This document shows, one piece after another, positions 1-64,000 of a stretch of 64,000 nucleotides of DNA (positions are counted from its first letter, which is position 1; the number at the start of each line of letters is the position of its first letter). Both the position numbers and the translations under genes were made by a program. Under the pieces are notes generated by a model. The model saw nothing but the letters and a program-made list of their open reading frames with translations, was not told the DNA's origin and searched no databases. Source of the stretch: Scyliorhinus canicula (Eukaryota); NCBI RefSeq assembly GCF_902713615.1, contig NC_052155.1, forward strand, positions 103,771,103 to 103,835,102. The letters are read 5' to 3'.

Positions 1-18
1 TCCACCATTCAATGAGAT

Positions 19-781
19 AATTTTTTGGGAGGAAAATATTTTATCAAGGCATTTTTAAGTTGAACAATTTTAACCATCAGGTAGCAACAAGAACTAAACA
101 ATATAAGCCCCAGTAATAAACCCCAGCCAGCATGGCTTACACAATCAGAACCTCCTTCCCCAGCCCCCCTTTCCACTGGTCTGCCCAACCTTACTCAAAC
201 CCCATGCCTCCCTTTCCCCCCATCTGCTGATAGCTTAATTTTCCTCGATGAAGTCGATGGACGGCTGCCACCTCTGGGCCCACCCCTGCAGCAATCCACT
301 CAAGGAAAATTTGATTTTCTCGAGTCTGAGAAAGTCTGCCACGTCGCTAACCCATACCCACGACTTTGGGGGGTTCCGAGTCCCTCCAACCTAATAAGAT
401 CTGTCTCCGGGCCACCAGGGAGGCAAAGGGCAAGACATCGGCCTTTCCCACCCTGCTGGGCTCCCGGATCTTCCGACACACCAAAGATCGCCACCTCTGG
501 GCTCGGCACCACCCGCACTTGTAAGACCTCTGACATGACGTCAGCAAATCCCTGCCAGAAACCGCTCAGCCTCAGAAACACCCAAAACATATGGACATGG
601 TTCGCAGGGCCCCCTCGCACAGTCCCACACCTGTCCTCCACCCCCTCAAAGAACCTGCTCATCTGGCCACCGTCATGTGTGCCCTGTGGACCACCTTAAA
701 TTGTGTCAGGCTGAGCCTGGAACATAAAGAGGAAGCATTGACTTGCCTCAGGGCCTCCTCCCGTAATCCGACCTTCAACTC
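19..781 (-). mobile_element. 5'-truncated L1-clade LINE (ORF2 C-terminus + 3'UTR) with 14-bp TSD
   Basis: Minus-strand peptide KADVLPFASLVARRQILLGWRD matches the ORF2 C-terminus of the L1 at 47989-48186 (AFASLVARRQILLMWRG). A-tail at the left end. TSD CCATTCAATGAGAT at 5-18 and 782-795. Confidence 0.9.
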
Positions 782-892
782 CCATTCAATGAGATTATGA
801 CTGATCTGATCGGTGATAATCCTCAACTCCATTTTCCTGCCTTATCCCCATAACCCTTGATCCATTTCCTGATTAAAAATTTGTCGCTCTCA
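782..892 (-). mobile_element. CR1-type LINE 3' end fragment (target of the L1 insertion)
   Basis: ccattcaatgagattatgactgatctg...cttatccccataacccttgat resembles the antisense 3' terminus of shark CR1. Confidence 0.65.
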
Positions 893-1960
893 TTTTTTTT
901 TTCTGTTTAAAATACAGACTAAATTCCACTCTGAGCATTTCTGAGGCACTGCTGCCTGGATTTATGCACCTCTCAATATGCAAATTATTTGACTGAACTG
1001 TCTCAGGTCCCACTTCGCCTTACTTCACAATAGGGCCTTCAGAATTTTGGGTCCCATATCTAGTAGGCTACGCCACTTATTAATAATCTCTGAATATTTT
1101 GACAGTTGTATCCAAGTCTCACACAGTCCCTCTGTTGCTACTTCAAGTTGAAGCCAACCCATAAAGTTATTTAACACTTCTTACTTAATTGCCATTTTCG
1201 GACAATAATAATGATAGTGGTGTAAGGCTTTGTTCTTCAACAAGAAATCATTTTTCTTTTCTCTAATGCTATTGGCGAGCTATATCATTTTCCTAGTGCT
1301 GTTTAATGTATTTGGATAGTTGTCATTCAGAATTAGCTTTTTTTCTTATTCTTGACTTTAATTATGATGACAAAACCTATAGCTCCCCGAAAGACCTACT
1401 CGTCCCCTTTTATATCCGCTCATCTCATGTCATGCAAGCTCCAGATTTTTAATAGTAATTAATGTCTGCCTGCCGACCGCATCAGTAATGGTTTCAAAAT
1501 GAACCCTTCTTTGTATCTTTCTATGTTGAGACTCTGTTTCGAGGGTAGTAATTAAATTGTCTATGCTTTAGATTTCAGGTTTTCTGCCCCTTCTCTGCAT
1601 TTATTGACAAATTCACTCCTTCATTTAGCTCTGACAAGCTAATGGGAGGACCGCACTGTGACTGTAATTGTTTTCAGTCTCACAGATATGTGGCTAAAAA
1701 GGAACCAGGTTTTATTTAAAAATAGATTTGCTAATGTATCTCTGTTATTAGGTCAAAACCGGGTGGGTGACTTAATTTCGGCACCAGATTGAAAATGGCA
1801 AATGCTGATTTGCATTTGAGCTACAATATACTGACTTTTTTAGCAGGGCCAATTTTATTGTTCAGTGTTGTTGCGATGAATATAAGAAATTATCATATTT
1901 TATACTTTATGTTTTTGCAGTAATGTTCTTAAAACATAGGTTAAAATGCTAACAGACAGT

Positions 1961-2457
1961 GGGCGCAATTTAACAATAATGAAACAGAGTCCTGTGTCGA
2001 AAGTATTTAGCCAGGTATGACGTGGCGCTCACAGTGCTGAGAAAGACCCCACTGTCTAACGGGACTCTGTTTCATTTTGGGGTCTCAGCGGGAAATGCTC
2101 CACCAAGGCCGCACATTGTCTGATTTCAGGAGGAAAAAACGGCTTCCCAATCTCGAGAACTGCAAATGTGACCCCTGGACCCCTCCAACACCCCAACTCA
2201 CCTATAAGAGGGTGACCGAGCCCCCCACACCCCACCTAATAAGGGCAGGGCACCCCAGGCTCAATCCCCAGCCCGTGCAAAATGCCACCCAGGCACTCTG
2301 GTACTGCCAGCCTGGCACCCTGGCAGTGCCACCTGGGAACCCATTGTGGGCAGGATCCAGATTGCAATGTCTCGCGAGATCCCATTATATAGCACTAGGC
2401 ATGGAGAACCAGGTAAATCCCTCGAGAAGCCTAGATTTTCCCCAGTACGTTTACTAG
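1961..2457. mobile_element. Truncated Harbinger-type MITE (left half)
   Basis: Starts with TIR GGGCGCAATTTAAC, like the MITEs at 15648 and 58964. Shares the GGCAC/GTGCCA-rich core. Ends abruptly at an LTR. Confidence 0.7.
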
Positions 2458-2460
2458 AGC

Positions 2461-3062
2461 TGTGATTAAAAGTAAGATATTTTGTGATTTTTTTTGCAGG
2501 GTATGTGTTTGTTAATGGCTATTAAAAGCCATTTCACCTGTTTGCAGATAGAGAGGTTATGTAATGTAACAGTTTGAGTCTGGCAGAACTAATCAAGGCA
2601 CATCCTAATGCTGTGTGCTTTGAGTGCAGCTGGTGTAACTAATGGGAGGGGCCAGGTTTGTCTGGTCAAGGATGTTGCTTCTCAGCTGAACAGAAGGTCC
2701 TAAAAACAAATTCATCTCTCTCCGAGAACTCTGCACCAAGATTAGTAAGTAAAACCTGGTTATTAACTGTATACATAAGTGGTATTTGAAATATATGGGT
2801 TTGCTTAATTGGAATGTAGAGACAGGTTTTAGGAAGCAAGTTAAGCTGTTGAAACTGTTAACTATACAGCTCTTTCTTTGTTGCTAATGTGCTTAATGCT
2901 TTGTTCAAATTAAAGTTCACTTTAACATAAAAACTGTCTACTGGTCAGTATTATCACTCCTGTGATGCAGTGACTTTTCCTCACAGTTTTACCAAATACA
3001 AATAGTTGGGTTCTAATCCAGGATCTTAACCAAAATTGGGGTTCTGGTCTGGACCCATAACA
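2461..3062 (+). mobile_element. Solo LTR (Gypsy-like)
   Basis: TG...CA termini, about 600 bp. 3' end GACCCATAACA is identical to the end of the Gmr1-like LTR at 21333. Flanks GAGC/GTTG do not match. Confidence 0.65.
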
Positions 3063-4045
3063 GTTGTAAATATGGACAATATTGGTTGCTCATTATGTAC
3101 CAAACTTGGTTATTGTTTCCACTAAAGTTGTCTGCTGTTGACTGAGTGCTTTCCAGGCTATACTGATGTTGCAACACCAAACTAATATCTCCGTGATTGA
3201 TACAGTACAGGCAGTTTTTTTTAAGTGGCTCATTTTAGTCAATCCTGATTTGGCACTCTTTTTCAATCCAGGCAATGCTTTCCTTCTAATCTCTCATGAC
3301 TTAGGCATATGAAGTATAGCTGCTCATGTTCTGCCATGCTTTCTTCATGGTTGGGAGGAAGGGACCGTTCGGTTGAAATGGCCACATTCCTTTCCTGCAC
3401 TTCACCAGCAGCAGATCGAACCTTTCTCCTGTGAAGGAATTTCTCTTGGTGGTTCCATCATAGGATAGTGATCGGAATAGATATTAAAATGAATGCCAGC
3501 ACTTAAAGAGCTGTGAGATTCCTATTAGCTGGTAGTGCCTCTGCGTAGAAGAGAACAAAATGTGAAGTGCATATTTAAAATATTAAAAATCGCAAATCTT
3601 CTAAATCTTTTGTGCTCAGCGCCATAATTGAGCTCACATGCTACGTGAATTGGTCTCCTTATTTAAGAAAAGAGGTGGGATGAGGGGAGGGTGGGAGCTC
3701 GAGGACCCCTTAATTAGTAAGTTGGGGTGTTAGGGAGACCCTGAGGCCAGGGTGAGGGGTTGAGAGATCAGGGCAGCATTTAAAAATGGTGTCCTGATCA
3801 TTTCCTGTACTGATGAGCTGAGCTGTGCTTGTCAATGCAGGAAGTGAGGTAAGTGTGGCCTCAGCAGAGCATTCCCCGCAGAGGCCCCCAAAACACAGAG
3901 TCCAGTTTGATAGCGGTGTCATTCTCAGCGCTGCAGACTCTGAGAGCTATTTGTGCCCAAAACAGGACTCTTTTTTTGTTAAATCGCGCCCAAAATTTGA
4001 ATTCTAAAGGAATGTGGGGCTGTAACGATAGAGATCAGTGGTGTT

Positions 4046-4378
4046 GGGGAAGCACAGTGGCACTGATGCCTCACAGCGCCAAAGACCCGGGTTCGATTTC
4101 GACCACGGTTGACTGTGTGGAGTTTGCACATTATCCCGTGTCTGCGTGGGTTTCCTCCGGGTGCTCCGGTTTCCTCCTACAGTCCAAAGATGTGCCGGTT
4201 AGGTGGATTGGCCATGCTAAATTGCCCCTTTGTGTCCTAAAGGTTAGGTGGGTTACTGGGTTATGGGGATAGGGCGAGGGTGGAGGCATGGGCTTAAGCA
4301 GGTGCTCTTTCCAAGGGCCAGTGCACACTCGATGGACCAAATGGTCTTCTGAACTGCAAATTCTATGATTCCATGATT
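4046..4378 (+). mobile_element. HE1-like V-SINE (CR1-type tail)
   Basis: tRNA-like head with box B GGTTCGATTTC, V-domain gtggagtttgcac...gggtttcctccgggtgctccggtttcctc, tail ending ttctatgattccatg. Confidence 0.9.
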
Positions 4379-5882
4379 GTAAGCCAGCCTAAAACTGGAG
4401 GGACTTAGTCAGAGCCTGTGCAGTTTAGGGCCACCTACATTCTGTCCAGCTACACACTGAGGTCCCCACGACTGACCGTTGACTCCAATTTGAACTAAAC
4501 CAGTCTGCCATCAGCTTGAGACCCAAGATCTTCTGATTCAATTTTGCATGAGGCAGGTTTTGGGGGTCAATCCAGTGCAGGAAATTATAATAGGATTTTG
4601 GAATTCGTTCCACCTATTTCATGCTCGGGAAATGGGCACATCAATGTCCAATTTCTCCTGCGATGATTTTCTCTGTCTGCATCACGTGGGGAACAATAAA
4701 GCAAATGATCTTATCTGCTGACTTCAACAGTACACCAGAGGGTTAACTGCCAAAAATAGTCTGGTTGTTCAGGGATTCTCCATTGTTTGCTCAGCCATTA
4801 GGAAACTATTAGAGCCATACCAATAAACATATTACTGTTACCCAGGGACTCGACGGCAAATTTTCTGACAATAAAATCTATAGCAATTCACAGTAATTGT
4901 TTTCTGGGCGTAGTTTTGAAAAGAGATCAAAATTGTAGAGTTCAAAACAACAGTGCGCAAGAATTTTCCATGATATTTGGCAGGATCACAAGCTGACATG
5001 ATGCTGCACTTTTTTGTGATCTGAAGCTGTTGATACTGTTCACAGGATCCTGTTCCCCTTCTAATTGACAGCCTAACTACCATAATAACCATCTTTATTT
5101 TCGCCATGAATCACAAGCACCAGGATGGGAATAATGTAGTTCACACTGCACAAGAATCACTGCCATTTATCACTGAAGCACAAAGTTCAACTTTATATCC
5201 ATCGTTATTATAGGTTCTACGAAAAGCATACTCATGTTTTGGAATTTTATGATTTTTTGGGCTAATGTTTGAGGAAAATGACAGCGACAGACTTAATGGC
5301 ATTACATGGCCTTGCAGATACTTATGATATATGACTCAGCCACATGTTCACACTAATAAAATACTTTTTTATTGTCATGAAAGAATGAGAGGGAAAGGAT
5401 GAGATGTTTATGTGACAATAGCAACATTAAACAGAAGTTCATCCAGTTTGAGAATGAGAAGGCTGCCTTTTCCATCTTGTAAGGTACATGCCTCTCACAT
5501 TAATTTATGCAAAAATATATTTTAAAAACAGTGTCATAAGATACCATCCTTTCCACTTATCAGGGGGTAAATTGCATCAGGAATTGGGCTGGAGCATGTG
5601 CACTCCTGAAATAGTGCAACCCAAAACAAGAGAAAGAGGTTGCTCTTGCCTTGAGTACAAAATGTCCACGGAGGAAACTCACTTGTCACATGTTGCTCAG
5701 TTCTGGAGAGAAAGACAAGATGCACACCGGAGAGACTTCCGGTGACGACATGTAGAGATCAGTTGCATACGAGGTTGCTTCCACGAGAGAACTTTGGTTT
5801 AAGACCTCTTCCCTTGGTTTTCGGAGGAGATTTGGGACGGAATTTGGTCAGTTTGATGGGTTAAGAATCCTATGTCAAAGGA

Positions 5883-6985
5883 ATGCCCAATAAATACAAA
5901 ACTAGGCAGCAGAAAAATAGGAGATCATTGTTGGACTTGGATGCTTGGAGAACTTGGTCTGTTAAGAAAATGACGGAGACTCCCGAAGCGCTGGTGGCCA
6001 CTCCACTAACCACGGAGATCTTTACAGGGTTTCTAGTGGGGGTACTTAAGAAATTATGGCGGGAGGTCTCTGAGGACCACGAGGAAGTGATTCAAGGTGT
6101 GATGCCCACTCTTCGAGTGATTTGGCAAAAGTGGTAAAGGCGCAGGGCATGAAGCTAAAGGAGGAGGAGATAACTATTTCAAGGCAAAGTGACTGGATCA
6201 CTTCTCTGAAAGTGGAGATGGTGTGAATGGCCAGTGACAAGAAGACATTAAAGGCCAAGGTGGAAGATTTGGAAAATCGCCCCAGAGGCAGAATTTGAGG
6301 GTTACTGGGTTGCTGGAGAGCTTGGAGGGTCCGAATCCAACAAAGTTTATGTCGCAGTTGTTTTGGAAGAAGGTGGGGCAGGGGGAAATGACATCCTCTC
6401 CCGAACTAGATTGGGCCCACAGGTCGTTGAGGCAGAAGACCTGCGCTGGTGAGCCACCCTATGTGATCATCATGTGCTTTCATAGCTATCAAGGAAAGGA
6501 ACAAGTTCTATGGTGGGCAAAAGAACATTGAGATCCTAGATGGGAAGACCATGTTGTGAGGATCTACCAGGACATTGGAGCAGAGCTGAACAAGCAGCAT
6601 GCAACATTCAACAAGGCCAGGTCCGTGTTGCATCAGAACAATGCTTGATTTGGCGTGGTTTACCCTGCACGCCTCTGAGTGACTTTTAAATATTACATTG
6701 AAAAAAAAAAAATTTTTAGAGTACCCAATTAATTTTTTCCAATTAAGGGGCAATTTAGCATGGCCAATCCACCTAGCCTGCACATTTTTGGGTTGTGGGG
6801 GCGAAACCCACGCAAACATAGGGAGAATGTGCAAACTCCACACGGACAGTGACAAGAGCCAGGATCGAACCTGGGACCTCGGCGCTGTAGTGCTAACCCA
6901 CTGCGCCACCATGCTGCTCTTCTGTCTCCTCTGTCTCCAGAGGAGACAGAGGCATTTGTGCACAAACAGGGGCTCTGAATTATAT
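5883..6985 (+). pseudogene. L1 ORF1p (coiled coil + RRM) remnant, interrupted by a SINE
   Basis: KAKVEDLENR..RVTGLLESLEG..PELDWAHRSLRQK..EPPYVIIMCFHSYQGKEQVLWWAKEH follows the L1 ORF1p pattern. Stops and frameshifts present. Confidence 0.85.
6701..6920 (-). mobile_element. Short-tail V-SINE inserted in L1 ORF1
   Basis: Reverse complement of the tRNA head, shortened V-domain and aattgggtactctaaa tail. Same type as 42065-42303. Confidence 0.9.
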
Positions 6986-7526
6986 TGGTTGGGAGGTGTC
7001 TGTCTGGGGATGGCAGTGTGATTTGGGGGATTTGGTGGGGTACTTGTTGGGTGTTTTGGAATTTTGTACTTGGATTTTTACTGAGAGTTTTATGGGATAA
7101 ATGTTGTTCTTATTTTTCTTTTTTAAAGTTGGAGTTGGCAGGAGGCTGGTTGGTGTTACGGTTTTTAAAATGTTTTTTACTTTGTGTGGGGCTCTCCTGC
7201 TAGCTATATAAGTGCAGAGGGATGGGGTATCTACAGCTCATATGGGGGGGGGGGGGGGGGGAAAGAGTTTAGGATTTTTGTCATCATATTAGTTTGGGCT
7301 TGGGAGGGAGAGGGGGAGGTTGGGAGTCTTTCTTTGCCTTGTTGTTGTTTACTGGGCTATTTGGGTGTGCTATTGATGGGGGTGGATGAGGAGGGGGGAT
7401 GGTTAGTTTTCTGATGGTGGCTATAAACATTTCTTTGCTGTACTTTGATGGGGGATATGGCGGTCACCTTGGGTGGGCCTGGTTTCAACTCTCTTTGAAT
7501 AGTTGCTGGATTGCCCACTAGGGGGA

Positions 7527-10500
7527 ATGGCTGACTTTGGGTCGGTGGTGGGGGGGTGGAGGGGGGGGGGGGGGGGGGTAGACAACCCCTAGTCGGCTGC
7601 TCACCTATAATGTGTGGGGGTTGAATGGCTCAGTAAGGTGTTTGCGCATCTTAGGAGTTTGAAGGCTGATGTGGTGTTTTTATAGCAGACCCATTTGCGG
7701 ATTCAAGATCAGACAAGGTTACAGAAGGGCTGGGTGGACAAATATTGTATTTGGGATTTGACAATAGGGTCCGAGGGGCTGTCATTTTGATTAATAAGAA
7801 AGTATCATTTTTAGCGGCTAAGAACTTGATGGATCCGAATTGGAGGAATGTACTGAAATGGTTAATGGGTAGATGGTTAGTACCACAGTGGTCTTAGTTA
7901 ATTTATATGCACCAAACCAGGATGATACAGTTTTTGTTAACAAGTTCCTGGCTTCTTTTCCCAATCTGGAATCATACCAGCTGATTCTGGGAGGGGACTT
8001 TAACTGTGTACTGGACCTTCGCCTGGATAAATGGAGGCCTACGTCCTTGAGTCCTTCAGGAAAGGCATTTTTAGCCTTCAGAGAGCAGGGGCGGAATTCT
8101 CCAACCCCCCGCAGGTCGGGGAATTTCCCGGGGGCGGCGTAAATCCCGCCATCGCCGTGGCCGGAATTCTCTGCCACCCGGGAATTAGCGGAAGCAGGAA
8201 TCACGTCCCGCCGATCGGTGTGCCCCCCGCGGCGATTCTCCGGCCTGCGATGGGCTGAAGTCCCGCTGCTGACAGGCCAATCCCGCCGATGTGGTTTAAA
8301 CCACCTCTGGTGGCGGCGGGACTGGTGGCGCGAGCAGGCCCCTGGGGTCCTGGGAGGGGCGTGGGGCGATCGAACCCCGGGGGGTGCCCCCACGGTGGTC
8401 TGACCCGCGATCGGGGCCAACCGATCGGCGGGTGGGCCAGTGCCGTGGGGGCACTCATTTTCTTCCGCCGCCGCCACGGCCTCCACCATGGCGGAGGTGG
8501 AAGAGACCCCCTACCGCGCATGCGGCGGTGGTGACGTCAGCAGCCGCTGACGCACCGGCACATGCGCGGACCGTCGAAGGCCTTTCGGCCAGGCCCGATG
8601 CCGGGCGGCGTAGGGCCGAAGGCCGTTGGCGCCGGTTTTGGCACCAGTCGGCGTAGCGGAAACCACTCCGGTGCGGGCCTAGCCCCTAAAGGTGCAGAGA
8701 ATTCGGAGGCCGGAGTGGTTGGAGCCACTCCGCGAAGTCGGGACCCCCCTCCTCGCCGGGTAGGGGAGAATGCAGGCCCAGATGTCAGAGGCAGACCCAT
8801 TGAGATTTTTACATCCAAATGAGAAGGACATTCCCTTTTTCTTTTGGGTGCATCAGGTCTACTCTTGGATCGACCTTTTATGGTGGGTATGTCGCTGCTT
8901 CTGGGAGTGGTAGGATTGGGATATTCAGCAATGGTTATTCCAGATCATGCTCCACATTTTGTGGATTTGGTGTTGGGTTGGGCCCTGCTCAGTGCCCCCT
9001 ACGGATGTTAGAGACGGCGTTGTTGGCGGATAAGGGATTTTGTGAGAAGGTTTCCTCCTCCATTGGGAGTGCATTGACTTTGATAGGAGTGAAGAGTTTT
9101 GGCCTGCCACATTGTGGAAGGCTCTGAAGGCAGTCATTGGGGGCAGATAATCTCTTATAGGGCGCATAAAGAGAAGAGTGAAAGGGTGGAGAGGCAGAGA
9201 TTGGTGGATGCCATCCTGGAGGTTGACCGCCAATACTCGTTTGCCCTGATGCCAGAGAGGCTGGCAAGCAGGAAGATACTGCAGTTGGAATTTGGGCTGC
9301 TTTCAGTAACAGGGCAGTGTGCCAGCTGTGAAACTCGAGGAAGGCGGCCAGTTGCTTGTTCGCACACCAGTTGAGGTGGCAGATAGTGAGGGTGAGGGGC
9401 TTGAATAGCAGGCCGGTCTCTGCCCCACGGTAGGTTAATGAGGCTCTTGAGACCTTTAATTGTAGCCTTTATAAGTCAGAGCCCCCGGAGGATGGGTTGT
9501 TTATGATGGAATGTTCGGATGGCTTGTCTATCCCAGTTGTAGAGCGAGAGAGAAGGGAGGAGTTGGAGTCCCAGAGGAGGTCATAAAATGCATGGGGTTG
9601 ATGCAGTCGGGTAAGGTGATGGGCCTGGACTGTTTCCCAAATTTTAGAAGAAATTTGTGGGTCAGCTGGTCCCACTGTTGTTCAAGGTGTTGAATGGTAA
9701 ATTGTCCCAGGGTTGCTGCCGGCCATGTTGGTGCAGGCATTGATTCTAAAGAAGGATAAGGATCTGACAGAGTGTGAGTTGTATCGCACTGTTTCATCAT
9801 TGAATGCAAGTGCAAAGTTGTTGGTGCAGGTTTTGGCAATGCACTTGGAGCCCTGCCTTCCAGGAATTATAGCGGAGGAACAGATTGGGTTTGTTAAGGG
9901 CAGGCGGCTGTCGGCTAATGTTCGCAGATTGCTTAATGTTATTCTGTCCCCCTCTCCAGTCCCTGAGCCAGGGGTAATTATTTCAAGGCATGCTGAAAAG
10001 CTGTTTTACAGGGTGGAAAGGGGGTACCTGTTCATGATCCATGAAAGGTTTGGTTTTGGACCGAGATTGATATCTTGGATACAGCTTTTATATAGAGCCC
10101 ATCATGAGCGTTCATACAAATTCCTCGATCTTTAAATATTTCCAGTTGAAAAAAGGCACAAGACAGTGGTGTCCATTGTCCCTGCTATTGTTTGCCCGAG
10201 CAATTGAGCCTCTGGCCATAGCCAGAGGTGACAGCAAATAGAGAAGGGGTGGGTAGGGAGGGAGATTCCTTCCTTCCCTTTGGCACCCTCACCCTCTTTG
10301 ATGGATAGAATTTTTTCCATGGTTTAGCTAGGGGAGGGCAAGATTTTGGATATTTATAGTCGGCTTGTGTCGATGGAGCAAGCTCCACTAGATGTGGTAA
10401 AAAGTGGGAGAGGGATCTGGGTCAGGTTTTTGACGGGGGGGGGGGGGGGCATGGAGTCAGGTTCTACACAGGGTCAACTCCACCTCCTCATGTGTTAGGC

Positions 10501-10992
10501 TCAGCTTGATTCGGTTCAAGGTGGTGCATAGGACACATCTGACCAGAGCATGGATGACTGGTTTTTTTTGCAAGTGGAGAATAGATGCAAGCATTTTTCA
10601 TGAGGTTCAGTGAATCATCCACATGTGTTCTGATCTTATCCCAAACTTGTGAGCTTTAGGGTCTCCTTCTTCTGCACCATGTCAGGGATTCTTGGGATTG
10701 AGTTGGAGCCTTGCCCATTGGTGGCTATCTTTGGGTTCTCGGACTCTCCAGAGCTGCAGACAGGGGCGAAGGCGGATGCTCTGTCCTTCGCATCGCTAAT
10801 AGCCTGAAGGTGAGTTCTACTTGGGTGGAGGATTCCGGTTCCACCCAGTGCTTCATCTTGGTTGAGTGACCTTATGGAGATTTTGAACTCAGAAAAGGTC
10901 AAGTATATCATGAGTGGGTCGGCTGAAGGGTTCTACTCAAGATGGTACCCTTTCATTTCCTATTTCAGGGAGTTGGTCACTGTCAGATGTTA
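7527..10992 (+). pseudogene. L1 ORF2p (APE endonuclease + RT) remnant with MITE insertion and RT deletion
   Basis: LLTYNVWGLNG, LVNLYAPN, LILGGDFNCVLD, EEQIGFVKGRRLSANVRRLLNVI, C-terminal RWYPFISYF. No YADD segment is visible. Confidence 0.88.
8089..8778. mobile_element. GC-rich Harbinger-type MITE with CAG TSD inside L1 ORF2
   Basis: TIRs GGGCGGAATTCTCC / GGAGAATGCAGGCC. CAG at 8086-8088 and 8779-8781. Excision restores ...FREQ|MSEADPLRF. Confidence 0.9.
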
Positions 10993-11466
10993 AGGAGGGG
11001 GCTTCTGGTTTTGTTTTTGGTTTTGTCTCGGTTGTTTTTCTTTTTTTGGTGTGAGGGGTGGGGGTACGGGGGTGTAGTTGAGCCTGGGACTGCATTTATT
11101 TTGTTTTGTAGAAGGTTTTATGGTGTTATATTGAAACCATTTTCTCAATAAAAATATTTTTTTAAATGATGCACACTGCAGAGAAAGGCAGAGACACATG
11201 GGAACAAATTTTATGGTGGTCGTATTTCTCACCCCACCATTAGAAAAGTAAATTGTAAACCTATCAACTTCAAAAAAAGGCTGTAAAAGTCACCTGATGA
11301 TCCCAAAGGTTCCAGTAACCACATAGCCTGGAGGTAGTATGGGGTATGTTGGCAATTTCTGATGTAAAATCTGAATGAAAAACTATTGATGGTCAAAAGG
11401 AAACAAACAAAATGATTTTTTTCCCATTTGAAACGGCGTAGAAAATTTTTTGGTAAGCAAGTATGT

Positions 11467-11640
11467 ATAATAATAATATTATAATAATCACTTATTGTCA
11501 CAAGTAGGCTTCAATGAATATACTGTGAAAAGCCCCTAGTCACCACATTCCGGCTCCTGTTCAGGGAGGCCGGTACAGGAATTGAACCCGCGCTGCTGGC
11601 CTTTTTCTGCATTACAAGCCAGCTGTTTAGCCCACTGTGA
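11467..11640 (-). mobile_element. tRNA-derived SINE family B (tail cacagtaacttcattgaagcctacttgtgacaataa(TTA)n)
   Basis: Homologous to copies at 31333, 36017 and 57703. Box B GGGTTCAATTCC. Confidence 0.85.
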
Positions 11641-11904
11641 TCCGTATTGTAATGGTATTTAGGTTATAACCACAATATATAATAGCTTTAAGTTACAGAA
11701 AAGAAGCCAGATATATTATCCTTCCACTGGCACTAGTGATGACGAATAATGTAAATTTCTTTCTTGATTTTTAAATCCCCATAATTAAGCTACATTAATT
11801 TTTCAATATCACTTACCATTCAAATGTTGATTAACAGCAACAACAACAATAGTAAATATCTTTGTCTATGTTGGTTGATCAATTGGTACCAAGGCTGAGA
11901 ATTA

Positions 11905-12142
11905 CCATCAGAAGAACAAAGGAGAGAGTTGAAAGAGTTTCTTTTCACACAGAGGGTTATTGTTACTGAGAATGCTTTACCACAAAATGGTCATTCGTGG
12001 CAGAGAACATAATATCATTTAAAAGGGAATTGCAACAGGATTTGAAAAGGGAGAATATAAAAGGATGCAGAGAAAAGGCAGGAATGGGATTAGAGCTGGT
12101 TCCTCTGGTTGAGGGACTGGCATGACATTTCTATGATTTCTA
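11905..12142 (+). mobile_element. Old CR1 3' end fragment
   Basis: ttcttttcacacagagggtt (FFTQRV motif) and a ttctatgatttcta terminus. Confidence 0.6.
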
Positions 12143-12949
12143 AAGCCACTTAAGTGTCATGGCTAGTTGATTATATAAATCCCAATGAAACACTTTGAAA
12201 CTCTTTACCGGTAGTTTAAAATGTTACTATATACGTGAAAAAAGAACCAGATAGACTAATATAACAGTGGAAGCAATTTATTTTCCTGCATATATGTGGA
12301 GAATGGGATAGACGTCTGCCTTATGACAGCAACAGGGCGTCTGTTCAATTTGACTGGTTTGAACCTCATTTACATTGAATGGCTCTGCAAGCCCGAAACA
12401 CACTCCTTACAGGTAGCTCTCTCTGTTCCCGGGTTTCGTATAATCACATTCTTCATGGCCTAAAGCTAAGATGTTCAATGGACATGCTGCAGGGAGAATT
12501 CAGATCCCCTCACCCAGTGGCAACAAGACAGTAGACCAGCATTGAATGGTCCAGTTGTAGAGTTGCTAATCCGGACAATTCAAACAGTGAAGCCTGAGTT
12601 CAAAGCAAGGTTTGTGGGCATTATCTTTTCTCTTTCTACTTTACTCACCCTCATGCACTCACTCTACATGAAAACCTGGGGATGCACTGTGCAGTCACTC
12701 ATCTGCTACTGCATCCCTTCGCTGTTGCTAATCTTGTCTCTTTGACCTTCTTATTGGTCCTTCAGATGAGTCAGGTCCAGCCACCGCCCAGACTAAAATG
12801 GAGAACCTTTCTAAAGAAACCTCTTCATTCACTGTCACACTTCCAAGCACCAACACAGAATCTGACATCAACAATGAGTGAGAGGAATCTGCTCGGGGTG
12901 ATTCACTGAGCACAAATGAGTAGGGCCAGTGCAATGGAGCAAGCAGCTC

Positions 12950-13244
12950 TGTCATAATCCACACAGGATTTACAAAGTGGCAATGATTAAATTCCCTGTG
13001 AGCCTCGCTGAATGTGAACTACCCCATTAGAGGGGGGGGGGGGGGGGGGGGGGGAGAGGGGGGGGGGGGGGTGGAACCCTAAACTATGGATAGCTGACCT
13101 TCTGTATGAAGTCGGCCAGTTTGAGTACCGACATAGCGGAAAGACACAGCTGAGATCTGTTGTGCAATGTAAATAATAGTTATTGTAAATAAAACTTTAT
13201 TTCCTTCCACAACTCGGTGTGGACTCCCTTTGTGGTCTACTAAA
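12950..13244 (+). mobile_element. Small solo LTR
   Basis: Starts TGTCATAAT, contains AATAAA. 3' part actcggtgtggactc is shared with the LTR at 31935. TSD AGCTC/AACTC. Confidence 0.65.
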
Positions 13245-13504
13245 AACTCCAAATGACTCATTAAGGGCCAACTATGTCCTAGCTCTGCTGAAGATGATAA
13301 TCTGCAGACTTTAGGGACACAGCCATTAAAATCTTTTTAAATGATTTATGTCCACCAAGAATTGCCCAAATCATTGAACTGTCTGTCAGGGAGCTTCGAC
13401 AACATGTCTGGAGATTATGGAAGCGTCCACTTCTGACTTGTGTGAAGTCCTCTTGCATGGCACCGAAGATGCGGTCAGTCAGAAAACATGTAGTCATTTC
13501 ACTA

Positions 13505-14235
13505 GATGCTGCAATTCTTTTCCCAAAATTGTGCAGAGTGTTGGATCAGGCGAGAAAAGCTGTGTGAAAATTGCTGGCTTCACAGCCACCTTTCCTCACC
13601 TGATTAAACGGCACTATGTGCATTTTCAGCCGGCTGAAAGGGCAGGGCCTAAACACGACGGCAATGCCAGGAATCTAGAATAAGGGCGCCCCCATCTCAA
13701 ATTTAAGCCTAAGGACCGCCCCCCCCCATGGACATCGGGACACCCCCACGATGGATAATATGAATGCCCTCCCCCCCACATGCTGATAGGGAACACCTCC
13801 CAATGGAGGGGGGTAACCCCCCTGCCAGTGCCCATGCCAGTGCCCCATACCAGTACACCTTACCAGTGCCCCCAGGCATTGCCTCCTGGCAGTGTTCAGG
13901 GGGCACTTTCAGGATGCTAGGGTGAAATGCAAAGGGAAGTCCCTCAACCCCCGGGGCCTGCAGGCACTTCTCCACCCCTGGTGTGGTCATCACGACTGGT
14001 TTACATCCTTGAAAACTAGTAGTGATTCACGTCAGCATGATGTCATGCCTCTGGGGTGGAGGAAGAGACATCATGGGAGGACATTGCGGCTTCAAGCCCA
14101 GTAATCAGATTATAATTTATTTGAATTCATGGAAATCAGATTAACGCCCTTGCTGGACATGAACATGATTTTGTCACTGCAAGGAAGACCTCAAATTCAG
14201 ATCTTGCCAGCGCAAAATCCTGTTTGTGACCGCTG
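13505..14235. mobile_element. Decayed Harbinger-type MITE
   Basis: GTGCCC/GGCAC-rich core and subterminal sequence resemble other MITEs in the window. TIRs degraded. Confidence 0.5.
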
Positions 14236-15647
14236 GTCATTATGGAATTTGAACCCGTGGTTAACGGGGCTGCTCGGTTACGGCCAATGACTTTTGTTGG
14301 ATTGCAGAGGTCTTTGTCATCAAACACTTGCTACTGCATTTCAGAGCGTCTTCAAAGCATTTTCCTGATTCTCTTCTGGAATGTCGACCATTTCAGTGTT
14401 AAAAAACAGGATCTAGAGGGTGAGAACTCTTCAACCTTCCATGCAAAATATCCATAACATTGAAGTTGATTTTTCAGTCGTTTTGCATTTGTCCAAGTTG
14501 GGTACAGATCTATTTGCAGGAATTGACTAAAATTGTAAGTCAGTTTCCCTAAAGAGGAGCAGTCTCATTGCGTACAATTCCTCATAAAACTACAAGCCCA
14601 AGGCCTACAAACTGTTGGGAAGAGTAAGGGTTCTCAAGAGTACTAACCCTTGTGCCCCACACAGCTAAAGCTTGGTTTGTTCCATTTTCCTCTTCTTGCT
14701 CTTCCTCCTTATTGTGTAGATGTTTAACAGTCACTCCAAATATTTCAACATCGCCAAAGTAGCAAAACGGACACGATATGTTACAAGCAAAATGCCTTTG
14801 AATCTTTCTAGCATTTTACCTGAGAGTTGCTGGTGCGAATTCCAACAAAGATCTCTGCAAATAGCTGTAATCTGACCAGTGCCGCCCATTGCTTGTAGAC
14901 AGGTTGAAGAACTGGTGGTAGCAAGGTGGATTGAGGTGAAAATGGGGTCAACATGTTAACTGTATTATCTGTCCTTAATTTGCATGTATTAATGTGGCTG
15001 TCAGCCTAAATTGTAGCCCTCCCGAAAATCAGTATGTTGGCAGGTTAATCCTCCATGTGATTATCATCTTGATGCTGTCCCGCATTTAGGCATAAATGGG
15101 GAAGAGTGACATGAAAATTGGCCTGGTGAGTCTTGCATCTGCCTTCGCACATTAACGTATAGTAAGGAAACAATATGTTTCTTTTATCTAATTGTTACAG
15201 CATGGTTATTGTCATATAGGATTTCAGCACTTCTTTTCTATGTGGGATGAATGAGTGAAAGTAACGCATACAGCCAAAAGTTATTGACGCAAATGGAAGA
15301 ATATTTAGAACAGCTGAAAATAAAAACCATTAGTGCCAATCTTTCACTAATATTTTTGAAGCAATTAGTGTTTGCATATAAAAATAAGGTCACTCTCAGG
15401 TGTGCTGCATAGAATGGGAGAAACACTTATGAATCTTTTTTTCACACAGCAGTTAGCAAAAATAAATTGCAACAGCCCAAACAGAATATCAGAGCATAGG
15501 GTACTTCAAAGTGCACAAATAATAATCACTTTGAAGGGTACATCGACTGAAGTTTTCTGGCAGCTTTATTTTTGTTTACAAAGTTGAGTTTCATATTTGG
15601 TCAAATATATTTATATCTTCTCTGAAGGGCAAAACTTCTGACACAAT

Positions 15648-16414
15648 GGGCGCGATTCAGTGGTCCTGTTGCTCCTGGCGCGTATCCGGGCGCAACAAGT
15701 GAAGCGTACACGAGCCCCAAATCAGGTCTGCGCAGGGCCGAACGCAAGTCACTCGACTCATTTCGTCCAGTGCAATCTGGATCTCGCCTTTACGACCTTA
15801 TGGCACATTTAAATACCCGGACGCCAGATTAGCCCGGCGCCCAGGACTCACTGGCTGCGCCTGGGAGACCTCATCAGGACACTGTTTAGTACTGGTACAC
15901 ACAAACGTGTAACAGCCCTGAGGATGGTCTCCCAGGCCAATGGAGATCCAGGATGGTCAGGGACAGGGAAGAGTGACACACTGGCACTCCTCCTGGCACC
16001 TGGGCACTGCCAGCCTGGCATTCTCACAGTGCCATCTGTGCCAGGGTGTCTATGTAGCACTGCCTTGGTGGATAGAATCTCCCCAAGGCCAATAAAAATG
16101 GCAAAGTGCTATTGGATAGCAGGATGTTTCTTGGCGCTGTAGCCAATGAGAAACACCTGCTATTGGATAGCAGGATGTTTCTTGGCGCTGTAGCCAATGA
16201 GAAACACCTGCTATTGGATAGCAGGATGTTTCTTGGCGCTGTAGCCAATGAGAAACACCTGCTATTGGATAGCAGGATGTTTCTTGGCGCTGTAGCCAAT
16301 GAGAAACACCTGCTATTGGATAGCAGGATGTTTCTTGGCGCTGTAGCCAATGAGAAACACCCCGCTAAACCCACTGTCCAGCGGACATGAACCTGAGCCC
16401 ACTGAATTGCGCCC
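15648..16414. mobile_element. Complete Harbinger-type MITE, 16-bp TIRs, AAT TSD
   Basis: GGGCGCGATTCAGTGG ... CCACTGAATTGCGCCC (15/16 match), with AAT on both sides. Confidence 0.9.
16107..16361. repeat. Minisatellite: 5 identical 51-bp hairpin units
   Basis: Unit TGCTATTGGATAGCAGGATGTTTCTTGGCGCTGTAGCCAATGAGAAACACC repeated five times with no spacers. Confidence 0.97.
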
Positions 16415-17276
16415 AATGCCCATATGTGCAAATGTCTCCTTGGCAGTGTTACCATATGATCTCCATATTATGTGCAGAAATGTAACTGTTGGGAGAACTT
16501 ATACTTCCTGAAGCATGAATACCTATATTAGGATATCTGGCAAAATGTCTCGTGCTCATTCACGTCCCAGTACAGTTTCTGCATTTGTTTCTTAGTCCAG
16601 TAACTGCCAGGGTCAGAATCATTCTCATTTACACATGCCTTTGGCTGCTCTTACGTGATCAAATAGACGAGAAAAGATGAGGCCGCAGAGAGCTGACTGC
16701 TGCCAAATAGTTTAATTGACTCTTTGATCCCTTTCCAAGTGGACAACCCACAAAAGACTATTATAACCATTGCAGATAACTGAGTTGAATGGATGTTGTG
16801 CAATATTAGTAACAATGCAAGACCAAACATAAGTAGGTTAATACATTCATTAAAATAGCTGATAATTAGAATTTTATTTAATCTGTTAATGTATTGCTAC
16901 TAATATTGTGCAGCGAACTTTCAGCCCAATACCTTTTGTTCTGAGCATTCATGTTCAGTGGTTGATTGTTATATTAATCAGCAGTTTACACAACCAGCAG
17001 TTGGGCCTAATTGTTGTTGCCCGTCCTGTTGGACATTATTTGAAGGGCATTTTTGATGCTGGCAAGAGCGAAAAATGATGGAAAAATAGATCGGGTGGGG
17101 TGGATAATGGTGGCTGATCCACAACTGTCACCAGCATGCTGAAGATGCACTTCAGGTACCTAGACAGATCTGAAGGTGCCCTTCAGACGTACTGGCCATG
17201 ATGTTCAGAATGATTCAGATTTGCAGCGCTCTGTGTAACTATGTTCAGCAGCAAGTGTCATGTGAGAGTACCCTTT

Positions 17277-17760
17277 GTGAGGGATAGAAACTGGGGACAT
17301 GAGAAATACTCAAGTGGTAATGGTAAAGGTAAAGGGGATTTGATGGGAGATAATAAGGAGAGTATACCTCAGAATTAAAAATAAATCCAGGAGGGTGGAA
17401 AAGAAATTAAAAGTTTCAAATGTTTCCACTGTAATAAACTAAGCCATGCAAAGTCACAGTGTTGGTGGTTGAAGAAAAGCACTGGGAAGGCTGATGCGGT
17501 AAAACAGGATAAGACAGTGGGGTCTGTTAAAGTGGTAAAGGAAAGCCCAAGTGAAGTGAAGGAAGTGCAAAAGATTGTACAGCCTGATCAAGAGGTGATT
17601 GAGAAGAAGGTGCCAGATCTCTTTAAATAATTTACTTGTGTGGGTAAAGTTTAATCAGGTGTATCAGAAGGAGCAGGTAAAGAAATCACAATGTTAAGAG
17701 ATACGGGAGCTAGTCAATCTTTAATGGCACGAGATGAGTAGTTATGTAGTTTGGGAAGAA
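17277..17760 (+). pseudogene. gag C-terminus (CCHC zinc knuckle) and aspartic protease
   Basis: CFHCNKLSHAKSQC (CX2CX4HX4C) at about 17421 and LRDTGASQSL at about 17694. Confidence 0.85.
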
Positions 17761-18288
17761 TGTTGCCAGAAAAGGTGGTAATATGTGGAATTCGGGGTGA
17801 GAGCAGTAGTGTTCCATTATATAAGGTAAGGTTGGAAAGTCCGGTGAAGAGTGAAGTGGTAATAGGAGTAATAGAGAAACTATCTTGTCCAGGAATACAG
17901 TTTATCTTGGATAATGATATAGCTGGATCGCAAGTGGGAGTGATGCCTACTGTGGTTGATAAGCCAGAGGAAAATCAGACAACTGAAGTGTTGAAGGACG
18001 AATATCCTGGGATTTTTCCGGATTGTGTAGTAACAAGTTTGCAAATTCACAGGTTAAGACCAGAGAAGAAATCAAAGAGTAAAGATGACGTTGAAGTGCA
18101 ATTGTCAGAAACGATTTTTGATCAGATGGCTGAAAAAGAACAAGAACAGGCGGAGGAGCAGGCGGATATTTTTAGTTCAGGAAAACTGGCGGAGTTACAA
18201 CAAAAAGATGAATAAATAAAATGGATGTATCAGAAAGTATACACGGAAGAGGAATCTGAGTGTATACCAGAGTGTTATTACCGTAAAA

Positions 18289-19400
18289 GTGATGAGAAAA
18301 TGGAGACCTTTACATGTGCAGGCGGATGAAAAGTGGGCAGAAGTTCATCAAGTAGTATTGCCGGTAGGGTATAGAAAGGAGGTGTTGCGAGTTGCACATG
18401 AGGTACCCGTGGGAGGTCATTTGGGAATAAGGAAAACTCAAGCTAAAATCCAGAAACATTTTTATTGGCCTGGACTACATAAAGATGTAGTTAAATTTTG
18501 TCAATCATGTCACACATGTCAAGTGATAGGGGAACCTCAGGCAGTGATAAAACCAGCGCCCTTAATACCATTTACAACACTTGAGGAACCTTTTACAAGG
18601 GTCCTACTTGATTGCTTAGGACCACTTCCTAAAACAAAAAGTGGGTATCAATATCTTTTGACTATAATGGATGTGTCTACTAGGTTTCCAGAGACCATTC
18701 CAGTACGTAATATTACAGCTAAAAAAATTGTGGAGGAATTAGTTAAATTCTTGACTAGATATGGACTACCCACAGAAATACAATCGGATCAAGGATCAAA
18801 TTTTACCTCAAGGTTATTCAAAGAAGTTGTGGATAGCTTAGGAATAAAACAATTTAAATCAACTGCACCATCCAGAATCGCAGGAGCATTGGAAAGGTGG
18901 CATCAGACATTAAAGACAATGTTGAGGGCTTATTGTCACGATTATCCAGAGGATTGGGATAAAGAAATTCCATTCGTACTGTTTGCAATTAGGGATGCAC
19001 CTAATGAGTCAACCAAATTTAGTCCTTTTGAACTAATTTTCGGACCACTTAAATTGATTAAGGAAAAATTGGTGAGCGAGAAATCAGAACTTATTATTGG
19101 ATTATGTGTCAAAATCTAGGGAACAATTAAATAGAGCAGGTGAATTGGCTAGACAACATTTGAAAGTTGCACAAAATGTGATAAAACGGGTAGCGGACAA
19201 GAAATCCAAAGTTCGTAGTTTTGCCAGTGGAGATAAAATTTTAGTGTTGTTACCAGTGGTAGGTGAATCTTTAAAAGCTAGGTTATGTGGACTTTATCGG
19301 ATTGAAAGGAAATTAAGTGAGGTGAATTATGTGGTACAAACACCAGATAGAAGGAAAACTCACCAAGTGTGTCATGTGAATATGCTTAAAAGGTACTTTG
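18289..19400 (+). pseudogene. Gypsy integrase (HHCC + DDE core + C-terminal module), frameshifted
   Basis: AHEVPVGGHLG..CQSCHTC; LLDCLGPLP; IQSDQGSNFTS; ERWHQTLK; GLYRIERK..NYVV..HVNMLK. Confidence 0.92.
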
Positions 19401-19639
19401 AAAGGGAAGGAGAGAAAAAGGAGGTTTTAATGATTCTAACTCAAAGTGATGAACCAAATCCAGAAGACTGTGAATTTGACATACCTCAAATTAAATTGAA
19501 AAATGAGGATGTTCTTAAAAATTGGGATAAATTGTTGTGTTATCTTCCAGAGGAAAAACAAACTGACCTGAAAGAGTTATTGATATCATCAGTTATTGAG
19601 ATAAATTGGGAAGTACTAAAACAGCTATACATGATGTAG

Positions 19640-20435
19640 ATGTGGGAAATGCTGTTCCAATCAACTTAACCCTTTAAAATCGGCATAGGTTAACAAAGAG
19701 ATTGAGAGTATGCTTAAAAATGGCATAATTGAAGTGGGTTGCAGCCAATGGAGTTCACCCATAGTTATGGTACCAAAACCAGATGGTACCCAACGGTTGT
19801 GTGTGGACTATAGAAAGATTAATGCAGTTACAAGAACGGACTCATATCCTATCCCACGTTTGGAGGATTGCATTGAGAAAGTGGGACAATCAGTTTTTAT
19901 TTCCAAATTGGATTTACTTAAAGGTTACTGGCAGGTACCTTTATCCGAAAGGGCGAAGGAGATTTCAGGTTTTGTGACTCCAGATGGTATATACCAAATC
20001 AAAGTTATGCCATTTGACATGGAAAACGCACCAGCCACATTTCAACGGTTAACTAACAAAGCTGTTTCAGAATTACCCAATTGTGCGGTGTACATCGACG
20101 ATATGATAATTTTCAGCCAGACATGGACAGAACATTTAAAACACCTGATGGAGTTATTTGATCAACTTCAGGAGGCGGGTTTGGTGATAAACCTAGCCAA
20201 AAGTGAATTTGGAAAAGCCCGAATCATTTTCCTTGAGGAGTTTTCGATACCCTCAAGACGAAGGGAAATAATGTGATTTCTTGGCATGAGTGGATTGGAT
20301 CGAACATTTGTGCAAATGTGATGGCTCCACTGATGGACTTGCTCAAGAAACTTCGAAAATTTCAATGGACAATGGACTTTCAACAGGCATTTGACTGCCT
20401 GAAAACTGTGATAACCAATGCTCCTGTGTTGGAGA
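19640..20435 (+). pseudogene. Gypsy reverse transcriptase and connection region (no RNase H follows)
   Basis: WSSPIVMVPKPDGTQRLCVDYRKINAVT, KLDLLKGYWQV, YIDD, APLMDLLKK..FQWT..AFDCLK..APVL. Confidence 0.92.
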
Positions 20436-20725
20436 ATTGCAAAGGACTCTGTGATCAGATTCAACTAAATTATCTGACTTTAAAGAGAAATGCTGAGGCA
20501 TAGAGCAATGGATGGATTGTGCAGAAACCTTCTTGTTCAAAGAGACTGTTAATTGAGAAGGATTTCAGTTGGTGGAAGGAGAATGAAAAAAAAATTGACT
20601 TTATTATTATACCTGTTTGCGTGTGTTGTTTTTTTAAAGAAAGTATATTTACTGGGTGCATTTCTTAAAGGTGAAAAATGAAACCATGTTGAAGTTGATG
20701 GTTTATTTTTTTCTTGTGGGGGAGG

Positions 20726-21333
20726 TGTCATGTGAGAGTACACTTTAAGAAATGGGTGTTTAAGAAATGTACCTTTAAGAAATGGAGCTGCTGATGTTTC
20801 TGGAGTGTTGTCAGAGTGTGGGTGGAGCTGAGCTCTACTTCTGCTTTTTTTTAGTTTCAGTGTGCGAAAGAGTTTGGGTGTGTCTGTGTTTTTCAGTGAG
20901 CTGAATCTGAAGTTAAAAGTGAGCTGCACTGCTCTGATCTCTGCCATCCAAAGACTATCTATGGATCATTTGGTGAATACAGAAGAATTATAAATGTTTT
21001 CAGTCTTGAATATAAACCCTAATGTGCTCCTGTTTGAAGGTTTGTTAAGTCTTTTGGATGTTAAAAGGACAGCATACAGATGACTTAGTGTTGTATTCTT
21101 TGGGGGGTGTATTTGATTTACTGGTTGCTTAGAAATTCACTGTTTGTTTTAAAAAGGTTAACTTGAGTTCACAGAATAAACATTGTTTTGTTTTTTTAAA
21201 AACTGGTCCTTTTTCTGCTGTACCATACCTGTAGAGTGAGCCGTGTGCTCCCCATACCACAATCTATTAAAAGTTGTGGGTCAGGTGAACTCCATGATAC
21301 ACTTTGGGATTCTCTAAACCCTGACCCATAACA
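20726..21333 (+). repeat. 3' LTR (608 bp) preceded by PPT GGGGGAGG
   Basis: TGTCA...TAACA termini, AATAAA at about 21175, PPT at 20718-20725. Confidence 0.92.
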
Positions 21334-21594
21334 CAAGAACAAGTCAAAGGGTTTTGGATGATTCAAAGAGCCGGAGGAAAATAGAAGAGGAAAAGGTGGG
21401 TGATGAGAACAATGCACACCAGGCTGCTTACAGTAGCTATTGGCCTTATTAATATATGGTTCATTTAAGTTCACCAGTGGACCCATGTTATCAGAAAACA
21501 CAAAGACGCACACTACCCACCCCCACAATGCCACTGATATGAAGCAGATATGCAACCAACAAACTATTCCATGAACCCCCCCCCCCCTTTTGGT

Positions 21595-21745
21595 TATTCA
21601 TGAATGTCTGCCTTCTCTACCTTATCCCTTGCCTGAAGTGTGGTGATCCTCAGGTAAAATCACCAGCAGTCAGCTCTCCCCCTCAAAGGGGAAAGCAGCC
21701 TCTGGTCATCTGGGACTATGGTAACTTTACCTTACCTTTACCTTG
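21595..21745 (+). mobile_element. 3' fragment of a SINE/LINE with an (ACCTT)n tail
   Basis: Hairpin ctctccccctcaaaggggaaag and tail actttaccttacctttacct, resembling Vingi/Sauria-type tails. Confidence 0.5.
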
Positions 21746-21975
21746 AACAATCTCCCATTGGCTCCCATCTATTCATGCCTTACTATTCATCATTACTGAT
21801 GAAAACATCTGGATGTCAGTGAATGTGCAACTGTACTCATCCGTCCTGATCTGTTTAGGTCATTAAAGTTATTTTCTGCATCGAATCGAGGAGCATGGTT
21901 CCACAGTCCTGTTGCTAAACTCCTCTCTAATGTCCAACCATGTCTTCTTTGTCTCAGTAACTGACTTTTCCCTCC

Positions 21976-24859
21976 TTTTTTTGAAGAAATTCATTGACGG
22001 GATGTGAGCGCTGCTGGTCAGGCCAGCATTTATTGCCCATCCGTAGTTCGTGTTCAAGAAGTTGGTAGTCAGCTACCTTTGTGAACAGTTGCAGTCCCTA
22101 AAATGCAGGTACACCCACAGCGCTGTGAGGGACGAAGTTCCAGGATTTTCACCCAGCGACAGTGAAGGAACGGCAAGAAATTTCAAAGTCATGGTGGTGA
22201 TTGACTTGGAGGGAAACCTCCAGGTTGTGGGGTTTCCAGGTATCTACTGCTCTTGTCCTTTTAGATGGTAGTGGTCATGGGTTTGGAAGGTGCTGCCTGA
22301 GGAACCTTGGTGAGTTCCTGCAATGCATCTTGTAGATGGTACACACGGCTGCCACTGTTCATCGGTGGTGGAAGGATTGAATGTTTGTGGAAGAGGGAGC
22401 AATCAAGTGGGCTGGTGTTGAGCTTCTTGAGTATTGTTGGAGTTGCATTCATCCAGGCAAGTGGAGAGTATTCTATTACACTCCTGACTTGTGCCTGTAG
22501 ATGGTAGACAGGTTTTGCGGGGGTCGTGAGGTGAGTTACTCGTCATAGGATTCCTAGCCTTTGGCCTGCACTGGTCGCCACAGGAGGAACTCCTGCAGTG
22601 ATGTCCTGGAGCTCATATGATTGACCTCCAATAACCACAACTATCTTCCATTGTGCCAGGTATGACTCCAACCAGCTGAGAGTTTTCCCCCCGATTCCCA
22701 TTGACTCCAGTTTACCTAGGGCTCCTTGGTGTCATACACGGTCAAATGCTGCCTTGATGTAAAGGGCAGTCACTCTCACTTCACCATTGGTATTCAGTTC
22801 TTTTGTCCATATTTGAACCAAGGCTGTAATGAGGTCAGGAGCTGAGTACCTTGGGTGGAAACCAAACTGAGCGTCTGTGAGCAGGTTATTGCTGAGTACT
22901 CACTGTTTGATAGCACTGTTGATGATTCCTTCCATCATTTTGCTGATGATGGAGAGTAGACTGATAGGGTGGTAATTGGCTGGGTTGGATTTGTCCTTTT
23001 TCTTGTGTACAGGACACACCTGGGCAATTTGCCACATTGCCGGGTAGGTGCCAGTGTTGTAGCTGTACTGGAACAGCTTGGCTAGGGATGCGGCAAGTTC
23101 TGGAGCACAAGTCTTCAGTACTATTGCCAGAATATTGTCAGTGCCCATAGTCTCTGTCATATCCAGTGCCTTCAGCTGTTTCTTGATATCATGTGGAGTG
23201 AATCGTGCTGTGATGCAGGGGACCTCCGGAGGAGATGAGATGGATCATCCACTCAGCATTCAAGGCTGAAGATGGTTACGAATACCTCAGCCTTGCCTTT
23301 TGCACAGATGTGCTGGACTCCTCCATCCTTGTAGATGGGGATATTTATGGAACCTCCTCCTCCTGTAAGTTGTTTAATTGTCCATCACCATTCACGGCAG
23401 GATGTGGCAGGACTGCTGAGCTTAGATCTGATGTGTTCATTGTGGAATCGCTTAACCTGGTCTATTACTTGCTGCTTATGCTGTTTGCCACACAACTAGC
23501 CCTGTGCAGCAGCATCACAAGGTTGACATCGCATTTTTAGGTATGCTGGGCGTTGTTCCTGGCATGCCCTTCGGCACTTTTCATTGAACCAGGTTGATCT
23601 CCAGGCTTGGTGTAATGGTAGGATGCAGGATATGCTGGGCCATGAGGTTGCAGATTGTGGTTGAGTATAATTCTCTGCTGCTGATCGCCCACAGTGTCTC
23701 ATGGATGCCCAGTCTTGAGTTGCTAGATCTGTTCGAAATCTATCCCATTTAGCGCGGTGGAAGTGCCACACAACATGATGGAGGCCTCAATGTGAAGACG
23801 GGGCTTTGTCTTCACAATGACTGTGCGGTGGTCACTTCTACCGAAACTGTCATGGACAGATGCATCTGTAGCAGGTAGCTTGGTGAGGATGTGGTCAAGT
23901 ATGGTTTTCCCCTCTTGTTGGTTCCCTCACCACCTGCTGCAGTCCCAGTTTAGCAGCTATTTCCTTTAGGACCAGGCTAGCTTGGTCTGTAGTGGCACTA
24001 CTGAGCCACTCTTGGTGATGGACATTGAAGTATCCTACCCAGAGTATATTCTGAAACCTTGCCACCCTCAGTGCTTCCTTCAAGTGGTGTTCAACATGGT
24101 AGAGTACTGATTCATCAGCTGATGGTGGCCAGTGCGTGGTAATCAGCAGGAGGTTTCCTTGCCCATGTTTTAACTTGAATCCATGAGACTTCATGGGGTC
24201 CAGAGTCGATGTTGAGGACTCCCAGGGCAACTACCTCCCAACTGTATGCCACTGTGCCTCCACCTCTGCTGGGTCTGTCCTGCCAGTGAGACAGGACATA
24301 CTCAGGGATAGTGATAGAGGTGTATGGGACATTGTCTGTCAGGTATGGTTCTGTGAGCATGATTATGTCAGGCTGTTGCTTGACTAGTCCATGAGATAGC
24401 TCTCCCAACTTTGGCACAAGCCTCCTGATGTTAGTAAGGAGGACTTTGTAGGGTCGACAGGGCTGGGTTTGCCCTTATCGTTTGTGGTGCCTGGGTCGAT
24501 GCTGGTGGTCCATCCAGTTTCATTCCTTGTACGTAGCAGATAAATACAACTCAATGGCTTGCTAGGCCATTTCGGAAGGGCATTTAAGAGTCAACCGCAT
24601 TGCTGTGGGTCTGGAGTCACATGTAGGCCAGACCAGGCAAGGATGGCAGATTTTATTCCCGAAAAGGAAATTAGTGAACAAGGTGGGTTTTTACAACAAT
24701 CAAAAATGGTTTCATGGTCATCATTAGACTTTTAATTCCAGATATTTTATTGAGCTTTTAAATTCCACTACCTGCCGTGGTGGGATTCAAACCGAGCTCC
24801 CCACCCTGGTTTTCTGGATTACTAGTCAAGCGATATTGCCACTACACCATCGCCTCTCC
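21976..24859 (-). mobile_element. CR1-superfamily (L2/Crack-like) single-ORF LINE with tRNA head + Deu-domain 5' end
   Basis: EN motifs (QQPDIIMLTEPYL, DRPSRGGG, VGYFNVHHQEWL, EPTRG) and RT motifs (APELAASLAKLF, NPANYHPISLLS). 3' tail gatgggcaataaatgctggcc..catccc. Positions 24550-24859 are a SINE head plus Deu domain. Internal deletion near 22585. Confidence 0.88.
24783..24849 (-). promoter_or_regulatory. Pol III type-2 internal promoter (box A / box B) at the LINE 5' end
   Basis: Box A TGGTGTAGTGG (24849-24839) and box B GGTTTGAATCC (24793-24783). Confidence 0.7.
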
Positions 24860-25105
24860 TGGGGTGTGTGATCTTTATCTCTCGCTGAGTCCGTTACTAT
24901 ACCCAGCAGCAGGTTAAGGGAGGCATCAGTAGAAAAAGCGGCAGACTTTGCTTATCTGGACTCCATTCTGCCACTTCCAGGTATCTGACAATATTCTTCA
25001 ATTTGCATGTTTGGATTAAATACGAGACTGGAGAACACAGAAAGTGGGTCCACGTCCCATCTGCTGCTACTGATTGTGTAGGAAGCCCAAAAGTAAAGTG
25101 CTAAT

Positions 25106-25297
25106 CAATAGAAAACCTACAGCGCAGAAGGAGGCCAGTTGGTCCATTGAGTCTGCACCGACCCACTGAAAGATCAGCCTACCTAGGCCCACTCCACACC
25201 CATCCTATCCCCATAACCCCACCTAACCTGCACATCTTTGGACACTAATGGGAAATTTTAGCATTGCCAATCCGCCAAACCTGCAGATCTTTGGACT
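25106..25297 (-). mobile_element. 5'-truncated HE1-like SINE
   Basis: 3' half (tail and part of the V-domain) homologous to 34949-35295. Confidence 0.8.
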
Positions 25298-25668
25298 GCT
25301 CATTGGATCCGTCAAAAGTTTCAAGAAGACCTGTCAAATTGTCAAGAGGAAATGTCAAAAACACTTTTCAAGAGAGCTATCAACCTCTCTAGTCATTTAA
25401 AAATCCTGCCCTTTAAATCTTTGAAATAATGCCGGGAGTGTGAAAAAAAACCGTTGCTCATTGGACCTCTCAGACCTAAGCCTGAGAGCTTCCATTACTG
25501 GATTACTGCTGCATGACTGATTTCATGCATTATCACAGGACCATGCCTGACATTGCACAGTTTGATTGACAGCCACCAGTGGTTATAGACTCTTTGAAAT
25601 GGGACTATGAATTCCAATGCTAGTTGTTGTAAGGGATTGTGCACTTGAATGAACTTCTGCATTTTTAA

Positions 25669-25863
25669 AATAAATTTTAGAGTACCTAATTCATTTTTTT
25701 CAAATTGAGGGCCAACTTAGTGTGGCCAGTTCACCTACCCTGCACATCTTTAGGTTATGGGGTGAAACCCATGCAAACACAGGGAGAATGAGCAAACTCC
25801 ACACGGATAGTGACCCAGGATCGTGATCGAACCTGGGACCTCGTGAGGCAGCAGTGAGAACCG
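25669..25863 (-). mobile_element. Short-tail V-SINE with about 12-bp TSD
   Basis: Same type as 6701. TSD CTGCATTTTTAA / CTGTATTTCTAA. Confidence 0.85.
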
Positions 25864-26482
25864 CTGTATTTCTAAGGCCTTAAGTAGCTGAAGGAAATAA
25901 ATGTAGTGAATGTTTTCTTCATGAATGAGTGTGCTACTGAAGTCTAAAATGAACATTTCAAGCCACATTTTATAGAACTTCATTGTATCTTACTATGGGC
26001 CCTGAGGTCTGCCTTCAGCGGGCACTGGCAAAGAGGCTTTAAGAACAAAGGGTGGTTGGTGGGGGGGCATAGCTTGGCGTGAGTTGGCATAAAGTTGGCA
26101 TAGGTTCTATAAAGGGCCATGGGTTGGATACAAGAAATGAGGTGGCTCAGATTAGCATAGATGGGGCATGGGGAATTTGTGGGGGATGAAGGATGTTTCA
26201 TGTTTTATTCATTTGAAATAATTTGGACACAGTGCCAGATTCCCAATGCAGGCTTTCTGCCCAGTCGGCCTCCAGTTCTCCGTATTTCTGGGACCACCCT
26301 CACTGACTTCTAATCTGATACCCCCATCATCAGATTGAAAATCCAACATCCAAACAGCTATTTTTAAAAGCCCAGCTTACAGAGCCAGGAATTATCTTGA
26401 CTCTGACACCCAACTTGCAGACTGAAAACTAAACCTCTGAATGTCCCAAAGTTCCAGAAAGATGTTGAAGGTTTCAGGATTC

Positions 26483-27200
26483 TGTTGTGAAATATCCATT
26501 TACATTGAAAGAAAATTGGTGTGAAGAATAGCTAGTCAGCATTTCTGCTTGGATGCAAGGTTAATATGTTTCACTTTGCCATGGGGAAGAGAGAGCAGAG
26601 GAAGCCATTTTTGAGATCTGGTTACAGGCTTCCTTACAAAACAATGAATATCACAGACAGACAGCAGATTTGTGTGGCCAGCCGAGAGAAGAGGCTGCTT
26701 GACTTTGTGAGTTATCTCAGCCAGATGCAGGAGAGAAACAGCCTCTAGTCGTAGGGATGCATAATGCAGCATTCTGAATATTCTGGAAGGTTTGTTCTGG
26801 CATGACCAGAGGGAAGAAGAATCATCAGAATTCACTGCTGGTGGTTGATTTAAGAAACGTTTTGAAAACTGAAGAAAGCGCCTGGGGATTCTCCCTCAAA
26901 GTTACTACTCAGTAAAATGGGTGTAGGGAAACCAGTGGAAGCTGGGAGCAACAGTGGACAATTTGATATGTGGACTGTAATTCCATTGATGTGTGTTAAG
27001 TATAAAATGGGACTGTTCCTGTCTGTGGTTTAAAGTACAAGTTGCCTCCAAAAAGAAAATATTGTTTAGTCAATGGTGCATTTGGTAACTTTTTTTTTAC
27101 AGTAAAAGTTTGAAAACATGAAATCCAGTGTAATTATTTGAGCCATCAACTGAAAGTTTTAATCCCTTTTGTATAAGTTATAGGTCTCTGGGGACCATAG
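26483..27200 (+). mobile_element. Possible old solo LTR
   Basis: Starts TGTTGTG. Composition and 3' part (ggtctctggggaccata) resemble the LTRs at 2461 and 20726. No CA end or TSD. Confidence 0.35.
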
Positions 27201-30200
27201 GAGACGGTTATTGAGGCAAGTCAAGATAAATCAAGACATTTTAAGAACAAAGAAGAACATGGAGAAGGGAGCCCTCTCCACTTCAAATTGTTGCTAAATC
27301 TCTGGAGCATCTTTCAGCAACACTGTGTGACCTATTCCGAATTCACATATTTATCAGGGCCTTAGTAGAACATTGTGCAAAGATTGTCGATGCTAGAACT
27401 ACTTCTGAATAGTATTATATCAAACCCTGAACAGGCCTCAGCATATCATAATGCATGGTGATAATTGAGTTTTACGACGCAAATCACGTGTTCACAGTGA
27501 ACAACAGCAGTTGATAGTGAAAAAGCAATTAATGGAGGAATTTTAAAATATCCTCAAAGTAACAAAATATCAGTGATCAGAAATCCCGCCCTCAGAATTA
27601 AAACTCTCTCTCTGTAATGAACGATTAACACAGTGCATTAGTGTTAATAATAATGAAGAGACTAACATACCCCTCGACCAGCAAAATAACTGATTTAATC
27701 ATCCGTCAATGAGATTTTTTTTCTACAGTTAGTTTACGCATTTTCCCAATACCGAAGTTCTTCAATGTTGTGACAAAAGACTCAAGATGTTAAATGTCCT
27801 TATCTCATATCCTTTGATCACTTCCTTATACAGCCTACATGAGTGAGATTTCCACCTGCCTCTGTTACTTTAGGAGCATAACCTAAATTGTGAACCTGAC
27901 AAACCATTTCAGCATCTAGCAGCTGTTCACTCATATTTAAGTGAATGGAGTAACCAGAATGACAGCTTATATATTCGTACTGGTACCTCTATATTTTCTG
28001 GAGAAGAATCAGCAGAAAATGGCTTGATCGCATGTAAAGGTTTAATAAAATATTCCATTGAGTTCACAGCGGAAAATTTGAAGTATAATGAACCTTTTGT
28101 AATGACTACATTTATGAATAGGCAATAGGACCTTCTAAAGCTGAAATTAAAATAATTAAGTCTTCGAACTTAATGGGTAATTCTTTAAGGGCGTCTCTCA
28201 GTAAAGCACGCTTTAGAAAATGTGAAGGAATAGCCCGACGAATGAATCATGGTGCCATCTCTTGCACCTTTGCTGAATCGGTTAACAAATTAATACTTTA
28301 CACCCAATGTAACAACAACCGCTTCAGTTTTGCAGAAATCTTCCACGACATTTCAATTTATTTATTGCTAAGAAAAAGAGAACGTCATATTCATATTTGT
28401 CTGAAGGAAAACAACATATTCATTGTGCTGGGATAATTGTGTTTTTTTAAATTTATAAGTAGGTACCAAAAGATACAAAGGAATTATCCATATTTAGAAA
28501 TGCTCTATTACATCAATACTAAAGCCACCTGAGAGACCACAAAATGAGGCGACCTAAGACAGACCTTGATAGAATATCACTTGTGCCTAACATTTTGTAA
28601 AACCTGGAGCATTTGCGCTTTACTGCATATATTGTTTTCTCAGTCAAACCATAACTAGGCTCACTAAATAGGTACAGCTGTACAGCTTACTAACAGCTGC
28701 CATTGTGATTGCTGTTGAAAGTGTTTTTTCAGTCTGTTATGTTAATGCATTAACTTTAGCTGCCGTGTGCTGCACTGAATCTTATTAGAAGTGACCAAAT
28801 CAGCACAAAACTAATACAAAGTACAATGTGGGAGTACAACCCCATTATCTAGAAATGATCTGACTTGCAAAAATTTAGCAATACAACGTCTTAGTATACA
28901 TAAATTATACATTTAACTGTTTGTTTAAACTGTTTCTTTAATTACCTGTTTATTCACATGATGAGCTAAATTAGCTTGAATTTGTTTTAAATAATTAGTT
29001 TTACGTTTTCACATGGTTCTTATGTGCCCAGTAGGAACATGGCTGTAAAAATAACCTACATTGACCACTCTGACTGTCTCACAATACTGTTTCTGATGCT
29101 TTCACATACGTGTTTAGTGGGAAGAACCTTCCTGAATTATTTCTGAGGTGCATTAAAATCCACCAGATAGAATGTAAAAAGCAAAAAAGGAGTAGGCACT
29201 GCCAAATCCTTCAATGCAAGAGTATATCACTATCGCACTCGTGACAATGTCTCAGCCTAATTGAAGTCAGGCAAAGTGCTGTGGATAAAATTGCACTGAG
29301 CTTTGTTTAGTTGGCACAGCAGGTGCATGAGTTTTTGATGGTGCTGAATTTTAACAAGACTGCCAAGCCACTGCCTCAGGGTCTGCAACTTCAAGCATTC
29401 TAAAGGGGCCTGAACATCCTCTAAGGAATAATTGCAACTTTGCACTAGGTTGCTGGAGGTGTTAATAAATTCTACATCAGGCTGCGAACACTTTCTTTTG
29501 GTGTGAGGAAGCTTTCGTCAAAACAACGCAGAGGCCAGCTTACACACTTTCACAGTGTTCCTTCAGAAGTTAATCATAGGGTTCACTAGAGGTTTGACAT
29601 TAGCCATGTTAAGTTAATGGACAGGCATGGTCATGCTTGGCCACTCCCACTAACTATACTCGCACGACAGAATCAGCTGTTTTTCGTTGTCTCACTGTAG
29701 CAGTTTGAGTCGATTGATTAGAAGGGATGTGAGGGAATCATTTAGTTAGTGTTTTAGAGTGAGTCTATCAGAATTATATTCAAAGATAACTCTTTGAATA
29801 TAAAGCCACACAAATACTTTTGCAAAGTCTGAGATTACATGATGGCGGTATCCCTCGTTGAACCAGACAGTAACTGACACCTCAGGGATAAATTCCAACT
29901 CCCAGGTGGGGGTAAGCAACTTGACGAGTAACCAACCCATCCTCGAGTGGCATTGGGCAGGCCAGCCTCATTAACAAACCACTGATTAATCTGTCGGAAA
30001 GTGGCTGCTTTGGCTATTTAAATCTGGGACCACTTGTGAGGATGAGGTGCAGGACACCATTTATAAATAATACAGTAACTCTGGTCAGGAACGTCAGCTT
30101 TTTGTACCCACTGTCTATATGGTCGAGTCTCTCTGTTGACTCAACTTTGCTGAAACAACTATAAGAGAACTTAAGCTACCAAGTGCTGCAAGAACTGTTT

Positions 30201-31211
30201 TATGTTGGTGATACCTTTGTGTGCTTTTATAGGTGTCCTGCCTTTACCCAAAATGGAAAATACTGACTGATGCATTAAATATAATCAAGGTGTTTCTTCA
30301 GATTGGCTGTATATATGAAAAATCCCATTGAGCTGCAATTGCACATGTTTGACAACATTTTCACTTTGCATCACATTTCAAATCTTGCATGGTTCTAAGT
30401 CATACATCATTCAGTCAGCAATATGTCCATTTCCCCAACTAAAACATCAAAGCTGGCTACCCCACAGCCATTTTACAGCTGGCGGGGATGTTAATTGCCT
30501 CAGGATGAGACTTCTTCCCCCAGCTAGGAGGATCATCCTGGAAAGCTGTTAGACAATCCAATTGCCTGGCAGCTCTGTAGTTACACTAGGACAAGGTTTG
30601 AGTGGTGACCATTGCTGGGACTACAGCCAGTCCCCAAAGAAGCGGTTGTAGTAGCCGGACCTCAGGGAAACCTAGGTTATCAGTGAGAACTGGCTTGCAG
30701 GCCTGAGTGTGGGGTTAGGGTTAGGTGGTGGGGTTGGGTTTGAGAGGCCAGGGGGAGGAGGTTTAAGAGTGGGGTGGCCTTGTCGGGGAGCAAAGCAGGC
30801 CCCGCAAAGGAGAGGTCCCCTACTTGCCTGACACCAGCTTGTTTAGTAAAACGTGACAGGACACCTGCTTGGCCTGGGTCTCACCCTGCCCTCAATTGGA
30901 TATTTAAGTGCCTCAGTCAGCCAAAGGGTTAGTGGGATGTCTGATGCCTCTATCACCCCTCTGTAAAATGGGAAATAGGTGCAGATGGGTGGGAAGGTGA
31001 TGGGCAGATTACATTTTACAAGCCCCCCCCCCCCCCCCCCCCCATATTTAAGCATGCTGGTGGAGAGGGATAAAATTCAGTTCCATGTTATGGTCAATAG
31101 TAATAATAGCAATAATAGGAATGTTCTGGATACTTCCCTCTAATGCATTATTTTTTTTAGTTTTATTTAGGCATTTACCAGACCCCTTTATCCAAGGTGA
31201 CATACGTGACA

Positions 31212-31330
31212 GGAGGTCTTGTGACACACATGGTAGCATCCCTACTTCTGGACCAGAATCTCTGGGTACAAGTCCAATGCCAGGATTGTTGTCCATGGAA
31301 ACAGCATTCATAACACAGTTCAACAGGTTA
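31212..31330 (+). mobile_element. 5' part of an RTE-tail SINE (same family as 34270)
   Basis: Head tccctacttctggaccagaatctctgggtacaagtcc..aacaggtt matches 34290-34382. Confidence 0.55.
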
Positions 31331-31332
31331 GA

Positions 31333-31497
31333 AAGCTGGTTTAGCTCAGGGCTAGACAGCTGGTTTGTGATGCAGAATAAGGCCAGCAGCGCAGGTTCAA
31401 TTACCGTACCAGTTTACCCGAACATGCGCCGGAATGTGGCGACTTGGGGCTTTTCACAGTAACTTCATACGTGTGACAATAAAAGGTTATTATTATT
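31333..31497 (+). mobile_element. SINE family B
   Basis: gctggtttagctcagggctagacagctgg..ggttcaattacc..cacagtaacttcat..gtgacaataaaaggttattattatt. Confidence 0.85.
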
Positions 31498-31934
31498 CAT
31501 AGTCAACTCAGTAATCCCTCCTCCACTTCCCTAAAGTGATAAAAGTATGTGTTAAGATATGCTCACAGAAACTTAAATGATGTTCTCTGTATAGTACATC
31601 AATTCTACATTAGAATATATGTATTGAAAAACAATAAATAAAAGTTAGACTATCGGAGCATAGTTTCTGGCCCATATGCACTCTTCCAGGGACATTGATT
31701 TCCCAGGGACACAGTGTTTCATCCAATTACACTAGAGGAAAAGTCAGTGGTTTAGGAATGGGGATTTCTCAGGACCTGGGAAGCCTAGACTTTCCTGGTG
31801 GTTTTCTTCAGGGCTGGAAGAACATTCCTTCTCCACTGGGTCTGACAGAGGAAAGTATTCTTGAATTGAGGGGCCTGTTCTTCCGATCATGGACTACAGT
31901 CATTTCCTTGTTCAGGTCAATGTTGAAAGAAGTC

Positions 31935-32517
31935 TGTAATATCCCACATGGGACCTACGGGGTGGGAATGCGCGTCTTCCCCATACTCCTTGTAGAAGAC
32001 AAGCTCCCCCACTAGGGGCGGGGCATCTCAATCACCCAGTGTATACAAGGTCAGCAAGTAAGGCGTGGACCAAGCAGGAACCCAGGTAGTGTACATACCG
32101 TTTGTGTAAATAAAACTTTGTTCTTATTTTACTCGGTGTGTGTGTGTTCTTTGTGATTTTGTTATCAGGGTGGATGCCGTAGTGTTCACAGACACAACAG
32201 AAGCTATGTTCATTAACGAAGCTAACTTTTATTTACACTACTGATTAAAGCTCGACCACTTCCTCCTATAGTAAACAATAGTCGAGTAAACTACAATCTA
32301 CACTCTACTAACACTAGTCTCTACACTCTATCTATAACTGTACTCTACACTCTCTCACAGCTCTTATCCAGCCTTCTCCCAGAGGACTGTGGGTGACTGC
32401 TGTATATAGTTCTGCATCTAGCTCCATCTAGTGGTTAATTATGATATGACATTAACCCTTTGTATTCTGAACATTTCACATAATGTCATAGTGTGGACTC
32501 TCCATGTCCTTATCAAA
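31935..32517 (+). mobile_element. Solo LTR with AAGTC TSD, interrupted by another LTR
   Basis: Starts TGTAATATCC. TSD AAGTC at 31930-31934 and 32518-32522. AATAAA at about 32109. Confidence 0.8.
32141..32490 (-). mobile_element. Nested solo LTR with GTGTG TSD
   Basis: GTGTG at 32136-32140 and 32491-32495. On the minus strand it carries an aagggttaatg..actagatggagc motif like the 52086 LTR, a TATA and an AATAAA. Confidence 0.8.
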
Positions 32518-32849
32518 AAGTCCCTAATGGCCAGGTGTTCTTGGTGCCTGCAATTTAAGATATATTCTGCAGAGGCAAGCGAGTAAGTCACTATTTCCAA
32601 TTTAGCAGGTCACCTCGCCCAGTTTCTGTGATTATAGCAATTAAATTTATTGCACACTAATTGAAATATATTGAACCACATTCATCACCTAAAGAACCCA
32701 CGTGTACACCTGCAAGGAAAAAGCTGATTGTCCGTAAAATACATTTAAATCTTTAACTAGAGGCTAGTATTTGGTGAGTGAAAGGCCTGATATGAACTGG
32801 GAGGTGAGGAGAGTGCACGGAGCTGGATAATTTTCCTCTGCAAATCAAC

Positions 32850-33400
32850 AGCATTCCAATAGCCATGTAGCAGCCATCAGGGTAGTACTGTGTAATCACA
32901 ATATTGATAATGTAGAAAACTGTTGCCATATGGGGGCCTGGGGCATTCAGGTAAATTGAAGGTTCGGGAAGCCTGTCTGGAAGTTGGATGTGTCTGCTGC
33001 CTCTTTCTTTCCTCTTTGTCTGCCACTCCTTCCTCTCTTCTTCTTTCACCTCCTCTGTTCCACCTCCTTCTTTTTCTCCTCTTTTTCACCTGTTCTTCCC
33101 CTTCCTGAAGTGTTCGCTAAAGTTAAGGTGGAAAGGGCTGTATCCAGATTGTGAATGATGCAACAAGCCACATGAATTGGAACACCAGTTCTGTCGGGTA
33201 CTAAAGGGCTTATCCAAAACTGCTCAGACAGTGGAACCATTGCTTCAGAAGCCTGATGATCTGCTCAATGACATTCCTCTTAGCAGCGTAATTCACAATA
33301 TGCTGACCATGTATGATGGGGTTGTGGAAAGGAGTCATCACTGTTAGATTCCGGGAGAGGCCTTTACACCTTGCAGGATCTACCCAAGTCCCGCTAGGTA
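32850..33400 (-). pseudogene. PIF/Harbinger transposase C-terminal remnant
   Basis: MTPFHNP..AAKRNVIEQIIRLLKQWFHCL and VACCIIHNL, followed by an acidic tract: the DDE_Tnp_4 C-terminal signature. Confidence 0.8.
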
Positions 33401-33479
33401 TCAGAATCTGTAGCATGCCCAAAAGGGGCGTGACAGAAAGGTGCATGCCTAAGTATGGTTTAAATCTACTTAGGTGCAC

Positions 33480-34255
33480 TCACCCAATATCTACCAGCCT
33501 CCCCAGGGAGGCTGCAGACGGGCGCTGTTCAGTATTGGTGCACACAAATGCGAAACAAGGGGAATGGCACCGGGGATCCCATGGGCCATCGGAGGCCCCT
33601 GGGTGGTCAGGAATAGTGCAGGGAGGCTCCCTGGCTCTCCTGCTGGAACATGCGCACCTTGACACTGCCCAGCTGGCAATTTGGCACTGCCATCCGGGCA
33701 CTGCCAAGTTGGCAGGGGCAGTGCCGGATGCCAGGTTTGCAGTCCGAGGGTGCCAGGATGGCAGTGCCAAAGGTCAGGGCTCGAGGGGGCTATGCCCATG
33801 AAAGGTGGGTGGAGGAGGGTTTAAAGGGTGGGGGTTGAATGGTAAGTATGGGCCTCTGGTTGAGGGGGGTGGCGGGTGGGGGTCCTAGAGGGGGGGCATG
33901 GGGGCCTGAAGAGGGGGGACACCAGGGACTCTATAACGGAGTGTCCTCACTTGGTGGTTGTGGGTAGTGCCCATGTGTGTGAGGGTTGACATTGCCCATG
34001 AATGGGGATGTGGGGGACCCACAAGCTCACTTAGAGAATGGGGCACCCTTTCAAAATGGCGGCCTGATCTCGGAGTTCAGCTCGCCAGTGCGGAAAGAAA
34101 ATCCTAAATGTGGGCTAAACCGGTGAGAAACTCCCTTGGGCTCAAAACCGTGGGTGTTTGATGACGTTAGGGAACTTGCTGGCAGATCCGGCAGAAAACT
34201 CCCTGAGAAACCCTCCACAAGTGAACTTAGAATTATCTCTGTTAAACTCCGCCCC
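33480..34255. mobile_element. Harbinger-type MITE (right TIR retained)
   Basis: GGCAC/GTGCCA core, ending GTTAAACTCCGCCCC. Confidence 0.65.
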
Positions 34256-34269
34256 TTGTTAACATAGGA

Positions 34270-34572
34270 ACTAGATGAGGCCTTGCAGTGTCCCTACCTC
34301 TGGGCCAGAAGCTCGGGGTTCAAGTCTCACTTCAGGACTCGATGGGCACGGAAGGTGTGTCCACAATGTGGCTAAACAGGTTGCTTATCAATCTGTAAAT
34401 CCTACCTATATGCCGATGGCAGACAATAAGAGTGGGAGCATTTTCTGGTCAGTCAAACTACTCAAGGCAATGGCAAACCACTGCAGCACTTTTCCAAGCA
34501 CAATCATGGACCAATCCAATGGAAGTCCATGGTCACCAATGCCCTCTTTAGGCTCGGAACCTGGAGGAGAAT
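34270..34572 (+). mobile_element. tRNA-derived SINE with RTE-like 3' part
   Basis: Box B GGGTTCAAGTC and aaggcaatggcaaaccactgcagcacttttccaag..catggac..gtccatggtcac, resembling RTE/BovB-derived SINE ends. Confidence 0.6.
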
Positions 34573-34948
34573 AAATATATGAAATACGGTAAGACAAAGT
34601 TATCATAACCATGGATCCAAAGAAAGGGATAATAGGAGAAGTGAGAAAGAGGTTTTAGGTGGGAATTCCAGCGTATAGGGCCGTGATGGTTAAGGAACAA
34701 CTCCCAATGGTGGAGCCAACCTTTTTGGGGATTTCTTTAGGATCCTGGTAATAGTCACATGCCACCAGCAGCCCACTCCTGCCTACTGACTAACTACTGT
34801 TTTACATCAGTACAGTGCAGGGGAAACAATGCCTGGGCCTTCAAATCTCCTCAGTTTCATGTTATGGAGAGTTGGCTAGTTTGCCATCAGCCTCAATTTT
34901 TGTTCGCACAACTCCTGGGTGGGAGTTAAAAGCAAGGTTCTGGTTATT

Positions 34949-35295
34949 ATCATAGAATTTACAGTGCAGAAGGAGGCCATTCGGCCCATCGAGTCTGCAC
35001 CAGCTCTTGGAAAGAGCACCCTACCCAAGGTCAACACCTCCACCATATCCCCATAACCCAGTAACCCCACCCAACACGGAGGGCAATTTTGGACACGAAG
35101 GGCAGTTTATCATGGCCAATCCACCTAACCTGCACTTCTTTGGACTGTGGGAGGAAACCGGAGCACCCGGAGGAAACCCAGGCACACACAGGGAGGATGT
35201 ACAGACTCCGCACAGACAGTGACCCAAGCCGGAATCAAACCTGGGACCCTGGAGCTGTGAAGCAATTGTGCTATCCCCAATGCTACCATGCTGCC
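34949..35295 (-). mobile_element. Full HE1-like V-SINE
   Basis: Head, V-domain and CR1-type tail; near-identical to 44211 and 58483. Confidence 0.93.
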
Positions 35296-35296
35296 A

Positions 35297-35485
35297 AATA
35301 GATGGATTCTTATGACAATTGGCAATGTTTTTTATGGTCATCATCAAACTTGTAATTCCACATTTTTTACTGAATTCAAATCTCACCATCTGCCATGGTG
35401 GGATTCGAACCCAGGACCTCAGAGCATTAGGCTGGGTCTCTGGATTACTAGTCCACTGGCAATACCACTACACCAACACCTCCCC
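35297..35485 (-). mobile_element. 5' half of a Deu-domain (SacSINE1-like) SINE
   Basis: Homologous to 24680-24859 (box A/B, ctagtaatccag, gaatttgaattca). Confidence 0.8.
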
Positions 35486-35711
35486 TGATTATTAAGTACA
35501 TGCTAACTTGAATTTTTAGTTTCTTTTAGTTTTCTCATAATTATAAGATAGCAGACACAACAGACGGAATCTTGTGCTGCTTCGAGGAGTGGGAAGCAAA
35601 GCAGGTAGGAGCAGGAGACCAAAAAAACAACTTACTGACGGTGAGACAAACCTTTACAATTAAGTTCAGGGACATTTGAAGACATGTCGAGCTTCCCATC
35701 GGCAAGTGCAT

Positions 35712-36270
35712 TTGTATGTATCTGCATGTATCGGAGTGTATCTGCATGTACCTGAGTGAATGTGCATGTATCTCCATATATTTGTATGTATCTGTATGTA
35801 TCCCCATATATCTGCGTGTATCTACGTGTATCTGCATATATCTGCGTGCAAGTGAGTCTATCTGCATGTATCTGAGTGTATCTGCATGTATCTCCATATA
35901 TTTGTATGTATATGTATGTATCCCTTTGTATCTACATGTATCTGCATATATCTGAGTGTATCTGCATGTATCTGTGCGTATCTGTGCGTATCTGTGTGAA
36001 TGAGATTATGAGTGTAGGGCTGGTTTAGCTCAGTGGGCTAGACAGCTGGTTTGTAACGCAGAACAAGGCCAGCAGCGCCGGTTCAATTTCCTCACCAGCT
36101 TCCACGAACAGGCGTGGGAATGTGGCAACTAGGGGATTTTCACAGTAACTTCATACTTGTGGCAATAAAAGATTATTATCATTATTATTATCTGTGTGCA
36201 TCTGCATGTATCTGTGTGTATGAGTGTATCTGCATGTATCTACGTGTATCTGAATATATATCTGCGTGTA
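35712..36270. repeat. Degenerate (TGTATC/TGCATG)n simple repeat split by a SINE
   Basis: tgtatctgcatgtatc repeats on both sides of 36017-36190. Confidence 0.9.
36017..36190 (+). mobile_element. SINE family B
   Basis: gggctggtttagctcagtgggctagacagctgg..ggttcaatttcc..(TTA)n tail. Confidence 0.88.
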
Positions 36271-36431
36271 GAATACACATCTTCAGATTTAAAACTATGT
36301 ATGTGTGGCGTGCAGCAGATGCAATAGTCAACTTGCTGGAATTGGAGTGAGTAGCCACTGTTTGTCATTTTGGAGTGTTGATCAATGAGGCAATGCTCAG
36401 TGGTTGTCTTAGGGGTAGGGAAGCTTGCTGA

Positions 36432-36964
36432 TGAAGTGTTGGCTAGTGTAGACTTGAGAGATGAACAGACACTTCCAACACTGATGAAGGTTCAACTCAA
36501 TTTTATTAACTAACTTCTAACTAACTAACACAAGATGACTGTGGGTCTAAATGATGCTAACTTAAACTAGAGACCTAAGCCTTGTCCGAACCAGTTGATT
36601 CTCTCAGCACGTGTTGTAAGTCTGTGCTGGGCTGGATGAGTTCTTGTTACACTGAGAGGCAGCACCCAGAATGAGCGGGAACCGTGGTGCCCTCTGCCTT
36701 TATAGTGTGTGTATTCTAACTGGTGATTGGCTGCGGTGTTTGTACATGTTGATTGGTCCCTGTGTGTGTCCATCAGTGTGTGCCTGCACCATGATATATT
36801 GGTGTATACTATGACTTCCTCCCTTTTATAAAAAATGTTGATGTAGGCATGTGATAATAAATAGTGTGGGTGTGTGAAGAATGTACCTAGCTACGTGTGA
36901 GGTGCGAAGACATATGTACAAATCAGTGTGTCTGCACCATTATATACTGGTGTATATTATGACA
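36432..36964 (-). mobile_element. Internally deleted LTR element: 43-bp 5' LTR stub + about 105 bp internal + PPT + full 3' LTR
   Basis: TSD GCTGA at 36427-36431 and 36965-36969. 36922-36964 duplicates the LTR start at about 36772-36816. PPT (AAAAGGGAGGA on minus) at about 36817-36827. Confidence 0.85.
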
Positions 36965-38521
36965 GCTGAGGGAAGAAGGGAGGGAGTCAGGGGCAGGAAC
37001 AGGACAGAACCAAGAAGGGAAAGTGAAGGTACAGGGACTTGGAAGGGAGGAAAGGGCCTTGCATGTTGGATGTGGGGGTCCTGTGAATGTGTGGAGAGAG
37101 ATGCTCTGAAAGACCAGGATCAGTGCTCTCTGCAATGGGGTCCTGGGGGTTGAACTGAGGATTCTGGGCAATGGAGTGAACAGTCACAATGAGACGGGGT
37201 AATGGGATACAGTCGAGCGGTGGGTCAGGTTCATGGTAGAGTAGTGGATAGTCTCGTGGTGATGGGTGGTCATGGAAATGGACAAAACAGGTAGTGCGGA
37301 TAACAGGAGGGGTCATGGTCAGGGGACAAACTACCTGCCCCATCTCAAGATTTGCCATTCGCATCACACATACATATCTAATAAGCTGACCAATGCAAGA
37401 TCCCGCGTGGCCAGTCATCCCACCCCCGAGCAGAAATCACTCCCACTTCTGCTGGTGCTTCTCAACTTCTATTCCAGGCTGAAAGAAACTGCCCTAGGTG
37501 CCTGAATAGCAACTTTGGAGAAATGAATTTTCATTAATGGAACCTACCACCTTAGTTAATGTCCATATACGTTATCAGTTATGCCTACTCCAAGAAGATT
37601 GACCAATGTCTATTAATTAGGTATTTAAGACGAAAGCATTGTCCAAAGGGATTAATTACTCTGATCTAAAAAACGCGAGTGATCTGCACTTCCTGATTAA
37701 TATACTTCTCGGTAATATGATTTACCATGCCACAAATAAACACTCCACATGGCTGAAAATACACTATTTAGTGCAGCAGGCAAAGAACCACCCTATAAAT
37801 ATGCCAGTGGGTCAATACAGTTGATTTCATTCTCCCCTCACAGAACATCTGATAAGGTCTGACAGGGTACTGCCACTTCATTAATGCTGCACAATGGAAG
37901 AGACGGCCTGAAGGACAAACAACCCTCCTGCGGTAAGCTCGGGGTCTGGCTGCAGCTGTCAGCATAATGCTCGGAGAACAAGAAGAGTAGATAATAATGG
38001 AAAGATGGGCATTCACTTAGCCATTGCTAGCCGCATAATCTTCTTAGCACAGTTCTCATAAACACAGTAAAATACAATTATGTGGTGTGATTTTGCTGCT
38101 CGAAGTTTAATGCTGTCAGTGCGAGTTCAATTATTTCAGTATGGCATGAATATCTTTCGTCATTCCTGTTCCAGGCAAGTATTCAAGCTCAGCAGCTGTC
38201 ATTGAGGTGGGCTGAGATAGATTACAAGTGAATTGCAATATTTAAAACATGATAACGTAAGATATAATCAGCGACGAGAAAACATGCACTTTTATATAAA
38301 ACAAAATATAAAATAATTTGCAAAGTTCTTCAGAAGTATACATTGCAGACTTTGAAGAAATTATATAAGATTTTATATGAAATTAGATAGGCTGCAATGT
38401 TAAATAGAAATGTTAGTTCATGCTCCAGAATAATTGCAAAGAGGTCCTTCAGTCCAGCAGACCATTCTGAATGGGAATGGTTGACAAATACTTATTTTGT
38501 GTTTCATTCATATAGATTTTC

Positions 38522-39214
38522 GGGTGCGATTTTCCTGCCAGTTCCCCAGGGATGCAAATCCTGTTATGGCCGCTAACTCTAACGAGGGGGCCATAATGGG
38601 ATTTGCATCACTGAGAACCCAGAACACAATGTTCCCTGGCCCTCCCGGCTAACGTAATCAGGTTCACGCCAGCCTTATCTTCCAGGTTCTCTGTATGTTC
38701 CCCCCACCAGTGTGATATCACGTCAGCGGGAATCACTACTGGTTTCCAAAAACGGAAACCAGGGGCTGGATTCTCCGACCCCCCGCCGGTCGGAGAATCG
38801 CCGGGGGGTGGGGGGGGGGGGGGGTACGTGAATCCTGTCCCCGCCATCTCCCGAAGTCTCCAGCACCAGAGATTCAGCAGGGGCAGGAATCGTGGCACGC
38901 CTGTCGGCGGGCCCCCCCCCGGCGATTCTCCGGCCCGCAATGGACCGAAGTCCCGCTGCTGTCATGCCGGTCCCGCCGGTGGGAATCAAACCGCCTCTCT
39001 TACCGGCGGGACTGGTAGCGTGTGCGGGCTCCAGGGTCCTGGGGGGGGGGGGGGGGGCGCGATCTGGCCCCGGGGGGTGCCCCCACGGTGGCCTGGCCTG
39101 TGGTCGGGGCCCTCCGATCGGCGGGCGGGCCTGTGCCGTGGGGGCACTCTTTTCCTTCCACATTGGCCATAGCCTTCACGATGCACTTTGCCATTTTTTG
39201 GGAAAATACCGCCG
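38522..39214. mobile_element. Harbinger-type MITE containing a truncated GC-rich MITE (from 38763)
   Basis: Outer TIR GGGTGCGATTTTCC. Inner element starts CAG|GGGCTGGATTCTCC and is homologous to 8089-8490. Confidence 0.75.
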
Positions 39215-39896
39215 TCATCTCAAATCTAGTTGATCTTCTACGGTGCTGGGAAAAAACAAGTGATGTCTCACTTTACCTATAACTGCCTCTGCTGTTCCCC
39301 TTTTCCCTTTGTCATCTTCCATTCATCACTCCCCCTCAATATCTGTCATACACATTTTTATATGTTCCTTTCACCCTTGCCAATTCTAATCCTGCAGTGT
39401 GGTAGCTGCAGAAATTATATTGTGGGGCAGAGATTTCTCTCAGTAGTGTAATAGTGCTCTTAGGACTGCAGAACCATACACCCAGCATGAGCGCAGTTTA
39501 GTGTGAGGTATGCTGGGTGCTATCTTTGTACAGGCATGGACTCCTACAGTCAATGTCTATCCGAGGTCTGCAGAACAGGCAGATCATGATGTCAATCAGC
39601 AAACAATGCTGATTTGACATAATTTTAGCTTTCAGTGCTCAAGCCAATGCCCTCTCTTATCCTGATGAGTATGTGTTATGCAGCAGGAAGGACCTGCCCC
39701 CATTAGCACCAACTACCCACAGGTTGATATCTCCTGCCTGCTGCTACAAATCTTACATGTTTGTGTGCTTTCTGAAGATGTTCCAAGTTTCAAAAATCTG
39801 CAGGAAGTGGTATGGCAGGTGCTGCCGGATTTGTCTGGCTTCTGCACAAAGCGGTTGCTCCCAGTCTCAGGCATTCCCTTGGAGTACAGCATTCAG

Positions 39897-40258
39897 GGAA
39901 ATGGTGCTATAGTGGTAACGTTACCGGACTTGTATTCCAGAGGCCCTGGCAATGCTCTGGGGACACGGTAGCTGGTGGAATTTAAATTCAATTGATAAAA
40001 TCTGGAATTGAAAGCTAGTCTCAGTAAAGATGACTATGATTGCTGTAAAAATCCACCTGATTCACTAACATCCTTCAGGGAAGGATAACTACCTTGCTTA
40101 CCTGATCTGGTCAACATACGGCACCACATCTTTCGCAATGTGGTTCACTCTTACCTGCCCTATGAAATGGCCCAGCAACATTAGTTCAAGGGCATTAAGG
40201 ATGGCGACAAATGCATGTCTTGCCAGTGACGCCTACATCCCAAGAAATAATAAATAAC
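39897..40258 (+). mobile_element. Complete Deu-domain SINE (SacSINE1-like)
   Basis: tRNA head, Deu domain (gaatttaaattca..ttcactaacatccttcagggaagg..gcaatgtggttcactctt..gaaatggcc) and tail shared with the LINE 3' end at 21976. Confidence 0.85.
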
Positions 40259-40299
40259 AGGATAGAGATGAAAAGACATTACAAGCAGGACAAACTGCT

Positions 40300-40925
40300 G
40301 GAAGAGGGAGGAAGAGGAAGGAGAGAAGAGCTCGCAACAGGAGGTCATATCAAGTTATAGTGTTTTGGTAGCAATTCTCCGACCTGAACACCAACGAGGA
40401 ATATTGTATGAGTATCTGCACTTTAATAACGAGGCCCTCACTGAAAACTCTCACCTGTGGCATCCATTACTGCAACCTCAGAGAATGGTGAATAAAACAG
40501 TGCCAGTGACTGGAGAGATTAGCAATAAGTTATAATTATTCATCTAGTGTTGCATAAAGAAGGTCATTGAGTCTCCCTATTAAAAGAGCAATTACTTCAT
40601 TCCATTCTTTCTTCCCAGAGACAAGTAGGTGGAATGCGCACAAGGGTTCACAAGTTTTGCAGAATTCCCCCTGGTGCAGAGTGTCAATGTGCTGCACGCA
40701 TATTGCCTTGTGATCCCACATGTCAAGTCTGTCTGATACTGGAACTGAAATGCATTTCACTCCCTCAGTGTCCAGCTGGCAACAAATCAGTCCGGTCAAT
40801 CTCTGCTATCCTGACAACAGCCATAATGTCTTTATTCTGCAGCAGTCCATTGAATCATCTACATTTAAGCCACCATGGCAAACCAAAGGGTGATTATCTG
40901 GTGACAAGGACTATCTACCAGTAAC
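40300..40925 (+). pseudogene. Harbinger transposase remnant
   Basis: FAEFPLVQ..CTHIAL, FHSLSVQL, YPDNSHNVFILQQS, GDKDY. Heavily frameshifted. Confidence 0.7.
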
Positions 40926-40959
40926 TGCAACCCAATTCTTCATTTGTCAAGAGTTCCAG

Positions 40960-41260
40960 ACTACTTCTCGTCCCCCTGTGTCCAAAGTCCTTGAATTTCC
41001 TACAGACAAACTGCCTGGCATAGTCTGTCATTAGCTGTTGTGGAATGCCATGTATGGCCAAGTGTCTCATCTGTTTCCGGACTACTGTAGTGTTCTTCAC
41101 ATCAGGTAAGTAATCAACCACATATCATCCTGAGAATGAATCAACAAGGAGCAGATACTGTTTCCCATTCTGATCAAATACATCTGCTGCTGTGAGGGAC
41201 TATGGGAGATCTAGAATCCCATGTAGGTGCAGTGGGGAAGGTGAAGTAAGGTGTTCATGC
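40960..41260 (-). pseudogene. Gypsy integrase core fragment
   Basis: AADVFDQNGKQYLLLVDSFSG..HLAIHGIPQQLMTDYARQF..FKDF. Confidence 0.8.
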
Positions 41261-41264
41261 ATGT

Positions 41265-42700
41265 ATCAACTTTGACTTAAACATTCACTTCCTTCCACAT
41301 CAACACAGTGTTGTTTGCATCATCTACAAGATGCCCTGTAGAAACTCACCATGGCTCCTTCGATAGCACTTTCCAAACCCATGGCCACCACCACTCAGAA
41401 CGACAAGGGCAGAAAATGTTCGGGGACAAGACGAGGTTTGGAAGGTGCTGTCGAAGGAGGCTTGCTGAGTTGCTGCAGTGTATCTTCCATAATGTATAGA
41501 CTGCTGCCACCATGCATTAGTAGTGGAGGGTGTGAAGATTTAAAGTGGTGGATGAGGGGCCAATCCAGTGGGCTACTTTGTCCTGTGTGGTGCCCAGTTT
41601 CTTGAGTGTTGTTGGAGCTGCACTCATGCAGACAACCCTAGAGTATTCCATCACACTCCTGGCGTGTGCCTTGTAATTGGTGGGCAGGCTTTGGGGAGTG
41701 AGGAAATAGGTTATTTGCCTCAGCATTCTCAGCCTCTGACCTGCTTTTGTAGCCACCATATTTATTTGGCTAGTCCACTTCAATTTCTGGTCCATGGTGA
41801 CCTCCACGAGGTTGATGGTGGTGATTTAAGTATGCTAATGCCATTGAACGTCAAGGAAATATAGTGAGATTCTCTCTTGTTGGAGCTGGTTATTGCCTGG
41901 CACTTGGCCCAAATATTACGTGCCACTTATCAGTTCAATCCTAGACATTATCCAGGTCTTCCTGCACATGGACATGAACTGCTTCATATCGGAGTTGCAA
42001 ATGGTACTGACCATTGTGCAATTATCAGCGAACATCACTTCTGACCTTATGTTGGAAGGAAGGTGTGGGCAGCACAGTGGCGCAGTGGGTTAGCCCTGAT
42101 GCCTCACGGCACCGAGGTCCCAGGTTCGATCCTGGCTCTGGGTCACTGTCCATGTGGAGTTTGCACATTCTCCCAGTGTCTGTGTGGGTTTCGCCCCCAC
42201 AACCAAAAGATGTGCAGGCTAGGTGGATTGGCCACACTAAATTGCCCCTTAATTGAAAAAAAAAAATGAATTGGATACTCTATATTTTTTAATTTTGTTT
42301 TAAATGTTGGAAGGAAGGTCATTAATGAATCAGCTGAAAATGGTTGGGCGTAGGACACTAGCCTGAGAAATTCCTGCAGAGATGTCCTGGGCCGGAGATG
42401 GTTGGTTCCAACAGCTACAAACATCTTCCTTTGTGCTAGGTATGACTCCAACCAGGGGAGAGTTTCTCCCTGATTCCCATTGACTTCAGTTTTGCTAAAT
42501 ACATCACCTGCTGTTCCTTCATTGTTGCTGGGACAAAATCCTGGAATTCCATCCTTAACAGCACTGTGTGGATGTACCTACACAAGATGGACGGCAGAAG
42601 TTCAAGAAGGCCATTAACTTCTCCAGAGAAATTAGGGATAAGTGGTAAATCCTGGCCCTGCCAGTAGCACCCACATCTCATGAACAAATAATTTTTAAAA
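41265..42700. mobile_element. Two nested opposite-strand copies of the L2/Crack-like LINE 3' region
   Basis: Plus copy at 41265-41427 and 42497-42700 (with tail). Minus copy at 41433-42495 (RT incl. FADN; KAHARSVMEYS). Confidence 0.8.
42065..42303 (+). mobile_element. Short-tail V-SINE with perfect 16-bp TSD
   Basis: ATGTTGGAAGGAAGGT at 42049-42064 and 42304-42319. Confidence 0.93.
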
Positions 42701-43129
42701 ATGATTACACAATCCTCAGCTTGGAAGTTGAAAGAATTTCTGGAACATGGGATGTGAGAAGGAGGGTTAAGTATGAAGGTATCATCCTTCATACTTGCCA
42801 GCACCATCATATAGATGGGTGTTAGAACAGGCACACATTGTCCACTTGTTAGTTTCAGCTGCCTTCAGTTATGCAGCCCCTTCTCCTGCAAAGCAGAGTT
42901 AAGTGTGTCAGTGAGTGTTGTGCAATATGTTTGGATGTGCAGTATGCACAAGTTGTGAGATGTGGATATGAGGCTCACAACAGTGTTAAACATATGGCGG
43001 TGAGGTGAAGTATAGGCATGTTCAGTATCTGTGCTGATTAATGGAGATTATTGGTAGGTGAGTGATAAATCTATTGTGAATTGACAGGGTGTGAAGCCAG
43101 TAGTGCAGGTGGGAGAATATGGCATTTAA

Positions 43130-43340
43130 AGATCCATTCTGACCACTCGTGAAACCATTAAACATCCTGCTGCACTGCATCCATGGACTCAGAGTTGGTG
43201 TTGACCAGCATGGGTATCTGCTCCTGCTTTGTCTGGAGAGCCTCAAGTCATCCATTAATACAGACATCTCTCCAACTATGCATGTTCTTCACCAAGCCTC
43301 CAGTGCAGTGGCAGCATACCTGCATGCCCATGCTCTCCAA
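43130..43340 (-). pseudogene. Harbinger Myb/SANT-like DNA-binding protein remnant
   Basis: PWMQCSRMFNGFT resembles the R-T-W-x-Q-C-R-K-K-F-N-D-L helix of Harbinger Myb-like ORFs. Confidence 0.55.
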
Positions 43341-43697
43341 TATTTAAGTTATTTTTTTTCTTCAGGCCAGATTTAGCTCACATCAGACTCCCAGCAGCTG
43401 TTCAATCCACAATATCCTTGAATTAACAATCATCCAGCCTGATCCACGCTCTGTGGAGGGCTGAGGGCAGCCAGGGAGGGTGGGAAGAGGGTAGGTGCTA
43501 AGAAAAGGAAAGGTGTGGGCTGGCCCTTCCAATGTGCTCCCTCAGGGGGATTGCCACTGCAGAACTGTCTGAAGGAGGTACCAACCTGTAAAAAAAATCA
43601 ACATCAGCAGAAAAACTATGCACGAATGTCTGGGCAGCACAATCATACACTGACCTCAATCCCCAGACACACTTGTTAATTTTATTTGAACCCTGAC

Positions 43698-43970
43698 CAT
43701 AGAACCATACAATTCCTACAGTGCAGAAGAAGGCCATTCAGCCCATCAGGCCTGCACTGACCATCTGAAAGAGCACACTCCCCAGGCCCACTCCCCCACC
43801 CCAGGCCCACTCCCCCACCCTATTCCCATAACCTCACCTAACTTGCACATCTTTGGAAACCAGAGAACTCGGAGTAAACCCACGCAGACACAAGGAGAAA
43901 GTGCAAACTCCACACAGTCTTCCAAGGTCGGAATTGAACCCAGATCCCTGGCACTTGGTCACTCTGCCGC
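43698..43970 (-). mobile_element. HE1-like SINE (diverged)
   Basis: Tail catagaaccatac..cagtgcagaagaaggccattc, V-domain, box B. Confidence 0.8.
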
Positions 43971-44210
43971 ACATCATTTCGATCCAGCCTGGATTAAGCT
44001 CGCAATTTAAATGTAAAGACTGCCTGGCCAATTGGCCCACCTGCAAACCATAAAGGCAGTCGGGCAATCTAAAATCCCAGTCAATTGCTGTTTAATTAAT
44101 TTAAATTGGTTAGTGCTGTTTTTTTCTAAAGTGGCTGTTTCTTCACTGTTTTTTTTCTGATGTTTGTTTACTGGGGAATGTGATGCTTTTAATATGTTTG
44201 TCCCAGTTAG

Positions 44211-44563
44211 ATCATAGAATTTTTTTTACAGGGCAGTAGGAGGCCACTCGGCCCATCGAGTCTGCACCGGTTCTTGGAAAGAGCACCCTACCCGAGGTCA
44301 ACACCTCCACCCTATCCCCATAACCCAGTAACCCCACCCAACACTGACGGCAATTTTGGACACTAAGGGCAATTTATCATGGCCAATCCACCTAACCTGC
44401 ACATCTTTGGACTGTAGGAGGAAACCGGAACACCCGGAGGAAACCCACGCACACACGGGGAGGATGTGCAGACTCCGCACAGACAGTGACCCAATGCGGA
44501 ATCGAACCTGGGACCCTGGAGCTGTGAAGCAATTATGCTATCCACAATGCTACCGTGCTGCCC
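44211..44563 (-). mobile_element. Full HE1-like V-SINE in the L1 spacer
   Basis: Near-identical to 34949-35295. Confidence 0.92.
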
Positions 44564-44802
44564 TTAAAGTTGGGGAGAGGGGGGAGAGAATAATGGGGAG
44601 ACAGACTGCTGGAGCTTAACTTGGGGGGTTGGGTTTCTAGTCTTGTTGCTGGGGGGATGGGAGAGGGGGGAGCTGCTTTGCTGACAGGGGAGGAACTGTT
44701 ACTCGGGGACAAATGGGAGGTCGGGAACGGCGAATGCCCAGGGGGGTGGGGGGGGGGGGGGGTTGTGGAGGTCCTGCGCTAGAGGCGGGCGTAAAAAGGG
44801 TG

Positions 44803-47800
44803 ATGGCTAGTCGGTAGGGGGGTGGGGGTGCCGCCCCCCGACCAGGCTGATTACATGGAACAACAGAGGGCTGAATGGGCCGGTCGAGGGCTCGCGTGTT
44901 TGTGCATTTGAGGGGGCTGAAGGCGGACGTGGCAATGCTACAAGAGACACACCTAAAGGTTACAGACCAGACGAGATTGAGAAAGGGGCTGGTTAGTCAA
45001 GTATTCCACACAGGACTAGACTCAAGGACCAGGGGGGGTAGCGATCTTCATCACAAACGAGTGGCGTTCGAGGCAGGAAGAATCGTGTCAGACAAGGGAG
45101 GTAGGTACATAATGGTGAGTGGGAAGGTGGAGGGGTTGCGGGCGGTACTCGTGAACATATATGCTCCAAATTGGGACGATGTGGAATTTATGAGGTGGGT
45201 TTTAGGTAAGATCCCAGATTTAGAGTCACATAACCTGATCATGGGAGGGGACATCAACACAGTCATTGATCCGGAATTGGACCGGTCAAAATCCAGGACA
45301 GGGAAGAGGCTGGCTGCGGCAAAGGAATTGAAGGGTTTTATGGAACAGGTGGGAGGAGTAGACCCATGGAGGTTTGCACGGACAAGGACGAAGGAGTTTT
45401 CTTTTTTCTCACATGCCACAAGGTTTACTCTCGCATCAACGTTTTTGTTCTGAGCAGGGCGCTAATACCGAAGGTGGTGGATACTGAGTACTCGGCAATC
45501 GCAGTGTCGGATCATGCCCCGCATTGGGTGGATCTACGGGTTATTGTGGAGAAAGGACAACACCCGCTTTGGCGACTGGAAGTGGGGTTGCCAGCGGACA
45601 AAGCGATCTGTGGGAGGGTTAACAAGTCCACCCAGAACTACCTGGAAACAAATGATACGGGGAGGTCTCCGCAGCGACGGTCTGGGAAGCTCTGAAGGCA
45701 GTGGTCAGAGGGGAATTAATCTCAATACGGGCCCACAGAGAAAAGGCAAACGGGCTAAGAGGGATAGGTTAGTTGAGGAGATACTCCAGGTGGACAGGAG
45801 GTACTTGGAAGCCCCAGACGCGGGGCTACTGAGGGAGTGGCGGAGGTTACAGGTGGAATTTGGGCTGTTGACCACAGGGAAAGCGGTGGAACAGTTGAGG
45901 AAGGCAAAGGGCGCGATCTAGGAATACAGGGAAAAGGCAAGCAGGATGTTGGCTCACTAGCTCAGGAAAAGAGAGGTGGCCAGGGAGATAGGTAAAGAGT
46001 AGAGACGGTGATACTGTCCCGGACCCAGCGGGGGTGAACGAGGTGTTTAAGGACATCGATAGTAAATTATAGAGTCGGAACCCCCGGCTGGGGTGGAGGG
46101 GATGAGGCAGTTTTTGGATCAGTTGAGGTTGCCGAGGGTAGTTGAGGATCTGATGGAGGGGCTGGGAGCCCCAATTGAGATTGAGGAAATAATCAAGGAG
46201 CTGGTGGGCATGCAGTCGGGCAAGGCCCTGGGACCTGACGGCTATCCGTGGAATTCTATAAGAAGTTTTCAGAGATATTGAGCCCACTGCTGGTGAGGAC
46301 ATTTAACGAAGCAAGAGAGAAGGGAGCCCTCTCCCCAACAATGTCACAGACCTCGATTTCATTGATCCTGAATCGGGAGAAGGATCCGGAGCAATGAGGG
46401 TCATACAGGCCGATTTTTCTACTGAATGTGGACGCCAAACTGCTGGCTAAGATGCTGGCTACAAGGATAGAGAACTGTGTCCCGGGGTTGATAGGGGAGC
46501 ACCAGGTCTTGCTTTACGCAGATGACCTGCTGTTGTATATTTCAGACCCGTTGGAAGGGATGGGGGAAGTAATGCGAATCCTGTGGGAATTTGGTAATTT
46601 TTCGGGGTATAAATTGAACATGGGGAAAAGCGAGATGTTCGTGATCCAGGCAAGACGGCAGGAGAAGAGACTGGGAGAGCTGCCGTTGAGAATGGTAGGA
46701 AGGAGCTTTCTGTATCTGGGAATCCAGGTGGCCCGGGAATGGAAGACACTGCACAAGTTAAACCTATCCCGGCTTGTGGAACAAATGAAAGGGGACTTGA
46801 AGAGATGGGACATGCTCCCGCTATCACTGGCGGGGAGGGCACAGACAGTGAAAATGACGGTCCCCCCCAGATTTCTATTTGTCTTTCAGTGCCTCCCCAT
46901 CTTTATCCCAAAGGCCTTTTTCAAGTGGGTAAATAACGTTATTTTGGGCTTTGTGTGGGCGAGTAAAACCTCACGAGTGAAGAAAGTGTTGCTGGAGCGC
47001 AGTTGGGGGGAGGGTGGGTTGGCGCTGTCAAACTTTTGCAATTGCTACTGGGTGGCTAATAGAGCCATGATTCGGAAGTATTAGGAAGATTAGGGTAGTG
47101 GGGGAGGGGTCGGTGTGGGAGCGGATGGAGGCAGCGCCATGCAAAGACACCAGTTTGGGAGCATTGATAACGGCGCCTCTTCTGTTCTCGCTGGCCCGAT
47201 ACTCCACAAGTCCGGCACTGGCGGCAGCTCTGAGAATCTGGGGGCAATGGAGGAGATACAAGAGAGTGGAGGGAGCATCGGTTTGGACCCCGATTTATAA
47301 TAATCATTGGTTTATAGCGGGTAGGCTAGATGGTGGGTTCTGGAGATTGCAAAGTGCAGGAATTAGAAGGATGGGGAATCTATTTATAGATGGGAGCTTT
47401 CCCAGCTTGAGAGCTTTGGAGGGTAAATTTGAATTGCCAGCAGGGAACGGGTTTAGGTATTTGCAGTAGCGAGACTTCCTGAGAAAACAGGTGCCGGCCT
47501 TTCCACTGATGCTGCAACAGGGGATACAGGATAGAGTAGTCTCCAGTACCTGGGTGGGAGAGGGGAATGTTTCAGATATTTACCAGGAGCTTTCGGAGGC
47601 AGAGGAAACCCTGGTGGAGGAGCTTAAGGGCAAGTGGCAGGATGAGCTAGGAGGAGAGATAGAGGCGGGTATATGGGCGGATGCCGGAAGTAGGGTTAAT
47701 ACCTCCTCATCATGTGCCAGGCTTAGCCTGATGTTCCACCGAACACACATGACAGCGGCTATGATTAATAAGTTTTTCGGGATAGAGGATAAGGTGTGCG

Positions 47801-48186
47801 AGGTGCACGGGAAGCCCAGCAAACCATGTTCACATGTTTTGGGCATGCCCGAAGCTTAGAGGGTTTTGGCAGGGTTTTGCTGTGGCAATGTCCACAGTGC
47901 TAAAAACACGGGTGGTTCCCAGTCCGGAGGTAGCGGTCTTTAGAGTGTCAGAAGTGCCGGGAGATCAGAGGGCGAAAGAGGTGATGTCTTGGCCTTTGCC
48001 TCCCTGGTAGCCCGGAGACAGATCTTGTTAATGTGGAGGGGCTTAATGCCCCCGAGTGTAGAGACCTGGGTTAGTGACATTGCTGGATCTCTCAGTCTTG
48101 TGAAAATAAAGTTCGCCTTAAGAGGGTCAATGGTTGGGTTCACCCGGAGGTGGCAGCCGCTTGTCGACTTTCTCGGGGAAAATTAA
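44803..48186 (+). pseudogene. L1 ORF2p (EN + RT + C-terminus), disrupted
   Basis: AMLQETHL, NIYAPN, IMGGDIN, SDHAP, GPDGYP, LLYADDLLLY, SGYKLN, YLGI, LPLSLAGR. Confidence 0.92.
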
Positions 48187-48376
48187 AATGTCAGCAGATG
48201 CAGTATTCCGGGGGGGTGGGGTTGGGGGGGGGGGGGGGGGGAGAGTAGGCCAGATTGTTGTTTTATGGTTGGGGTGTGAAGATTCGGATGGGGAGGGAAA
48301 TGTTTAGTATACCATGTTGATGTCATTGTTAATGTTATTTTTATAAAAATTTTCAAATACCTTAATAAAAAATAAA

Positions 48377-49585
48377 GACAAAGCCATGCTGACTCAGTCC
48401 TATTTTATCATGCACTTCCAAGTACTCTGTGATTTCATTTTTAATAATAGATTCTAAAATCTTTCCAATGACCGAAGTCAGGCTAACTGGCCTATAATTT
48501 CCTGTCTTCTGCCTCCCTCCCTTCTTAAACAGCGCTGTTACATTAGCCACCTTAGAACATAGAACATAGAACAGTACAGCACAGAACAGGCCCTTCGGCC
48601 CTCTATGTTGTGCCGAGCAATGATCACCCCACTTAAACCCACGTAACCCGTATACCCGTAACCCAACAATCCCCCCCATTAACCTTACACTACGGGCAAT
48701 TTAGCATGGCCAATCCACCTAACCCGCACATCTTTGGACTGTGGGAGGAAACCGGAGCACCCGGAGGAAACCCACGCACACACGGGGAGGACGTGCAGAC
48801 TCCACACAGACAGTGACCCAGCCGGGAATCGAACCTGGGACCCTGGAGCTGTGAAGCATTGATGCTAACCACCATGCTACCGTGAGATACTCGTTCTAGT
48901 CCTCTGGGACCCTTCCTGCCTCCAGTGATTCCTGAAAGATCATCAGCAATGCCTCCTTAACCTCCTCAGCTTATCTCTTTTAGAACCCTGGGGTGTAGTC
49001 CATCCGGTCCAGGTGATTTATCCACCTTCAGACCTTTCAGGTTCCGCAGAACCTTCTCCTTAGTAATGGTCACTGCATTCACCTCTGCCCCCTGATTCTC
49101 CTGGAGCTCTGGTATCCCACTGGTGTCTTCCACCGTGAAGACTGATGTAAAGTAACAATTCAGTTCCTCTGCCATTTCTTTGTTTCCTATTATTCCTTCT
49201 CCAGCCACATTTTCCAGTGGTTCAATGTCTATTTCTGCATCTCTCTTACCCTTTATATGTTGAAAAAAATTCTTCCTATCTTCCTTTATATTACGAGCTA
49301 GCTTGCACTCATATTTCCTCTTCTCCCCCCTTATTGCTTTTTAAAATTTATCCTCTGCTTGCTTTTAAAGGCTTCCCAATCCTCTGGCTTCCCATTAATC
49401 CTCACCATTTTGTATGCTTTTTCTTTTGCTCTTATGCTGTCCTTGACTTCCCTTGTCAGCCATGGATGCCTTGTCCTCCACTTAGCATGTTTCCTCCTAC
49501 TTGGGATGAATTTCTGTTGCCTCCCGAATGCCCCCCCAAAACTCCTGCCATTGCTATCTTCCCTGCTAGACTCCTTTTCCAATCA
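48377..49585 (-). mobile_element. CR1 LINE ORF2 fragment, interrupted by a SINE
   Basis: PWLTREVKDSI, KSPGPDGLHPRVLKE, ANVTALFKKG..GNYRPVSLTSVIGKILESII..SQHGF. Confidence 0.9.
48553..48884 (-). mobile_element. HE1-like V-SINE ((AGAACAT)n tail subtype)
   Basis: Same subtype as 53534-53886. Confidence 0.92.
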
Positions 49586-49589
49586 TCTT

Positions 49590-51173
49590 TCCCACGGAGC
49601 AGCCCGGGGGCCATCAAGCAACCCGAGGGAGGAGGTAATGATGGGACCAATGCCAGAGCCTCCCACAGGGGACCTGCTGAAACACCTCAGCGCTTCTGAA
49701 TCCTCCCTGACTGACATTGGCACATCTCATGGGCCCAACAGGCAGAGCAGGGTGGCACCTCATCACCGGTGACACCTGAAGGTGGCTGGGTCAGGTCCAG
49801 GTCATCCAAAGAATTCCCAGGTCACAGGGCGAGTTACGCAGCAGGCCTGTCTGGGGTCACAACTAGAAGGAGCGGCAAGGCATGTAAGATAAGGAAATTA
49901 GACACCAGCTAAGTTGGCATGGGTGCAGCACATAGGTTAGAGGTAGGGATCAGAGCACAATAATGTACAGTCACTATCAAACACGTTTTCACCAACATTC
50001 TGACCCGCCCAATCCTCTGTCTGAAGCTTATGCGGGATGGCTGGGCTGGGTGTAGGGGGTGTCCTGGGTGGGTGTGCAGAAGGTTTGGGATGGGATGTGG
50101 TGTGGGATTTGGGTGTTGGATGATGTCACAGTACAGGGCCCCCAGGACAATTGAATGTTCCACCTGGGATCACCCTCAGAGGTGGCAGGGAACAGGGCTA
50201 GAGGTGTGAGGCCGCCTTGCAGGACAGGTTACCCAGTGAGTAACGCCATCACCGCTCACCATCTCCACAACCACCACCCATCAGCCGTTCCCACCAATAT
50301 GTTGCCTTCCACACTGCACTCCTGTCCCGTTCAGTGAGTGACACCAGGGAGCCTCTATTCTCACCACCCATCCCTGTCAACATGGTAACCGGTGGCTTTG
50401 CAACTCGTGTCAGCAACATTTTATGCTGGGAGAGTAGCTGTGTGTGACACACAGGTTGTGACAACCTGCCCATGGACAGGATAGATGTGAGCAGGTGCGG
50501 TGGGCAGGCAGGGTTTGGAGACAGCTGGTGGCCCTGTGAGTGGGCTAGCAGATAGTGTCACTGGTGAGGCCACTGGCCTTAGAGGGGCAGTGTGCCAGGG
50601 AGGGTGCAGAAGGCCACGGTGCATGTGTCCTTTGGTTGGGGTGAGCTCTGCTATTCCCCTGCTTCGCTTGCAGTGGGGTAATGCTTCTGATGACGGCACT
50701 GAGGAGTGGCAGCACCCCGATCCCGAGGGGACACCCCAAATCCACGGAGCTGCCATGTATTCGCTCCCCACTACACCCCCCCCCCCCCCCCCCCCCCCCC
50801 GTGGCCCTGGTAGCCACCCCCAGCAAGCGGTGCAAGTTTTAAGTCTTTCAAACTTTTCTTACCTTCTCTCTTCCCCTCAGCAGTCATGGCGCCCAGTCCC
50901 TGTTTGTAAATACCTGCAGTAAATCATGCCCGCATACTTCCACCTGAGAAGGCTAAATAGTGGGTCAAATGCGCTAAAATCTTTTCAATGCATAAAAATG
51001 TCGGTTTTGCATGTCGTTGCCGGTGCGTGGTGCAAATCTTGTTATCGCCACCAGCAAGCGGAGCCTGGCGCCCGAATCACTGCTGGGCACAGACCTTGAA
51101 TTCGGCTGGGCGCCTGTTTCTCCGCCCGATCGCGGTTCCCGTTTGTGGCATTGCGAGCCAGAGAATTTCGCGC
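49590..51173 (-). mobile_element. Probable Harbinger-derived element (internal remnants + TIR)
   Basis: Ends GAGAATTTCGCGC (TIR-like). GC-rich decayed coding-like interior. Confidence 0.45.
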
Positions 51174-52562
51174 AATAATTTTTAACATTCATTTCATTCG
51201 GTAATCTTGCATTAGGGCTGTGTATTGTAACCATTCACCTGCATCAAAACAAAGGCTAAACATTTATTTTAGGAGAAACCTAAACATTAGTTTTAGTGCA
51301 ATAAAAAGGCCTAATTCCTGTACATTAAAAATATAAAATCAGATCTCTGGCAAACCCATATCTAACTGCGAAAGATTTTTAATTTAAAAATGAATTTGCT
51401 CAGGTTTTATGTTTCATTGTTTTACAAAATTCTGTGTGTTTAGTCGATTATTATTAAAAGGATTGCAAGTCTAATGTTGTCGAATTCATATTAATCAATC
51501 ATTGCAGTACATAGGCAGGAAGCAGGCCAGCCTGATCCAAGGCTGTGGCAGGAAGCCAGGAGATGGATCGAGACAGGGTCAAGGAACGGAAGCAAAGCTT
51601 TTCAAAATAAAAATTACAAATATCAGAAATTTGAAATTTAACTGAAAATCCTGGAAATACAGATCTGTTAGCATTTGTAAGATGGAAAAAAAAACACTTT
51701 CCACTTTCATTAAGTGGGAAGTGAACGTTTAGCTTGTCTAAACTGTAGAGAATGACACACTTTCAAGTGTTCTTAAAGCAAGGACAGCTCTTGGAGTGGA
51801 GATGATGTTCACCAGCGTTCCAAGGTTTTTGGTGTTATCTGAACCCTCTGATTATTTAATGCCTTCTCACACAATGTGCTTTCTTCTATATATACATTAA
51901 GGTATGAAAATGCATTTTTCACATTGCACCACAGTAAAGAGAGATAAATCTGATAGAGCTCTGTTGCAGGTTTACTGTGGATTACACTGTTGCCATCACC
52001 CTTATGTTTCTTAAGGGGAACTCTTTTGATTTGTGGATTTTAAAAGCATTCTTGTTCAATTTAATTGAGCACAGTGTGGGATCAATGTGGTGATATGCAT
52101 CACTGGAAATACACAAGGAATTAATGTAAATACAAGTAGACTAGACAGACACTAGAGGGAGCACCAGAGACATGACACACATATATTCAACCAATAGGTC
52201 AGTAAGATAGGACACGACCAATGGGCATTCACGATACATACAGAGGTGACACTATCACAGGAGGGCATTTCACAAACCTATATAAAAGGACACAGCACAC
52301 ATGATTTTCCTCTTTCCAGTGGAGACTCTCAGTGAGTACACAGGGTTGATTTGAAACACATCACACCCACCACCTGGATTGTAGCAGACTGGTTCGTCAG
52401 TCTGAGTAGCTATAGCAGGATTAACTGGAGAGTTGAATCCAAGTAGGAGAATTGTTAACAGTTTAAATAAATGTGTCAAAGCTATCTCCAAGTCTGAACC
52501 TTCCTTTGTCAGAGTGCACATCAAGGAAGCAGCTTATGCTACGTCAAGAGCATAACAAAACA

Positions 52563-52576
52563 TGATACCCAGGAGT
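52563..52576 (+). promoter_or_regulatory. Primer-binding site, tRNA-Leu(UAA)-like, degenerate
   Basis: TGATACCCAGGAGT directly after the 5' LTR, versus TGGTACCAGGAGT (complement of the vertebrate tRNA-Leu(UAA) 3' end). Confidence 0.6.
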
Positions 52577-53533
52577 GACCTGTTTAAATCCATATAGTTA
52601 CAACTCAGTAAACAGTGACAACCAGCAACAGCAGCCAGGCAAGATGATGTTCAAGATTCCGGTTCCACAACAGCACAGGTACCAAGGCAATCTCAGTGAA
52701 AACTGCCGTTGGTTCAGGCAGAGATTCAAGATCTACCTGGTAGCGTCCGACCTAGATGGCATGGTGGATGCAGAGAAAATAAAGCTTCTACTTACCATCG
52801 CGGGTCCAGAAGCTGCTGAAATCTTCCAGACCTTCAAATACTCAAAAGGGCAAAACAAGAGCGGTTTCCAGGCAGTCCTGGACAAATTCCAAGAATTCTG
52901 CGAGGAAAATACAAGAAAAAACAGTAAAAGAGGTGCCAAAACTCACCATGAGGTGAAGGTAGGCGTTCGATTGAAGAAATCTGCAGTTTTGATTGGCGGC
53001 CATCTTGGAAAAGGTGCCGCACATGCACAGTTGAGAAAAAGACCCCAAGTAAAGTAACAGCGATCTGTGCATGCCCAATCACTTTCTACGACCTATGTCG
53101 CATGCTTCGTGATGTCAGAGGCCCCGGACCACACCCACTTAAAGGGGAAATGTCCCAAAAAATGAAAAAAACATTTAAGGCCGTAAAACCCGATTCTTTC
53201 ACCTGGAATGACTGCACAATGCCTGAAATTCGACCAGTAGCTGAAAGTAACCTCCGCAGAACCCTGCAACAAGCAGTTAGCACCGCCCAAAGAGATGATA
53301 CAGTCCTTGAAGACTATGACTCAGACCTTGAATTCTTCTTTGGACATCGGAAGCCCAATGCCAGCTCCGACACAAAACGTGATGATATGGTCTTGGAAGA
53401 CAATGACTCAGACGAAGATTTCACCTTGAGAGGCTACCCCAGTACCATATCCGAACTGCAACTAGACGTGTTGTACATTGAAGACCCCGACGACGAGTTC
53501 TTCGGATTGGGGAATCTTCAACCCAGCATATAT

Positions 53534-53886
53534 TAGAGGGCAGCACGGTAGCATGGTGGTTAGCATAAATGCTTCACAGCTCCAGGGTCCCAGGTTCGAT
53601 TCCCGGCTGGGTCACTGTCTGTGAGGAGTCTGCACGTCCTCCCCGTGTGTGCGTGGGTTTCCTCCGGGTGCTCCGGTTTCCTCCCACAGTCCAAAGATGT
53701 GCGGGTTAGGTGGATTGGCTATGCTAAATTGCCCTTAGTGTCCTAAAAAATAAGGTTAATGGGGGGGGGGTTGTTGGGTTACTGGTATAGGGTGGATACA
53801 TTGAGTTGAGTAGGGTGATCATTGCTCAGCACAACATCGAGGGCCGAAGGGCCTGTTCTGTGCTGTACTGTACTGTTCTATGTTCT
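53534..53886 (+). mobile_element. HE1-like V-SINE inserted in the LTR element ORF, TSD ATATAT
   Basis: ATATAT at 53528-53533 and 53887-53892. Removal joins LQPSIY to DIPTCEF in frame. Confidence 0.92.
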
Positions 53887-54533
53887 ATATATGACATCCC
53901 GACTTGTGAGTTCAGGATTATGCTGCGGCCTGATGCCAAGAGACAGAGAGTGATACAGGCCCACAGAGAGCAGCCTGCTGCCACACAGAGTGGTCTATGA
54001 ACCGCGAAGAGTCCCCGACTCCACACAGAGAGTGGTCCACGCACCACGAAGGGTCCCAGCCTCCACACAGAAAGCGATGAAAGACTCCAGAGCGCAGTCC
54101 TTGCATGAACAAGAAGTGACTCAAGTGACACAAGTCTCCACAGCGAGCTCATGGACAGCCTTCACGATAGAAGCAATGCAAGACTCCAAAGCGCAGTCCT
54201 GGATGAACAAGACCATGAGGGTCTAGCAACCTCCTCTGAGCAACCAGCAGCAGACAATGCACGTCTGCCATGCTCAAGTGAACAACAGAAGAAGACTCTG
54301 ACAGTCTACCCAGCTCAAGTGAATGAAAAGAAGACACTGAGGCTCTCCCCACTGTATGTGCAACAAGTGACAATGGCATCCCACTTCCCGTGCAATGTGA
54401 CGGACCTCAGCTAGTGTGTACAGAGGCACTCGACAATCACAGTGAGGCTACTGGTGACTCCGGTGACACCAAGTTACTTCAAACCTCATTCGCCTGAGCC
54501 TCTCCGCAAGCAAATGCATTCCTGAACATTTTG

Positions 54534-54775
54534 ACTCCGGACATGGAGCATCAAGAAACCTCAGAAGATGCAAGTGAACCTGAAATTACTCCGGACGGGG
54601 AGCATCAAGAAACCACAGACGATGCAAGTAAACCTGAAATGACTCCAGACGGGGAGCATCAAGGAGCCAAAACTGACTCAGGTGAAACAGACCAGACTCC
54701 AGACAGGAAGAATCGACAAGCCAAAGCTGATTCAAGTAAGCCGGACTTGACTCCAGACGGGGAGAGCCGCGAACT
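54534..54775 (+). repeat. Coding tandem repeat, 54 bp / 18 aa, about 4.5 copies
   Basis: TPDMEHQETSEDASEPEI / TPDGEHQETTDDASKPEM / TPDGEHQGAKTDSGETDQ / TPDRKNRQAKADSSKPDL / TPDGES. Confidence 0.9.
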
Positions 54776-55397
54776 CAGTGACGGCATGCTCAAGGAAACA
54801 GAAGGTGCCACAAAGGACGTTGACATGAGTAAGGGCTCGTATTATCCACAGAGTGTGGTCCTTGAGTGCAGCAAATATGACAACAAAACCAACCAACACA
54901 ACAGCAACATCAAAGACAATAACAAGAAGTGTACCAAAGGCAACAGCGTCGACTACAAGCACAACAAAAACAACAACAATGGAACTACGACTGGTACGAC
55001 ATGGTACAACTTTGCCCATGAGGGACACTGTTACTGCTCAGCTCAATACAATGACATACCATGGCAGGACAACACAGATTGTATACATCGCTACCACAAG
55101 CATCGGAAGAACAAAATACTCCAAATCAGACAATGAAGTGATGTGACCATTTCTTGGTTCCTTACGCACAGGAACACTGACGGCGTTTACAAAGCAATGC
55201 CACCATCAACATCACCACCTCACCAACCAAACAGGAAAGACACTCGGCCATAATTATTAATGAATTTTGGACTCATACATATGATTTGTTTGGACTTATT
55301 GTTTAATGATCACTGATATCATAACTTGTACAGAGCATCACTTATCTACCTGTTTTTGTTCAATTTTCGTTCACACTATACAGAAAATATGTAACAC

Positions 55398-55411
55398 GAA
55401 AAAAGGGGGGA
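55398..55411 (+). promoter_or_regulatory. Polypurine tract
   Basis: GAAAAAAGGGGGGA immediately before the 3' LTR. Confidence 0.88.
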
Positions 55412-56048
55412 TGTGGTGATATGCATCTCTGTAAATACACAAGGGGTTGATGTAAATATATGTAGACTATATAGACACTAGAGGGAGCACTAGAGACATG
55501 ACACACAGACATTCAACCAATAGGTCAGTAAGATAGGCATTCACGATACATACAGACACTACCACAGGAGGGCATTACACAAACCCATATAAAAGGACAC
55601 AGCACATATGATCTTCTTCTTTCCAGTGGAGACACTCAGTGAGTATACAGAGTTAATTTGAAACACATCACACCCACCACCTGGATTGTAGCAGACCGGT
55701 TAGTCAGTCTGAGTAACTATAGCAGGATTATCAGGAGAGTCGAGTTCAAGTAGGAGAATTGTTAACAGTTTAAATAAATGTGTTAAAGCGATCTCCAAGT
55801 CTGAACCTTCCTTTGTTAGAGTGCACATCAAGGAAGCAGCTTATGCTACGTCAAGAGCATAACAAAACAATCAGCATAACCCCCAATTAAGTGACTTCAG
55901 TTTTCAGTTAAAGATGATAACCTTCCTAATTCCATTGAAAATGTTCAAGGAATGTATAAATTCAGCAGTGATACCTCTTATATCAACTTACAAAGTGTTG
56001 GCATCAATGATTAGTTGTATGTGCTTCACTGAGAGACAAAATTGTACA

Positions 56049-56370
56049 GGGTGGCATGATGGTTAGCACTGCTGCCTCACAGCGCCAGAGATCCGGGTTC
56101 AATTCCAACCTTGGGTGACTGTGTGGAGTTTGCACATTCTTCCTGTGTCTGTGTGAGTTTTGTCCTTTGCTCCGGTTCCTTCCCACAGTCCAAAGATATG
56201 TAAGTGATATGGATTGGCCATGATAAATTGTCCCTTCATGTCTGAAAGGTTAGGTGGGGTTATGGAGATAGGGTGGGGTGTGGGCCTAAGGAGGGTGCTC
56301 TTTCAGAGGGTTGGTGCAGACTCGATGGGCTGAATGGCCTCCTTCTGCACTGTAGTGATTCTATGATTCT
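56049..56370 (+). mobile_element. HE1-like V-SINE
   Basis: Box A/B head, V-domain, ggcctccttctgcactgt..ttctatgattct tail. Confidence 0.9.
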
Positions 56371-57433
56371 GAATTGTCAATTTCATGGAAAATGGTTCAA
56401 ATGCAAAATGTTTATTCGCTAAAATTATTATTTTAAAGGTTTGCTATTCAATATCCTATTGATTCACAATAGTGACATTTGTGCTTTGTTTTGCTCCTTT
56501 AAAGCATGCATAGTACCTGTCTGCTGAAGTAAATACTTTTTCAGGACTAGGCAAGTTCTTTAAATTAATATTGCATGGATTAAGGTCATTTCCAATTAAA
56601 ATTTAATTAGTCCTGGAACACACTCTTTGCATTGCATAGAATCACAAGTTTCCTGACTGATGCAACAAATTCTGGTTTCTATTGATGGCCACTCTGAATG
56701 CTCCTCAGTGCAGCTCTCATGTCCCCAGAAGCTCCTGAAGCACAAGATTGTTACTATAAATGGGGTGAAAAGTGATGCAGCTTCCTCCGACTTCCTCCAC
56801 TCAACCTAATGGAGATTAAGAGCCATTAAGGGCTCTTTGCTGCATGTGCAGTTTATATTGATCAGATTGACTCAGTTGTTTTAGCCAATGATCCGATTAC
56901 AAGTGTGGTCACCTTTCTGTGATTACTGGCAGTGACATGCCTACGTAGGCACTTTAGAAGAGAGCAGATGATATTTAGAGAAGTTTTTAAAATTGAATCT
57001 GTGTAAGAAATAATTCAACTCATTGAGGCCTGTAGCAAATGGCTGGTATAAAACCTCATTGTGTAATACTGCTGCAGTATCGTGGTATTGCAAACAATAC
57101 AGACAAATCAAAACAGTTTCATTTTCAGGCGTAACTTTCCCTACATCTAAGCACCATAAAAGGAGTGAAACTGATATTTACTTTTGAGTTAATATTTCTG
57201 ATTAGTTTTTTAAAATAGATTTTTAGCTTGGTGGAAACATTCCCTATTTACTCCAGATAATTATCCGTTCACGGTGTAGAGAAGTATCTTTATAACATAC
57301 ATTTTTGTTCAGCTTTCTCTCAAATGACCGTGTTTCCAGAGATGCTTCAGAATCATGCCAATCCACTCAGATGAGGAATGCAGGACAGAAGTAGAAAATT
57401 GAGTAAGGTACATTATCAATTTTTCAGTGCAAC

Positions 57434-57822
57434 TGTGCTGAGATGCATAAAGCAATTCTGTACATAATATTATATATGACCCCCCAACCACCAGGTGACA
57501 GTGTAACCCCACCACGTGACCATGTCTGGGGAGTTGGGAGTAAGTTGTGTTGGTGGATAGATATATTTTGCAGTAGATCTACAAAGTTAGTGCAAATAGT
57601 TTGTTATTTATTTATTCTAGTTATCTTTTACCACGCAGTTGTTTCATAATAAATGATTTAAACTAGATGTTCTGTAGCGTATCATTCAGATCAGCCAGTC
57701 TAAATAATAAATAGTCGCTTATTGTCACGAGTAGGCTTCAATGAAGTTACTGTGAAAAGCCCCTAGTCGCCACATTCCGGTGCCTGTTCGGGGAGGCTGG
57801 TACTGGTCTACAGAACATGACA
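57434..57822 (+). mobile_element. Solo LTR with GCAAC TSD, containing a SINE fragment
   Basis: TG...CA termini. GCAAC at 57429-57433 and 57823-57827. AATAAA at about 57648. Confidence 0.8.
57703..57805 (-). mobile_element. 5'-truncated SINE family B, TSD GTCTA
   Basis: Homologous to 11467-11575. GTCTA at 57698-57702 and 57806-57810. Confidence 0.85.
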
Positions 57823-58482
57823 GCAACTTCCCTCCCAAAATACCCTTCCATTTACACAAAGATCTCGATGCCTCAGTCTCAGTAAATTCACTAGTAAGAA
57901 GTCTTACAACACCAGTAAATTCACTGTCTGATATCATAAGGAGCTATAAAAACCCTTTTGTGCTGAATTAGCTGATTTTAACTAGGGCAACAGTCATGAT
58001 GTTGCAACTAGCTTCATTATACCTAAGCTAGGGAAAAAAATCAGCAAAGGTTTTGATTCCCGGTCCTTATCCCTTGTCCCTCGCTGGTAACTTTACATAT
58101 TATTCCCCCTCTTCAGCATTTGGCACAGTTCATCGTTCATCCACCTTCAGAGACCACTCTTACCCAATTTCATGTCTACAAGGTCCAATTGAATCAACAT
58201 ATCTTCAGAAATGGCTTCTCTTCCCACCGTCAAAGTCAGTTATTGTACAAATTCAGGTGACGCCCCGATGTACCGCTTCGGTTCCACAATGATGTGCTGT
58301 CAAACCGATGATCTGAACCACTCATGAAACTGTCAAACATTCCAGTACAATTCTGAGAGAGAAAACACAGGCCATCTTGTTTTAGTTCCTTCCAAAATCT
58401 CCATATACTTACTTGCCATTCCCAATCTGCCCATTCAAGCTGAAACAGACAGTGTGAATTTTTAGTGACCTGCTTAACGATA

Positions 58483-58838
58483 GGCAGCACGGTAGCATTG
58501 TGGATAGCACAAATGCTTCACAGCTCCAGGGTCCCAGGTTCGATTCCGGCTTGGGTCACTGTCTGTGCGGAGTCTGCACATCCTCCCCGTTTGTGCGTGG
58601 GTTTCCTCCGGGTGCTCCGGTTTCCTCCCACAGTCCAAAGATGTGCAGGTTAGGTGGATTGGCCATGATAAATTGCCCTTAGTGTCCAAAATTGCCCTTA
58701 GTGTTGTGTGGATTTACTGGGTTATGGGGATAGGGTGGAGGTGTTGACCTTGGGTAGGGTGCTCTTTCCAAGAGCCGGTGCAGTCTCGATGGGCCGAATG
58801 GCCTCCTTCTGCACTGTAAATTCTATGATAATCTATGA
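58483..58838 (+). mobile_element. Full HE1-like V-SINE
   Basis: Complete head, V-domain and tail. Flanks CTTAACGATAGG / CTTAAGTATAGG look like a TSD. Confidence 0.93.
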
Positions 58839-58963
58839 AACCTTAAGTATAGGTCTAGCCACTATTCTCCAATCTTCACTGCATTGCCTGACTTAGTCCC
58901 TACATTACTGTTGTATCACTGAAGGCAAATTCCTTACTATTCCAGTTTCCCATTCTTTCCTAT

Positions 58964-60017
58964 GGGCGCGATCTAACCAAATGGTATCTATGTCCCATAG
59001 CGAGTGCGTTTAGCTGCGTGTTTCCAGGCGCTCATGACTCCGGATAGATACAGGGCCTAAGCAGGGAAAGCCCCAATGAGGCCGCACTTAGCACCCTTTT
59101 TCTGCACAGAGGCACTCCGCTTATCCGAATTCCAGTGTAGTGACAGATCAGGATGCCATCAAGTCTCCTACATGACCCCCAAACCCCAATAAGGGGGGTT
59201 CCCCAGGCCCCCCCCATCCCTTCCACCTCAGCCCTGATGACCGCCATGGGAAAAATAGTAGCCTGGCACCACCACTGCTAGCACCACCTAAGCACCTGGG
59301 GCGGCACAATAGCATAGTGGTTAGCACTGTTGCTTCACAGCACCAGGGTCCCTGGTTCGATTCCTGGCTTGGGTCACTGTCTGCGTGGAGTCTGCATGTT
59401 CTCCCCGCGTCCACGTGGGTTTTCTTCAGGTGCTCCGGTTTATTCCACAAGTCCCAAAAGATGTGTTTGTTAGGTGAATTGGACATTCTGAATTCTCCCT
59501 CAGTGTACCCAAAGGTGCCAGTATGTAGCGACTATGGGATTTTCACAGTAACTTCATTGCAGCATTAATGTAGGCCTACTTGTGACAATAAGAAAGATTA
59601 TTATAATGGCAGTGCCAGGGTTCCCAGGTGGCACCAGTAGTGATAGGGTACCACACTGTCTAGATCTCCAATCCCCAGGAGACCCCCACAAATGCCATTC
59701 TACCTGGTTCCCATTTGTGGAGACCAATACTGAACAGTGCTCACCCAAGGTCTCCAGGGTAAGGGAGTTAGATCCCACAACTTGGTTAGATCTCAGGAAT
59801 GCATATTACAGTGAGAATAGCTGTCTCACTCTAAAATGCAGATTTTCTAAAAGGTGATCCCACCCACAATGGGTGGACGTCTCGCCGGATAGTGTTAGAT
59901 CTTCTGAGGCATGGAGAGAAAGGTAGAACCTGGGAGTGGGTTCTCCTGGCATTTCCCGGCCACACTGCACCGCGGTGCACTGCTTTTTGGGCACAGTGTG
60001 GCCGGTAGATCGCGCCC
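58964..60017. mobile_element. Complete Harbinger-type MITE, TAT TSD
   Basis: GGGCGCGATCTA ... TAGATCGCGCCC perfect 12-bp TIR, with TAT on both sides. Confidence 0.92.
59298..59606 (+). mobile_element. V-SINE carrying the family-B tail, nested in the MITE
   Basis: HE1-like head and V-domain, followed by ttttcacagtaacttcattgcag..gcctacttgtgacaataa..(TTA)n. Confidence 0.85.
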
Positions 60018-61261
60018 TATATAACCATCAGCTTGTTTAAAATTCTTCCATTTGCTGTATAAGTGCTGTTCTCCTACCACTGCTATACTTGTTGACTGCT
60101 ATTCGTGCCTTTCGTGGCCCAAGTCCACCACTGTCAGAAATTTTCTTCTTGCTTGCATCCACAGCCTCAACCCACCTTTCTGTACAATCTTTACCAAACC
60201 TACATCTCAATCTGTGCTTTACAGTATCCACCTGATGACAGAGCTTTCAGCCGACCCGGATCTCCCTGCAGCTGATGCAGATAATAAGAAAATAAAAATA
60301 AACTTATTCACTTGCTAATTCTCTTGTCCCATTTTTAAAAATCACTGAACCTCCTGATGGGACAACCAAAACTCTCTGGAGGATTGATCGAGTTCCCTAA
60401 TTAGAAACACCTTTGGAAGCTATTAGGTGAGAATTGGAGTCAGTCAGCAACTCCAGATCCTCACCGGGTAATGGGGATAAAATTGCTCCCTCGACACTGG
60501 CTTGATTGTTATCTCTGTGTCAGTGAATAAGTTTTAAGTGAGTCAAAACCTTATCCATATATCGTTGAAGAATAGTGTATGTCGGATGGTGAGGGTGCTC
60601 AGTTTGTGTGAGCAACTTCAAGAGAGGAGAGGAAAAGTTCGGCAAGATATGATTACGCTCAACATAACCATGAAAATACAATGATCTTAGGAGAGGGCAA
60701 CGATTCTTATTAAAGATAATGCATTGGAGCACATTAAAAATAAAATAATGAGAGTACCTGACAAGACAGTGTTTCATCAATTTAGTGTGTGTACATTATT
60801 TGCATTTCTCTTGTGATGATGAACTTTGTAAAATTCTCATTTAAAGTTATGCGTCATCTATATTGACAGATATTTTTGAATAACAAACGCTCATTAATGC
60901 TTGGGTCTGTGGACTAAATTCATTGTAACCTTTGGATGCAATAATGAGTTCTATTCTTCAATGCTTTAATTTGCTCCAGGTTTACCTGAAGCTAATGCCC
61001 TAATTTGCTCAGTAAAAAGCCAAAGAATTTATCGTCAGATAACTCAAATGCTATTTAAGTTGCTAATTGAATACACAATATTCACCTAAAGCGATGTGAT
61101 GTAGCCCACTACTGTACTCAAGTTTTAATGATAAATTCCATCAAAGCAACAATTTCTCTTTATTTAAGTTCATTACAAAACAACTAAAAGAAAGTGCACA
61201 CAGTTCCCATCAGTAAAGTTTGCATAAATCCTTTCTAGATTTGTTTGAAAGATGTAAAGTC

Positions 61262-62285
61262 GTTTATTTCTTTTATTTTATTGTCAGCATCGCTGGCTGG
61301 CTCTAACTGCCCTCCATTTCAGAGAGCATTTGAGAGTCAACCACACGACAGTGAATCTAGAGTCACATGTAAACCAGACCAGGTAAGGATGGCAGATTTC
61401 CTTCCCTCAAGAATATTAGTGCACCAAAGAACAATATAGCACAGGAACAGGCCCTTCGGCCCTCCAAGCCTGCCCCGACCATGGTACCTGCTGAAACTAA
61501 AACCGCCTGCACTTACGGAGTCCGTATCCTTCCATTCCAAGCCTATTCATATATTTGTCTAGATGCTCCTTAAATGCCGCTATTGTACCTGCTCCCACCA
61601 ACTCTCCAGACAGCGCGTTCCATATATTTACCACCCTCTGTGTTAAAAAGGTGCCTCGCACATCTGTTCTAAACTTTTCCCCACACACTTTAAATCTATG
61701 TCCCCTAGAATCTGACTCTCCTACCCTAGGAAAGAGCATCTGACTATCCACTCTGTCCATGCCACTCATAATCTTGTAGACCTCTATCAGGTTGCCTCTC
61801 CACCTCCGTCATTCCAGTGAGAACAGACCGAGTTCATCTAACCTATCCTCACAGCTAATGCCCCCCATAACAGGCAACATCCTAGTAAACCGCTTCTGCA
61901 CTCTCTCCAAAGCATCCACATCCTTCTGCTGGTGTGGCGACCAGAATTGTATTCAATAATCCAAATGAGGCCTAACTAAGGTCCTGTACAGCTGCAACAT
62001 GACTTGCCAATTTTTGTATTCAATGCCCCGACCGATGAAGGCCAGCATGCCATATGCCTTCTTGACCACCTTATCCACAGGTGTTGCCACTTTCAGTGAT
62101 CGGTGGACATGCACGCCCAGATATCTCTGCCTGTCAGTACTCGCAAGAGTTTTACCAGATGGGATTTTAAAGATAATTATTTCATGGTCACCATTAGACT
62201 TTTAATTCCACATTTTTATTGAATTCAAATATCACCATGATGGGATTTGAACCCAGGTGACAATGCCACTACACCACTGCCTCCT
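61262..62285 (-). mobile_element. Deu-domain SINE split by a CR1 insertion
   Basis: 3' half at 61262-61427 and 5' half at 62155-62285. ACCARA appears duplicated at the junctions. Confidence 0.75.
61428..62154 (-). mobile_element. CR1 LINE 3' end
   Basis: SRGHRFKV..FRTDVRGTFLTQRVVNIWNAL..FKEHLDKYM, then a ggccgaagggcctgttcctgtgct tail. Confidence 0.92.
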
Positions 62286-63079
62286 CAGCATTTCCCAAGG
62301 TATCTTGGAATAATCGTTGACAATGGTTAGCTGCCATTTTATTGACCTCACCTTTACTAACGGAATCAGTTAGAAAATAGACAGAGATTTCTCATCTGGC
62401 ATTGGTATTTCAGAGGCTGGGGCATAAGTGTGATTAAATTTGTCAGGCAGCTCATAGTTTCTGATGTCTAAATGCAAGAATGCAGCATTTCGTTGGCACC
62501 AGCCTTATGGCAAACAGACCATTCCGCGAATGAAAAGACCTGTAAACTGGCCTTTCAAAATACCACAAGGAAGAAATTGGGCTTGTTTGTGCCTATTTTC
62601 TGGTTAGCATGAGTGCCTTAATGGTGTCTGCAGCATGTCTGCACTTGTAAGGAAAATGGCGTCAGATGCTATATTGTTGAGGGCATAAATGTGTGGGAAA
62701 ACAATGTTCAATGGTAATACACAGAGCAAGCAGACCATGATGTCAATCAGTGTACTTATCACTCCAGTAAACACCCTTCTAACCTCGCAAATCAGAATAT
62801 CCATCCAGCAGCAGGAAGGACCTCCCCAACAGCACTATTTAATAGAATCATCGACTATTTACAGGTTAGTTACTGATTGATTTATTTGACTGTAGTTTTG
62901 ATTCCATAAATGTTTGATACTTTTATAGTTGTGTAAAGTGAAAAGATTGACAGGAAATGGATGGCTGGTGCTGAAGGAGATTCTGCTGACTTTAAGGCTT
63001 CTGTCGAACTGGTTGCTTTCCGATTTGGGTGCACCAGTAGGCATTCCCCTCAGAGAACAGCATACTATGGTAAGATGAT

Positions 63080-63778
63080 AGAAGGCACAAAGAGCAGGGC
63101 AAGCTGCTGGAAGAGGGAGGAAGAGGGAAAGAAAGGCATTTTGAATGTGATTGAGGAGCAATGCTCAAATGGAAAAGTCAGTGAGGTGTACTCACTGAAA
63201 TCTGCAACCTGCTGTAGCCACAACTGTGACCTGAGAGCAGGGGAAGGACTGTACTGAAGGTAACCCTTGCCGTGAACCAATAAGCATCTGGCTCCTTCCA
63301 GGCTAGAACTAGAGAAAGTTGAAACATCTCACAGTTTGCCATCCACTGTTGCATAATGGATCTCATTGAGGCTCTCTATATATTGTAAGCTAACTACATT
63401 TACCTTTTTGTCTTGTCAGATAGAAGCAGGTAGAGCAGGAATGTGGTTTTGCTGGTATTGCAGTCTTTCCCATGGCTCAGGGTGCCATTGACTGCATGCA
63501 CTGTACATCAACTCTGCCCCATACTGGAACCGTGTGGGATTCCATTCCCTCAATGTTCAGCTGGTGTGTGACTATAGGCAGCCAATCATGCAGATCAATG
63601 CCTGGTATCCTGGGGGCACTCATGATGCCTTCATTCTATGGCATTCCTTTGTGCCGTCTGTATTTGAGCCACCATGGCAAACCAAAGGCTGGCCACTGGG
63701 CATTATGTACTAACTGCTGATGAAGTAAATGATGACTCTTGTGCTCAACCCACAACACAACATTCAGATAATAAAAAC
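63080..63778 (+). pseudogene. Harbinger transposase remnant (DDE_Tnp_4)
   Basis: GFAGIAVFPMAQGAIDCMH and GFHSLNVQLVCDYRQPIMQINAWYPGGTHDAFIL. Confidence 0.88.
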
Positions 63779-63781
63779 CAT

Positions 63782-63969
63782 GGGCTGGATTCTCCGTTGG
63801 TGGAATTCTCCATTGTGCCAGCAGTGCACCCACGTCTGTGGATCTCCTGGCAGCACTGGGTGGCCACAATGGGAAATCCCATTAACAGGTGGTGGGAACG
63901 GAGAATCCCGCTGCTGGCGAGGGTGCACTGCCCAAGAAAACATGACTGATGGGCTGGAAAATCCTGCAC
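63782..63969. mobile_element. Small (188-bp) Harbinger-type MITE, CAT TSD
   Basis: GGGCTGGATTCTCC ... GGAAAATCCTGCAC, with CAT at 63779-63781 and 63970-63972. Confidence 0.8.
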
Positions 63970-64000
63970 CATGATACTGCAGAAAATGTGAGAGTGCAGA

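Follow-up and report, generated by a model that had tools for sequence, protein, structure and literature searches.

A decayed copy of an old shark LINE family that begins with a SINE front end

How tRNA heads, conserved bodies and LINE tails come together in SINEs is an old open question, and published models either add a head to a deleted LINE or add a LINE tail to a small RNA. A locus of Scyliorhinus canicula bears on this question. Within a stretch of 64,000 nucleotides (assembly GCF_902713615.1, contig NC_052155.1, positions 103,771,103 to 103,835,102; hereafter the window), an earlier note made from the sequence alone described, on the minus strand, a tRNA-derived SINE head and a Deu-type body fused to a single endonuclease-reverse transcriptase (RT) ORF, without ORF1 and without a SINE tail in between. 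The note inferred an autonomous retroposon using a SINE as its 5' UTR and promoter, that is, a protein-coding SINE. We then asked whether this fusion is real, whether it is unique to this locus, and what it indicates about the descent of the SINE and the LINE. The architecture seen in the earlier note was confirmed. Its interpretation was supported only in part: the fusion is a feature of a family, while promoter use by the SINE part and transcription by RNA polymerase III remain inferences.

We first read the minus strand of the locus, which begins with GGAGAGGCGATGGTGTAGTGG. Box A is TGGTGTAGTGG and box B is GGTTTGAATCC, lying 56 nt apart, start to start, at tRNA-like spacing (Table 1). The 16-mer around box B was matched exactly at this locus and with one to three mismatches at other SINE copies in the window (6 matches against 1.0 expected), and the copy at 35487 carries GGTTCGAATCC. 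The SINE body of about 230 nt aligned with three other SINE copies in the window, two of which are interrupted by nested insertions. Similarity to the free SINE at 39897 stopped near 24550, where the free SINE continues into a tail of about 65 nt, and this tail is homologous to the 3' end of the element itself. In the element, the SINE end is instead followed by about 30 nt, an ATG and a poorly conserved stretch, and LLTNIRRLVPKLGEL starts at 24441, about 110 nt after the SINE part. Neither an ORF1 nor a SINE tail lies between them, and there is no room for an ORF1. The free SINE copies are short and non-coding, as is usual for a tRNA-derived SINE, whereas the element runs on into about 2.5 kb of endonuclease-RT sequence.

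Table 1. Coordinates of the element and of related copies within the window
Feature	Position	Strand	Basis and remarks
tRNA-type SINE head	24775..24860	-	Sequence reading, motif search and alignment with the free SINE; small internal deletion compared with other copies
Box A	24849-24839	-	Within the head
Box B	24793-24783	-	Within the head
SINE body (called Deu-type in the earlier note)	24550..24774	-	blastn within the window; alignment with the free SINE; very high contig depth in two species
Short spacer	24524..24549	-	Copies vary by small insertions and deletions at 24529-24532; an ATG at 24570-24568, inside the SINE end, is used as the start by whale-shark gene models P0007 and P0162
Probable start codon and poorly conserved N-terminal stretch before LLTNI	24441..24523	-	ATG at 24523-24521; P0024 and P0010 start MKPDG and MKLGG at this ATG
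Apurinic-type endonuclease domain	23760..24440	-	Broken by stops and frameshifts; weak Pfam hits to Exo_endo_phos and Exo_endo_phos_2; tblastn; fragment homologues at 66-88% identity
N-terminal part of RT domain	22585..23202	-	tblastn; ends at a deletion of about 600 nt near 22584-22581, inferred from the second LINE copy
C-terminal part of the ORF and 3' region	22061..22581	-	blastn to the second LINE copy at 41756-41435; high contig depth
3' tail shared with the free SINE	21976..22060	-	Alignment with the free SINE; ends in a run of seven A (21982-21976)
Free SINE copy	39897..40258	+	Made of the 5' unit of the element plus its 3' tail
Other SINE copy	35487-35300		Interrupted by nested insertion
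Other SINE copy	62285-61270		Interrupted by nested insertion
Second LINE copy (RT and 3' part)	41435..42492	-	5'-truncated and interrupted

The coding homology was next examined. By tblastn with three full-length ORF2 proteins that carry Pfam Exo_endo_phos and RVT_1 (P0072, P0095 and P0115), residues 6-119 were placed on 24495-24118 (E 1e-11 to 1e-12) and residues 432-635 on 23202-22585 (E 1e-29 to 1e-14), collinear and on one strand. Pfam hits on the fragments were weak, Exo_endo_phos_2 giving E 8.6e-05, below the curated cut-off on a fragment. The single ORF of the earlier note is not open, however, as the reading frame is broken by many stops and frameshifts and the copy lacks about 600 nt of RT compared with the second copy. 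This copy is therefore dead. The tRNA ancestry of the head rests on the two boxes only, because ARAGORN found no tRNA and Rfam gave no tRNA match in the head of this copy or of a better-preserved one, except for a T-arm-sized hit at E 0.26 in another copy. The Deu assignment of the body remains a putative label of the earlier note, and a full-text literature search for the core sequence found nothing.

As a junction found only at this locus would have argued for chance adjacency, we next searched for other copies. A 2270-nt contig from a JGI metagenome (L002) carries a decayed head, the SINE body, a diverged but recognisable linker and the endonuclease start in the same order. The linker contains a 16-mer identical to that in the window, GGCAAACCCAGCCCTG. 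Identity to the window copy was 69% in the head, 75% in the body and 79% in the endonuclease start; similarity began at the canonical SINE 5' end, and the sequence before it was unrelated. Four gene-model fragments of the whale shark Rhincodon typus in EukProt also read from the SINE body into the endonuclease. P0018 aligned collinearly to 24687-24265 (E 1e-27), with a weak protein-level trace of the box B region (E 1.4); P0162 aligned to 24570-24169 (E 7e-46); P0001 has a SINE-body piece at 24664-24632 followed by the endonuclease; and P0007 begins MAQQATQLY, which is the SINE end read in frame. For P0007 and P0018 no DNA is on record. Only two copies, those of the window and of L002, show the tRNA-type head at the DNA level. 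In addition, contigs from public DNA runs of two shark species bridged the junction with 13-15% differences, indicating that they come from other copies: run X1 record 2 (24450-24573), run X7 record 19 (24504-24642) and run X7 record 20 (24507-24637). Free SINE copies appeared as joints from 24577 to 22042, skipping about 2534 nt, in many contigs of all four runs, in agreement with the alignments showing that the free SINE equals the two ends of the element.

No copy with a different 5' UTR or an ORF1 was seen. Among the other contigs examined, L001 reaches only 60 nt upstream of LLTNI, and L003 and L009 are 5'-truncated copies. Two scans of metagenome contigs, one with a 20-mer conserved in three copies and one with a junction-spanning pattern, found nothing. 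The abundance of the headed form should be taken with caution. The summed contig depth over the composite-specific stretch 24510-24542 was about 80-120 in the two runs of organism A (X1 and X5), where single-copy flanks are near 4, and 1600-2400 in organism B, where single-copy contigs are near 30. At the endonuclease start the organism A runs read about 12,000-18,000, and organism B fell by a similar or larger factor, so that the depth over the composite-specific stretch is about 1% of that at the endonuclease start. No target-site duplication flanks the element, as no shared k-mer of 6 or more was detected between the flanks, and single-event insertion of this copy is thus not shown directly.

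The nearest full-length ORF2 proteins in the libraries are distant, with about 30% identity in the RT, and sit on 4-kb transcript-like contigs, each with a coiled-coil ORF1 of 237-269 aa that overlaps the ORF2 start. Pfam analysis of these ORF1s gave only coiled-coil noise. Residues 8-16 of their ORF2 align at 24495-24486, indicating that the shark element keeps a complete ORF2 N-terminus and that the SINE unit sits where the 5' UTR plus ORF1 would be. No intact ORF of the family was found among 1.8 billion representative proteins, so its autonomy is inferred from domain content, and the family looks extinct in the data at hand. In one oligo-dT RNA run no read lay on 24510-24542 and the SINE core appeared on both strands, which is not evidence against past expression. 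Depletion of TTTT as a sign of polymerase III was not supported: the sense strand has 3 runs against 2.9 expected from dinucleotide shuffles, the LINE part has 1 against 1.7, and a distant ORF1-bearing relative (L008) is equally T-poor. The scarcity of TTTT is thus explained by base composition.

Taken together, we consider it likely that the stretch is a dead full-length copy of an old elasmobranch LINE family with one endonuclease-RT ORF and no ORF1, whose 5' UTR is a whole tRNA-type SINE front end and which was amplified as a unit. Its placement in the CR1/L2 group is tentative, being hinted at only by the literature label of the SINE tail (PMC3747384, PMC2746220) and by an automatic 'jockey'-type cluster name. 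What the sequences themselves establish is the fixed SINE-to-ORF2 junction in diverged copies from several sources, the coincidence of the 5' ends of both copies known at the DNA level with the SINE 5' end, and the 3' tail shared with the SINE. The origin and the mode of working are our inference. In this view, one ancestral fusion, likely by RT template switching or recombination, put a SINE RNA or DNA in front of a LINE that had lost its 5' UTR and ORF1, and the fusion then spread as a unit. Transcription would start at the first base of the SINE, with which the observed 5' ends fit, driven by promoter activity inside the SINE unit, although the present data do not single out the polymerase. 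The ORF2 protein would bind the 3' tail of its own RNA and copy it into the genome, and SINE RNAs carrying the same tail would be copied in trans. The term protein-coding SINE is one way to describe the element, but an ORF1-less LINE that took a SINE as its 5' UTR fits the data equally well.

Other explanations were weighed against this view. The reverse direction of descent concerns origin only, the architecture being the same: the headed LINE may have come first, and the SINE may have arisen from it by internal deletion, as a bipartite non-autonomous LINE in the sense of Okada and Hamada 1997 and Kojima 2018, its head and body being LINE 5' UTR. The free SINE is indeed made of the 5' and 3' ends of the element, SINE bodies derived from the 5' UTRs of RTE and Vingi LINEs are documented (Kojima 2018, PMC5786205), and a SINE subfamily lacking the 27-nt segment next to the junction exists, as seen from loose ends at 24578. 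On the other hand, the published cases lack a tRNA head on the LINE itself, and if the body is a true Deu domain, it is far older and more widespread than this LINE and is attached to different tails in other animals (PMC4824008), which would favour capture of a pre-existing SINE. We regard this reading as possible but rather unlikely.

It is also unlikely, though not excluded, that the SINE-headed form is a real but minor, short-lived side lineage of a main family with another 5' end, perhaps with an ORF1, as distant relatives do have an ORF1 and the depth falls about 100-fold between 24454 and 24510-24542 in all three DNA runs. This fall is gradual, however, and the window copy differs from the majority base at 24474, 24477 and 24484, which by itself clips alignments at the 80% threshold; moreover, contig depth is not a copy number. 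Every copy that shows sequence upstream of the start codon shows SINE (the window, L002, P0007, P0018, P0162, P0001 and the three bridging contigs), and no cluster of loose ends pointing to one alternative upstream sequence appeared among the listed rows. Repeated and independent formation by template switching from LINE RNA to SINE RNA, as in U6/L1 chimeras, is very unlikely. Template switching by LINE reverse transcriptases is known (cited in PMC4824008 and in bioRxiv 10.1101/2022.11.04.512097), but independent switches would give different junction points, whereas the same SINE end, linker and start codon recur here, and the SINE part lacks its 3' tail, where a switch onto SINE RNA would be expected to begin. 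Chance adjacency, nested insertion or local deletion at this one locus could be suggested from the lack of a target-site duplication and from the nested insertions in other SINE copies of the window, but is hardly tenable, being contradicted by L002 and the whale-shark fragments; in addition, no SINE remainder follows the 3' end at 21975 and beyond.

The free SINE fits the published description of shark SacSINE1, one of the tRNA-headed DeuSINEs, with a tRNA-type head, a long conserved body and a LINE-derived tail, and the length of the free copies is compatible with the published 463 bp (Nishihara 2006, as cited in PMC4824008, PMC2746220 and PMC3747384). That SINE is non-coding, and its partner LINE is given only as 'CR1-4_DR-like' or 'L2 clade'. 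The L2 LINEs ZfL2-2 and UnaL2 also have a single endonuclease-RT ORF without ORF1 and belong to the stringent type with a 3' tail shared with a tRNA-derived SINE (PMC3880073, PMC1636434, PMC4176376), and ZfL2-2 retrotransposes in HeLa cells without ORF1p (PMC3880073). In those pairs only the 3' tail is reported as shared, whereas here the 5' 300 nt including the A and B boxes are shared too. In Bov-B, Bov-A, Bov-tA and other bipartite derivatives, the short element likewise contains both the 5' and the 3' part of its LINE, but the tRNA head sits only on the SINE and is thought to have been added to a deleted LINE, and the clades reported are RTE and Vingi (PMC5786205). Here the LINE itself carries the head and is tentatively of the CR1/L2 group. 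Acquisition of an unrelated new 5' end by a LINE body, for which template switching is a plausible route, is documented for L1 lineages and for SolRTE of Nicotiana (bioRxiv 10.1101/2022.11.04.512097), and U6/L1-type chimeras are comparable. In the present case the acquired 5' end is a complete SINE unit with a polymerase III-type internal promoter, as judged from the boxes, and the chimera multiplied with a fixed junction. Literature searches on LINEs with a SINE or tRNA 5' end, on shark transposable elements and on the core sequence as text found no description of such an element, although Repbase and Dfam lay outside these searches.

A LINE that itself carries the whole SINE front end links the two element classes at both ends and makes the direction of descent testable in shark genomes. 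It also raises the question whether an internal polymerase III-type promoter, which travels with every full-length copy, can serve a coding element. The replacement of ORF1 by a non-coding unit adds a natural case to the evidence that ORF2-only elements of the L2 type can multiply. A more far-reaching reading, unlikely but not excluded, is that the family was a protein-coding retrotransposon started by RNA polymerase III from its own tRNA-type internal promoter, and that the very abundant shark SINE is simply its internally deleted form. If so, a SINE head and body can be the native 5' end of an autonomous element, which would give a direct route for the birth of SINEs and for the spread of conserved SINE bodies.

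With respect to the 3' tail, a hairpin was predicted, but the fold was not significant on single sequences, with z-scores of only −1.3 and −0.4. HER1 was also considered as the identity of this LINE and rejected. HE1, the other classic shark SINE, is a V-SINE (PMC4824008) and corresponds to a different element in the window, and this HE1-like copy has a different tail, which matches another LINE fragment.

Two of the copies of the SINE studied here were found to be interrupted by other elements. One copy has received an insertion of an HE1-like V-SINE, which consists of a tRNA head, a GGGTTTCCTCCGGGTGCTCCGGTTTCC core and a CR1-type tail (GGGCCGAATGGCCTCCTTCTGCACTGTAAATTCTATGA), and its tail differs from that of the LINE under study. 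In the other copy, a 3' fragment of another CR1-like LINE is nested. This fragment ends with the tail type of the V-SINE and is a candidate for the published HER1. Near the second copy of the LINE under study (42492-41435, minus strand), two pieces of the LINE 3' region were observed in the opposite orientation, and that copy is itself interrupted near 42030-42260. The locus looks rearranged or multiply nested.

At the loose ends near the end of the SINE part, many SINE contigs and RNA reads pass from ...CTGCCC directly into the tail (CCTCAAGGGCAATTAGGGATGGGCAATAAA), skipping the 27-nt segment TGAAATGGCCTAGCAAGCCACTCAGTT that is shared by the composite and the free SINE at 39897. This is a second SINE subfamily, and may help to order the events. 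An ATG inside the SINE end is used as the start codon by the whale-shark gene models P0007 and P0162, and there it is in frame with the endonuclease. In the window copy, however, the third codon is TAG, and either this ATG or the one at 24523 may be the true start of the ORF.

Positions of the features (window coordinates unless a contig is named)
Feature	Position	Strand	Location
HE1-like V-SINE	34950-35300	minus	inside SINE copy 35487-35300
3' fragment of another CR1-like LINE	61440-62150	minus	inside SINE copy 62285-61270
Loose ends of SINE contigs and RNA reads	24578		
ATG inside the SINE end	24568-24570	minus	
Piece of the LINE 3' region	41313-41412	plus	flanking the second LINE copy
Piece of the LINE 3' region	42509-42610	plus	flanking the second LINE copy
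Internal deletion of the independent composite copy	1800-1900 of L002		

The independent composite copy on the metagenome contig L002 has its own large internal deletion, joining the endonuclease region to a point that matches window position about 23370. The Logan contigs L004/L005, L006/L007 and L008 are intact, transcript-like LINEs of about 4 kb from other organisms, each with a coiled-coil ORF1 overlapping an ORF2 of about 900 aa, and are distant relatives of the shark element.
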